Below are positions 1 to 64,000 of a stretch of DNA of 64,000 bases, piece by piece. Positions within the stretch are counted from its first letter, which is position 1. The number at the start of each line of letters is the position of its first letter. Made by a program: the position numbers and the translations under genes. This DNA is from Botryllus schlosseri (Eukaryota). Where the stretch lies: contig CM119372.1 in assembly GCA_051294905.1 (NCBI GenBank), forward strand, positions 7,814,001 through 7,878,000, in the 5' to 3' direction. Below the pieces are notes generated by a model. It searched no databases. It was not told where the DNA came from and saw only the letters and a program-made list of their open reading frames with translations.

Positions 1-186
1 AATCAAGGTTTCAAGGCTTCAACAGGGAAAATTAGTATCAAAACTAAAATTCTCGTTGATAACTTAACTTTCATTGACGAGGAGCATATAATTCCTGTGC
101 TTGAAAAAATCGTCTTTTACTACTCGACTCGAATTATTAAAATTATCAATTCAGGTTCGAGTACTCGAATTATTGTGCCCAGCCCG
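1..186. mobile_element. Right end of a MITE-like repeat, same family as 40623-41086
   Basis: Bases 1-135 align by eye with ~40940-41075 (ggttt-aaggcttc...ttcgttgata...). The end gcccagccc matches the inverted gggctgggc at 40625. Confidence 0.55.
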
Positions 187-938
187 AGTAATAAGTACCA
201 GTTCAGCTGACGTATGCTGCGAGATATTTGGGACCGGTAACTAGTGTAGGTAGAGAAGAGCGACAATATCGGAGGCAAGTGGTTTACCGATGGAGGTGGT
301 GCAACATTGTTCAAAACGCTTTGGTGACATACCACCGTGCGTGAGTACACGATGTACGCATAGGACTCCTAAATTGCGCAAGCGTCGTTTAATGGTGAAA
401 ACTACATCGTACGACCAATTTAGGATCGGCCATACTTGATATACAACTAAAAACGTTCTGGCAATTGCGCACAAGCCTGTAGCGTCAATGCTACAACAAT
501 GGAATAGGCGTAGCCTGGAGACGAAAGAAATAAACTTGAACGAATATATTTTCATCTGTGACCTCAAAAATATTTTCACGTACATTCAACTCTTCAATTG
601 CCGTTCCCAAATTTCCATTCCGGCTACGCCTATGCTGGTTACAATCAGTTACAACTCAATAATGGTATGTTGTGATCTCGAAATGACGCAACGGTGATGT
701 CATGATCGAAAATCAATAGGGATATAAAGCAAAAGGTCACGGATTTGATTAGTAAAATGTATGATCGGCCGAAAATCGATGGTTGTTGGCTGCCTCGACA
801 AAATTCTTCGCGATCGATAGGTTGGGGATCCACTGATTACTTTCGAGTTTCTATATAGTATCCCTATCTCTAAAATGCCGAATATTTGCCGATATGGCAT
901 TATCCGGATTCTGGAACTGTACGGTATCAGGCTACTCG

Positions 939-2156
939 TCAACGCCGATCAGGCCACTCGAGTTTGACGAGCCCCGCGGCGGCGTAGGATCCTACAATAA
1001 ACTTGCCTTCCGCGTATTCATGAAACTCCGACATAGCGCTGCAGTGCTTCCCGCTTTTATCAAAATGTATGCTCTGGACCGCGAAATCTTTGGAAATCTT
1101 GACCGCGGCGCCAGAAGTCGAGAAGCGAGCGACAGTCAAGTAAAATAAGTAATCGTGGCTTATCAAACCTCCCATGATGTCTCTGACGACGGGGAATTTC
1201 TCGGTGTAAAACCATTGCGGTCCGCCGAATGCTGCAATCGGCGCCCAATAGCCCCCCGACACGGACCGTCTGATGTTGTCAGACCCTCCGGGAAGCAGTA
1301 TCGTGTTGACTTTCTCGCTAGTCGCAACGTTAAAAACAGATATACGTTTTCTGGCAAATTCGGACACGAGAATTTTGCTTTCGTCAGCGCTCAACTCCAA
1401 ACCGTTCGGCAGGCATAGATTGTCTTTCCAAACGCGGAATTGATTCGTTTCCAAGTCTACTTTGATGATCCGTCCCGAACAATCTCCTTCGGTTATCATC
1501 CAGGCTGCTTCGGAAAACGTCCAACGCGCGCTGCTGTCGACGAAATACAGAGTCCTCCCGTTCTTTGTAATCGCCAAATCGTTCGGTAACATCAACGGCG
1601 GCGTTGTGTCCTTGTAACCGACGATGTTTTGCCATTGCAAGCTTGTTAGGTCTATGGAAAAAACGCCCTGAAAGGAATCTGCCACGTACAGCTTGTTGGC
1701 GAAATATCTGATTCCAAAGACTCGCCTCGTCGAGCGATCGCCACCCGCCGTATACGCGACATTTTGCGTGATGTCGACTACTGTTTGTTCGGGTTCTCCG
1801 AAGTTGATAATCTTCACAATTCTACCGTCCACCAGTCCGGTGTATAGATTCCCAGAATCGTCAATAGAAATTGACTCGGGAGCGATCAAGTCGTCCAAGA
1901 ATCTCACTCCTCGTTCGAGGTCTTTGTTGCTTTGCTTTGCCCAACTAGGAATCTTGTGGTTATCAACAATTGATATCGACGACAGTGGTGATGTCAGGTA
2001 GCCGTAACAAAGTACTGACATCAGTACTGCACATAACAGGATTATTGCTCTTGAGAAAAGCTCGCCTGTCTTACGCGAGCTGGTATCATAACTTTCTGTC
2101 TCACGCGACTGCGTATTTTTGGCAGCCTTTCGCCTACGTACTGTATTTGCATCCAT
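939..2156 (-). CDS. APMAP: Adipocyte plasma membrane-associated protein-like (strictosidine synthase-like beta-propeller), intronless, type II membrane protein
   Basis: 405-aa ORF. Basic N-terminus (VRRRK), one TM helix (AIILLCAVLMSVLCYGYL), and family motifs APESI, GNLYTGLVDGRIV, PNDL, LYFVDSS, LPNGLELS, LPGGSDNIR. Confidence 0.85.
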   Translation of the reverse strand: MDANTVRRRKAAKNTQSRETESYDTSSRKTGELFSRAIILLCAVLMSVLCYGYLTSPLSSISIVDNHKIPSWAKQSNKDLERGVRFLDDLIAPESISIDDSGNLYTGLVDGRIVKIINFGEPEQTVVDITQNVAYTAGGDRSTRRVFGIRYFANKLYVADSFQGVFSIDLTSLQWQNIVGYKDTTPPLMLPNDLAITKNGRTLYFVDSSARWTFSEAAWMITEGDCSGRIIKVDLETNQFRVWKDNLCLPNGLELSADESKILVSEFARKRISVFNVATSEKVNTILLPGGSDNIRRSVSGGYWAPIAAFGGPQWFYTEKFPVVRDIMGGLISHDYLFYLTVARFSTSGAAVKISKDFAVQSIHFDKSGKHCSAMSEFHEYAEGKFIVGSYAAAGLVKLEWPDRR

Positions 2157-2775
2157 GCTTTACTTATGCACCTGTTGCGACACCGATTGTTGTCTATCAA
2201 ACTAGATTCGATTCGTAACCGTCGGCAATCGACATGCACAGATTAAGCTAACGATGATTCAGCACAATGAATATGAAATATTTGTCCAGCGAAGATGTGT
2301 TTGCGGATATATGAAACTCAAATATAGTCGACACTGTCGAAGTCGCGAGTACCGTTTTGTTCCAATTACTTGACAACACATGGATCGAGTAATGGTCCTT
2401 GAATTTCAATTCATATCAGTCGTTGCGTCACGATAGTAACAAGAAGGAAACTTTAACGCAAAACTTAATTGAAGAGGAATCTTGCGACGCCATACTGATT
2501 TTTGATTATTTCGCCTGACACGTTTTGTTAATTACAATAAATGACTCGCTTCTGCCACTGCTACGAGATGCCCACAGATACCAGATGAGACGGAAATGGT
2601 GTATTTGGGTCCGTGTTCGCGGGCCCCGAAGATCGTCTGAACAGTGTTCAGTGTACAGGTACACAGGGTTGTTCAAAAATAACTTTTTTTTTCAAATTCA
2701 ACTTGCTTAGTGATAAAATTGTTTCGTTGCCTGAAAAAACGCTACACACTAACGACTTGTTACAACACCCTATGA

Positions 2776-4767
2776 TAGGGATGTTAAACTGAAATTGCGT
2801 CGCGGTCCGGATTCATATCTTCAGAACACTAGCGGGTCGGACCAGTCTAATGATTCTAAAATGCTACCTCTAAATCCATGCCATTGTTTATTCGTTTGAT
2901 TACTCAAATATCAAGCTTATTAACATAATAATAATGACCATAGGGTTCTATTCTATCAAGGTATTCTATAAACCCCTCTATTCGCAAACAGTGCAATTGG
3001 CAAAAATACGATGATTGGCCGATTGAATAGTTATATATACTACTAAAACAGTGGCCTTTTTTATTTTATAATTTTCATCTGAACAAGTTACACACAATGT
3101 ACAATGCGATAAGACACAATGCGATGTAATGAACAGATAAGAGGATGTCGAACGACACGCATCAGTAGCGATCCTTTACTCTAACATCCACCTCGGTCTA
3201 GAGCAGGGGTGGGCAACATACGGCCCGCGGGCCGGATCCGGCCCGCGAAGGGATTTTGTCCGGCCCGCGGACAGTTTTCCGTTTTACATGATAATGTGGC
3301 CCGCGGCCCTAGTCTGCCGAGATTTCCCACTACTTGCTTACAATGTCAAATTTTAGAGACTGCATAGTGCATGTTATTATATACGTATGTCGTATATGCG
3401 CAGCGTGCTAGAGTGGAGTTTACGTGTAATTTCGTCGAAGCGAGAAGACTTGCATTATCGGCATTTGCGATGTACTCAACCCTAATGTCGTTTGTGGTGA
3501 TCATGGTGTTTGTCGACTACAATGGTCAATTACACCAGGTTGATATTTATTATTTTTCATTCTGCAACCGCCGACTTGTAGCACGGCACACTTCTAGGCT
3601 TTTCTAAGACGAAAACACTGCTTATACCAGGGGTCGCCAACTCAAAACGGGTCACGGGCCACTTTTCAAATTTCGTAGAGGTCGCGGACCTCATGAATTC
3701 ATTATCGAGATTTCTCAGGCCACACAGTTGAACAACGATGCTATCTCGTCACCTACTCAACCCTAACGAATATATGTGTTGGTAAATTAGGGGTACCGGG
3801 GTTATCGAACTCCTTGAAATCTTAATTGAGAATTGCACCGTGTGTTGATTGATCAGATAGAAGCAGACATGGCGGCGCCTGTATGACAATGCTATTCTCA
3901 AATCCACATTGTCTTCGTCATTATCGGCGAGAAATGGCTTTGAAGTGACATTACTGTCGTTAAAATGTATTCAATAAATGCGATTTATTCCTTGTATATG
4001 TGGAATGTGGATAAATGGGCGAATATTGTATCGATTCAGCAATCCGGCCCGCCAAGTACTTAATTTTCCTATATCCGGCCCGCCGACTCGAGAAGTTGCC
4101 CGCCCCTGGTCTAGAGCGCCCGATGTCACAGTTCTTTTCGATGTTGATCTTTTTGAAGCCGAGGCCCTTTCTACTAGTTTTTTCCATTCCTTGTGAGTGC
4201 TATCTTTATTCGGGTCTTTCTCTGTTTTTTTTGTCGCTGTAGAGGGGAGACCGACGACATACGTTGGCATATTGCTATGATTGCTTTGTTTTAGTCGTAA
4301 TCCGACAATATAGTCACGACGAGTATGCCTGTGCGTAGTGAGGAATACAAACGATTTAACCGTAAACGCAGACGTTATGAAATTTTGTTCATTATATCGC
4401 GAATCCAGTTTCTAACTGACGTTTTCACTTCTGCACATAACTACTTTTGGTCCGTTTTCCCATTAAACTGTGAAATCAATGTGCATTTTTTGCCTTCTCG
4501 GAATTGGTGTCAATGGGAGTGGCAGCAACGTTCCTAATGGTTACCAGAGCGAAACCACAACACTGCTTTCGGATGGTTAAAATGTGGCCTATGAACATGA
4601 ATTTGAACATACTCGACATTTTCTATATTGAGGGATTTTTAATGAAAGTATTTCGTACTCAAAATTTCAACATTTGTTAGAAATGTGCGGGATAACACAG
4701 ACATTTTTCAGAGTCGCGTCGGTGGCCGGATGAAACCGTCTGGCGGGCCGTATGTTTGACACCCCTG
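2776..4767. mobile_element. hAT-like non-autonomous element (outer member of a nest)
   Basis: Ends tagggatgttaaac / gtttgacacccctg; perfect 8-bp TSD ccctatga at 2768-2775 and 4768-4775. Confidence 0.8.
3204..4108. mobile_element. hAT-like MITE inserted in a LINE 3'-tail fragment
   Basis: TIRs caggggtgggcaac / gttgcccgcccctg; ggcccgc subterminal repeats; perfect TSD gtctagag (3196-3203, 4109-4116). Same family as 57583-57999. Confidence 0.85.
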
Positions 4768-5056
4768 CCCTATGATAAGACATCGAATGAGTGACATCTT
4801 GAATTTAACCAAGTGTACCATAACACTTGTCAATAAAATGAACAAAATTTTTGTTGGCAGAACATCTAGGAGCCTTTTCTGGGGTTTACAAGGTTGCTGG
4901 TTACGAATATCACATTAGTTTTACCATATTGGCTCTAGAAAAGAAGATATTTATACCCCTAAAAAGCTTAGAATCACTGTATTTACCCTTGAATATTTCA
5001 CTTGGTAGTAAGTAAATCTAAGATTTTTCTACTTTTATGCTGCGCATAAATAGATA

Positions 5057-7060
5057 ATCAATCAATCAATCAGGTTTATTAATATTTTCATCGTTTCAAA
5101 ACATCACAAGACTGCGATACAATGAAAAAGATAGGATGGTGTCGAAACAAATTGGAGTAGCCTTTAAGATCAGACACCCACCATAGCCTAGGCGAAGTAA
5201 ATATGAGGCATGCACACTGAATGAGAAGTAATGCAGAAAATATAATACGCAAGCGACGAAATGGTCGAAGTTGGGTCGTGGCCCGGTAGTCCTGAAGACT
5301 GGCTAGTATTCATTTAGAAAAAATTGCTTGTATTTCGACTTGAATGCGGACATGCTCAACGACTGTCGGATAGCCGGTGAGATGCTGCTCCACAATCGGG
5401 GTCAATTGTGCGCTTTTGTCTCCGAGGTGAAGTAGTCGTTGAAATTTGAGGGACATTAACAGCAATGGAACTGATACATAAACTTGGAAACTTCTAGCTT
5501 CCTCATATCTTCTATGTTTAGAACACCAAATCTTTTCAGAAGCTATATATCCGTTGCACATCCAGGCCCCCGTGGGGATTTGGTAATGATACGGAGGATC
5601 CGATGTTGAAGTTTTTGCAGTGGGTCAATTGTATTCTTGCAGGCAGCACCCCAACAACGGATTCCGTATTGTAACTTTGATAAGAATAGAGTTTTGAAGA
5701 GTATCAACAGCACGCTGACTGGCAGAGTGTAGCTAAGGAGGAAAAATAGACCACATACCTTCGATAGTTGTGGTTTGAGTGATTGTATGTGACTCTTCCA
5801 GCGGACATGTCCGAATCCAGTAAAACACCAAGGTATTTGGCATTTTTAGTTTTGGAAATTTGTTGGCCAGAGATGTCAACGGTTAGGTTATCGCAATAGT
5901 TCACGACCAGTAATTGGGATTTCGAAGCATTAACCCGAATGCTATTATGGGACGTCCACTCATGCACGGGTGACGGCATTTAAGCTTGCGGTAGCAGGTG
6001 CGTGAGATAGAGGTGAGTATCGTTAGCGAACAGACTGGTATTCAATGATGAGGTTTCAAAGATATCATTGACATATAAAGTAAAAAGGACCGGTCCAAGA
6101 ACAGAGCCTTGCGGAACATCACAGGTTACAAGGTGGGGAGAGGACAAAGTGTTGGATATCGAAACCATTTGATATCACCCTGTCAGGTAGCTTTTCATGA
6201 GCTCTAGTTGTGAACCCCGGAACCCGTTGCGAGCCAATTTCGAGAGAAGAATACTGTGATCGACGCAGTAAAAAAAATGCTACACCCCACACTTCGTTTC
6301 TCCAAGATCTCCTAGTACTGTTCGGCCACTGTTAGCAGGGCATGCGAGGTTTGATGCTTTTTGCGGAAGCCGAATTGTTGTGGAAAAATGATAGACATCT
6401 TGGCGAGGAATGAAGATAGGCGGGAGATGAGCAATTTTTCGAACACAATTCCAATACACGGTAGGACAGATATAGGTCGGTAGTTGGTGACATTAGTTCT
6501 ATCTCCGGCTTTGTAAACCGGGACAACCCTGGCGGTTTTCAGATAATTTGGGTAGACACCATTTTTTATCATGAAATTGAAAAAAATGAGCGATGAGATG
6601 GCCGATAGGCGAATCAGTTAAAATATCCAGGCTGGAATTAGATCATATCCAACTGCCTTGTTAGATTTAAGTTCGTGAATGGCAAGTAGGCTAGGCTACC
6701 GCTTCTGTGGAGGTTGCAGGCTCGAGCATGATGAATTGGGATACTGATTTAACCTCAGGCCTGGCCGACGCAGGTTTAGAAATAGATGAGGCGATATTAG
6801 GCCCCACATTGCAAAAATATTCATTGAAGTAATTTGAGATGGCCGCAGGATCTGTCAGATTGTCCCCGGTAGTCGAGTTCGTGATTTCCGAGACAGGTCT
6901 GGTGCGTTTTTCTGGTGCAAGAGTAATTTAATTCTTGACCAGGTTTTGTGAGTGTCCTTCTTATGTTTGTTGAAGAATTTCTGCGTTAGCTTTCACTTTT
7001 GCCTTGGAGATATGATGGCCGATGAGATTTCTGAAGCGTCGAAATCTTTCTCGTTCGTCT
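5057..7060 (-). mobile_element. Decayed, 5'-truncated non-LTR retrotransposon (CR1/L2-group LINE), reverse transcriptase pseudogene
   Basis: Frameshifted pieces ARVVPVYKAGDRTNVTNYRPISVL...QQFGFRK, DVPQGSVLGPVLFTLYVND, LFANDT (degenerate catalytic motif), KYLGVLLD. The 3' end is a (TGAT)n tail at ~5057-5072. Confidence 0.9.
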
Positions 7061-7859
7061 TGTGGGTATACTTAGTTCGTCTTGTGAGTATAACTAGTAT
7101 ACCTAGTATCCATATCAAACGAGAAGCTTAAATCTGCAATCTTTGATGGATCTCAGATTCGAATACGGACTGATGATTACAATTTCATATTAAGAAAGGT
7201 GTCACTGCATGGGATCCCTTCTATAGGATGTAGTAAAAAAAATTTTGAAAGATCACAAAGCACATAACTACAAACAGTTGGTCCGAGAATTGGTGTCTGC
7301 ATATTATGGACACCTTGGAGCAAACATGAGCATTAAATCTCACTTCCTGTTCAGTCATCTTGAAATATTTTCTGATAATATTGTTGATTAGAGGGAATAG
7401 AAAGGGGAAACGTTCCTCCAATACATCAAAACATCAAAAGAAAGATATCAGTGCAGATGCCGCGAACATATTATGGCAGACTATTGCTGGAACCTTTCGA
7501 AAAACTGCACTAAATTGCTTACAAAATAGTACAAGGACTAATTTTGCTTCAAGATAAGTTATTAATATTATAATCCAACTGATTTTTTTTCAATTTAAAA
7601 TAGGTGATTGACATAAAACTGATTCAATTAAGGCAACGTTATTCGAGTATTTTGGTAAATACTTATATACATGATTGAAGTTTATTTACCTACATGATAT
7701 CCGTGAAAGTGTTCAATTATGAAAATTATCTAATACCCCGAAATATAATTCTATTGTTGTATTTTGATCAAAAACGACAGTCTTCAGCGTGTCCAAATAA
7801 CAAGTAGATTGAATTTCTCAACTTTTAGTACGAATGAGCCGATTTTTTTTTATTTAGCC

Positions 7860-8556
7860 CAAGGGTGGCCAACCTTTTCAGTCAAAGGGCCACATTCGAT
7901 GGACGAACTACTGCGCGGGCCACTAGCCGCGCCAAGCGCGAAAATGTTTTGAAGTTCATATAGGTTAATAATATAGTCACTTGACTATATTGCGGGCTTG
8001 CTGTATATCGCTATGCTCAGTTTGCCAGGACTGGGCTATTCGGCGCCTGGACATATCGATATCGAAAGCTTCGACCAACATGCGTCAATGATTTTGTGCC
8101 CAGGTTTCATAGTCGACGGTCTTTCTGCGAGCGTAAACGCAAGGTCGCATATGTTGAACGACACTTTGTCTCGTAATCGCGAATATAGTTAGACTCAATC
8201 TGATACATTAGGAGTTCTTTCATTTTCACAAAGGGGCAACAATATTAAAAGCAAGAAATCCAGTGACAACATGATGTGCGAAGCGTGTAGAAAATTTTTA
8301 CTTTTGAAAAATCTATCGCAAATAATTCTGCTTTGTTGGAGTGTACGAAGATCTACCAATATCTGACTGGCTCATGGATCTGCCAATGCTTCGGAACTGA
8401 TATTTTAGTCTTCACATCTCAAGTATTGCGGCCAGGCTAATCAAACTTTTGATTGGCCTTGTAAGTTCACAATCTGTGTATTCCATTTTTGAGAATATTA
8501 GAAATTTCGGAAATTACCTCGCGGGCCACTCAAAACCTTCTCGCGGGCCACAAATA
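7860..8556. mobile_element. Truncated hAT-like MITE
   Basis: Left end caagggtggccaacc...gggccaca and cgcgggccac subterminal repeats at both ends; right TIR not found. Confidence 0.5.
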
Positions 8557-8949
8557 GAGCCAATTTGGATAAAAAACGAAGGTCATATTCGTAGTCAGTG
8601 TCCTTCAGAACCCCCAAATTCCAAGGACTGCGAGTTCAGTGATTTCAATAAGTTGGCGACAAAATAGTAAGCTCTGTCAATTTTAATTAACATACGTGTG
8701 TAAATGTGTATAGACATTGTATGCATATTTATTCGGAATCAGCGGTGAGATACCATGTGACGACCAGAACCTTTCAGTAGTTCGCACCATATACCGACGT
8801 CTCGCCCCCACTCCTCAAATATCAAAGTCCAACATACACTTCATAATTCTTCAATTTACATAAAAACGCATAACACAAGCCGCAATATGTAATTTGTTAT
8901 ATTACGTGGTATTTGGCTGAATCACACGGATCGAAATCGCGCATAACGA

Positions 8950-11900
8950 TCAATCGGATCCGTCACCTGACGTCGAATCTTGTGTGTTCGTTTCGATCCA
9001 ATCAACGAAACTCGACACCTGAAACAGTGAGTAATGAGATTCACAATATGATTAATATTGGTCTGTGACGGGCAAGAAAATCTAACCTAAATACAATTCA
9101 TACTGGGTTTGGGCAGAATCGAGTATAGGCCTACCCAGGGATTTGATTTCGAGACGAGTGTTTGACCATCTGTTATTATAACGTCATATATTTAACGACG
9201 ATATGCAAACTTAAAATTTGTGCCTTTTGTGCAAGATGTAGAAACCACACCTATAACGTCGATAATCACAATGGGTGCATAATTCCGGTACCAATAAAAT
9301 CGTCATCAATATCTGTGGGGTCATACATGAGATACTGATGCACATTTTTGACTTTACAAGCAAAGCGGACTGTTTTTATAGTTCCTATTGTGGCGGACCC
9401 CTGGTCCCATTAACGCAATGCATCTGATGTGATGGAAATAGAACACTTTCTTAGTAACAATTTACCACGTGATCGTCCTACTACTCACCATATCACGGCA
9501 ACTTACTTCGTACTTCGATATTCTCTCATCATTGCATGGTGCATCCTGAGTAGGCCAAAATAAACTGGTTTTCATGGTTTTAGGATATGAGACTCTTTTA
9601 CGGTACCAACGACAATGGCGTATGAATAAACTGTATTGAGTGTATCTGTGGATTGGGAATTCACTACCAGGATAGCAACGGACATAGGCCAAGTTTATTA
9701 CCGGTACAGCGCAGCCCATAATATTTGGTTAACTACCATTGTACTTCAGTCAGGCAAATCCGTCAAATCTGCAGCACTATTTAACCTGACTCGATGAAAT
9801 CTGAACCAAGCATCCTTTATAATAGCTATAGTGTTCTGGTCCATGTGCGATACAAGTAGCAACCATAATAGTGACTCTAAAATTCGTTGTGTCGGTCACG
9901 TACATGTGATGAACGTATAGTCGACCTTAACGACCCACCCAAATTTCCATCTTTTGAAACCGCCAGCAAACTTCGGCTTATAAACGCATACATTGCGAAT
10001 GCACATTACTTACCCGAGTAAACAGGGCCGGCGTGTTTCTTCTCCCACAGTCAGGGCGTATTGATATGCCGAGAACCTCATATTGTTTGGTTTCCAAATT
10101 TTTGTGGAACATCGGTCCACCTTCATCTTTCTGCATAAAAGCAACGTTTCAACAAGTAAGAGCGACTGGTTGAATTTTCCTATTTCGCAAGGAGCGATGT
10201 TTGCAGTCGATGAATATAGAGTTTATGGGAGGATGAAGGCATGTCATTATTATCGCTGATACTACTCAGTACACTGGGACCAAGTCTGTAATTTTGAATC
10301 AAAATTCATTTCAAAGGGTACCGCGGTCGAACGGTCAAAGGTCTGAAAAACATTTTGCCAGCAGTTATTTTACAAAGAAACCAACAGTATTAGAACTGCA
10401 GCTAAAGGGTTTTTACGTAAGACACCATTTCAGTCTGTCGATCTATGATAGCGAGGTAACGCGTCATCGATTCTTAACCCTTTGCCATATTTATGACATG
10501 CATATCAACACTGTAGCATTTTCTAGACTCGGTCGAGACGGGGATTGGATTTCAGATAGTTTTCAGCCGATATTACAATACCACAGCGGTTTAGTTACAG
10601 TAATTAGGCATCAGTAAATAGGCATGCACCGTACGGCACGCTACTGGGCTCAACGGGTGGCGTTCAGCCAAATACATTTGTGTGCAGCACCAATCCCTTT
10701 TCAGTCGAGACCACAGAGTATCTAGAAAGCAGTGCCCTTTTAAAAATACGTGTGAACCATTTCAATTTATTAGGTATGTACGGGTTCAATGGGTCAGAAT
10801 CCCCAATCAAAACAATATCATATGGCTCCATGTCGTTTTATTAAACGTGATAACCCATACACATAATATTCAAGAGTTATTACTTATTATCCATCTTAAC
10901 TCGACTATAGCCTAGTATAAGAAATTTATTAAGAACAGTTAGCTTGATGCGGATGTTATGCTGCAGTAAACGATATGGTTGTAGCGAATTGAGTATTGAG
11001 CAACACCATAATAATATACGCCTCTACCCTGCATGCAGATGGATTCTTCTTTCCTCCACATAGCATGGTGTCGGTCAGACCCATGAGATCCCGCTGGCAA
11101 TTAATGTTGCGATAGATAAATGTGTTTTTTGACAGGAGAATGGAGCTTGCTGGCGCCCAGGCTGTAAATGGAGAAATTATGTATGCACCCAATTCATTAA
11201 CGCGTAACTTCCCATTTATACGAGGAAAGTAAGTAGCGCTCCTTCTCAAAGTATTTTTGGGGTACTGTCTTACGAATAGAGCACCATTATATACTGACTT
11301 TTAACTTTCAACTTTGATTATTATCAAGTTTGATTCCAACGTTTTGTTGCGTTACATGCAGTGCGCAACACAGTCACTGATTCTCCATAAACCCGTGTTT
11401 TGCGCAGTTATTTCAATCTTCGAAGTCGAGTGTGCGACTGGAGACTCCATTCTCGAATTACATCACCTATTACGATGTCGTCTACGCTACCAACAATATA
11501 GTCGGTTAAAGGTATTAATGAGGAATCCTACTCAGCGAATGCAGGAGAATATCTCCTTGTGGCTATTTTCAAATCTCATTACCTTTCGGCTTTCCCCAGC
11601 CTGCGATTTTGGTAACTCCCCTCGTAACGTCGGAAACCGGTAAACATATTGGAGACATATATGTGGTTCGCTCGTATGCCTCAGAAAGCTGTAAAAGTAA
11701 AATAGCACACTTACAGCAACGTGTCTATAACAATAATAAGTTTCACTGGGTGTTTGGTGCAAATTAAGAGCATTCTGAATTTACAGAGAATGGTTCATTT
11801 TAACTATAGTCAGCGACGACATTAAATCTATATTTGTCCGTTATTCAGGCTACGTGTTTTCCTTCTGTAATTATTTCGACAGCTGTTAGTCTTTTTCGGG

Positions 11901-14900
11901 CAAGAAAATGTTTGGGAGTGGCAATGTGACGTCATAGGTTCGTGTTCACTAAGAACCTTTCACAAAAGTCTGAAGCGTAAAACCTTTCAAGAATTCGCAG
12001 ATCCCAGTCAGATATACTTACTTGTATCAGCGCAATGTCATTTTCAAACGAGTAATGCGTGAACGATTCGTGAATTATGATATCACCGACGCTTTCTGTC
12101 TTTTCAAACCATTCAGTTTTGTAGATTTTGTTTTCTCCGAGGATAACGTAGTACGCCGAAGGCACCGCTGTGCTTCAAAATATAATGCAGAGAAAGATTT
12201 ACCAATCGCGCCACAACGATGATAGCAGATCCGTAAAATCAAAGTAATCAACCATTACAGTGACTACAATGTAAACAAAAATCGTGTATTCCGCCGATTT
12301 TCCCCCTAGCGTACACTTTCGGGTACCATATTTTACTTTCACACCCTTCCAATGGGTGAAAATGAGTATAATACACCAATTCTTATGGAAATGTATCCCA
12401 GGGCTGTAGTGGGTTCTGTGTTCGTTTACCACCACAAAAAATCTAACTAAATAGAATTCACTACACCCCCGAGATATATGTCCGTAATGATTGGTGTATT
12501 TGACTCATTTTCACCCATTGGAAGGGTGTGATAGCGATAGCGTTATTTCGCGATTCGCGATTTTCATGACAAATTCTCTCATAAAAGGAATTCACTGTTT
12601 TCAATTTTTCATATTCCTAAGTGTAAAATGACAGAAACTATTCGAGTAGTGGTGTAAAATTATATCCACTAGGCTGAATAAGTACTACAAGTAGGAAAAA
12701 ACTCCATAAGTACTTCGATACTGACCACCCGTCTATAATTGTATATCATGATTACAAAGGTAGAGTCGAAAGGATGAATTGAGACAGCATGATTACAGAT
12801 GATTCGTAGTTTTTTCAGGATAAAATTTCACCATTGAACTATATGCCTATAATTTTTGGTTCGTAAACTACTCGTACTCTGGTAAGCAGCTAGCGGCAGT
12901 AATGACCCAGTTATCTTCATAAAGTACACCTCCGCATATATGTTTGTCGTTGCTATGTTTGCGAATAGACACCATCCACGGAATAGCTCCTGGTTTTGCA
13001 TTTTTACCTAACAAATGAAAGAAATGTGTTTGTTAAGCAGACTGCATAGAGATAGGAAGTAGCCACAAAATGAGCAAGATTCACCATTGGCTATTCTTGC
13101 TTCGATTTGGTTCAATGTTTCTTGGCTGGCATTGAACTGCACCAAACGTTCCAATACGTCTTCGCTTGCGTTCCACTGCTGCAGCAACCCCGGATATTTT
13201 CTCGTAATATTCCATTGTTCGTAAAGGTACTGATATCCATGTGGGATTAACGATCTGCGACTTCTGAATACGGGGTTCGTGGAATCCAAAGCAAGGCTCT
13301 CTTCTATGTATGAAGCTGTTTGGTTGACATCTGACGGTAGCTGATCGAGTAAACTCACTTTTGGCACACCACACATTTCTGTCACAGAAAGCCCAAGTTT
13401 ACTGGTGTGATATTTAAATGATTCTAGCGCTATGATCGATGAACACTGATCAGTCATATCTGAGCTATACTGTAATTCCTCTGCCAAGTTATGTCATGAG
13501 CCGCTTTGGTTATAGCAAGGTTCACCGGGTCTATATACCAGCAGCGGAGTGCATTGGATGTGTATTCAAATCACTTACCGTCGCAGCTGGCAACATCACA
13601 TTGCTCCCATCGTATGGGAGCTAACAAATCGTTAGTGAAACACCAAGGACCGTTGATGTCCCCCGTCGGGTTTCTACAGTAGTTCTTGAAAAGCTTGCTG
13701 TCCGGGTAATTCTCCCTTTTGCTAAATACGCGAAAAACATTCATTCAGAACCGAATCACAATGATATTTACAGTAACATGAGCGTGTATTTCTCAGAGGT
13801 GGTCAGTAACGAAGTACTTCTACTTTTTGGAAGTACTCAAGTAGTTTTCCTCTACTTCTGATACTTACTCAAGTAGATCTGATTTCCTCTACTTCTGCTT
13901 CTACTTCATAATATTTTGTGATCTACTTACTTACTTTTCGCTATTTTCAGTTTGTCAAGTAGAAGTAGTTTATTCCCCCAATACGAAAGATAGCCTGGGG
14001 AATTTCGGAGCTGTTTTCGCGGAGTACCAACATTTAGTATTAATAAAAGTCAAGTAAAGACCGGAAATTTTGTTGCGCTTCGCGCACAGTAGTTATGGAG
14101 TGACAAATATGTTTTCACGAAAGTATCATTGAATTTTATTTAAGTACCGGATTGCTTGGATCCGCTCACATCGCATTGTCGCCCATATCAAATATTTCAT
14201 CACAGTAAATATGGCCCACCATAACGTTTGAAACTACCGTTTTACGATCTAGCAATTACCTATCATATCGTAATCTAGCAGCCCATTACGTGTCTTGCTA
14301 ATTTGGAAAATCCAGACATTTTGAACGCTACACCTGTTTTAGCAGATCACCTTTGAAGCTTTGTGGACAAAAGACATGTAATGCATTCTCCGCTTCTTAG
14401 AAGTGGTATTTGTATTTCACTTTCAATTCCGAGTATCATACATTGAGTTCTAATTACTTTCAGTTCTTTTTTTCTGCAGAACATACATGTTGAAGCATAA
14501 AAGTAAGTGTAGTATGCCTCTATTTTCCGAAAATAAAGCTACACTAAATATAACTTTTACGATCCACAATATTTGTTATTAACGTATACTAATCACGCAA
14601 ACTGATGAAACCGTATTCGATAAAACTTCTACGTATTGCTCTTCGCCTAAACTTGGGACCTTATAATATGGGGTAGGGCGCCATGCCATGATATTCTCTA
14701 AAACGGGGTATTCTAGTAAACAAAGGGTTAGTATCGCATTTTCATATCAATACTATTATTTGCACCCATGATGCGAAAGAATGCTTATTCTGTCGAAGAT
14801 TTATACCTCCCGGGATGCATCATTACGAATCAAGCTCTCTGCACCTTCCGCATAGCTCAATTCGCAGGCATTGACAGTCCATGCGAACGAATTATGACTG

Positions 14901-17900
14901 TTTTCAAAACTACTTACTTACTTGAGTAGATTTAAAGTCCATCAATTCTCCTTCTACTTCAAGTAGTTTTAGGTGGCTTGTTGAAGAAGTACTTCTACTC
15001 GTACTTGAGTAGATTTTTTCGTCGCTACTTCTACTTCTACTTGAGTAGCTTTCTTGACTACTTTGACCACCTCTGATTCTGTCATGCAAATGTTATGTTA
15101 GTAACATGACACAGTGACTTTGACTGCGCTTTGGTAAATTATAGGGAGATCGTCGTTGATTTACTAATTACACGGTTTTCTGCATTGCAAGTAAAATCCA
15201 CGAATTGGAACACATTTTTGAGTAATCACTCAACGCTACCGTTGCATTGTATACCTATTGTTGAACGAATCGCAACTTCAACGCCTGTCTGAGTATTATT
15301 AATACATGCTTTAAAGTTTAAACCATTCGTTCTCAAGTAGTCTGTCAACCCGCCCGCGGAACCCCAATTATTGGTTCCAATTTAGCTCGAGCTTGCATCT
15401 TTCTTGAAAACACATCTTCTGTGACATCTGTTTCAGCATGTGCATTGTGCACGTCAGAAGCAAGTCTTGAAGTGGGCTTATGGGGTCGTGTCCTGGAAAT
15501 CCGCGCCTTTCATTTGATACGAACAAGAGCCGAAAACCCACTTTCGCAAGGATTGAACATCTCATGTCTTGCCTAGTCAGTGACTGACAGTATCACATCC
15601 AAAAAGTTTTGCAAACATTGCTAGTTATACTCTGATTGATCTTTCTACTCCAAATTTTCATATTGTGCACAAACCCCACCAAACCATCTGTAAATACTAA
15701 ACAGTAATATGTTTGTGTCAATAAGCCTATTGACTAAATGGCTTAAATAGGTATTTAAAATGAGTTGCACCGTTGGGTATTCTATTTAAAGGGGTATTCT
15801 GCTGATGGAACCCTGAAGTTTTATCAGTTATGAAACAAAATGATATATGATCTGCCTTGGCTTAGAAAATTACGAATTAGTTTATCAATAATGTTGCAGA
15901 TTTAGGGGTTTCACGGACTCTCAGCTGAGAACCACTGCTTTAGACTTACAAAGTGTGAGTCGTAGGGAAATCATCTCTCCATTTTTGACACTCGTATCCA
16001 CTGCGCGTTTGAGATATCTTCCCGCGGTAGCTGTCTGGCTCACCGCTTTCGAGGCAAGGCTTTCCGTCTCCAGATGACAGCCATGTCCCGTGAGTATCCA
16101 GCGTGACACTTTGAGCTTGAACCAAATGGTAATAACTCCATTTTAAGCTTTGTTATGAGAAATTCAAATTGTTATCAAATTTGATCGACATGGCGTTAGC
16201 CTAGCACAGCTAGTTTAAATTGGGTTACCATATTTTGGAAATCTGAAAAGAGGACACTTTATCAAAATTTTCAGACTTGCAATACCGGAGGAAATTTTGT
16301 AAAAATGGGAAATTTTTCCCACTTTGTGGTCGGTTGACTAAAAAAAACGGTAAACTTTCCGGCTCAACTCCGAAATTACGGTTATTCTTTCACATTATCC
16401 GTTGGATGACTAAAAAAAGGTCTGCTTTCCGGCTTAGCTCCCGAAATAGCCGCTGGAGCGTTACTTCAGTGCTGGTTTACTGTATCTCAGTCGAATTTTG
16501 CCCTATATTTAACCAAAATTCTCAAAAAAAGAGGACAAAATCTCAAAAAAGAGGACATTTGGAGGTCTTGCGAGGACACTTTTAAAAATGTCAAAAAAGA
16601 GGACAAATCCTCTTATAAGAGGACGTGTGATAACCCTACTTTAAATCAGACTACAATGACATTACCCGCGTTATAATTGTGTTTTATATCAGTTGACTTC
16701 GACCATAACGAGAGTTGTGCAAAGCTACCCTTCTTGTCTGGCTGCCCTTCTTCTTCGCAGGTCAGGGCTACGCGATCTTATACATTTTCAGGGCAACACG
16801 AATTTGATCAATGTGCCAGGTTGAGATGCTAGGAATGATTTAGAGAAGGTACAGTAAGCCTACATACCCAAATCGCATTCTCGTAATTCACATTCCAGCG
16901 TTTCCAGCCACTTCCCCGTGCATCCTTCTACTCCTGGCAATCCAGCTCTACATTCTCTACGTCTATAAAGATGGAAATTGTATATACGCCACAACACACT
17001 CTATAGCAGGGGTCATCAACACGTGGCCCGCGAGGTCATAATTTGCGGTCCGCGATCTGATTTGAGATTTCGAAAGAACGCTAAATAAAGCATTTTTAAA
17101 TGCTGAAATTGATTTCAGTTTGAAAATATTGTTGTTACTGTTTCAAAATAAGCTATTATAATAATATAAAAGCTATTCTCCTGTTCCCAACACCACTATT
17201 CCTCACTAACTGAAACGGCTTCGTCGTCGGCAACAGCATTCATTCGAAGGGTAATCAGCTGACATGAATGGGTGATTGGGCAATGGGCATATTGTCTTGA
17301 CTTGCAATTGCTCACTGCCTAGACCAAGACGCTTTGACAACCAAGAGATAGTCGAGATAGTCTTTAAGCTATAGTACCGTGTCTCGCTAACCCCCCCCCC
17401 CCCAATATCGATTTCTTAGTCGCAGAAGAGCGTTGTTAGGAATCGTGCGCAGCTCATAGGTCAAAATATAATGAAATTGATGATCATGATATTTTTTCGG
17501 TTTGGCTTAACTTCTCGCTATATTACATTCTTGCGGCCGCGGCCTCAACAAAATTTAAAAAGTAGGCCACTACCCGTTTTGAGTTGGCGACCCCTGCTTT
17601 ACAGTCTACGCCAGTGCTTCTCAACCGGTGGGCCGTGCACTGAAATTTGGATGAAAAGTGGGTCGCGAACTGAAAAGGGTGAAGCGCTGGACTCTACGCA
17701 TTCGCGGTCATCGCGCGTGCGTGATGATATCCGCCGTTTGCTTCGACAATGTATTCGTTTTCATCATCTGAAATCTCACCTCGTGCGAACCCCTTCCCCA
17801 CATGACCTCGAACAGCTTGACCATGATCCCCACTTTCTCCATTTTGAGCATGATCCTTCTGAAATTTTGATAGAATCAGGTGCGACTAAAATCCTCTGAT

Positions 17901-18598
17901 TTTTTATCCTAATACAAAAATATTATAGTGAATGTCAGCTGCTAATTCCAAATCATTAAGGAAGCAAACGACATCATTCGATATTGAAATATTGCCTGAC
18001 ATGCCCTATCTCGAAAGGAAATGTATTAGCAGATACGCTACGTCATGACATAACCATGTACAATCAACTCATTCCGATTTCAAGGGAAATAAATCAGCAC
18101 TGTTCATATTGTTGTTGTTCACTGTATTACTATAACATAGGCTTACCATATTTTGGAAATCTAAAAAGAGGACACTTTTTCAGAAATTTAAGACTTGCAA
18201 AACCGGAGAAGAATTCTGAATTTTTAATTTTTCCCACTTTGTGATCGGTTGACTAAAAAAAAAAAGGTCATCTTCTCGCTCAGAGCTAAATCGCCGTTTT
18301 CACTCCGAAATACCCGCTGGAGCTTCATTTCTGTGCTAATTTGCGGCATATCACTCGCAATTTGCTCTGAATCTGACTTAAATTTTCAAAAAAGAGGACA
18401 AAATCTCAAAAAAGAGGACAAAAGGGCGTCCTCCGAGGACACTTTCAAAAAAGTGAAAAAAGAGGACAAATCCTCTTAAAAGAGGACGTATAACATTTGC
18501 GAGACGGATTGTGCTCCAAAATAATGTAGTAGCGCTATACAGAAATTACCTTTGAGGCAAAGCAAGACTATAAGAAGAGCCGAAACTTTACCCGACAT
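8950..18598 (-). CDS. Secreted TSP1-kringle-trypsin-like pseudoprotease (13 predicted exons)
   Basis: Phase-compatible GT-AG exons: 18550-18598 signal [16 protein letters not shown]; 17780-17858 and 16868-16962 TSP1 ([22 protein letters not shown]); 16666-16777 spacer; 15950-16115 and 13579-13721 kringle ([34 protein letters not shown]); 13085-13378 linker ending RIAN; 12878-13007 ([21 protein letters not shown]); ~12022-12173 (NDIALIQ); 11583-11688 (PICLP..AGWG); 11028-11161; 10014-10130 (KDEGGP); 8950-9018 (VSSFVDWI..stop). Confidence 0.88.
12338..12531. repeat. Palindromic MITE-like element with ~50-bp inverted arms, intronic
   Basis: cacacccttccaatgggtgaaaatgagt...acaccaat is reverse-complemented by attggtgt...actcattttcacccattggaagggtgtg. 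Confidence 0.7.
13794..15075. mobile_element. ~1.3-kb non-autonomous DNA transposon (agtag/ctact-rich subtermini), copy 1
   Basis: TIR cagaggtggtca / tgaccacctctg; colinear along its whole length with 19046-20322. It lies in the intron splitting the kringle. Confidence 0.85.
16221..16638. mobile_element. MITE family with tagggttaccata TIR and gaggac subterminal repeats
   Basis: gggttaccatattttggaaatctgaaaagaggacac ... gaggacgtgtgataacccta. Related copies at ~18138-18495, 29266-29865, 38619-39027, ~43530-44025 and ~48445-48483. Confidence 0.8.
17007..17596. mobile_element. hAT-like MITE
   Basis: TIR caggggtcatcaac / gttggcgacccctg; imperfect TSD ctctatag/ctttacag. Its right end matches the fragment at ~3628-3720. 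Confidence 0.75.
18138..18495. mobile_element. gaggac-family MITE copy in the first intron of the pseudoprotease gene
   Basis: taggcttaccatattttggaaatctaaaaagaggacac...gaggacgta; very similar to the reverse complement of 38619-39027. Confidence 0.75.
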
Positions 18599-19045
18599 AG
18601 TGAAGACGCCTAGTAATCCTCCAGGAGTCTTGCCAAAACGAATATGAGACCATATATCAATGTAAAGCCGCATACTGATAACGGAGACAAGATTCATGAC
18701 TTGATGACTAAATACTGTCCTAATTTATCAAGCCTTATGAATGTTCAATAGCTTGGCAGAACTCATTCAACATAATTTCATTTCCGGACAAAGATTTCTG
18801 ATTCAACGAGTTACGATGCCAATCACGTAGCCTAGATATCCATGAATGCTGTTTTACTCTCATGCATTTTTAGTCTCATTCTTGGCCTTTATATTGACAC
18901 TACTGCGGAAATTTAGTTGAGTCGAGGGCTTGCAATCATATACATTTATTCTTTATGGATAAATCTTGATGTATTATCTTTCACTGTTGTAGAACCACTG
19001 CGATCCATACTATAGAGTCGTTTATATTTCGGCCTCACTTGATTC

Positions 19046-20322
19046 CAGAGATGGTCAGTAACGAAGTACTTCTACTATTTTGGAGTACTCACGTAGTTTT
19101 CCTCTACTTCTAGTACTTACTCAAGTAGAACTAATTTTTTCTACTTCAACTTCTACTTCATAATATCTTGTGATCTACTTACCTACTTTTCGCTATTTTC
19201 AGTTTGTCAAGTAGAAGTAGTTTAATCCTCCAATCAGGAAGATAGCCTGTGGAATTTCGGGGCCGTTTTCACGGAGTATCTACAATTAATTTTCATGAAA
19301 GTTGAGTAAAGCCCAGAATTTTCGTCGCGCTCCGCGCACAGTGGATGTGGAGTGACCGACATGATTTCACGAAAGTATCGGGGAATATAATTTAGGCAGC
19401 GGGTTGCGTGGTTCCGTTCACACCGCATTGCAGCCCATATGAAAAATTTCATCACAGTATATATGGCCCATCATAACGTTTGAAACTGATGTTTCGTAAT
19501 CTAGCATTTACTTATCATATCGTAGTCTAGCAGTCCATGTCGTGTTCTAATCTGGAAAAGTGGGCCCTGAATTTTTTTAAAGCTTTATATCTGTATTTAG
19601 CATACAACCTTTGAAACGTTCTGGACTGAAGACATGAAATACATTCTCCGCTTTTAGAAGTAGTATTTTTATTTCACTTTCATTTCCCAGTATCATATTC
19701 TGAGTTCTAATTAGTATCAGTTCTTTTGCCAGGAGAATATACATGTTCAAGTATAAAAGCAAGTGTAGTAATGCCTTTAATTTCCGGAAATAAAGCTACA
19801 ATATGGCATTTTTACGATCCACCATATTTTTGTATTAACGTTTACTAATCGCGCAAAGTGTTTCCACTTCATCCAATACAACTTCTCCGTAATGCTCTTC
19901 GATTAAACTACGGGCCTTATAATATGGGGGAGGGTGCCATACATATCATGATATTTTCTAAAACGCGCTGTTCGAGTAAACAGAGGGTTAGTATCGCATT
20001 CCCATATCAATACTATCATTTTCATCCCATCATGCGGTCGAACGCATGCTGTCGAACATTGGATACCTGAGGTATGCATCAATATGAATCAAGCTCTGCA
20101 CCTTTCGCATAGCTCAATTTGCAGCTTGTGACGATCAATGCGAACGAATTACGATCGTTTTCACAACTACTTACTTATATTTGAGTATATTTAAAGTCAG
20201 TCAATTCCACTTCAAGTAGTTTTAGGTTGCTTATGGAAGAAGTACTTCTACTCATACTTGAGTAGATTTTTCTGTCGCTACTTCTACTTGAGTAGCTTTC
20301 TTGACTACTTTGGCCACCTCTG
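19046..20322. mobile_element. ~1.3-kb non-autonomous DNA transposon, copy 2
   Basis: TIR cagagatggtca / tggccacctctg; perfect TSD cttgattc (19038-19045, 20323-20330). Confidence 0.9.
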
Positions 20323-21449
20323 CTTGATTCCCATATTACGGACCCATATCATGAATGTATAATGCGTGACGCCTTTGCTCTTCCAACGTGCGATTAATCC
20401 AAAAATTTAATCGTTGCTTATCCTTATGTATCTCGTTTGCGCGAAAAATTATCGAGACGGCAGATTTTGTGCCGTTGGGACGGACCGTTCACACTTTCAT
20501 TTGTGTGCCTTGGAGTCGACTTTTATCAAAATACACCAGCCAAGGCTATGTCAACAAAAGGAGTTCGTGTACCATCTAAAATAGTACATTGAACGCTCTC
20601 ATATTCGAAACTTCATGCAGGTGACGTCATATTTGGTGATACGATTGTTGATATACAATGTTCTTTTCAATTCTTTACTAGTTGCTGACGATTACCCCAG
20701 ACGAGTGACAGCCGAAAATATTCTGATTCATTTCAATATGAATATACTACTCAATTGTAGTGAAAGCACATGTACGATTTGCGGTAAGGTCCGTTTACAG
20801 ATAGTATTTTATGCGTCGATTTGAACGAGAAACATAGAAACCGAGTGAATTTTACAGTGCAAATGTTCCAAATTGATCACTGGACGAATATTAGTATTTA
20901 TTATTAATAATAATTCATGAATTCATTTTATCATTATTAGTTTGTTTGTATATTTTAGCATGTACGTTGACGTAACGTATGCACCTGTGCAACAATCATG
21001 TTTGATGTATGATATGCAAGTACACGTGCGAGCTGGGTGTGTTCTGCATCAGACCGATGAAGTGTCATTAACGTCACTATGCTATGTAACTTGATGTCAT
21101 ACACTGCGCAGGATGAAACTAGGTTGGTATAATTATTGTCATTTTATGTAGAATTAGGCTGATGGTGACGTAGACAATTTTCTGTTACAAGATATCATAC
21201 ATTTAGTAATACTCTTGCATGCATTGCAATATTATCTTCGTTATAGCTTTATTGCAACGTCTATAAAGACGATCATTCAGCCCACAGTAACTGGAGATCT
21301 CTACGCCTCTAGTTGAGAATGCCGGCTTTGAGACGCCTATTCGAGACCTGACGTAACGTAATCCTTGTACTGCAGGCCTATACTTCTGACTAGCGGTCGA
21401 CCGATTATCGACCCCGCCGATTATCGAGGCCGATATTTGGAACTTTAGC

Positions 21450-23015
21450 TAGGGATGGTGTGAACTTGAGGTTCACGTTCGCGTTCTGTGTGTGAACCTC
21501 GGAAATTTACAGGTTCGCGTTCACAACAGAACCTTGGTGGTAGGTTCTGCACCGTGAACCTTTTTCATATATTACAATTATAACATTATAACATCTTTGG
21601 TTCAAATTTATTGCATTTCAACTGTGGGCCACTCTATGCATGGCGCTGGCAGCATTAAAAATCAACACTAAACGAGCATGCACCTTGACAATCTCAAAAG
21701 TTTTACTTGCTTTGTTACAAAAGTTTGCTCGAAATATCCAGCTTTCCGTTTGTGAATATTTAGTGACTCTCTGCTGTGAGCTTGACCCGCAATCACAAAA
21801 CATCACGAGCGAAATATGTAGTCAGCGAATGATGCTTATTCAACCAATCAATAAGATTGATATCGTTTTCTGATGTAAAAATTCGAGAAGGCGTACGGGG
21901 TCAATCATGAGTGACTCAATATCTTTACTACATCATTAAAACCAAATCCGTGCGATTGAGGGGTTGACTACAGCTGTATAACTTCTTAATGGGGTGATAT
22001 CGGTGGCAAGTATAGAAACCAATTATACATCCTGCTCAATATCAATGTAGCAAATAGAGGTCGACCGATATTGATTTCTACAGGCCGATACCGATACCGA
22101 TATATCAGCACACTCACAGGCCGATAACCGATATCATAGGCCGATATTATTATGGAAGGAGCAGAGAACAATTTCACCAAAAATATTATATATTAGGCAA
22201 GATGGCACTTGTTCATGCCACAGAAAGCTGAACAACAAACGACAAAGCTGATATTGAAAAGAATTATTGCCTAATGGTGCACATTCGTTGAAAATTGGGA
22301 TAACCCAAAAAACAAAACATGATACAGAATTGCAGGTCAGTAAAGAAAAGGTAGATTGTAATGCAGAAAGCATAGTTTCTCTGCATGCTCACCCAGTTAA
22401 ATTCTTCCTGCAAGGGTAAATCTGTCATATATCACCCTTTACTTCGTCGATTTCTTGAGATTCAGAAGACGGAGCATTGTATTTCCAATAGTTTTGAATC
22501 TTTTTTTTAATATAAAATATCGGCCGCAATATCGGCCTTCATAGGCCGATATCGATAATCGCGAAAGCTCGAAATATCGGCCTCGATAATCGGCCATTTC
22601 GATAATCGGTCGACCTCTAGTAGCAATACCCAGACGCCGAATACATTGCACGGTCTGGCCTAGACCGTTAAGGGGTAAGTGTATATTCCCTGATAAGTCC
22701 TTGTCGAAATCGTTGGCGAAGCGACGGAAGATAATAATTTTATGGGAGTATTATATCAATTGATTGCCCCAGTTGATACATTTAGCGACGTTTAAAACGC
22801 ATCAGCATTGTTGCATTATGTGACCCGAGTCGTCGCTAGGTATCCTGTACAACTGTACATTAATATAGGCTATCACTTCATTGAAAGAGAGGGTTGGAAT
22901 TAGCAATATTACGTCACGTGACGTCACGAGGTTCACGTTCGCGTTCACATAGAACCTTTCAAAAAGGTTCACGTTCACACGAACCTGAACCTTTCAGAGG
23001 TTCACACCATCCTTA
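21450..23015. mobile_element. MITE with gtgaac/gttcac repeats, nested in 21391-23791
   Basis: TIR tagggatggtgtgaac / gttcacaccatcctta; a related inverted copy without the inner insertion lies at ~30215-31033. Confidence 0.8.
22055..22619. mobile_element. ccgata-family MITE (innermost), inverted relative to the outer copy of the same family
   Basis: TIR tagaggtcgaccgat / atcggtcgacctcta; TSD gtagcaaa/gtagcaat; empty site visible at ~30471 (attgctac). Confidence 0.88.
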
Positions 23016-23196
23016 AACTTTACCGATATCCCGGCCGATATTGTTTATCAAAAAAAGTTCAGAAATATTGGAAATCTCAAGAAATCGACGACGCGAAAGG
23101 GCGATACCTGACAGATTTACGCTTGCAGGACAAGTGTAACTGGGTGATTATGCAGAGAAACTGTGTTTCCAGCATTACAGTTTCATTCTACTAGAC

Positions 23197-23493
23197 CAGT
23201 GGTTCTCAACCTTTTTTTAGACACGCCCCCTTTACGATAGTGAAAAATTTCGCGCCCCCCTTATCGTCATATCACAAAATCCAACCAGGATGCAAGCAAC
23301 CCCAACAGATTGTTTGATGGCATGGAAGGTTATGACTGTTGAAGAGAGTATTCGAAAACATGAAATTCGGTCTATATATGAAGAAACACGCGTGAATTGG
23401 GGGTAAATCGGGCACATCGCGAAAAATAATCAGTTGACCGCTTTTTCGCGCCCCCTTCAGATGCTTTCACGCCCCCCAGGTTGAGAACCACTG
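23197..23493. mobile_element. ~300-bp hAT-like MITE (cagtggtt TIR)
   Basis: TIR cagtggttctcaacc / ggttgagaaccactg; TSD tactagac/tactaaac; inverted homolog at 35072-35389. Confidence 0.85.
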
Positions 23494-23799
23494 TACTAAA
23501 CTGATCTGCAATTCCGTATCACGTTTTGCCTTTTCGCTTAGCCCAAATTTAAATGGACATGCGCAATTCACTAATAATTCTTTTTAATTTCAGTTTTCTC
23601 GTTTATTGTTCGCAGCTTTCTGTGGCATGTAGGCTACAGTACAAGAGTCATCTTGCCTAATATAGAATATTTTATGGCGAATTGGCTATGCTTCTTCCAT
23701 ATTAATATCGGCCTATGTTATCGGTTATCGGCCTTGTGAGTGTGTCGATAATCGGTATCGGCTTACAAAAATCAATATCGGTCAACCTCTACTTCTGAC

Positions 23800-24200
23800 A
23801 CTATTCAGTTCAATTTATTAGCAATTTTTATCAGTTCAATACACCACAAAAATGCGATTCAATGAACAGATAGGGAGGTGTCGAAACGACTTGGATTAGT
23901 CTTTGGAATCAGACACCAACCTTGGGCTAGGCGACGTAAAGAGGAGGCAAGCAAAATTGCACATGCACACTGAATGAAAAGTAAAAGATAGTAGGTCTAC
24001 AACAAAAAGCAAGCGACAAAAATGGGGTGGCATGTCACGGGAGGCGAGATCGATAGGTCAGGTCGTGGCCAGGTAATCTTGATAGCGGACTAGTATATAT
24101 TTATAAGAAATTGCTTGTATTTCGACTTGGAAGTGGAAATGCTCGTCGACTGTCGGATGGGCTGCGGGCTACTGCTCCACACGTCAGGTCCAGCATATTT
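23800..24200 (-). mobile_element. 3'-tail fragment of the LINE family at 5057-7060
   Basis: Shares gatagg-aggtgtcgaaacgacttgga-tagtc...atcagacacc...ctaggcg...gaaattgcttgtatttcgactt with 5130-5345. Confidence 0.8.
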
Positions 24201-24699
24201 GATACAGCGATGATCTTTTCGCTAAATCATATGATATTTGGACAACTATTATTGGGTCGATACGTTCAGCATTCGCATTTGAAACGCCCCGCATAACCTG
24301 CTATTGATATTTCTACTGCTGCACGTCGCCAATACGCGCATTCTTCGTTGATTCAAATTTCCATACTGTCCAAATAGCCTAGCATACGTACTAACCTACA
24401 TGAAAACGCACATAGACATGACCAGGGGACACGGGCGTCTTGAACATTGTGACACAATCTGTTTGTTTATTGAACAGTATTTGGCACTTATCGCCTATTT
24501 GGTCATTTGTGCCCAGAACATGAATGTTGTAAAGTTCGTTGGTCTTTTTCACTTATTGTATGCTTCGGCTTCCAGTCTCGCACGCATTCACCATCTTTCC
24601 ACTCTCTCTTCCGTGCGTCCACTTCAGTATCTGTTGCTGTCGGTTTTTCAAAGCTCGACTTCACTTTATCCGTCTGGGCTTCTCGTATGACAGTGCTTA

Positions 24700-24873
24700 A
24701 GCAGTGAGGTCGGCGATGAGGAGCCCAGATAAACCCCTGACTCATAGAAACATAGCAGAGCCGAGACTCGAACCAGCAACCATTGGTGTCGTGACTGCAG
24801 TGTTTTAACCAGGGATATCTAGAACAAGTTCTAGATATCCCTGGTTTTAACCAACTGCGCAACTCGCTTCCCC
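24700..24873 (-). mobile_element. tRNA-derived SINE head interrupted by a 34-bp palindromic insertion
   Basis: Reverse strand shows an A-box-like ttgcgcagttgg and B-box ggttcgagtct; resembles the SINE at 29431. The 3' extent is uncertain. Confidence 0.65.
24810..24843. mobile_element. 34-bp TIR-only element
   Basis: cagggatatctagaac-aa-gttctagatatccctg: perfect 16-bp arms with perfect TSD gttttaac (24802-24809, 24844-24851). Confidence 0.8.
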
Positions 24874-25468
24874 TGACACAGTCTGTGTTGACTGCGTCAT
24901 AAATAATAAACCTGTGATGTCATGATATTGTTAAATGTTGTTACCCCTCCGTAATTTCAATCCAACTTCGCCCATGTAATATGCGCATATATGCAGTAAT
25001 ACTAAAAAATTCCCCCCAATCTAATATTCTTTCAGAGCAAGTCTCAGCTGAAGCCTCATTGCACGCCTTGATTAAAAGTGAAGTAAATTACGTGATCACT
25101 ATCACCATTATGCCGTCTTGATCTATATCAGAATATAAAATTTGCACTTGCGCGTGCAATCAATTTCGTATGATCCTAATGGTCAAATATAGCCCTTGCT
25201 AGTTTTATCCACAGCAAACAACATTTTCAGATCTGAAAATAGTTAGTATAGTTTTCCAAAACACCCTGGCTGCAGTCAGTTTTTTTCATCTACTCTACTG
25301 TACTGACCGAATTTGCGAGTGTGCATTATGCGTCTCAAAAATGCCAATGCTGCTCTCATCTGTACTACGAACAGATTGACGGTACAAAAATTTAATATTC
25401 AGATCAGAAAGGCACAATCGCTCATAGTACTAACAGAATAATTTCAAATATCATCGCTATGGCTACGT

Positions 25469-32682
<7,214 letters not shown>

Positions 32683-33631
32683 CGTTGCCGTGATTGAATG
32701 TTTTATGGCATCGTGTTGCTCAGACAAGTGTCTCCATAGGGATGCTACGCACTGAATCCCGTCGACCGGAACAATCATGCACACTTGATTAGTAGATTTA
32801 GTGCATGTCTACACCGGAAAACATGTCTTTTTGCTCTACACATTGACATGTGCGCATTTCCCATTCGTTATTATTTCATACCGAATCCAAATTCTGACTA
32901 TGACATAATTCGCGATTCTATTATTTTATTAACCTCAAGACACACAACAGATAGGATGCCGAAATGAGCAAGTACTATCTATCAACCTGGCACCCACCTC
33001 AGCCGAATGTCCGATTTAACGGTGTTCGATCTTGATCTTTTTTTATTTCAGGTTTCCTCAGTCTTCTAATTCCCTTCCTTCAAATCGTCCTTGATCCGGT
33101 CTTTCTATGGGCTCTTGTAAGGATGTGTGAGAACAGAGACGTAGGGGAGGACAATCTCAAATAAACCAACGACGCTTCGGAACGTCCTACTGCCAAGAAT
33201 CCATCCCTGCGGTGGAGTCAACTCGCCAATATATAGTAGCATGTGGGACATCACCTAGGCAATTATGATGTGATGTTGAGGTTTAGCCGAAGGACCTTTT
33301 TGATAAGTAAATAATTGAATCGTTCGTGATGCGAAACTTAGTAGGCTATTCAGTGCAGTGTGAACAACCATGCAGGAATGCTGTACCACGAATGATCGTC
33401 AGGTGTTCCAGGAGAAATTTGCCGGTTTGATTTATACTGTGTATTGTGGAAGGGCTTTTTTCCAAATCTTGCTTGCTAGGCGATGAAATTGTTTGGTTGC
33501 CTAAAAAACGATCCACACCAAAGTTGAATCCATTCCGGCAATACGAAGCTTTTACAAAATTTTGAATTTATTATAAACTATAAAAAAATCCCAAATTTTA
33601 CTGGCAAGTAAGAACCCCATGGAATTGTTAA

Positions 33632-33830
33632 GTTGTCTAAATAAACGATGCATAGCAACTTTGGCAATGTTCCAATCCGTAGAAGCGAAGTTATTGGAGT
33701 TTTTAGTTAGTAATTCGGGGACTACCAACCGCTAACGCTATTTTTTCAGTTCAAAGACTTCCAACTGCAATAACTTCGCCTCTGCCAGTTGGAATTTAGG
33801 CAAGATTGTTATGCATCGTTTTTTAGACAA
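33632..33830. repeat. Imperfect inverted repeat (~70-bp arms), probable old palindromic MITE
   Basis: gttgtctaaa-aaacgatgcata...gcgaagttattg versus caataacttcgc...tatgcatcgttttttagacaac. Confidence 0.65.
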
Positions 33831-34320
33831 CGTAAAAATTGAGATTTTTTTAAAATTATTTTGTAATCAATTAAAAATTTTCAAATTCAAAATTGGGATG
33901 CAACCTGACAACCTGACGATTTAATCGCCTAATAAGAAAGATTTGGAAAGAAGTTTTTTTTTAACATGCCTACCGTATATGTTTGTTTGTTTATTTCACA
34001 GACACAACAGTGTGTCGTCAGGTCGGTTCTAGATGTTAATCGCTCATTGTGTTGCGGCATCCGGATTGTTTCGATATTTTCGTAATCTGTGCGACAGTGA
34101 CTTTCGATTAGGACTAGTTTATTAATTTCTGCGGTCGGGGTCGTCTGCTTTAGAAGTACCACTCGAAGAGTGACAATCTTGCACACGGTGTCGCGGGTCA
34201 TTGCTGACTCGATGGCGATAGCTACATTGCCGACATTCCCGGTATTCACAGTAGATGGCCCCCCGGTGTCGTTGCATGAAACTATAGAAATTAAACATGG
34301 AACGGCAACGACCGATTTTG

Positions 34321-34829
34321 CAGCTTCGTTCCGCTTCGCCGTTTCGCCGTTTCGTTTTGCGTATGCGACTGTAGGATTTCTGGCAATCCAAAAGCTATCT
34401 TCCCGAGCGCAGAAATTATTGAATCTGGTCTTGATCAAAAGCTTCTGTTGCACCGATTCCGAAAATATAAATTAAAATAATGACCAGGCACTGATCCACC
34501 TAGAATCCGTCCTCCAAGTCTGAAATATTGGCATTGTCCGAACAATCGGAGAGTCGCAACGGGTCATTGTTATGGCCATCGTGTTGCGGTTACCCGATTG
34601 TTCTGAACTATGCCGATATTTCAGACTTGGAGGACAGATTCTAGGTGGATCAGTGCCTGATCAATATTTTAATTTATATTTTCGGAATCGGTGCAACAGT
34701 AGCTTTCGATCAAGACCAGATTTGGTCATTTCTGCGCTCGGGAAGAGAGCTTTTGGGTTTCCAGAAATCGTACAGTCGCTTACGCACAACAATTCTCCAC
34801 TCCAGCTTCAGCGAAGCGGAACGAAGCTG
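34321..34829. repeat. ~510-nt near-perfect inverted duplication (long hairpin)
   Basis: 34321-34567 is the reverse complement of 34572-34829 with scattered mismatches, one internal loop and a ~4-nt terminal loop (tgtt). Confidence 0.92.
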
Positions 34830-35071
34830 GTCTTGATCGTATACATTGTAAATTGCTATGACCGAAGTCTTCAGGACCGGAGTCGAAATACAAGCTATTT
34901 ATACAGAAATCTAAATGAATACTTGTCCATTCTCAAGACTACCGGACCACGACCTGACCTATCGATCTCTCCTTCCATATCATGCCACCCCATTTCTTGT
35001 CGCTTGCTTATTTCTATACTATCTTTTTCATTCAGTGTGCATGCATGCCTCCTCTTTACATCGCCTTAGGC

Positions 35072-35389
35072 CAGTGGTTCCCAACCTGCGGGACGCGCCC
35101 CGCTTGGGGGGCGTCAAATCATCTGAAGGGGGCGCGAAGAAGCGGTCAACTGAAAAAAAATTCGCGCGCTGTGCGATTTACCTCCACGCGTGTTAATTCG
35201 CTATATATAGACCTAATTTCATATTTGTTAATTCTCTCATCAACAGTCATAACCTTCCATGCCATCAAACAATCTGTTGAGGATTCTAGCATCCCGGTTG
35301 GATTTTGTGATATGACGATAAGGGGGGGGGCGCGAAATTTTTCACTATCATAAAGGGGGGCGTGTCTAAAGAAAGGTTGGGAACCACTG
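35072..35389. mobile_element. hAT-like MITE inserted into a LINE 3'-tail copy (~34880-35510)
   Basis: TIR cagtggttcccaacc / ggttgggaaccactg; TSD ccttaggc/gcctaggc; LINE-tail sequence resumes after the element. Confidence 0.85.
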
Positions 35390-36269
35390 GCCTAGGCCAA
35401 GATGGTTGCCCGATTTCATATACTACTCCAATTCGCTTCGACGCCTTCCTATATTTCCATTGTATCGCAACTAATAAAAATTGCTAATAAACCAATGATG
35501 ATGATGAATAACAGCTATGGTTCTATAGTAGGGTTACCACTTACCATATCTCAGAAACCCAAATTCCGGACACTCTTTAGCGCCCACTAGTGGATTTCAA
35601 AATTAGTTATGGCGTCACACTAGCAAAACTTTGCTCAGAGACCAGAGGTGCTGGTCACGAATCACGATCCGGTTCATGAGTATGCGGCTGTGTGATGTTT
35701 AACCGGGACCGAAAGCACATTTTTACAGCCTCCTCCCGCCCAAATATACAATGATTTTGAGCCCGCACTATAGGGTAATCGATGCAACTTCTTGGGGGGG
35801 GGGTTCCTGCTATATCAATCTGGTTTATATATGCATCTGGTCGTTAAATTATTTGAATGAATTCTGTCAATAATATTGGTCGTTCCATATATTACTATAT
35901 AGCTTTACTGCTCTCCGCCCACATTATCAGAGTTAGCGTTGGAGCTGGCGGAGGATGATGCGAGTTCGAAAATACAAGGAGCGTAATTGCACTTTGATTG
36001 TGAATATGGAAGGTATGAAGTAGATGAGGCACGGAGGTACATCTTGTGTCGCGTATGGTTGCTGAAATACGCAATATTCCGTACCCAGAGTGTCTTTTCA
36101 TCGCTGTCCAAACCCTATTGCCGGAGAGGATTATGAAGACTGTGAAAGTGATATCCAATCTGTCAAGTGACGATAGCTTCCACCCCACAGAGTTAGATGG
36201 CGAGTCAGAGTGAGTACTTGAACAGTGTAATCATATTTGTACCAAGTCTTCACCAAGATAATGATTTGC

Positions 36270-37270
36270 AGGCATTCAGATTCAGAGGAATGTCTGGAGA
36301 ATAGCAAGACCCAGTTTGTGATTTTGGACAGAAATAATCTGGTGAGCATTTTTCAACGTTGTCCAATGTGTCAATCAGAGTCGAACGTGCAAGAGTCTGA
36401 TTTAGGTAGCACACTGAGAATCAAGCAAGACTGCACAAACTGCTCATACTCCAGATTTTGATTTACGGGTAGTGTAGATGGCGTTACATACTTTAAAGCC
36501 TACTTGACTGTCTGTATCAAAAAGAAACAAACTGCTCCATTCAGCATATATACATGATACATATAGGCCTAAATTTTAGTTACAATGAATAGCATCTTTG
36601 ATTCTGTTGTTTACCATTATGGCAATCCATTTTCAGATTCATTGGCATATGAAAGGATTTGCTATGTTCTCTACTCCACGCGAATGGAAAATAACATCCG
36701 CCATCTATCGCCGAATGGAAACACTGCTGGAAGTGAATCATTCAATGCCCTCAATCATTTCTGCCCAAAGTTATATCACTACAACCATATTTCAGTCATA
36801 AAAGCCAGGTAGGTACCTTGCAGTGTCTCGGCTATTCAAAACAATCTACCGTATATCAGATTTTGGCATAATTACTAGCCTCATCAATTATGCATATTTT
36901 GTAGGATGCACTTGGCAATCCTGCATTTCAATGAAAATTGCTCGGAAACTCAGAAAATGTCAAAAGAAGGAACACCGTGGTCAAATACCGGAAGTACAAA
37001 AATGGGGAATGTACGGCCCACAAGATACTTGAAAATTCAACATTTGGTAACTGCCGCTGATCTGACTGCAGCATAAGATTTCTTCATATTGTTATGCCTG
37101 TTCTAGATTTCTGCAATGAGCTTGTCGAAGAAGTTCAAGCACTCATCAGAACTGGACCAGAAACTGTTGAGTTGAGCGATTGTGCTGAGACCGTTCTACT
37201 TCCTCTGACTAGCAGCATAATCAAAATTAGCAGAGAGGAAGCTATTGCCCGACATAAAACCCGATATGCT
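36270..37270 (+). pseudogene. Decayed DDE transposase remnant, probably Kolobok-type
   Basis: Zn-ribbon CPMC..CTNC; C-terminal NTAGSESFNALNHFCPK..KAR, spliced to MHLAILHFNEN; catalytic core apparently deleted; stops and frameshifts; element end gacct|ttaa at 38256-38264. Confidence 0.6.
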
Positions 37271-37342
37271 TTTCTGCCTGACACGGTAGTCATTTTGGTC
37301 GATTGGTTACATGCGTTTATTATTTGGAATACAACTGTACAT

Positions 37343-37740
37343 TCACAATGTGGTTTTACTGAACTTGAAGCCTTTGTAAGAATTTGACGTAAATTTTGTT
37401 CGGACAGCAGTAACAACGCATGCAGGCAGGATTTTCCGCTGGTTTTTGCAACAGAATCCCCATACCCAGCGAACACAATTTCTGAAAAGTGAAAACAAAT
37501 GTATTAGTGCGAGAAAAGTATTTGGCAACCGGATCAGAGACTAATCCCATTCATACATCGAACTCGATGTTATTATTCTGCGGCCATATTCCTGTTGATA
37601 TACATAGTAGGACATCTCCAATACGTCAACGTCCAGACACACTGAATTGAATCCTGGCAATTCTGTGATACACTTTATTTCTGTCAGTAACTCTCGGAAC
37701 CCCCCTACAGCACAAACTTATCAAGATGCATGACTGAAAC
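37343..37740 (-). pseudogene. KolX-like / P2X7 C-terminal ballast-domain-like ORF remnant, convergent with the transposase
   Basis: Translates as LCCR..KCITELPGFNSVCLDVDVLEMSYYVYQQEYG and RNCVRWVWGFCCKNQRKILPACVVTAVRTKFTSNSYKGFK, recalling P2X7 C-terminal ILPSCCRWRIRKEFP...YSGFK. Confidence 0.65.
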
Positions 37741-38618
37741 GAGCTATTACACTACATACTATATATACAACTGTATTTCATGTAGTCTCGACGAGCGGCT
37801 TGCGCTGAGCAAGCTAGGCTGTTCATGACCAATCATTATTATGAAGCTGCAAGGGGTTCCACTGACGTGGGATCGAGCGCATCAACACCTGAACCAATCC
37901 AGCATTTTAACGGTAATTTTGTAAGTACGTGCAAAAACGATACTCACATTCGACATCGGAGTACTCAGACTCAGTCTCAATATCACTTGGCAAATCCGTT
38001 ACAATGGAAACCTCGGCTATGACTATAATAAAAACTGCGAGAACACAAACAGCCGCTGGGACCGGTGTTGATAATATGTGTCACTCACTTGACGTCACAA
38101 TGCACATTCTGCTTTTTCTGTGAACATGCCAATATTGGAACTTTCAGTCAAAATTACGGCAATTTCCGATTGAGTTGAAACACGGAAAGTCGGTAATTTC
38201 GTTATGAAAAAAAATTCTGAACATGATTCCGCAAAGTTGTCATGAAGATGCAGTTGACCTTTAAGTCATGTTCATGTTCATGTCCTACCGATAAGATTGT
38301 TTATCATCCTTATGCCGGTGCGCCCCATGAAGCTTTATAAACACCCAACATCCAGTGGTTTCAAACCTTTTATGGTCGCGACTTCATCTCCAATTTGAAA
38401 ATGTTCCGTGGCCCAGATCAAAATTTGACGAGCTGATTACTAAAAGAAGTCAGCACCTTTGACCAGACTTCCTCACGGGCTATTTTGGAAGCTGATTACA
38501 TTCAACATATTCGCAAACCCCATAATAAAGGCAGACGCATTTAAACGGTTTTAACGATCTCTAGGAATATACCGTTCTCCTATAATTCCGATTACAATTA
38601 GGCTTATTCCAGTAAATG

Positions 38619-39027
38619 TAGGCTTACCATACGTTCTCTTTTAAGTGGATTTGTCCTCTTTTTTGACTTTTTTGACAGTGTCCTCGGAGGACGCCCTTTT
38701 GTCCCCTTTTTTGAGATTTTGTCCTCTTTTTTGAAAATTTAGGTCAGATTTAGAGCAAATTGCGAGTGATATGCTGCAAATTAGCACAGAAGTGACGCTC
38801 CGGCGGGTATTTCGGAGTGAAAAACGGTGATTTTAGCTCTGAGCGAAAAGATGACCTTTTTTTTCAGTCATCCTCCTGGCAATGTGGAGAGAAAAACGGT
38901 ATTTTGAGCTCTGAGCGGAAAAGATGACCTTTTTTCACCGGTTTTTGAGAATTCTACTCCGGTTTTGCAAGTTGCAAAATTCTGAAAAAGTGTTCTCTTT
39001 TTAGATTTCCAAAATATGGTAAGCCTA
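38619..39027. mobile_element. gaggac-family MITE (inverted)
   Basis: TIR taggcttaccata / tatggtaagccta; perfect TSD agtaaatg. Confidence 0.88.
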
Positions 39028-39619
39028 AGTAAATGAAGGTTGTTTTTATTTATATGTTATTGCAGTTTTTTCGAGGTTGGTATAGTCTCCATATTAAAAT
39101 CAATAAATGTGATTTTAAATCGCGCGCCGCGCGAAGAAAAATATCATGCATCAGCATAAATATTCCCAGAAAAGATTGTTTTTATGCTGATTTACGAAAA
39201 AATTATGAGCCTACGTCAAGTCTTCAAAATTCTGGACATTTGGCATATTTTAGAAATTCCTCCCGGACGCTAGTTTGTACAGTGAAATTCCGGACATGTC
39301 CGGGAAATTCCGGACGTATGGCAACCCTACTCTATAGCACACGTTGATCCCGTATCTTCGGTAGTTTGCGAGAACAACTTATGACACAATTTCTCAGAGA
39401 GCGTTGCGCAATTTTTTGAAGCTCCGCACGGTGCGGTGGCAGCGGTGCTTGCGGAGTTCGGAGGGATGTTTTGTGAGTTCTGATGCCGCAATCGAGAGTG
39501 CCGTTTACAGAGAGTAACTATTTTGAAGTTGAGCGATGCATAAATTCGGAGAAATCCTAATCGCTCCAAGTAATTCAAAATTCATTCTGAAATTGTGGTA
39601 TTTTGTTGTTCGTTCGGTT

Positions 39620-40190
39620 TATTAATTATTAGCAATTTTTATCAGTCCAATACACCACAAAATAGATATACCATGAAAAGATAGGAAGGTGTCCAAACGA
39701 CTTGGAGTAGTCTTCGAAAGCAGACACCCACCTTGGCCTAGGCGTTGTAAAGAGACATGCACACTGAATGAAAAGCGAAAGATGATACCATAAAAGCAAG
39801 CGACAAAAATGAGGAGGCATGTCACGGAAGACGAGGTAGATAGTAAGATAGGTCAGGTCGTGGTCCGGTAATCTTGAGGACGTATACTGGTATTCATTTG
39901 TTACAATACAAACAATTGCTACTGAGTAAGTACTAGTTAATCCTCTGGTTTACCGGACCATGACCTGACATATCACTTTTTTTCACCTTTTCTTTTATAT
40001 CATCTTCCTTTACTTTTCACTCAGTGTGCACTGTGCATGCCTCTTTTTTTCATCGCCTAAGCCACGTGGGTGTTTGATTTCGAAGACTACTCCAAGTCGT
40101 TTCAACACCTTCCTATCTTTCATTGTATGGCAGTCTTGTTGTGTATCAAAAGATGAAAATATTAGCCATAAATTGAATTGAACTGAATTA
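39620..40190. mobile_element. Two LINE 3'-tail copies in inverted, adjacent arrangement
   Basis: 39620-39920 on the minus strand and 39930-40190 on the plus strand (ending aattgaattgaactgaatt); both carry the gacttggagtagtcttcgaaa core. Confidence 0.8.
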
Positions 40191-40622
40191 CTACATCGTG
40201 TGGGTCTGACCTACTTTCCATATATGTAGGCCAATGCGAGAGCTCGATTGATTGACCGCACCCAGTGGTTTCGACTCCGTTATTCATTTTCACCCTATTG
40301 CAATTCTTGTATTAATGGAGCTGTTTATAGTAGAAAAAAGTTTACTTCACTTTTTATGGTGCTACTGCTATAGAATATTTTATGTCGGACTAACTATCAA
40401 AGTAATTTTGCAGTGAAATCACTATTGGTGGGATGGACGAATTGGTCATCTCACTCATCAATGCTTAATATGAAATATTATAAAAATTCCCCGCTTCCTG
40501 TGGTTATTCCAGCACCTCTGACCTCATAATGATTCAGAATCATTGAATAATATTTGTAGGCTAGTGATGTAAGTTGTAAGTTGTGACTGTAAAAGAGTGA
40601 TGGAAGGGTATTGGCTCAAAGT

Positions 40623-41086
40623 TAGGGCTGGGCTGATGGTGATTCGATTCTGAATCGAGTATTAGGCGCTTCGAGTAGAGTATCACAAATTATGACGCCC
40701 TAACAATGAAAAATCTGGGAAGTTCTAATATGTATCATTAATGCCATATCGGGTACCACAAATAATGGAGCACTATTTCTACATCACATTAAAGATAATT
40801 TGGTGTTTTTTTCGACAACGCCTGGGTAGTCGACCTCATTACTCTATGTGCCGATGCCGTGGGCTGATGATTTAACTGAAATGTCATTTTCACCAATGTG
40901 AAAAGCTTTTCACTGCATGCTTCGTATTCTGTGGTACTGCCAACCTAGGTTTAAAGGCTTCCAAAGTGGAAAATATTATCAAAATTATAATTTTCGTTGA
41001 TATTTTACTCTTAGCGGAAAGGAGTGTATAATTTCGGCACTCGAAAATAACTTTCACCACTTGACTCAAATCATTAGAACACCCTA
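40623..41086. mobile_element. Old MITE just upstream of SMIM15
   Basis: Starts tagggctgggc, ends acacccta; similar to bases 1-186. Confidence 0.5.
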
Positions 41087-41167
41087 CTCGTAGTCTATTT
41101 GTATTATGTTAGTGATTTTCCAATTTTTTTGCAGTGTAATTCCTAAACATATACGGTTCTTGTCAGC

Positions 41168-41446
41168 ATGTCGGATGATCAGGGTGATCCACCAAATGCG
41201 GATAACCCAAGCGTGAATGCAACATTGGATGGCATGCCGAAGTGGCTATCAGATATTATCATATACGCTGCCACTGACCCGTACGGATTCGTATATACCC
41301 TATTCCTGTACTTATCTCCTCTATTTTTGATGAGTGCGTTCCTGTCATGGAAAATGATCCAAATGATAGAAGCTCGAGAGAAAGGCAAGAAGCGTACAAG
41401 CACTAAAGCTAAAAATAAAAAGGGCGTGAGAAGAAAGGTGGACTGA
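41168..41446 (+). CDS. SMIM15: Small integral membrane protein 15 homolog
   Basis: AATDPYGFVYTLFLYLSPLFLMSAFLSWKMIQMIEAREK matches the recalled SMIM15 motif AAKDPYGFL...[22 protein letters not shown]; single TM and basic tail; upstream acceptor ttttttgcag. Confidence 0.88.
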   Translation: MSDDQGDPPNADNPSVNATLDGMPKWLSDIIIYAATDPYGFVYTLFLYLSPLFLMSAFLSWKMIQMIEAREKGKKRTSTKAKNKKGVRRKVD

Positions 41447-42029
41447 GACCATTCAACACCGAGGAATATTCGTATAATTTACAATGAATTGGTATGCATG
41501 ATGTAAGGCAGCCACTGAAATTTCACTATTTTAATATGCCCAATGCCCGTACATCACAAAAAGTTGCATCGGTTGATGTTTCTTGTATGCTTACTGAGTT
41601 TTTGTGTCAAGATACTTGTTGGGCACATTATTGTTTCTCTTACTTACTTAAATTCATAATGCTCTAACCAATTCGATGTGTTCGTATTGTATCTCAATAC
41701 TGTAACAATTGAAGTACTGAGGTTTTTATTCATATCGCACAATATTTGTGTGATACGAGATTTCGAAATTCTTCATCTTTGTATTGTATTAATGGATTTT
41801 AATTTTTGTTCGCATAGTGAAGGCTGAAAAGCGGTAGCCTATTGTTTCCCTGATGCGGACTTGCATATTAATCAACTAATAATTGTGTTTGTAATAGTTT
41901 CTACATGTCAGCTTTGCCGTGATGCGGTGCAATCTGAACTTTTTTTCTTTTTTTTAACATGAAATTTAGTTATGCAGACGATTTTGTTGCATCATCATTT
42001 AAAATGTTTCAAATTAATTCAGTATAGTA

Positions 42030-42875
42030 ATGGAATTAGCTGGTAGCAATTTTGAAGCGGCCCTGCCTCACGAGCATTTCAAACAAGTTTTGAAGATAAA
42101 CACCAGGCCTGATGGCCGGGACCTGTCCGAATTCAGAAAAATGACCGTCAACGTCGGGTCTATTGATACCGCTAATGGCTCTGCACTCGTTCAAATGGGA
42201 CATACAATGGTCGTGTGCGGTGTCAAAGCCGAATTGACGCGTCCCCCTGCTTCGAAGCCACTCGAAGGACTGATTATTCCAAATGTGGAATTACCGCCAC
42301 TTTGCGCCTCACATTTCAAACCGGGTCCACCGTCAGACCAAGCTCAAATCGCCAGTCAGTTATTAGATAGTGTCCTAAAAACTTCTGGATTGATTGACTT
42401 GGAAAAACTATGCGTGTTCAAGGATAAACTTGTCTGGGTACTGTACTGTGACCTGGTATGTTTGAGTTATGACGGGAATATTAACGACGCGATCGTAATG
42501 GCGCTAGTCGCGGCTCTAGGTAACACCAAGATACCGGTAATCGAGTATGACGAAGACAGTGGCGCCGTGAAAACTGTCGATGAACCTCCGCTGAACATAA
42601 GCGCGATGATACAAAAAAGACTGGTTTCTTCCACCTTCTCGCAATTCGAGTCGACGCACATCATCGCCGACCCCTCTTGGAAGGAAGAGCGAGTGACGGC
42701 GGGCGGGATCACTATCGTTACAGACGAACACGGCGTCATGTGCCACCTGCACAGGCCCGGAGGTTTCCCGCTCAAAGACCAGGTATTGCAGACGTGCCTA
42801 AAACGCGCTGCTGAGAACGGAAAGAGGCTGCAAGCCATACTGAGCGAGGTTTTCGGCTCTGAAATGGTGGCGTAG
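42030..42875 (+). CDS. EXOSC8: Exosome complex component RRP43 (RNase PH fold), intronless CDS
   Basis: RPDGRDLSEFR, GSALVQMGHTMVVCGVKAE, IPNVELPPLCASHFKPGPP, LVWVLYCDLVCLSYDGNI; AATAAA at 43056. Confidence 0.93.
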   Translation: MELAGSNFEAALPHEHFKQVLKINTRPDGRDLSEFRKMTVNVGSIDTANGSALVQMGHTMVVCGVKAELTRPPASKPLEGLIIPNVELPPLCASHFKPGPPSDQAQIASQLLDSVLKTSGLIDLEKLCVFKDKLVWVLYCDLVCLSYDGNINDAIVMALVAALGNTKIPVIEYDEDSGAVKTVDEPPLNISAMIQKRLVSSTFSQFESTHIIADPSWKEERVTAGGITIVTDEHGVMCHLHRPGGFPLKDQVLQTCLKRAAENGKRLQAILSEVFGSEMVA

Positions 42876-43328
42876 CGCATTTGCACTGCCGATCGCCTTC
42901 GGGTGGGTAATTTCATAACGGGAGACGACCGAGTCTTGACGACCAACTTCGGTCATCGGAATGCGCTGTTATGGACGTGATTGCGGGGAGTGGGCAATCG
43001 GTTACAGATTAGTCTTTTCTCTGTGATGAGTATCTTGCCGGTATCCTTGTCGGTGAATAAATATGCGACGCGATGGTATTCACGGGAATTAGAGCAGTCA
43101 CCGCAGTTTACAAAATTCTGTTACTTACTAATGGTGCGCAGCGCTGATCATTTTAGGCATACTCAAAGCTGGTCAAAAGTAGTCAGCATTGGTACTCGAG
43201 TAGAAATAGAAGTGACACCGCTGATTTCCCCTCGATTAGTAGAAGGAGCGATTTCAGAGACATGTCCACCCCACCTAGGCCTGCATCGACCGAGAGTAGA
43301 TAACGAAGGTCTTGAGAGTAGTCACTAG

Positions 43329-43390
43329 CAGAGATGGGCACAGTCCGAATCTAACATTGCCATTCGGATCCCGGAATCCGCTCATCTCTG
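43329..43390. mobile_element. 62-bp mini-MITE
   Basis: TIR cagagatgggc / gctcatctctg; perfect TSD gtcactag (43321-43328, 43391-43398). Confidence 0.8.
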
Positions 43391-45217
43391 GTCACTAGTC
43401 ACGTACTTTCAAAAAACAGACTAGGTCGTGGGGTTGCAGGCTTTTAGCGGTTGATCGGAGGTGGCCGCTTTCCAAATTGCGCGTTGCATCTTCGCGACTA
43501 ACGCAAAATGGCTAATGACACCACAAATAGTAGGATTACTTACCATATTTTGGGATTCGGAAAGGAGGACACTTTTTTACAAATTACAAAAGTTAGATTG
43601 CCTAACAAGAAAACTACTGCCGATTTCATAATTTTTACGGGAAATCATGTAGTTGGTAATTGTTAGGGTTACCCACCGTATTTTCGAATTGGAAAAGGAG
43701 GACACTTTCACCAAATCATGAAAGTTAGTTGACCGTAATTGAAAACGGCTGTTTTTTTAATATCTACTAGAATTCTTGTGCTGATCAAGAAAGAGAGGTC
43801 ATCACTTTCATTCGACTCCCGAATAACCCGCTCGAACATCTGTATTACCTATTTCACGTTATTTATGCCGATTTTCAGTTCCCTCTGTCCATTATCTGAG
43901 TTGTGAAAGCTGTAAAGGAGGACGAATTGCAATAAAGGAGGACATTTAGGCGTCATCGGGGGACATTTTCAATTTCCTTAAAAAGGAGGACAAATCTTCC
44001 TAAAGGAGGACGTATGGTAACTACTAACTAGCACGGAGCGGATCGAAAAATTCTCTGGTCCTACTCTGGTCCGGTTTTTAAATGCTCTGGTCCGACCCCT
44101 AGGCCGGATTCTAGAAATGACCGCGATCCGGACCGAAAAACTCCGATATTAATCATCTACTTACAGGATGGTATTGACTATTGGTTGAAACAATGCAAAG
44201 AGGACATCAAAAACGTAAAGATCAAACCCAACCCTTATCTGAAGTAATTAAAATTAATTATGCCAACTTGGACTTAGCATGTGGCATATTTCCATGAATG
44301 TTTCACTTTAACTATTGATTCGAGGGTGGTAGAGGGTAAAGCTGCCATTATCGAATGTGACATTCGATACTGCCATGTTCTTAGTAAAAAGTACTGATCC
44401 AGCTCCGGCCAAAAATGAGAAAATCCGAGCGGATATCAAATCCGGCTCCGTTCATACTCCGCCCTATTGGTAACCCTTCTCATCAGATCGGGGACTTTTC
44501 CGACCGGTCCCCAAATACGTTCCAATTTACCCTCAATGGCAAAGGGAGTTGAAGTTCATTAATCAGAGAAATACAACACTGTAAGCTGATCTAGTAATTT
44601 AGAACTAATTCAGCACACCTTTGACGCAATGTATAGGCTACAGTACATGCGACTATTTTCGACTTAAACACCCCAGTTCTGTGAATATTGCTTCTTTCAT
44701 ATTGCTGTGTTGTCCACCAATCGTTTCAACAGTACTACAGACTGCAGAGCAGATGTCTTCCCGGATCCACACCCATACCGCACCCCATTTTGCTATTAGC
44801 GCCCCCTACCGTCCAATTTATAGCCGACACCCCAATCGCCCATTTCGTGGACAGCGCCCTCTTCGCCCCTAGGAGGCGCTGGTGCCCACATTAAACACCA
44901 ATGCTTTATTCATAGTTTAATTGGTAAAGTGGTGATAGCCGACCCAGTCGTCAGTACAACGTTCTGTCGCCATCATGCAGGCTCATCACCAATGTGAGTT
45001 TTCAATTAGCCTATGTCGTAATAACGAACGAATATGACGTCCCAAAATCAAAGAAATTAAAGTAGGCTACTACACATTACAACCACTGAGCTATATAAAC
45101 AACCCAGAGGCCAATCAGCTCATAACCACCATCTAGAATGGTCGCGAAAATGAAAGTATCACTGACCTGACCTGCATCATACACTATACGGTGCAAAGTA
45201 GGTAGATAGAGATACAC

Positions 45218-45235
45218 AGAGAGAGAGAGAGAGAG
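45218..45235. repeat. (GA)n microsatellite at the end of a diverged LINE-tail-like fragment
   Basis: Direct inspection. Confidence 0.8.
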
Positions 45236-46073
45236 TCTTTATTTTTCATCAAACCAAAATACATAACACTCGGCAGTGGTGGTGGTACAGAAAATATGCA
45301 TGCACAGTATTTGGTATTAGATAGGAATGATCGATAAGACCGTGAGGGTCATCTAGTCTGATCACACCAGCATCAAACAGGTACACTTGACTCTAATTTC
45401 AGTTTACAATGCAATGACGAAACACAAAACGGGAAAAGGGTCACCTTCTGACCGCCACTACGCCTATGGTAATGCTGACCCAAATATGTGCCGCATCCAG
45501 ATGATTTTATAGTTTATTTTCCATCCAGCTGCTCCTTCATAAAATGTTGCGTCATCTAGATCTTTACATTAAAGTCTGCAACAAGTTTCATCTCGTCAGA
45601 ATTTCCGCGCATTCTTAGATGAATCATTTAATAAATGAGATGTTTATATGTATAAAAAGTTTTTCATCAATTATGCAGGGTATTTCGGCCATAGTGCGAA
45701 GCATAAATTGTAATTTTAAATAACAAAAAATACCCGTTTCTTCCACGAAAACAAACACATCAACTTCACACAATTTAAATAGCAAACGCTATAAGTTTGA
45801 TCGATTAAAATTCATGAGGCATTGCCATTCAATATTGTTCTGTATGATCGCTACATAGAAACTCACGCACATCCCCAACAATATCCTATTAATATTAATT
45901 CAGTTTCGACCTAACTTTACCCTTTGTATGCTCGATACATCAATTTGCTGAAATTTACGTATTTGCGAGGGGAAAAGTGCGAATCTTTAATTTACAATTG
46001 TGATGGACAACTCCAAATGACCAGCCCACTCAATTGAGAATATGAAATGAAAGGTTTCAGTATTAGTTTAACT

Positions 46074-48009
46074 CAGTGGTTCTTAACTTAACTTTGCCTC
46101 CAGCGCCCCCCAAGGGGCGCTGGCGATTCGAAGGGGGCGGAAACGCTCAGGGGGCGATATGGGGGGCGCTGAAGAGAAATGGCTTCGCAGTAGATGATGT
46201 AGTAGTAGGACATATCCTTAATGACTATTCAGAGCAAATTAACATTCCACAAACATGTCAAATCCCGAATTTTTTGGTCGCTCTACGCGACGATGTTTGC
46301 TATATATGTTTTTATAAATGTAGTGGGTTAATGTAATTCATGTAAAATGAATTGCGCGTACTTTTAGATCGCTAATTTCCCGTTAAAACACTGCCGTCAC
46401 GCTAGGGTTATTTTCAACAAAATGTTTCGAACTATAGGTATTATAGCCTATCCCGCAGCTCACAGCGTGTGGAAAACGAAGAAGGGTCACTGTATATCAC
46501 TTTTGAGAGTGAGAGCCCCTTGTACATAAAATATGTTTCGAAGCTTTGTGCACGAAATGAATAACTAAATATACTTGTATTTGAGAGATACAAGATTAAA
46601 TTGTCAGTATATTTCTTCATCGTATCATAAAGGATGATACTATCTAGTGATGCGGTCCACAACCTCACATGAATGTTACATAATATGAGTTGTTTTGTTT
46701 AGAATACCGTCATGTTAAAATTAATAGCTGGGTACAGTACTAAATTCAATATGAGCAGATATGCATACCATTCTCAGTTTACTTAGTTAGTCACACAAAG
46801 CACCAAAACAAAATCCATTACCAATAATACCCCGTATTGCCAATTGCTGATGTGAACTCGGGATGGTTCTAACCACAGGGTATGGGATCGTGCCCGATTG
46901 CTGTTATAACAACCTTGATATGACTCTGAATATACCACATACAACTATTATATGGTTTATTATAATCGAGTGGTCCTCAAGCGCGATTAAAGAGCGAAAT
47001 ATTTCCAACACTAAAGTCCCGAAAAAACCGACTGGACTTTGACGCCTTACCAGGAGCGAAACTGTTGCAACCCAAAGCCCAAATCGTGGATCAGCTCGGA
47101 GGGGGCCCTAAATTAATTGTGTGAATGAACATAAATTATACATCATGTATTGGCGACTCCCTGACGAAAAAATACGCATAATTATAGAAAATAGAAATAT
47201 GCATTTCGGCGTCTGTTATTACCACGCCACGATGCACGAAGACATATGAAGTTCCGGCCAATATGGGACTCCGAGAAGTGTGCCTAAAGATCGTCAGCGA
47301 GAAAACCTTAGCCGAAGAGGATTGCCCTTATGTTGACCGTAAACTTCGCTAATTGCCCATAGGTGCTTGAATCGCTCGCGCCGAATTATCATGTCGTCGC
47401 AATCTGCATCCCACAGCACAAATAACATCCATCGGAGAAAAAATATTTGGCAGTGAAGAAATAACAATTTTGAATCGTGTGCTTACTTTAGTAGTTCAAT
47501 TCGTTTATGCTTTTGAATATCTTTTGACTATATAGCGGACAAGAGGTAACAAAATAACAACATGTAACGAAGTAATCGTACCAACGGGCACGCCAGAATA
47601 TGTTCAGTTATTAATTACGTGGCCTTAATTTTCCAAGACAACAGCTCACTCAGCGCTACTGGTAAATCTGATTACGCGGGATGGGAGGATAAAAAGTTTG
47701 TAGCGACATATATATGCAATTACCACCTATTCATTCACGCATTACATAAGAGTTTGGCGCCTAGTAGGGCGACCAGGCCACACACACTTTGCTGACCATT
47801 GAAATCAAACGACGGAGTTCTTGGGGGCGAAGCCCCCAGAAGTTTGGCTGGTGCGCAAGACTATAGTTTTTAGTGGGGCCGACGAAGTGCTGTTACTGCC
47901 CTCCCTCCTACCTATTGTCGTTAACACAGTCCTTACAATACAGAAGGGGCGCTAGAGCCCGATAATTTTTGAAAGGGGGCGCTGGAGGAAAGAAGGTTAA
48001 GAACCACTG
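46074..48009. mobile_element. 1.9-kb hAT-like non-autonomous element
   Basis: TIR cagtggttcttaac / gttaagaaccactg; ggggcgct subterminal repeats; perfect TSD gtttaact; no transposase ORF seen. Confidence 0.88.
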
Positions 48010-48534
48010 GTTTAACTTAAGGATTATTCTCAAAATAGTGTAAAATATTATTCACATAATTTGGCTGCCTTACCAAAGTTAAGTAACTTCGTTTAAAAAT
48101 TTGATGGATTGCGAGCTGAACATTTGAAAAGAAATCTTTGTTATTCCAATGGCATCTTCGCCAAACGGCATTTTATTCGTAGTCACTGAGAATATTTCAA
48201 TTCTCATAATAGTAGTTTACTAGTAAATCAACTGTCACATTGACATTCAATGGTTTGACAAGGAGACCTGATATCACATCGATTTTCAAGGCCAGAATTC
48301 CCCCTTTGAAATTTGGATCGCAGGCCTATGCTTTCTCCCTCGGTTAGATAGAGTAGAAAATGAACGGAGCAACAGTAGGCATATCATATGTCATGATGTG
48401 TTGGCTAAAAATAAAATAACAAGCAAAACAGGCACCAAGAACAAAGTGTCCTCTTTTTGAGTTCTGGAAATATGGTAGGCCTATAAGCAACAGCGAAGGC
48501 AAAAACAAATGAAATATGGGTCAGGGGTTGCGAA

Positions 48535-48935
48535 TAGGGTTGCATTTAAAACGAACATGTTTAAAACAAGGCCCTGATTCAAAACGTGTTTTTTTGTTTT
48601 TAATGTTTTTTAAATCCATGACGTCACGAATATTCAATTGTGACGTCATAGTGGATCGGCATTGACAATTGAAAATATAGGGTGAGAATAGCTCCTTTGA
48701 CTAAATATATGTACTATTGCTGTTGAACCGACTATTTTGAGGGTTCCAACCATCCCATATCGATATACATCGCTACGTCGGGTGGTAATTGTCCGTATAG
48801 GCACACATAACATGTTTTTTGTAAATTATGGCATAATTTTACAACTTGAAAAAAATGTTCTTCTTTTGAAGAGGCCTTTTTTTATAGCAAGTTTTAAAGT
48901 GTTTTGAAACACCGTTTGTTTTAACTGCAACCCTA
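48535..48935. mobile_element. 400-bp MITE
   Basis: TIR tagggttgca / tgcaacccta; perfect TSD gttgcgaa. Confidence 0.85.
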
Positions 48936-51864
48936 GTTGCGAACCTGTTTGGCTCGCGACTATAATGGAATATATGGTATGATATGGCCTTCGATAAATT
49001 TTGAATTTAGCACTCAATTCCCATCTTATTTATCACAATTGCTGCAACTTTCTTGTAAATTTTCAGAAGAGACAGAATCATTATTCATGTGGGGACTGAG
49101 GCAAGTCTATATTGTGGCGTCAGGACAGCGTATCCAGGGGGTTTTAGGGTTTCGGAACCCCGTACTAAAATTTATGTCAAGTATTGGCTGCAGATAAATC
49201 TTTGTTCATTTATCAGTTCGATATAATCGTTTTTTTCCATGATCGGGCAATATGGTACCTTCGAGTTATTCAGGCGTCTACATCGGACAAATCTAATCCG
49301 TCGCGTTCGATGCCAAGTTTGTATAATTACAAAAGCAAACTTGCTGTCGCGCCGGTAACCAATAACAATCGCGAATTCACCGTATCCGACATAGCACGTC
49401 CCGAAATCTTGGATTGCAAGAATCGTTGATTGATCAAAGAGAAAAGCAGACATATCGACACAATGTATGACAATGCAGTTTTCGAGTTTACATTTTCTTC
49501 CTAATCATCGGCTAGAAATGACCTCATGTCGAAATGAGATGGCGTCATGGCCATCCACATTACCGATTGTTAGGTAGCTTGCTGGCACTGCACTGTAGGC
49601 CAGTAGCGCAACGCTATGTTATTGCCGGAGAATTTGAGGATTGACTCGATTGAGTAGTACATTTACCCAAATAACTTCAGTTAACAATACTCTCTACCGA
49701 AAAGTTATTATCCCGGCTTCGAGGAACTGATTGAACCGTGCGCACCTAACTGACAGTGTCAGAGTCTGTAATAGCATATCGACAAAAAGGTTTTGGCCGA
49801 TGTTTTGTTTGATCCCGGCCATCCGAGTCGATGGTATAAGCTGCAGTAGCCATACAGTATCTTTGTTTTTGAAATCCGTCAATCGCTGTGAGACTTTCGG
49901 TTTCCTAATTCTGTTTCTTCCAAAACAGATTAGATGTTCAAACTCTTCGCACAGGATTTACCTCACTTTTTTGTCCATGATGAACATAATATGACATAGG
50001 TACGGCACGCCTATAAAGGCTATGGGCACTGTCTGTTTAAACAGACGGCTCTCTACGGCGTGCCAACTTTCATCCCGCTCGATTGCGGCTCAGATAACAT
50101 CGCTCCCGGAAAGCAACAGTAGCAAGCTACGGTTTACATCACGCACTGCAAACATAGGGTATGCGGTGATACCTGTCCGAGTGTCCGTGCATTCTGTAGG
50201 TACCGAAACGAAAACAAAGACGGGGTCAGACGATGTTAACGTTTATCATTTTACGGTCTATATTTGTTCGTGCTGAAACGTGATGTGCGAACTGTCGCTA
50301 AACTGTTATTCGGGCAGACGAAAGAACGGCGGAACGCCATTATGGAATTGGAGATACAGATTGTGTCAGTCGAATCTCGACGAATTATAATCGCAATATT
50401 CATCGACTAGCGGACTGATATTTCATAAAGTCACATTTTCGATGCATAACTATTTTCGATAACTGTGGTATACTATTTGTTATTGTGCAAAATGTTGTTC
50501 ATTTTTATATTTTAAGTCAAATACGGCGAAGCACATCTCAGAGGCATTACGCGTTATGACCAAAGTTACACATCTAGAAAATTTTCAGCTTTTCCAAATT
50601 TCACACTAAACAGTATACAGTTCTCGATCCTGTAGCATTTCTAGGAAAGCGAGAGAAATTACATTAGAATTAAAATTAGAGCATAGAAATATTTCACTAA
50701 GTGCATTTAAATTTGTATTAGAGCAAAGAAACGTTTCGCGAATTAGATTAGGATTAGGTTACCGGCATACTGATTTCGCTCAAATTATTCTAATAAAAAA
50801 ACTAGAATTACCTATTCGTCCGAGTTTGGTTATGGCCGATCATTCTGTGAGAATGGGTAAGGCGCCATTTTATTTCAAGCATTGCATTGTGTACCAAGAC
50901 TAACATAATTTTCAAGTTGATACATGTCGTACAGGCTTCTGAAGCATTCTCTCGTTTCGTGTATAATCGATATACACGCAATTGAGTAGTAACGAAAAAA
51001 GCTAAGAAAATTTTGTCTTTTATCTGGGTCTTTTTACGATAAGCTATGCCATAATACGATAGTTCCGAGTAAGAAAGTGTCTTCACTGGGACTAAAACGA
51101 CCAATTGGATTGCCAATATCGGTTCAAGTTTTATTGCGCGTTATATTGCGCCTGATTCGATGTTCCTGACATCTTCAAGGGTACATTTATAATGAGGTTT
51201 TTCGTTTGAACGGACGGGGCTAGACCAGACCTACTCAACTATTTTATCATCTTTTAGAACAGGTCCAGCTACAAAACTTAAGAATTTGTTCAGGTCCGGT
51301 ATAACTCTCATGAAATAACTCACAGTCATACTAATGTAATGCATATATGCAAGATCGGGTAAAGCGGTATTAGCAAAAACAATAAGCTAAATCTATTCAC
51401 TGCTCTGTTAGTCCAAGCGAGTGAGAGAATTAGCAAATTTACTTTCTTGCAAGTTCATTAAAGGTTGTTTCTAAAGCGGCGAGAGAGAGTCGAACGCAGT
51501 GGTCGAAGGTTCTCATTGGTCGGTGATCATACCGATGCAAAATCTATTCTTAATAAGTTCATGTTTGAAAACGCTGACTCGCAGCTGTAAGTAGACCCAA
51601 ATCAACGACAATGGGTTTGGTTTTTCTAACTGAGACATATAAGGTCCGGATTCAGCACTGAAAAGATCCGCATTCGGACCATGGGCCGCCAGTAGAGCAA
51701 CCCCGCGCTAGGCCACGGAACAGAGCGGAGACCCATTGTGTGGATGAATAGCGTACAGTGACACGCACAGAAAATGATATCTCATTGGATTCTAAACACT
51801 CTAATTGTTTCTCTCTCCAATTTGCATACAGGGCTCTAGAATAGTTCATTATCTAGATTTGTAA

Positions 51865-54306
51865 ATGGCCGCACAGGACAGCGCAGCACAGTCGCTATTT
51901 TCTTCAACGGTTCGGATAACGTCGCATTCGCCCAAATCCGCCTTGGCCATGCGTTCTGACAAGTATCCTCGCACCCCGAAATGCGCTAGATGCAGAAATC
52001 ATGACGTGGTCAGCGCACTAAAAGGTCACAAGCGGTACTGCAGATGGAAGGACTGCACGTGCGCCAAGTGCACGTTAATAGCGGAAAGACAGCGCGTTAT
52101 GGCGGCCCAGGTACTGCATTGCTTCAAATAATTTTAATACACTATTTGAGGTCGACATACGGATTTAGTATTTCTTGTTAACGGAATGAATTTCAATATG
52201 TAATGTTCAAATTCATGACAGTGTGTTGATCTCTTCGCAGGTCGCGCTCCGCAGACAACAAGCACAAGAAGAAAGTGACGCCCGCGAATTTAGGCTCCTG
52301 TATTCGGCAGGCGAGAAAAAGAATGAGAATTCCCTGGAAACTGTGACGCATATGGACCGACAAAGACTGGGTATACATAACATATATTCAGCATAGGATT
52401 TTGAGAAAAATAATATCGCTGCCGCAATCATATTCAGCCGACTTGAGCGGAGCAGAACGGGTCGATGTATCTTCGTTTGAACCAAACGAAAAATCAAAGT
52501 CACGGACAACGGTCGGTTGCGCAAATCCTGATGACGACGAGACTTCTAAACGGTAACAAATTTTAAATTTGAGTCTGCCGTAGTCATGTCCCCAGATATA
52601 CGAGTAACGGTATTAAGTTCAAATTTCGTCGTGAATTTAAGCAATATGACACCAGAGATATATCATGTACGTGTACGATGTAGCAATTCCGGGGTTCTTT
52701 ACCTTGATTAATTTGAATTTGATAAGTTCTTCCGTTAACCATATCAAATGAATAATCTACATCGCGGTTCGGTCGAGACGGTCCTTTAATTATTTGGCTT
52801 GAGGCTGTAAAATCGGGCCGAATACCATACTTGGAAAAACTACCAAATGATTATTGTGCTACTCCTCGGGCTAAACCTGACTTCAATGTCAACTGTCGGA
52901 CTCAGGCAGAAATCCGTGTGGCTCCAATGTATACGGTGCGACTCCATTTCTGTATCAAGACTATATTCATCCTACCCTGAATTGCTAATAATCCATGATT
53001 TAATAACAATAAAGCAGAGAAAAATTTGGCGCTAGGTTTATTGTTTTCATAATCATTTTGTTTTTATTCAGATCAAAACAGAAACTTATTCAAAAACTCT
53101 TTCCTCACGTTGATCACTCCGTCATAGCAACATCTTTGGACGACTGCAAATGCGATATATCTTTAGCAATCGAGAACGTAAGTGCACAGCTTCCACACAT
53201 ATACGTATTATAAATATATATATCACATATTTTCCTTAAATTTACATAGATTTTGAAGGAACACTCGCCTATCACCAGCATGCCAATGGATAATCTCCGA
53301 AAATCTGCGGTTCTGGATAACACTGAAAAGTCCGATGAGCTGAAATCTCGTCATCGCGAAGGTAAGACAAAACAGACCAAAAATATAGTTTATTTATAAA
53401 GGCGAAAATACTTACCGCTTCCAGCAAACGATCCCGACCTCCAGAGAAACCCGAATGATGATTGAAAATAATAAACAAAATTCCAACGTTCTCTTGTATT
53501 CCTCGCAAAGGCTATACCAGTGGTTCCCAACGTGGGCGATATCGCCCCCAGGGGGCGATTTGGCGGTCTAGGGGGGCGAAAATGACGAAGGGGGCGACTT
53601 ATAGGCCCTTTACTGCTTAATAATTAAGCATATTTCGGTCGAAAACAAAGTTATCAGTATGAAGGTAACCTTTTGGAATTAACTTTTGGAATAAACTTTA
53701 CTGCGGTCCGGCCCGCAAGCGATCGAAAGTTTTGAATCCTGCCCGCAACCCAAGTATAGTCTGATACTCCTGCCTTAGACGCTCACACTATCCCTGTAAT
53801 CGGAATTGAATTTTGGGAGAGCTTATTACTGCTTCGAATCCAATGTAAATTGTAAAATAGTGACATGATGGCTAGTGTTCCGTTACATCAGTAGCGATCA
53901 TTTAAGACAATCATTTCATATGAGATGTCTCAATTAAGTAGGGTGTATCGGACCGTGTCACAGAATCACGATCGCATGTTGCCAGCATGTGTTGTCATCA
54001 GTTACCTTCTCAACCTTCAAACGCGTTCTTTCAGGCTACTCCACAAGAAGCCCGGCCTTCAAATACCTGATGACGCCTGAAGACGTGACAGAAAGATCCG
54101 TCCGATACCAACCGTATTTATTAAACAGAGTGCAAGATCCAGCGGTATTCTCGTTTGGAAGCAATTTACGTATGCCATCAAGCTTGTGCCCACCCAACGC
54201 TGTCTCTTCGTACTTCATGCCACAGCTTGCTGCTTTCGGTGACTACACCTTTAGTGGGATCATGCGAGATATGACCGCTAACTCTGGATTTTTGACGAAC
54301 AATTGA
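51865..54306 (+). CDS. DMRTA: Doublesex/mab-3-related transcription factor, DMRTA (Dmrt4/5) type, 6 exons
   Basis: Exons 51865-52110 ([50 protein letters not shown]), 52241-52370 ([21 protein letters not shown]), 52438-52552, 53072-53177 (DMA domain [30 protein letters not shown]), 53250-53361, 54035-54306; all GT-AG with compatible phases. Confidence 0.92.
53518..53772. mobile_element. Degenerate or chimeric hAT-like MITE in Dmrt intron 5
   Basis: Left end cagtggttcccaac with ggggcga repeats; right part has ggcccgc repeats ending actcctg. Confidence 0.5.
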
Positions 54307-55016
54307 CCTCGCACTTTCTACTGGTTATTGAATAACGTGACTAGATAGTATATAGCTGTGAAATATGGAATCATGAATGAGTATTTTGACTACAACTATC
54401 ACATCTGTCTCGTATTACGCTATATTTTTGGGTTACGAACGGAGCTCTACCGATATTCGCATCCGTAGGATTAACGGTATCGGTTAACTCTGGTCGACCT
54501 CTCCAATGACGTAATCAATCCTACAATTATACGAAGTGTATTCAGTACTGTCTGATTGGTTTATATCTATGAGGACCTTTGGGATTCATTTATTGGTGGA
54601 AATGCTGAAAACTGATATTCCCCGGACTATATGTACGCCTGCTGGATAGTTTCCTACTCAGTTTTAATAAAGGAAGTAAGTATGGGATATAATCTCAAAA
54701 TTACTACCGCTAATTCGAAGTCCTTGTTAAAATATGTCTCATTCTGACATTGGTAGTGAATACAGGGGTTATCAGCAAAATTTGTCGTGTCAATGATATC
54801 GGTATCGGCTGTAAATTAGCAGCAGCAAGCCCAGCACGAATTTCTGCGAGTATTATGTCGATTGATTAATTGATAAACATACATCCATATTGAAATACAC
54901 AACCGACAATTACTAAGAGTCTTTCGTGATCACAATTATTGAAAGTTTTCGGAGACAGTCTTCTGTGAAAGTGCTTGCGGTTATGCTACGTGGGTAATCG
55001 CCATAATAACACTAAA

Positions 55017-55040
55017 TTGTTGTTGTTGTTGTTGTTGTTG
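55017..55040. repeat. (TTG)n microsatellite
   Basis: Direct inspection. Confidence 0.85.
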
Positions 55041-57582
55041 GTGAATATTTAAAAATAATAACTGTTGTTCTTTTGCACAACTGCCACGAACAATAGATGT
55101 GGATAACCGACTTTGCATAATGTTTTTTTTTATGAAGGTTGTAACAATTATTCTGCCGTGTACAGGGGCATGCCGCCACAGGCCCTACAGCATGCTCTCA
55201 TACGCGAATACCTCATTGTAAAATCATATAATGAGATTTTCTGGCCCTAGCCTGGCCAACGTACGAAATTTGTTGACGCTAGCTATTCTACTGCACGGCT
55301 CCCATTTCAACTTATGTGACATTTTCGTCGTCAAATTTCCTGTTATGCAGATAGTGATGATAGATGAAGACCCGAGAGTCATACACGAACCCTTTTCAAG
55401 ATGATACAATATGTGTTAAGCGCTTTCCTATGACCCAGACATCCCTTTTACGTGAGGGATCGGAGGTTTTACTCGATTTATTTGCAAATATAAACTTCGT
55501 GCAGTATAGAAAGTAGACCGTTTCAAGGTTGTGTCACTTACAATTGTGGCCTATGTTCCACGATAGTCGATGTTTGGTAAAACTCAATTAGGCGCGAATT
55601 ACCTTCATTTTCCGATATAATTCGTCAGACATCGTGCGATGAAGTGCTTCCAGTAGAATTAAGGCGAAATAACACCTGATATAACAAGGAGGTAAGCCGA
55701 TGTGACAGAGAAGACATTGAGGTGTTTGCGGTACGTGATATTTTGGATGATCCGCTACTGTTTCTTTCTGTAGAGATGTTATCGGTATTGCTCCAAAAAA
55801 AGACCAAACTACTTTAAACCGTTGTAGGATTACTCGAACGGAATCGATGTTCACGTTCGACGTTTTGAATTGTTGAAAGGACAACATTTTATTGATTTTT
55901 CACTAAAAATTATAGTGTTATAAGGAAACGCTGTTGATAGCTTTCAGTTAACACCCAACTCGAAGGCTGAGTTGGTATGTTAGTATTAGCTATTATGTAT
56001 AATATATTATTTCAATGCTGGTATATGCAAAATATCCTATGTTCTATATCGGCGTAGTCAGGTGGCGGAAGACGACTTCCTGCATTCGAACACTGAGACG
56101 TCATATCTGGTTAGTGGTTATGCAATGCTTTCATTGTCCACCGCAATGGATATAGGATATCTCGCCATTGTTAAAACAATTTCAGACCATCAAAGTTTCA
56201 GTTATTCATTTCATATTTTCGTCCTAGATGCGACTACGTTATCCTATTTTATGTTTCAACGTGTCGAGGGGATTATTGTTACGTTATCAGAGTTGTGACT
56301 TCACTTCACTTCTGCTGTCTACTTAATTCTAACGCTCCAGTTTTTTTCATGACTACGCCCATGGGAGGAGGCAACGCTCAAAGCACAATATAATAGCCGG
56401 CGATATGCCTTCTAATCACTTAACATTATACGTATCCCTTAAGCGGGACCACTTTAACACGGTAAGTTTGGTCAAATCCTTTTTGAGGATCGATGTTTAA
56501 TGCACGCATATAAAGAAGCACGTGCCATTTTGCGACTTTTACGCTATATATATCAGAACATGTGTATTATGATCCTACGATATGAATCGGTATATAATCC
56601 ACGTATCAACAATACAGAGTAAACCGAAGTAGATCGTTAAGTTTTGATCCATGTATATATACCATGTACGTGCCAAGATGAAAATTTGAGATTGTATCCT
56701 TCAAAATTCAAGCTAAGAGGTTCGGTACAATGCTCAAGCATAGCCTTGGATCATATCGGAAAGTTGTTGTAAGACGCGTGTAATTCCCGAAATCAATGAC
56801 ATGTATATATCAACACCACGTGAGGTCCACTTCAGCAATTGTCAGGTATACGGATTTATCTATTCAATACAAAACTAATTGTTACAAATTAGGGATTTAA
56901 TCGGTGTTTGATATTTTGTCTATTGTATCCGAGCATATGACATTCACATGAATTAAGAATATAAAGTTGAATATATGGTCTATCGATTTATAGCATGTTC
57001 TTCACACCAACCCTGGCCTCAGCAAGGAGGGCGCTATCGTCATTTCCATCGTAAATTGGCCACTTTCCATCGATGCAACGATATAGGAGTTACGAACGCT
57101 TAATATTTCGGCCTCGCCGCCTAAAAGCGCCCTTATACAAAATTGGCTGAAGCGACACCGATCTATGCGAACATTCCAAAGTACCTGAAACAGTGGAGCA
57201 TTTTTTGCTGCACTGCCATCGATATGATTTTCACATTTCGATATATAATCCACGTATCAACAATAGAGAGTAAATCGAAGTAGATCGTTAGCTGAAAATC
57301 GCCACAACAGTACCTCGACGGCTATCCGACAGTCGTCGAGCATGTCCAGTGTCCATATTCAAGTCGAAATACAAACAATTTCTACTGAATCAATACTAGC
57401 CAGCCCTATAGTTTACCAGACCACTACCTGACATATCGATCTCGCTTTCCGACACGGGCAACCTCTTTTTGTCGCCTATGACGCGATACGTTAGGTTCTG
57501 TTCTATGTATATGTTGTCCTTATATAATATCTCCTACTACTTTTCATTTAGAGTGCATGCCTACTTTTTACATGGCCTAGGC

Positions 57583-57999
57583 CAGGGGCTGGCAACTTCT
57601 CCAGTTGGCGGTCCGGATATGGAAAAATGAAGTACTTGGCGGGCCGGATTACCAAATCGAATCATTAATTGCGTATTTATCCACATAGAGAAGGAATTTA
57701 TCGTATTCAATTCTATTCAAACAATCTCTGTTAGAGTCAATGAGACACCTGTGGTCCATCAAAATTGTCAACAAGTTCCCTGAATTGTGGCTGCATGACG
57801 GACGTACAAACTCTTATGAAAGAATGCACCTGAACGTCGGATAGATTTGAACCCTACTTTGTCTTGTTAATTTTGATGGAAGAAAATGTCTGCACGCAAA
57901 TGCATGTAGGCCCGCGGGCCACATTATCATGTGAGACCAGAAATTGTCCGCTGCAGGCCGCTCAAAATCGCGTCACGGGCCGTATGTTGCCCGCCCCTT
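57583..57999. mobile_element. hAT-like MITE inside a LINE 3'-tail copy (~57330-58120)
   Basis: TIR caggggctggcaac / gttgcccgcccct; flanks gcctaggc / ctaggc; same family as 3204-4108. Confidence 0.8.
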
Positions 58000-59459
58000 C
58001 TAGGCCATGTGCTGGGTGTCTGATTTCGAAGACTACTCCAAGTCGTTTCGACACATTCCTATCTTTCAGTGTATCGAAGTCTTTGTGGTGTTTTGATATG
58101 ATGAAATTGAATTGAATTATTGAAAATTGTTCCCTCGAAAATTTACTAATCGTCCCCAAAATATTATTTTATGTCGCAGAGTCCGTTCTGTCACGTCTTA
58201 CATATTTTAAAATCTATACTTGCCCACATTTTGCCCCAACAGTTGCGCTCTTCCGAGTGGCAAATACTCGAAACTACTTTAAAAAAAATTAATTGTCCCT
58301 ATAATTTGGTATACCGCCCATACCTTCTAGTCAGTGACGCACCTGGCCTTACAGGCGAAAAGCGTCATTCTTTCTTCACTAATAATCTTGATAATAGCTT
58401 GCCTATTTTCATGTATCTTTATGTATTCCTCATTTGTTTTCATGTTTAGTGCTATGTATTATGAATATCTGTTTCTCCAGCATGTTGTGGTTTGATGATT
58501 GACTTCGGGAGTCACTCCGCTTCTTAATATGTCTTCGCCGTATCGCTATTGGCAACAATGTGGGGTAAACAATTGGGTCATTCATTGATCGAGGTATCTT
58601 ATAGTTACATTATACACCCGTGACATACCCTACAATACTTCACAGATGTGTATTGCACTACTGCAGTACTAGCATTACCTCACGTTTGTAATGACTATAT
58701 ATTTCAATACATACTATACATTTCTGTAGTTCGTAAGCAATATGGGATCACCCGAGCGTGATGTCTTCTATGTAATTAAATTATTGAGTCACTGTTGCAG
58801 TGATTCGCTATCATCTGACTAGCAGCATCGAGAAATTTTCTTTTCTTCTCTCATTAATATCACGCGACGTATGGGACAGATGAGATTGCGCAACACTGCG
58901 CACGGGGCGCTGAGAAATATCCTTGTCTTGTCGGATAATTTTGTAGTGGAATAATAAATCGTTTACGTTTGTAAATATAACTGATGCTGCGGGGTATACG
59001 CGGATGTCCACGAACAGTCGCACAGGCTAAGTTTGGTACCGTGCCTCACGAAAAGCATATGATGATATATCCACAATGCATAGAAAGGATTTCATTTATT
59101 GAAAATAATTAGCAGTTTCTGATAAATAAAATAGGACACAGTGTTTCATAAGTTATATACTTGTACAGTGCACAATTGCACATGTACGTAGGCGTAGAAA
59201 AATACCAAGGCAATGAATACTATATATCTTTGACAGCGCTTAATAACTTGTGATAATTGGAATATCTTTCCCTCGGCGATCATGATTTCTTAAGGTCACG
59301 GTTATGTAAAGTTGTATATTCTTAGTGAAATAGTGTATTGTATATTCACACCCATATACCACCCGTGATATAGGGTGTTAATACTAAATATACTATGCTG
59401 TACGTTACGTTAGGATCTGTTCTGTGTACCACCTTTTGGGTGTGAAAACACACTTTTCT

Positions 59460-59882
59460 CTAAGAGTGTAGCCTTATAGGTTTGCGAACACATCGACAGG
59501 AAATTGGAATTGGGATGGTAATGTTTTGCAACATATCTCTCCGTCGAACAACGAACTTGACCGTATTTAGCACTTCTCCTTGGGTGTACATTTTCCGCAA
59601 TTTTCTCTTCGACCCGGCGCCTTTCTTGATGGGATCTTTACAACGCTTGCTGCACTTTGCAAACGTGAATGACGCTCGATCCACATTCGCTGGACATTTC
59701 ACGGTTATGATCTTGAAAGGTGCGAAACCCTCTTTATCGATCACGCTCATTCTTTTCTTTTCTCTGCAGCCCACCCTATACCCATCGCGAAAGTCTCTTT
59801 TCAAGTTGAACGTCTCAGCTGTAAAAATTAAACTGAAAATCAGCACATTGATCCGGAATAGCAGTTCCAGTAGTTTCTTCAT
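59460..59882 (-). CDS. Basic cysteine-containing protein, possible divergent cystine-knot ligand; 5' structure uncertain
   Basis: Open frame with GCREKK..KEGFAPFKIITVKC..CSKRC..NITIPIPISCRC. A strong acceptor (tttttacag at ~59820) suggests this is a terminal exon. Confidence 0.5.
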   Translation of the reverse strand: MKKLLELLFRINVLIFSLIFTAETFNLKRDFRDGYRVGCREKKRMSVIDKEGFAPFKIITVKCPANVDRASFTFAKCSKRCKDPIKKGAGSKRKLRKMYTQGEVLNTVKFVVRRRDMLQNITIPIPISCRCVRKPIRLHS

Positions 59883-60735
59883 CGCGGGGTAGGCCGATAT
59901 AATTTTTACTTTCAGGCACTGACATCTATTCATCTATATCTTGCGTTGTTGAATTCTGCTACTCGTATATATACATATAATATGTGAATTTAAGGTAACT
60001 TACCTCGTATTGAGATCATGGTAGGCGAACGTTCATATCAGACCTGGTATATACGAGTCTAATGTTGGAATGAAATCGTCGAATTCCCCACAATCGCATC
60101 TCTTTAATTTGTTTGCATTGCTTTCCTTGTCTATGTGTACACAATACATGGATTGCGTCATTTGCTGTATATTTATACAGTTGGCCTACTCATAACGATA
60201 CCTCGCATGTTCTCAATTTTTCCGCGATTCGTTGAAACCACTATACTGGCATGATTGCGCATTGCACCCTATCGATCCACACCCTTCCTAAATTCCTTAT
60301 ATACATTCACTCCTCCCTTATGCGTACCCCTGTTTCTCAGAAAAAAATGCGAATACATTATGGAAACCTGTCACTCAATCATATACTATACTGCAACAAC
60401 GACGCACAACATGCACAAATGCTTATGCACATTGCACAATGCTAATGAGTCAGGGATCAATGTCGTGAGTTGTATATTTTATAGTGATGGTGCAGATATA
60501 TATAATTTATTTAAGCTGAATAAAATATAGTCTCAAAATAAGAGCCAACGCCCATATTCCAATCTCGCAAAACTTCGTTTCTATGATCTGCCGTATGCAG
60601 CGATGCGCACACGGACTATGAAAAATAGACATAAATTGGATTGACGGAATGAACATGAGCATTGGAATGAATATGAAAATTGGATTGACGGAATGAATAT
60701 AAGTATTGAGCAAGGCAAATGTACACATTCCTTTT

Positions 60736-61714
60736 CTACAATATACGAGTAGACAAAATGGTGGTGCAAGTGAACGCGAGTACTAGCACGTTTGTGCCTG
60801 GGATTGTTGTGAACCCGCCGTTGATTCCGAGCGTATCCAGAAGAAGCGACCCTGGGAATTAGACAATATTCTTTACAAAACAACTGACAAGAAGTACATT
60901 GGTACCAGGCCGGCAAATAACTATAGACATCATATTTTGGACAGGTACCATGATATACTCTATAATCCAGGAATCGCCGGAATCGCCGATTGCGTTGTAT
61001 TTGTACATCGCACATAAGAAATCCGATTTGCAATATACATATTACAACATAGATATACGAAACAATCAATCAAATACTTGCTGCATGTATGCAATACTTT
61101 ATATTATACATTAGATGTAAGTACCTGCGGTAATTGGCCCTGTTCCACTGAAGAATACTGGCCCGACGAAATTGCAAACATCTGAACGTAGAACGTGTCG
61201 AAGTTTACTCTTTGGTATCAGGGATATCCCTGTGTGGTACGGATATGATATCTTGAATCATCACCTGTATCGCACGTTTTCACAAAATCAACTTCGCCGG
61301 ACGATGCCGTGTTCACTGTTCGTCGAGATGTTGCGCAGCCACGTACCAGAGTCGTTACATTGTTGGATCCAAACATTTCTGAAGGCTCTTATTCATTCAC
61401 GAAAGCTGCACCGACAGCATAATTTATTAGACCAACCTGTCGCTTGGATGACCGTTGCGCAGAAACTTTGGCTCGACATGCAATCCACTATCATGTCGTC
61501 CGTGAGGCCATTCCGGAAGCAAGTGGATGTACCATCCAAGGGAGCTGTACAATTGTAACACCGTATAGCAGTACCTGAGAAGTAACAAATCGCGTTATAT
61601 ACAGGGGATAACATGTAGGCCTGTTTTCAATGCTTTATCAGTTTACTTACACGATTCAAGCATAGATATGATACCTAAAACCAGGAAGAGGTTTACAATA
61701 TGTCTTCGTGCCAT
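60736..61714 (-). CDS. Ly6/uPAR three-finger protein, probably GPI-anchored
   Basis: Exons: ~61651-61714 signal MARRHIVNLFLVLGIISMLESC; ~61437-61574 AIRCYNC..TC..DC..FC; ~61265-61378 LVRGC..TCDT; ~61125-61181 DVCN; 60736-60851 hydrophobic tail PGTNVLVLAFTCTTILSTRIL*. A possible non-coding upstream exon ends near 63418. Confidence 0.75.
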
Positions 61715-62198
61715 CCTACAACTTTGGCCGCGGGAGTAGATGCGCATTAAATGAGCCAAGTACTGCTAACAGGAGCACGGTTGCTGTACGAAGTGATATA
61801 AATACAGCGTAGTTAGGTCATAAAGCTGTTTCATCAATTGGCGTAGCATCTGAATACATCACTTGAGATTGAGTTGACCATAACATATTTACTCACCTTC
61901 CAGCGCATTACGAAAATTTTATTCTGCTTTCATATCTTGGCACTCGAAAATTATTAAGGGGTTTATCCTATAAACCAAGTCTAATACTGGGTGTGCCCAT
62001 CGTTTCTTTAGCAAATATCGTGATGGTTGAGGACCTAATACGCCTGGGTTGTTCAGAATTAGCCTAATTTCAAAAATTCGTGGTTTTCAGTGCGCTTCCC
62101 ATGCCTTATACCTATATGATTCTATAGCTACTTTTTATAGTATCTGATCCCTTGCATATGTGTGCACTGTGCAGTGTGCATGTGCACTGTGCATGATG

Positions 62199-63052
62199 CA
62201 GTGTTGGGATCAAGTCACTACCTTCGAGTCACGAGTCATTTCGAGTCATTGCATATGTTGACTCGGGTCAAGTCAAGTCAATCGATTTTCGAAGGTGACT
62301 CGAGTCAAGTCAAGTCATTTGATTTTTGAAGGTGACTCAAGTCAAGTCGAGTCATGTCAAGTCAAGGCCAAGGTCAAGGTCAAATCACAATTCAAGTCAA
62401 GTTGTCTTTTCGAAGTATGAGGCAAGAGGGCGCTGTATCGCTCACATATACGTAGAACTTCTGTTACACTACACGGAAGTAATTGCATAACCTCAGTTTA
62501 TAGTTATCAGCCAAAATAGAGAAACGAATTGGTAAGATGCAATACATTATCCATTTACATATTGATATGATAAAATTCGAGCCTGCGCCAATGGTTGAGG
62601 AGTATATAAACTATATTCGAATTCAATTTCAATAAAACAAGAGGTTTCGCCAAGGTATAAGAACAGAAAACAGAAATGAGTATTATGCTATTAAATTACT
62701 TCACTGGCAGTTTACGACAACGTAAGCTGTAAGCTTCAATCACTACGTTTGTGGTCGTTTTATTTATGTGAGAACAATGGAGGCTCGGTAAAACACACGA
62801 TCATTGAATCATTGGTCGCTTTCACGGGTTACACCAGCATTTCGCGAACAATCCGAACATATGGAAGAAACAGTGAATTTTATCAACACCGATTACTTGA
62901 TGACTTGAAATTGACTCGTGAATTTTGCTCCGAGTCACGAGTCAATCCACATTTCTGATGCGCCGAGTCAAGTCAAGTCAAGTCATTTTAGCAAAGTGAC
63001 TCGAGTCAAGTCAAGTCATACAAAAATGGTGACTCGAGTCATCCCAACACTG
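62199..63052. mobile_element. (agtca)n-family MITE, copy 2
   Basis: TIR cagtgttgggat / atcccaacactg; perfect TSD gcatgatg. Confidence 0.88.
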
Positions 63053-63809
63053 GCATGATGACCTGGAAGAATAGCGGCTGAAAATGGGGGATTCCCCTAT
63101 AATTTGCGTGCCGCGATTTTACCTAACCTGGCAAATGCAATAAATACCAGGGCTTATGTAGCTGTTATGGTTTGTGGGTGACACAAAACTTCAACATAGA
63201 TATTATTTTGAGTTCAGCACACCATTTTCATATTGCATACTGCCTTAGAAATCTTCAAACCTATCTGAGACTGAGCATCATTTTGTGCGATTCACCAAGT
63301 TATAGAATATAACTGTAAATGTACCATCGCCTCGCATAGCGAGATTATAAACGTCTAATTATGTAATGAAACGTAACAAGATACCGAGGAAATGGACAAC
63401 GAAATGAAAGAACTTACCAAACTGAATTTATTTGTCAAAAATGCAACACCAATCGGTAGGATGAATGGGTTGATTTATCGAAATTTTGAAATCCTTGCGA
63501 GTGATCTTTCACTATGCTTGTAAGAGACTTGTTTGCTGTATTTGTCGTCAGCTGGTATGTTCATAGCGTGGTCGGCATTTAATTATATCATATGCGCTCC
63601 TGTTTCGTCAACTACTTGACCATTATTCGCGAATGGAGGAGCACTCATGAAACGCGAATCACTATATGGCATTCTGACACTGGGAGACTCAACCTAGTGG
63701 TGTCCCACGGCTATAGCCTGAATATGAACCACGATTTCGTCCTAATCAAACGAACAATCAACAGCGTGAAAAAGGGCTCCGTCGTTGAATAGGTTTACAG
63801 GTGCTTTCA

Positions 63810-64000
63810 GGGTAGAAGTAGAAGTAGAATTAGCTAGCTTTAAATCTACTCAAGTAAGTAGTTGCGAAAAGAAATTATAAATAGTAACGCACTCATGGAT
63901 GGTCAAAAACTGGAAATCGAGCTATGCGGAAGGTGCAGAGAGCTGGCTGCGTGCTATTACACCCTATAGGAGGTATCAATTTTGCTATGGAACAGCGATT
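63810..64000. mobile_element. Partial inverted copy of the agtag/ctact family (13794-15075)
   Basis: taaatctactcaagtaagtagtt and gagctatgcggaaggtgcagagagct match the reverse complement of ~14830-14935. Confidence 0.7.

Follow-up and report, generated by a model that had tools for sequence, protein, structure and literature searches.

A gene on the minus strand of the 64-kb stretch of Botryllus schlosseri DNA analyzed here (the window) is best explained as a catalytically dead duplicate of an ascidian plasminogen-like gene. This gene, designated gene A, has a tandem paralog with a full catalytic triad, gene B, in the same window (Table 1). Gene A is a real, spliced gene. It extends from the start codon at 18598 to the end of the stop codon at 8950, coordinates identical to those of the original prediction, which had been made from the sequence alone and had described an intact frame with intact splice sites; this description was borne out by 12 exons, GT-AG introns throughout, and 1533 nt encoding 510 amino acids, with a single, terminal stop codon. 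At least 10 of the 11 predicted introns were found among the 15 splice joints listed out of 327, each in contigs of three of the four RNA runs, with these runs coming from different studies, and the joints leave no space for extra exons between exons 1 and 11. The joint of the last intron was not among the 15 of 327 listed; binned contig depth fits the predicted intron, and 121 contig letters past exon 11 in run X11 are consistent with it. An AATAAA is located beyond exon 12, at 8733. The fourth run, consisting of raw RNA reads of which approximately 6 in 100 were read, contained no gene A joints and no reads on its exons. When the listed exon pieces were compared with contigs from other samples, there were zero or one differing letters per piece and no gaps: exon 7 had no differing letter in run X11, and exon 11 had one (position not given) in runs X10 and X11, while two base changes each would be needed to restore the catalytic His and Ser. 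The substitutions, for which assembly error had been named as the alternative, are not assembly errors.

Table 1. Exons of gene A and extent of gene B, in positions of the window
Feature	Content	Coordinates	Strand	Basis
Gene A exon 1	Start codon; residues 1-16, the bulk of the predicted signal peptide	18550..18598	-	Exon 1-2 joint present in 3 runs
Gene A exon 2	TSP1 first half, W-x-x-W-x-x-W-x-x-C ladder, basic patch	17780..17858	-	Pfam, RNA joints
Gene A exon 3	TSP1 second half, 4 of 6 TSP1 cysteines	16868..16962	-	RNA joints, aligns to paralog B
Gene A exon 4	Spacer and kringle first half	15950..16115	-	Pfam Kringle E 4.3e-6, RNA joints
Gene A exon 5	Kringle second half	13579..13721	-	Pfam Kringle E 2.9e-12
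Gene A exon 6	Inter-chain Cys180, linker, Arg272-Ile273	13085..13378	-	Sequence
Gene A exon 7	Trypsin domain start, catalytic His to Ser315	12878..13007	-	Pfam Trypsin E 1e-11
Gene A exon 8	Catalytic Asp364 retained	12022..12172	-	Pfam Trypsin E 0.005
Gene A exon 9	Cys384, the second inter-chain cysteine; GWG motif	11583..11688	-	Sequence
Gene A exon 10	Cys426, Cys439, Cys448, Ser446	11028..11161	-	Sequence
Gene A exon 11	Asp451 retained, Ser to Glu452, SWG missing, Cys477 within a basic loop	10014..10130	-	Pfam Trypsin E 0.11
Gene A exon 12	Domain end, stop codon	8950..9018	-	Sequence
Gene B	Tandem paralog upstream of A, 13 exons, 440 aa	25469..32682	-	Sequence model, Pfam

The gene A product is likely to be secreted and consists, in order, of a signal peptide, a TSP1 domain, one kringle, a linker of 92 residues from Cys180 to the cut site, and a trypsin domain. 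The 9-residue hydropathy peak of the signal peptide was 3.56 at residue 7, and no second hydrophobic stretch of membrane length was found along the protein. Exon 2 passed the Pfam TSP_1 threshold (E 1.2e-4; 22.7 bits versus a cut-off of 21.6), and this half of the domain carries a net charge of +7 over residues 21-48. Exons 3, 6, 9, and 10, scanned singly against Pfam, matched no family, and a PDB search with exon 12 returned no matches. In PDB alignments with plasminogen and HGF kringles, the kringle loop showed one of the two acidic residues of plasminogen kringle 4.

The trypsin-family (S1A) identity of the C-terminal domain is given by Pfam Trypsin matches on exons 7, 8, and 11 and by 80/232 identities to gene B. 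All three of the catalytic-site changes proposed in the original prediction were found: the His site reads TAASC, with Ser315 (codon AGC at 12891-12889) in place of His; GDSGGP has become KDEGGP (Lys450-Asp451-Glu452, with the Glu codon GAA at 10124-10122); and the SWG strand is replaced by SIRPDC. Additionally, Ser446 occupies the S1 position, where trypsin-like enzymes carry Asp. The elements said to be kept are likewise present, namely, the catalytic Asp364 (NDIAL), the R-IANG cleavage site at Arg272-Ile273, and the inter-chain cysteines of MCG and PICLP (Cys180 and Cys384), together with Asp451, the equivalent of Asp194, and all domain cysteines. By its lost catalytic His and Ser, the protein can be classed as an S1A non-peptidase homolog, with inactivity predicted. 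Since two of the three catalytic residues are lost while the residues for activation by cleavage are kept, the product likely works as a signal switched on by cleavage and not as an enzyme.

Gene B encodes a signal peptide, TSP1, a kringle, a Thr-rich linker, and a trypsin domain, with Pfam matches on eight of the nine exons scanned, and it has the full triad (His245/Asp293/Ser385) and an S1 Asp379. All 11 introns of gene A match those of gene B in position and phase, with one extra intron in B, and identities between the two were 19/54 in TSP1, 35/82 in the kringle, and 80/232 in the protease domain. The distance from the inter-chain Cys to the cut site is 92 residues in A versus 14 in B. At its activation site, gene B has Asn in place of Arg, and B therefore may need an unusual activator. 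One of its introns is predicted to be GC-AG. Contig depth over gene B was low and came mainly from run X10, and no B joints were among the 15 of 327 listed. Gene A was present in X16 and strongly in X11, where the protease exons of B had little or no depth, although contigs report presence only. A longer, cysteine-rich version of gene B exon 6 (open frame from 28538) was rejected, as the X10 contig depth fits the short version (4.4, with 177 exon bases, versus 7.4, with 333, in the adjoining bin).

Within the gene A linker, four 13-residue units were recognized, three of which begin with aromatic-Asn-x-Ser/Thr, and none of 2000 shuffles gave a period of 13 as high. The linker carries four N-glycosylation sequons and a furin-type RSRR at residues 216-219. 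It had no Pfam match and nothing usable in the ESM Atlas, and its AlphaFold model was mainly helical at low confidence (mean pLDDT, 52.8). The sole diverged homolog found, P0001, covers only the linker and exon 7; it retains the His-to-Ser change and the cleavage-site residues of gene A and has an intron at the same place, with diverged sequence. Identities were 37/43 over exon 7 and 31/55 over the second half of the linker but 3/56 over the first half. This pattern suggests apparent constraint after the loss of catalysis, and P0001 may be a paralog of gene A. The RSRR site is missing from P0001, and for this reason we down-weighted a furin-released activation peptide (gene A residues 220-272). 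Searching the ESM Atlas with P0001 returned generic trypsin clusters only, and pattern scans of JGI metagenomes for relatives gave no confirmed matches (0/229 and 0/132).

With regard to origin, we infer that a tandem duplication inside the ascidian TSP1-kringle-trypsin family gave rise to gene A, separately from the origin of HGF/MST1. The plasminogen-like protein of Ciona intestinalis (PMC6337849 supplement 7), compared by eye, resembles both A and B in having a signal peptide, a TSP1 head, kringle(s), an inter-chain Cys linker, and a trypsin domain; it differs from A in having two kringles (our own count) and a full triad. Relative to B and the Ciona protein, gene A has lost His, Ser, SWG, and the S1 Asp. 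HGF and MST1 also combine kringles with a dead trypsin domain in which Asp194 is kept and the SWG strand is altered, and a single Arg cut converts them to a disulfide-linked two-chain form, with both the cleavage and the disulfide being predicted in A. However, HGF has an N-domain (PAN) and four kringles, whereas gene A has TSP1 and one kringle. Visual comparison with the four rows for HGF/MST1 in PMC6337849 Figure S3 covered four features of these proteins (Arg preceding the His site, Tyr at the Ser site, a Pro within the SWG strand, and an altered Asp102 loop), and gene A showed none of them; its Asp102 loop is normal, and its replacements at the His and Ser sites differ from those of HGF/MST1. 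The lack of the PAN domain, of four kringles, and of the diagnostic residues indicates that gene A is not an HGF ortholog and that, judging from these residues, its inactivation was likely independent. PDB searches showed no special closeness to HGF or MSP: with exon 7, HGF scored 32.9 bits, four unrelated proteases 34-42, and plasminogen 29.7-30.9, and with exon 11, neither HGF nor MSP was among the seven weak matches.

The claim of independent evolution in the original prediction was thus upheld by the tandem paralog with the same introns, the TSP1 head as in the Ciona protein, and the missing HGF/MST1 residues. Its description of an HGF/MSP-like design with a TSP1 head held for the kringle plus dead protease, but neither the head nor the design is unique. 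TSP1 is not special to gene A, since ascidian plasminogen-like proteins ordinarily carry it as their head, and the kringle with a dead protease has arisen several times, in HGF/MST1 and in the coelacanth and bird PLG-like-2 proteins (PMC6337849), so that it is recurrent. The latter are independent dead plasminogen copies proposed as new growth factors (PMC6337849). Coelacanth PLG-like-2 shares with gene A a single kringle, Glu at the Ser site, and the loss of SWG (PMC6337849), whereas the coelacanth and bird proteins are vertebrate duplicates without TSP1 and with a different His replacement. The original prediction had overlooked two points, namely, the 92-residue linker with its repeats and the lack, in the literature, of a clear ligand for ascidian Met.

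Our leading reading, which rests on analogy and to which we give a probability somewhat short of even, is that the gene A product is a cleavage-activated ligand of an ascidian Met-family receptor, acting as a factor for growth or motility. The cut at Arg272 would be made by a trypsin-like protease, for which gene B with its S1 Asp379 is a possible candidate, after which the new Ile N terminus would pair with Asp451 and order the former active-site face, as in the standard zymogen mechanism on which this step is based, and the two chains would stay joined via Cys180-Cys384. The basic TSP1 head might hold the precursor on matrix glycans, analogously to the N-domain region of HGF; the glycosylated linker might shield or space the cut site; and the kringle and remodeled pseudo-active site might bind the receptor. 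In HGF, according to PMC2475716, cleavage is needed to expose the Met-binding residues of the dead protease face. PMC11305532 describes Caenorhabditis elegans SVH-1, like A a single-kringle member of the family of HGF and plasminogen, which signals via a Met-like receptor without protease activity and which a His-to-Tyr change converts to a growth factor. Unlike A, it has an intact triad, a dual function, and an N-terminal PAN-related domain, and the proposed switch is an mRNA modification, not gene duplication (PMC11305532). Botryllus itself has Met and responds to HGF, with no clear HGF in print. Against the Met reading, the kept activation switch would also suit a cofactor or a binding protein, the ligand might, by analogy with SVH-1, be an active paralog (e.g., B), and gene A lacks the PAN domain, three of the four kringles, and the HGF/MST1 residues. 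A fuller version would make gene A the tunicates' own HGF. In it, a TSP1-kringle plasminogen-like gene would have been duplicated in tandem, and the copy would have become inactive separately from HGF/MST1, with its zymogen switch preserved and a glycosylated linker built from repeats added. The product would now be the native ligand for ascidian Met, an orphan receptor, and would guide the migration of stem cells as well as germline competition, and the active paralog might be its convertase. This combination we consider doubtful.

Other explanations place the product outside Met signaling or give it another history. It could serve a protease cascade of the hemolymph or tunic as a decoy or as a cofactor without catalytic activity, with cleavage enabling it to bind an active protease (e.g., B), a substrate (e.g., prophenoloxidase), or a serpin; we regard this as a serious but rather improbable alternative. 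According to PMC6901238, insect clip-domain serine protease homologs are non-catalytic trypsin folds, as in A, that require cleavage and are essential cofactors in melanization, and PMC2527998 describes trypsin-family proteases, serpins, and clot-like lesions as prominent in Botryllus allorejection. The proximity of B, with its Asn activation site, fits such a role as well. However, the insect proteins have a clip domain instead of TSP1 and a kringle (PMC6901238), and no clip domain was found on any gene A exon scanned, the N-terminal cysteines being explained by TSP1 and the kringle. Dead members of the plasminogen-like family set a precedent for growth factors, and A was represented in X16 and X11 where the B protease exons had little or no depth, a weak argument given that contigs report presence only. 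It is unlikely that gene A encodes a plasma or tunic-matrix binding or scavenging protein, comparable to haptoglobin or an opsonin, in which glycans or matrix would be bound by TSP1 and the kringle, and cargo or microbes by the dead domain. The basic TSP1 half and the four linker sequons agree with it, and a kringle-domain gene, possibly a different one, marks hyaline amoebocytes in Botryllus blood and tunic (PMC13635237); no test pointed to a cargo or matrix partner, and the kringle lysine-binding loop is kept only in part.

Very unlikely is genuine orthology with, or a sister relationship to, vertebrate HGF/MST1, with inactivation preceding the tunicate-vertebrate split and remodeling following it. 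A local resemblance to HGF near the first strands, and to lamprey HGF at the residue before Asp194 (both by eye), favors it, as does the 2- to 3-bit lead of HGF over plasminogen for exon 7, but the substitutions differ at every lost site, the Asp102 loop is ordinary, the TSP1 head and all introns are common to the active neighbor B, and the vertebrate tree derives HGF/MST1 from vertebrate PLG (PMC6337849). We consider it extremely improbable that gene A is a transcribed, decaying duplicate or an assembly artifact, which is already largely refuted: the zero reads on its exons in the single raw RNA run stand against 510 codons without stop or frameshift, domain-wise pairing of all cysteines, splice forms from three studies, no more than one difference in any listed exon piece, and a diverged homolog that shares the inactivated His site.

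In colonial ascidians, the stem cells carry a Met receptor and react to HGF from mammals, with no clear native ligand reported, and a chordate survey recorded no plasminogen-related growth factor below vertebrates. Gene A is a concrete candidate ligand and, with ascidian Met lacking a clear ligand in the literature, is worth testing. Should it prove to be the ligand, a plasminogen-like enzyme would have turned into a growth factor gated by cleavage in parallel in the sister group of vertebrates, and a native signal would become available for manipulating germline competition and regeneration. As a cofactor, it would be a kringle-type chordate counterpart of the insect clip-domain cofactors, and if it is neither, it would be another dead protease paralog of modest interest.

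Gene A is not mentioned in the accessible parts of PMC6004694, PMC8882763, PMC9643190, and PMC4523013 or of the PMC13635237 supplements. Rfam and ARAGORN gave no matches over the 64-kb window, and none of three neighboring proteins of the window had an exact match in the protein collection. One neighboring gene in the window was closest to Styela.

The gene for the predicted kringle pseudoprotease (gene A) has 12 exons, introns that are all GT-AG, and a 510-residue product whose single stop codon is terminal, so the intact frame and splice sites of the original prediction hold. The other proposed features were likewise found: the catalytic His is replaced by Ser (Ser315), the catalytic Asp is kept (Asp364), the Gly-Asp-Ser site reads Lys450-Asp451-Glu452, and SWG is lost, while the activation cleavage site (between Arg272 and Ile273) and the inter-chain cysteines (Cys180 and Cys384) are present. 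When single exons were scanned with Pfam, TSP_1, Kringle (each half) and Trypsin were matched, with no match for exons 3, 6, 9, and 10. Pairing after standard trypsin and kringle patterns accounts for all 20 cysteines beyond residue 20: TSP1 and the kringle take six each, the inter-chain link takes two, and the protease domain takes six as three pairs.

Four sequence runs were compared with the window: three contig sets from different studies, of guessed or unknown kind (X10, X11, and X16), and raw RNA reads (X23). Among the 15 joint rows listed of 327, ten of the 11 predicted introns of gene A were skipped with exact ends in the contig sets; the last intron was not among these rows, and depth and contig overhang agreed with exon 12. 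That these spliced contigs stem from a retrocopy is formally possible. About 6 in 100 of the X23 reads were read, and in these, most exons of gene A and of its tandem paralog, gene B, had no reads. The listed exon pieces of gene A carried zero or one differing letter and no gaps (zero for exon 7 in X11), and restoring either His or Ser would require two base changes; thus, the substitutions are not assembly errors.

A protein search with exon 7 confirmed its one candidate, P0001, a genomic frame that covers only the linker and exon 7 and runs through an intron at the place equivalent to that in gene A. It retains the His-to-Ser replacement and the cleavage site. Identities were 37/43 in exon 7 and 31/55 in the second linker half versus 3/56 in the first; of the intron read-through frames, two were unrelated and one was borderline (3 in 100 shuffles, uncorrected). 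Because exon 7 and the second linker half were kept while the intron diverged, the comparison indicates purifying selection on gene A after the loss of His, P0001 being an ortholog or a paralog in a region that excludes the Ser site. Gene A is a real, expressed, and constrained gene for a predicted pseudoprotease.

The protein begins with a predicted signal peptide (residues 1 to about 20) and a TSP1 domain whose first half is basic (net +7), followed by a single kringle with a partly retained lysine-binding loop and, immediately C-terminal to it, the inter-chain Cys. The linker from this Cys to the cut site has 92 residues, compared with 14 in protein B. Its last 53 residues form four 13-residue units, a periodicity reached by none of 2,000 shuffles; in three of the units, an N-glycosylation sequon follows an initial aromatic residue. 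P0001 likewise has a 13-14 period, one matched by about 1 in 100 shuffles. The repeat linker had no family match in the Pfam and ESM Atlas searches, and modeling suggests, with low confidence, that it may be helical. A furin-type RSRR precedes the units in protein A and is absent from P0001. By the standard zymogen-activation mechanism and in chymotrypsin numbering, the protease domain retains the elements required for activation (the new Ile N terminus, the Asp194 equivalent, GWG, and the 191-220 cysteines), and those required for catalysis and substrate binding are gone. Exon 11 has drifted far from active enzymes: its best PDB match scores 16 bits versus 45 bits for the corresponding exon of gene B.

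Gene B, 7 kb upstream on the same strand, encodes a 440-residue protein of matching domain content, in which the catalytic triad is complete and a trypsin-type S1 Asp is present. All 11 introns of gene A match it in position and phase. The activation site of protein B has Asn where Arg is expected, and it would therefore need an unusual activator or cofactor. Ciona plg-like (PMC6337849, supplement 7) has a TSP1-type start, two kringles by count, and a linker rich in Thr, and its active protease looks, by eye, like that of protein B; TSP1 is unmentioned in the text of that paper. Given the shared domains and introns and the Ciona likeness, gene A is best seen, on sequence grounds, as a dead tandem duplicate within the ascidian plasminogen-like family.

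The proposed HGF/MSP-like design stands in part. Protein A may work like HGF; it lies, as judged from sequence, outside the HGF/MST1 group, because it has no PAN domain, only one kringle, and none of the four residue features shared by the HGF/MST1 rows of Figure S3 (PMC6337849). PDB searches clearly preferred neither HGF nor MSP. Coelacanth and bird plasminogen duplicates died independently (Figure S3), and the coelacanth copy has one kringle and Glu at the Ser site, as in protein A (PMC6337849). The kringle-plus-dead-protease design is thus recurrent, and the domain combination, linker, and lineage of protein A are new.

Dead or silenced protease domains of this family act as Met ligands, and we tentatively propose that protein A could be a cleavage-activated, noncatalytic ligand, most likely of ascidian Met. 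As context for this proposal, the Met-binding residues on the dead protease face of HGF are exposed only after cleavage (PMC2475716, PMC4276949), and Caenorhabditis elegans SVH-1 has a single kringle, needs no catalysis to activate a Met-like receptor, and was converted to a growth factor by a His-to-Tyr change (PMC11305532). Further reports describe Met in nonvertebrate deuterostomes, duplicated in sea squirt and/or amphioxus (PMC4898815), c-met expression and an HGF response in germline stem cells of Botryllus, for which no single HGF homolog is clear (PMC10615308), and no plasminogen-related growth factor identified in lower chordates (PMC6337849). A role as cascade cofactor or decoy (compare PMC6901238 and PMC2527998) is somewhat less likely, and one as a binding protein is less likely again. 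Gene A is of interest chiefly because the question of what native ligand serves ascidian Met can now be put to a direct test.

No account of an ascidian TSP1-kringle protease lacking activity turned up in the mainly open-access literature searched, and the His-site and cleavage-site motifs were absent from the text of nine supplements of PMC6337849 (Figure S2 is an image). A kringle gene, unmatched to either gene A or gene B, marks Botryllus hyaline amoebocytes (PMC13635237).

Features of the window
Feature	Position	Strand	Remarks
Strictosidine-synthase-like gene	942-2159	-	Single frame, apparently intronless; presumably APMAP type
Broken LINE-type reverse transcriptase fragment	5313-6617	-	Pfam RVT_1, E 5.6e-6
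Gene A	18598-8950	-	
Linker repeat units of A	13085-13253	-	
Multicopy repeats in A introns 1, 3, and 4	13794-15075, 16200-16640, 18130-18490		
Similar copies	19040-19800, 29270-29860		
Multicopy element, likely SINE	24701-24873	-	tRNA-like A and B boxes
Gene B	25469-32682	-	
Predicted GC-AG intron of B (one)	27430-27372	-	
Probable last exon, GAS1/GFR-alpha-like protein	about 37138-37484	-	
UPF0542 gene	41174-41446	+	Single frame, apparently intronless
Exosome component RRP43 gene	42030-42875	+	Single frame, apparently intronless

For RRP43, the best named match was from Styela clava (64%, 414 bits; one named among six listed), and a separate search gave 273 bits against the human protein; this comparison places the host among the ascidians. 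The GAS1/GFR-alpha-like exon had a weak Pfam GDNF/GAS1 match below the cut-off (E 0.022), and the hydrophobic C terminus of its product could be a GPI signal. The intron repeats of gene A showed very high contig depth and many differing letters. Thousands of the X23 raw RNA reads fell on the likely SINE, which had no Rfam or ARAGORN match, and about 1,500 reads skipped a 43-44 base palindromic insert in this copy.
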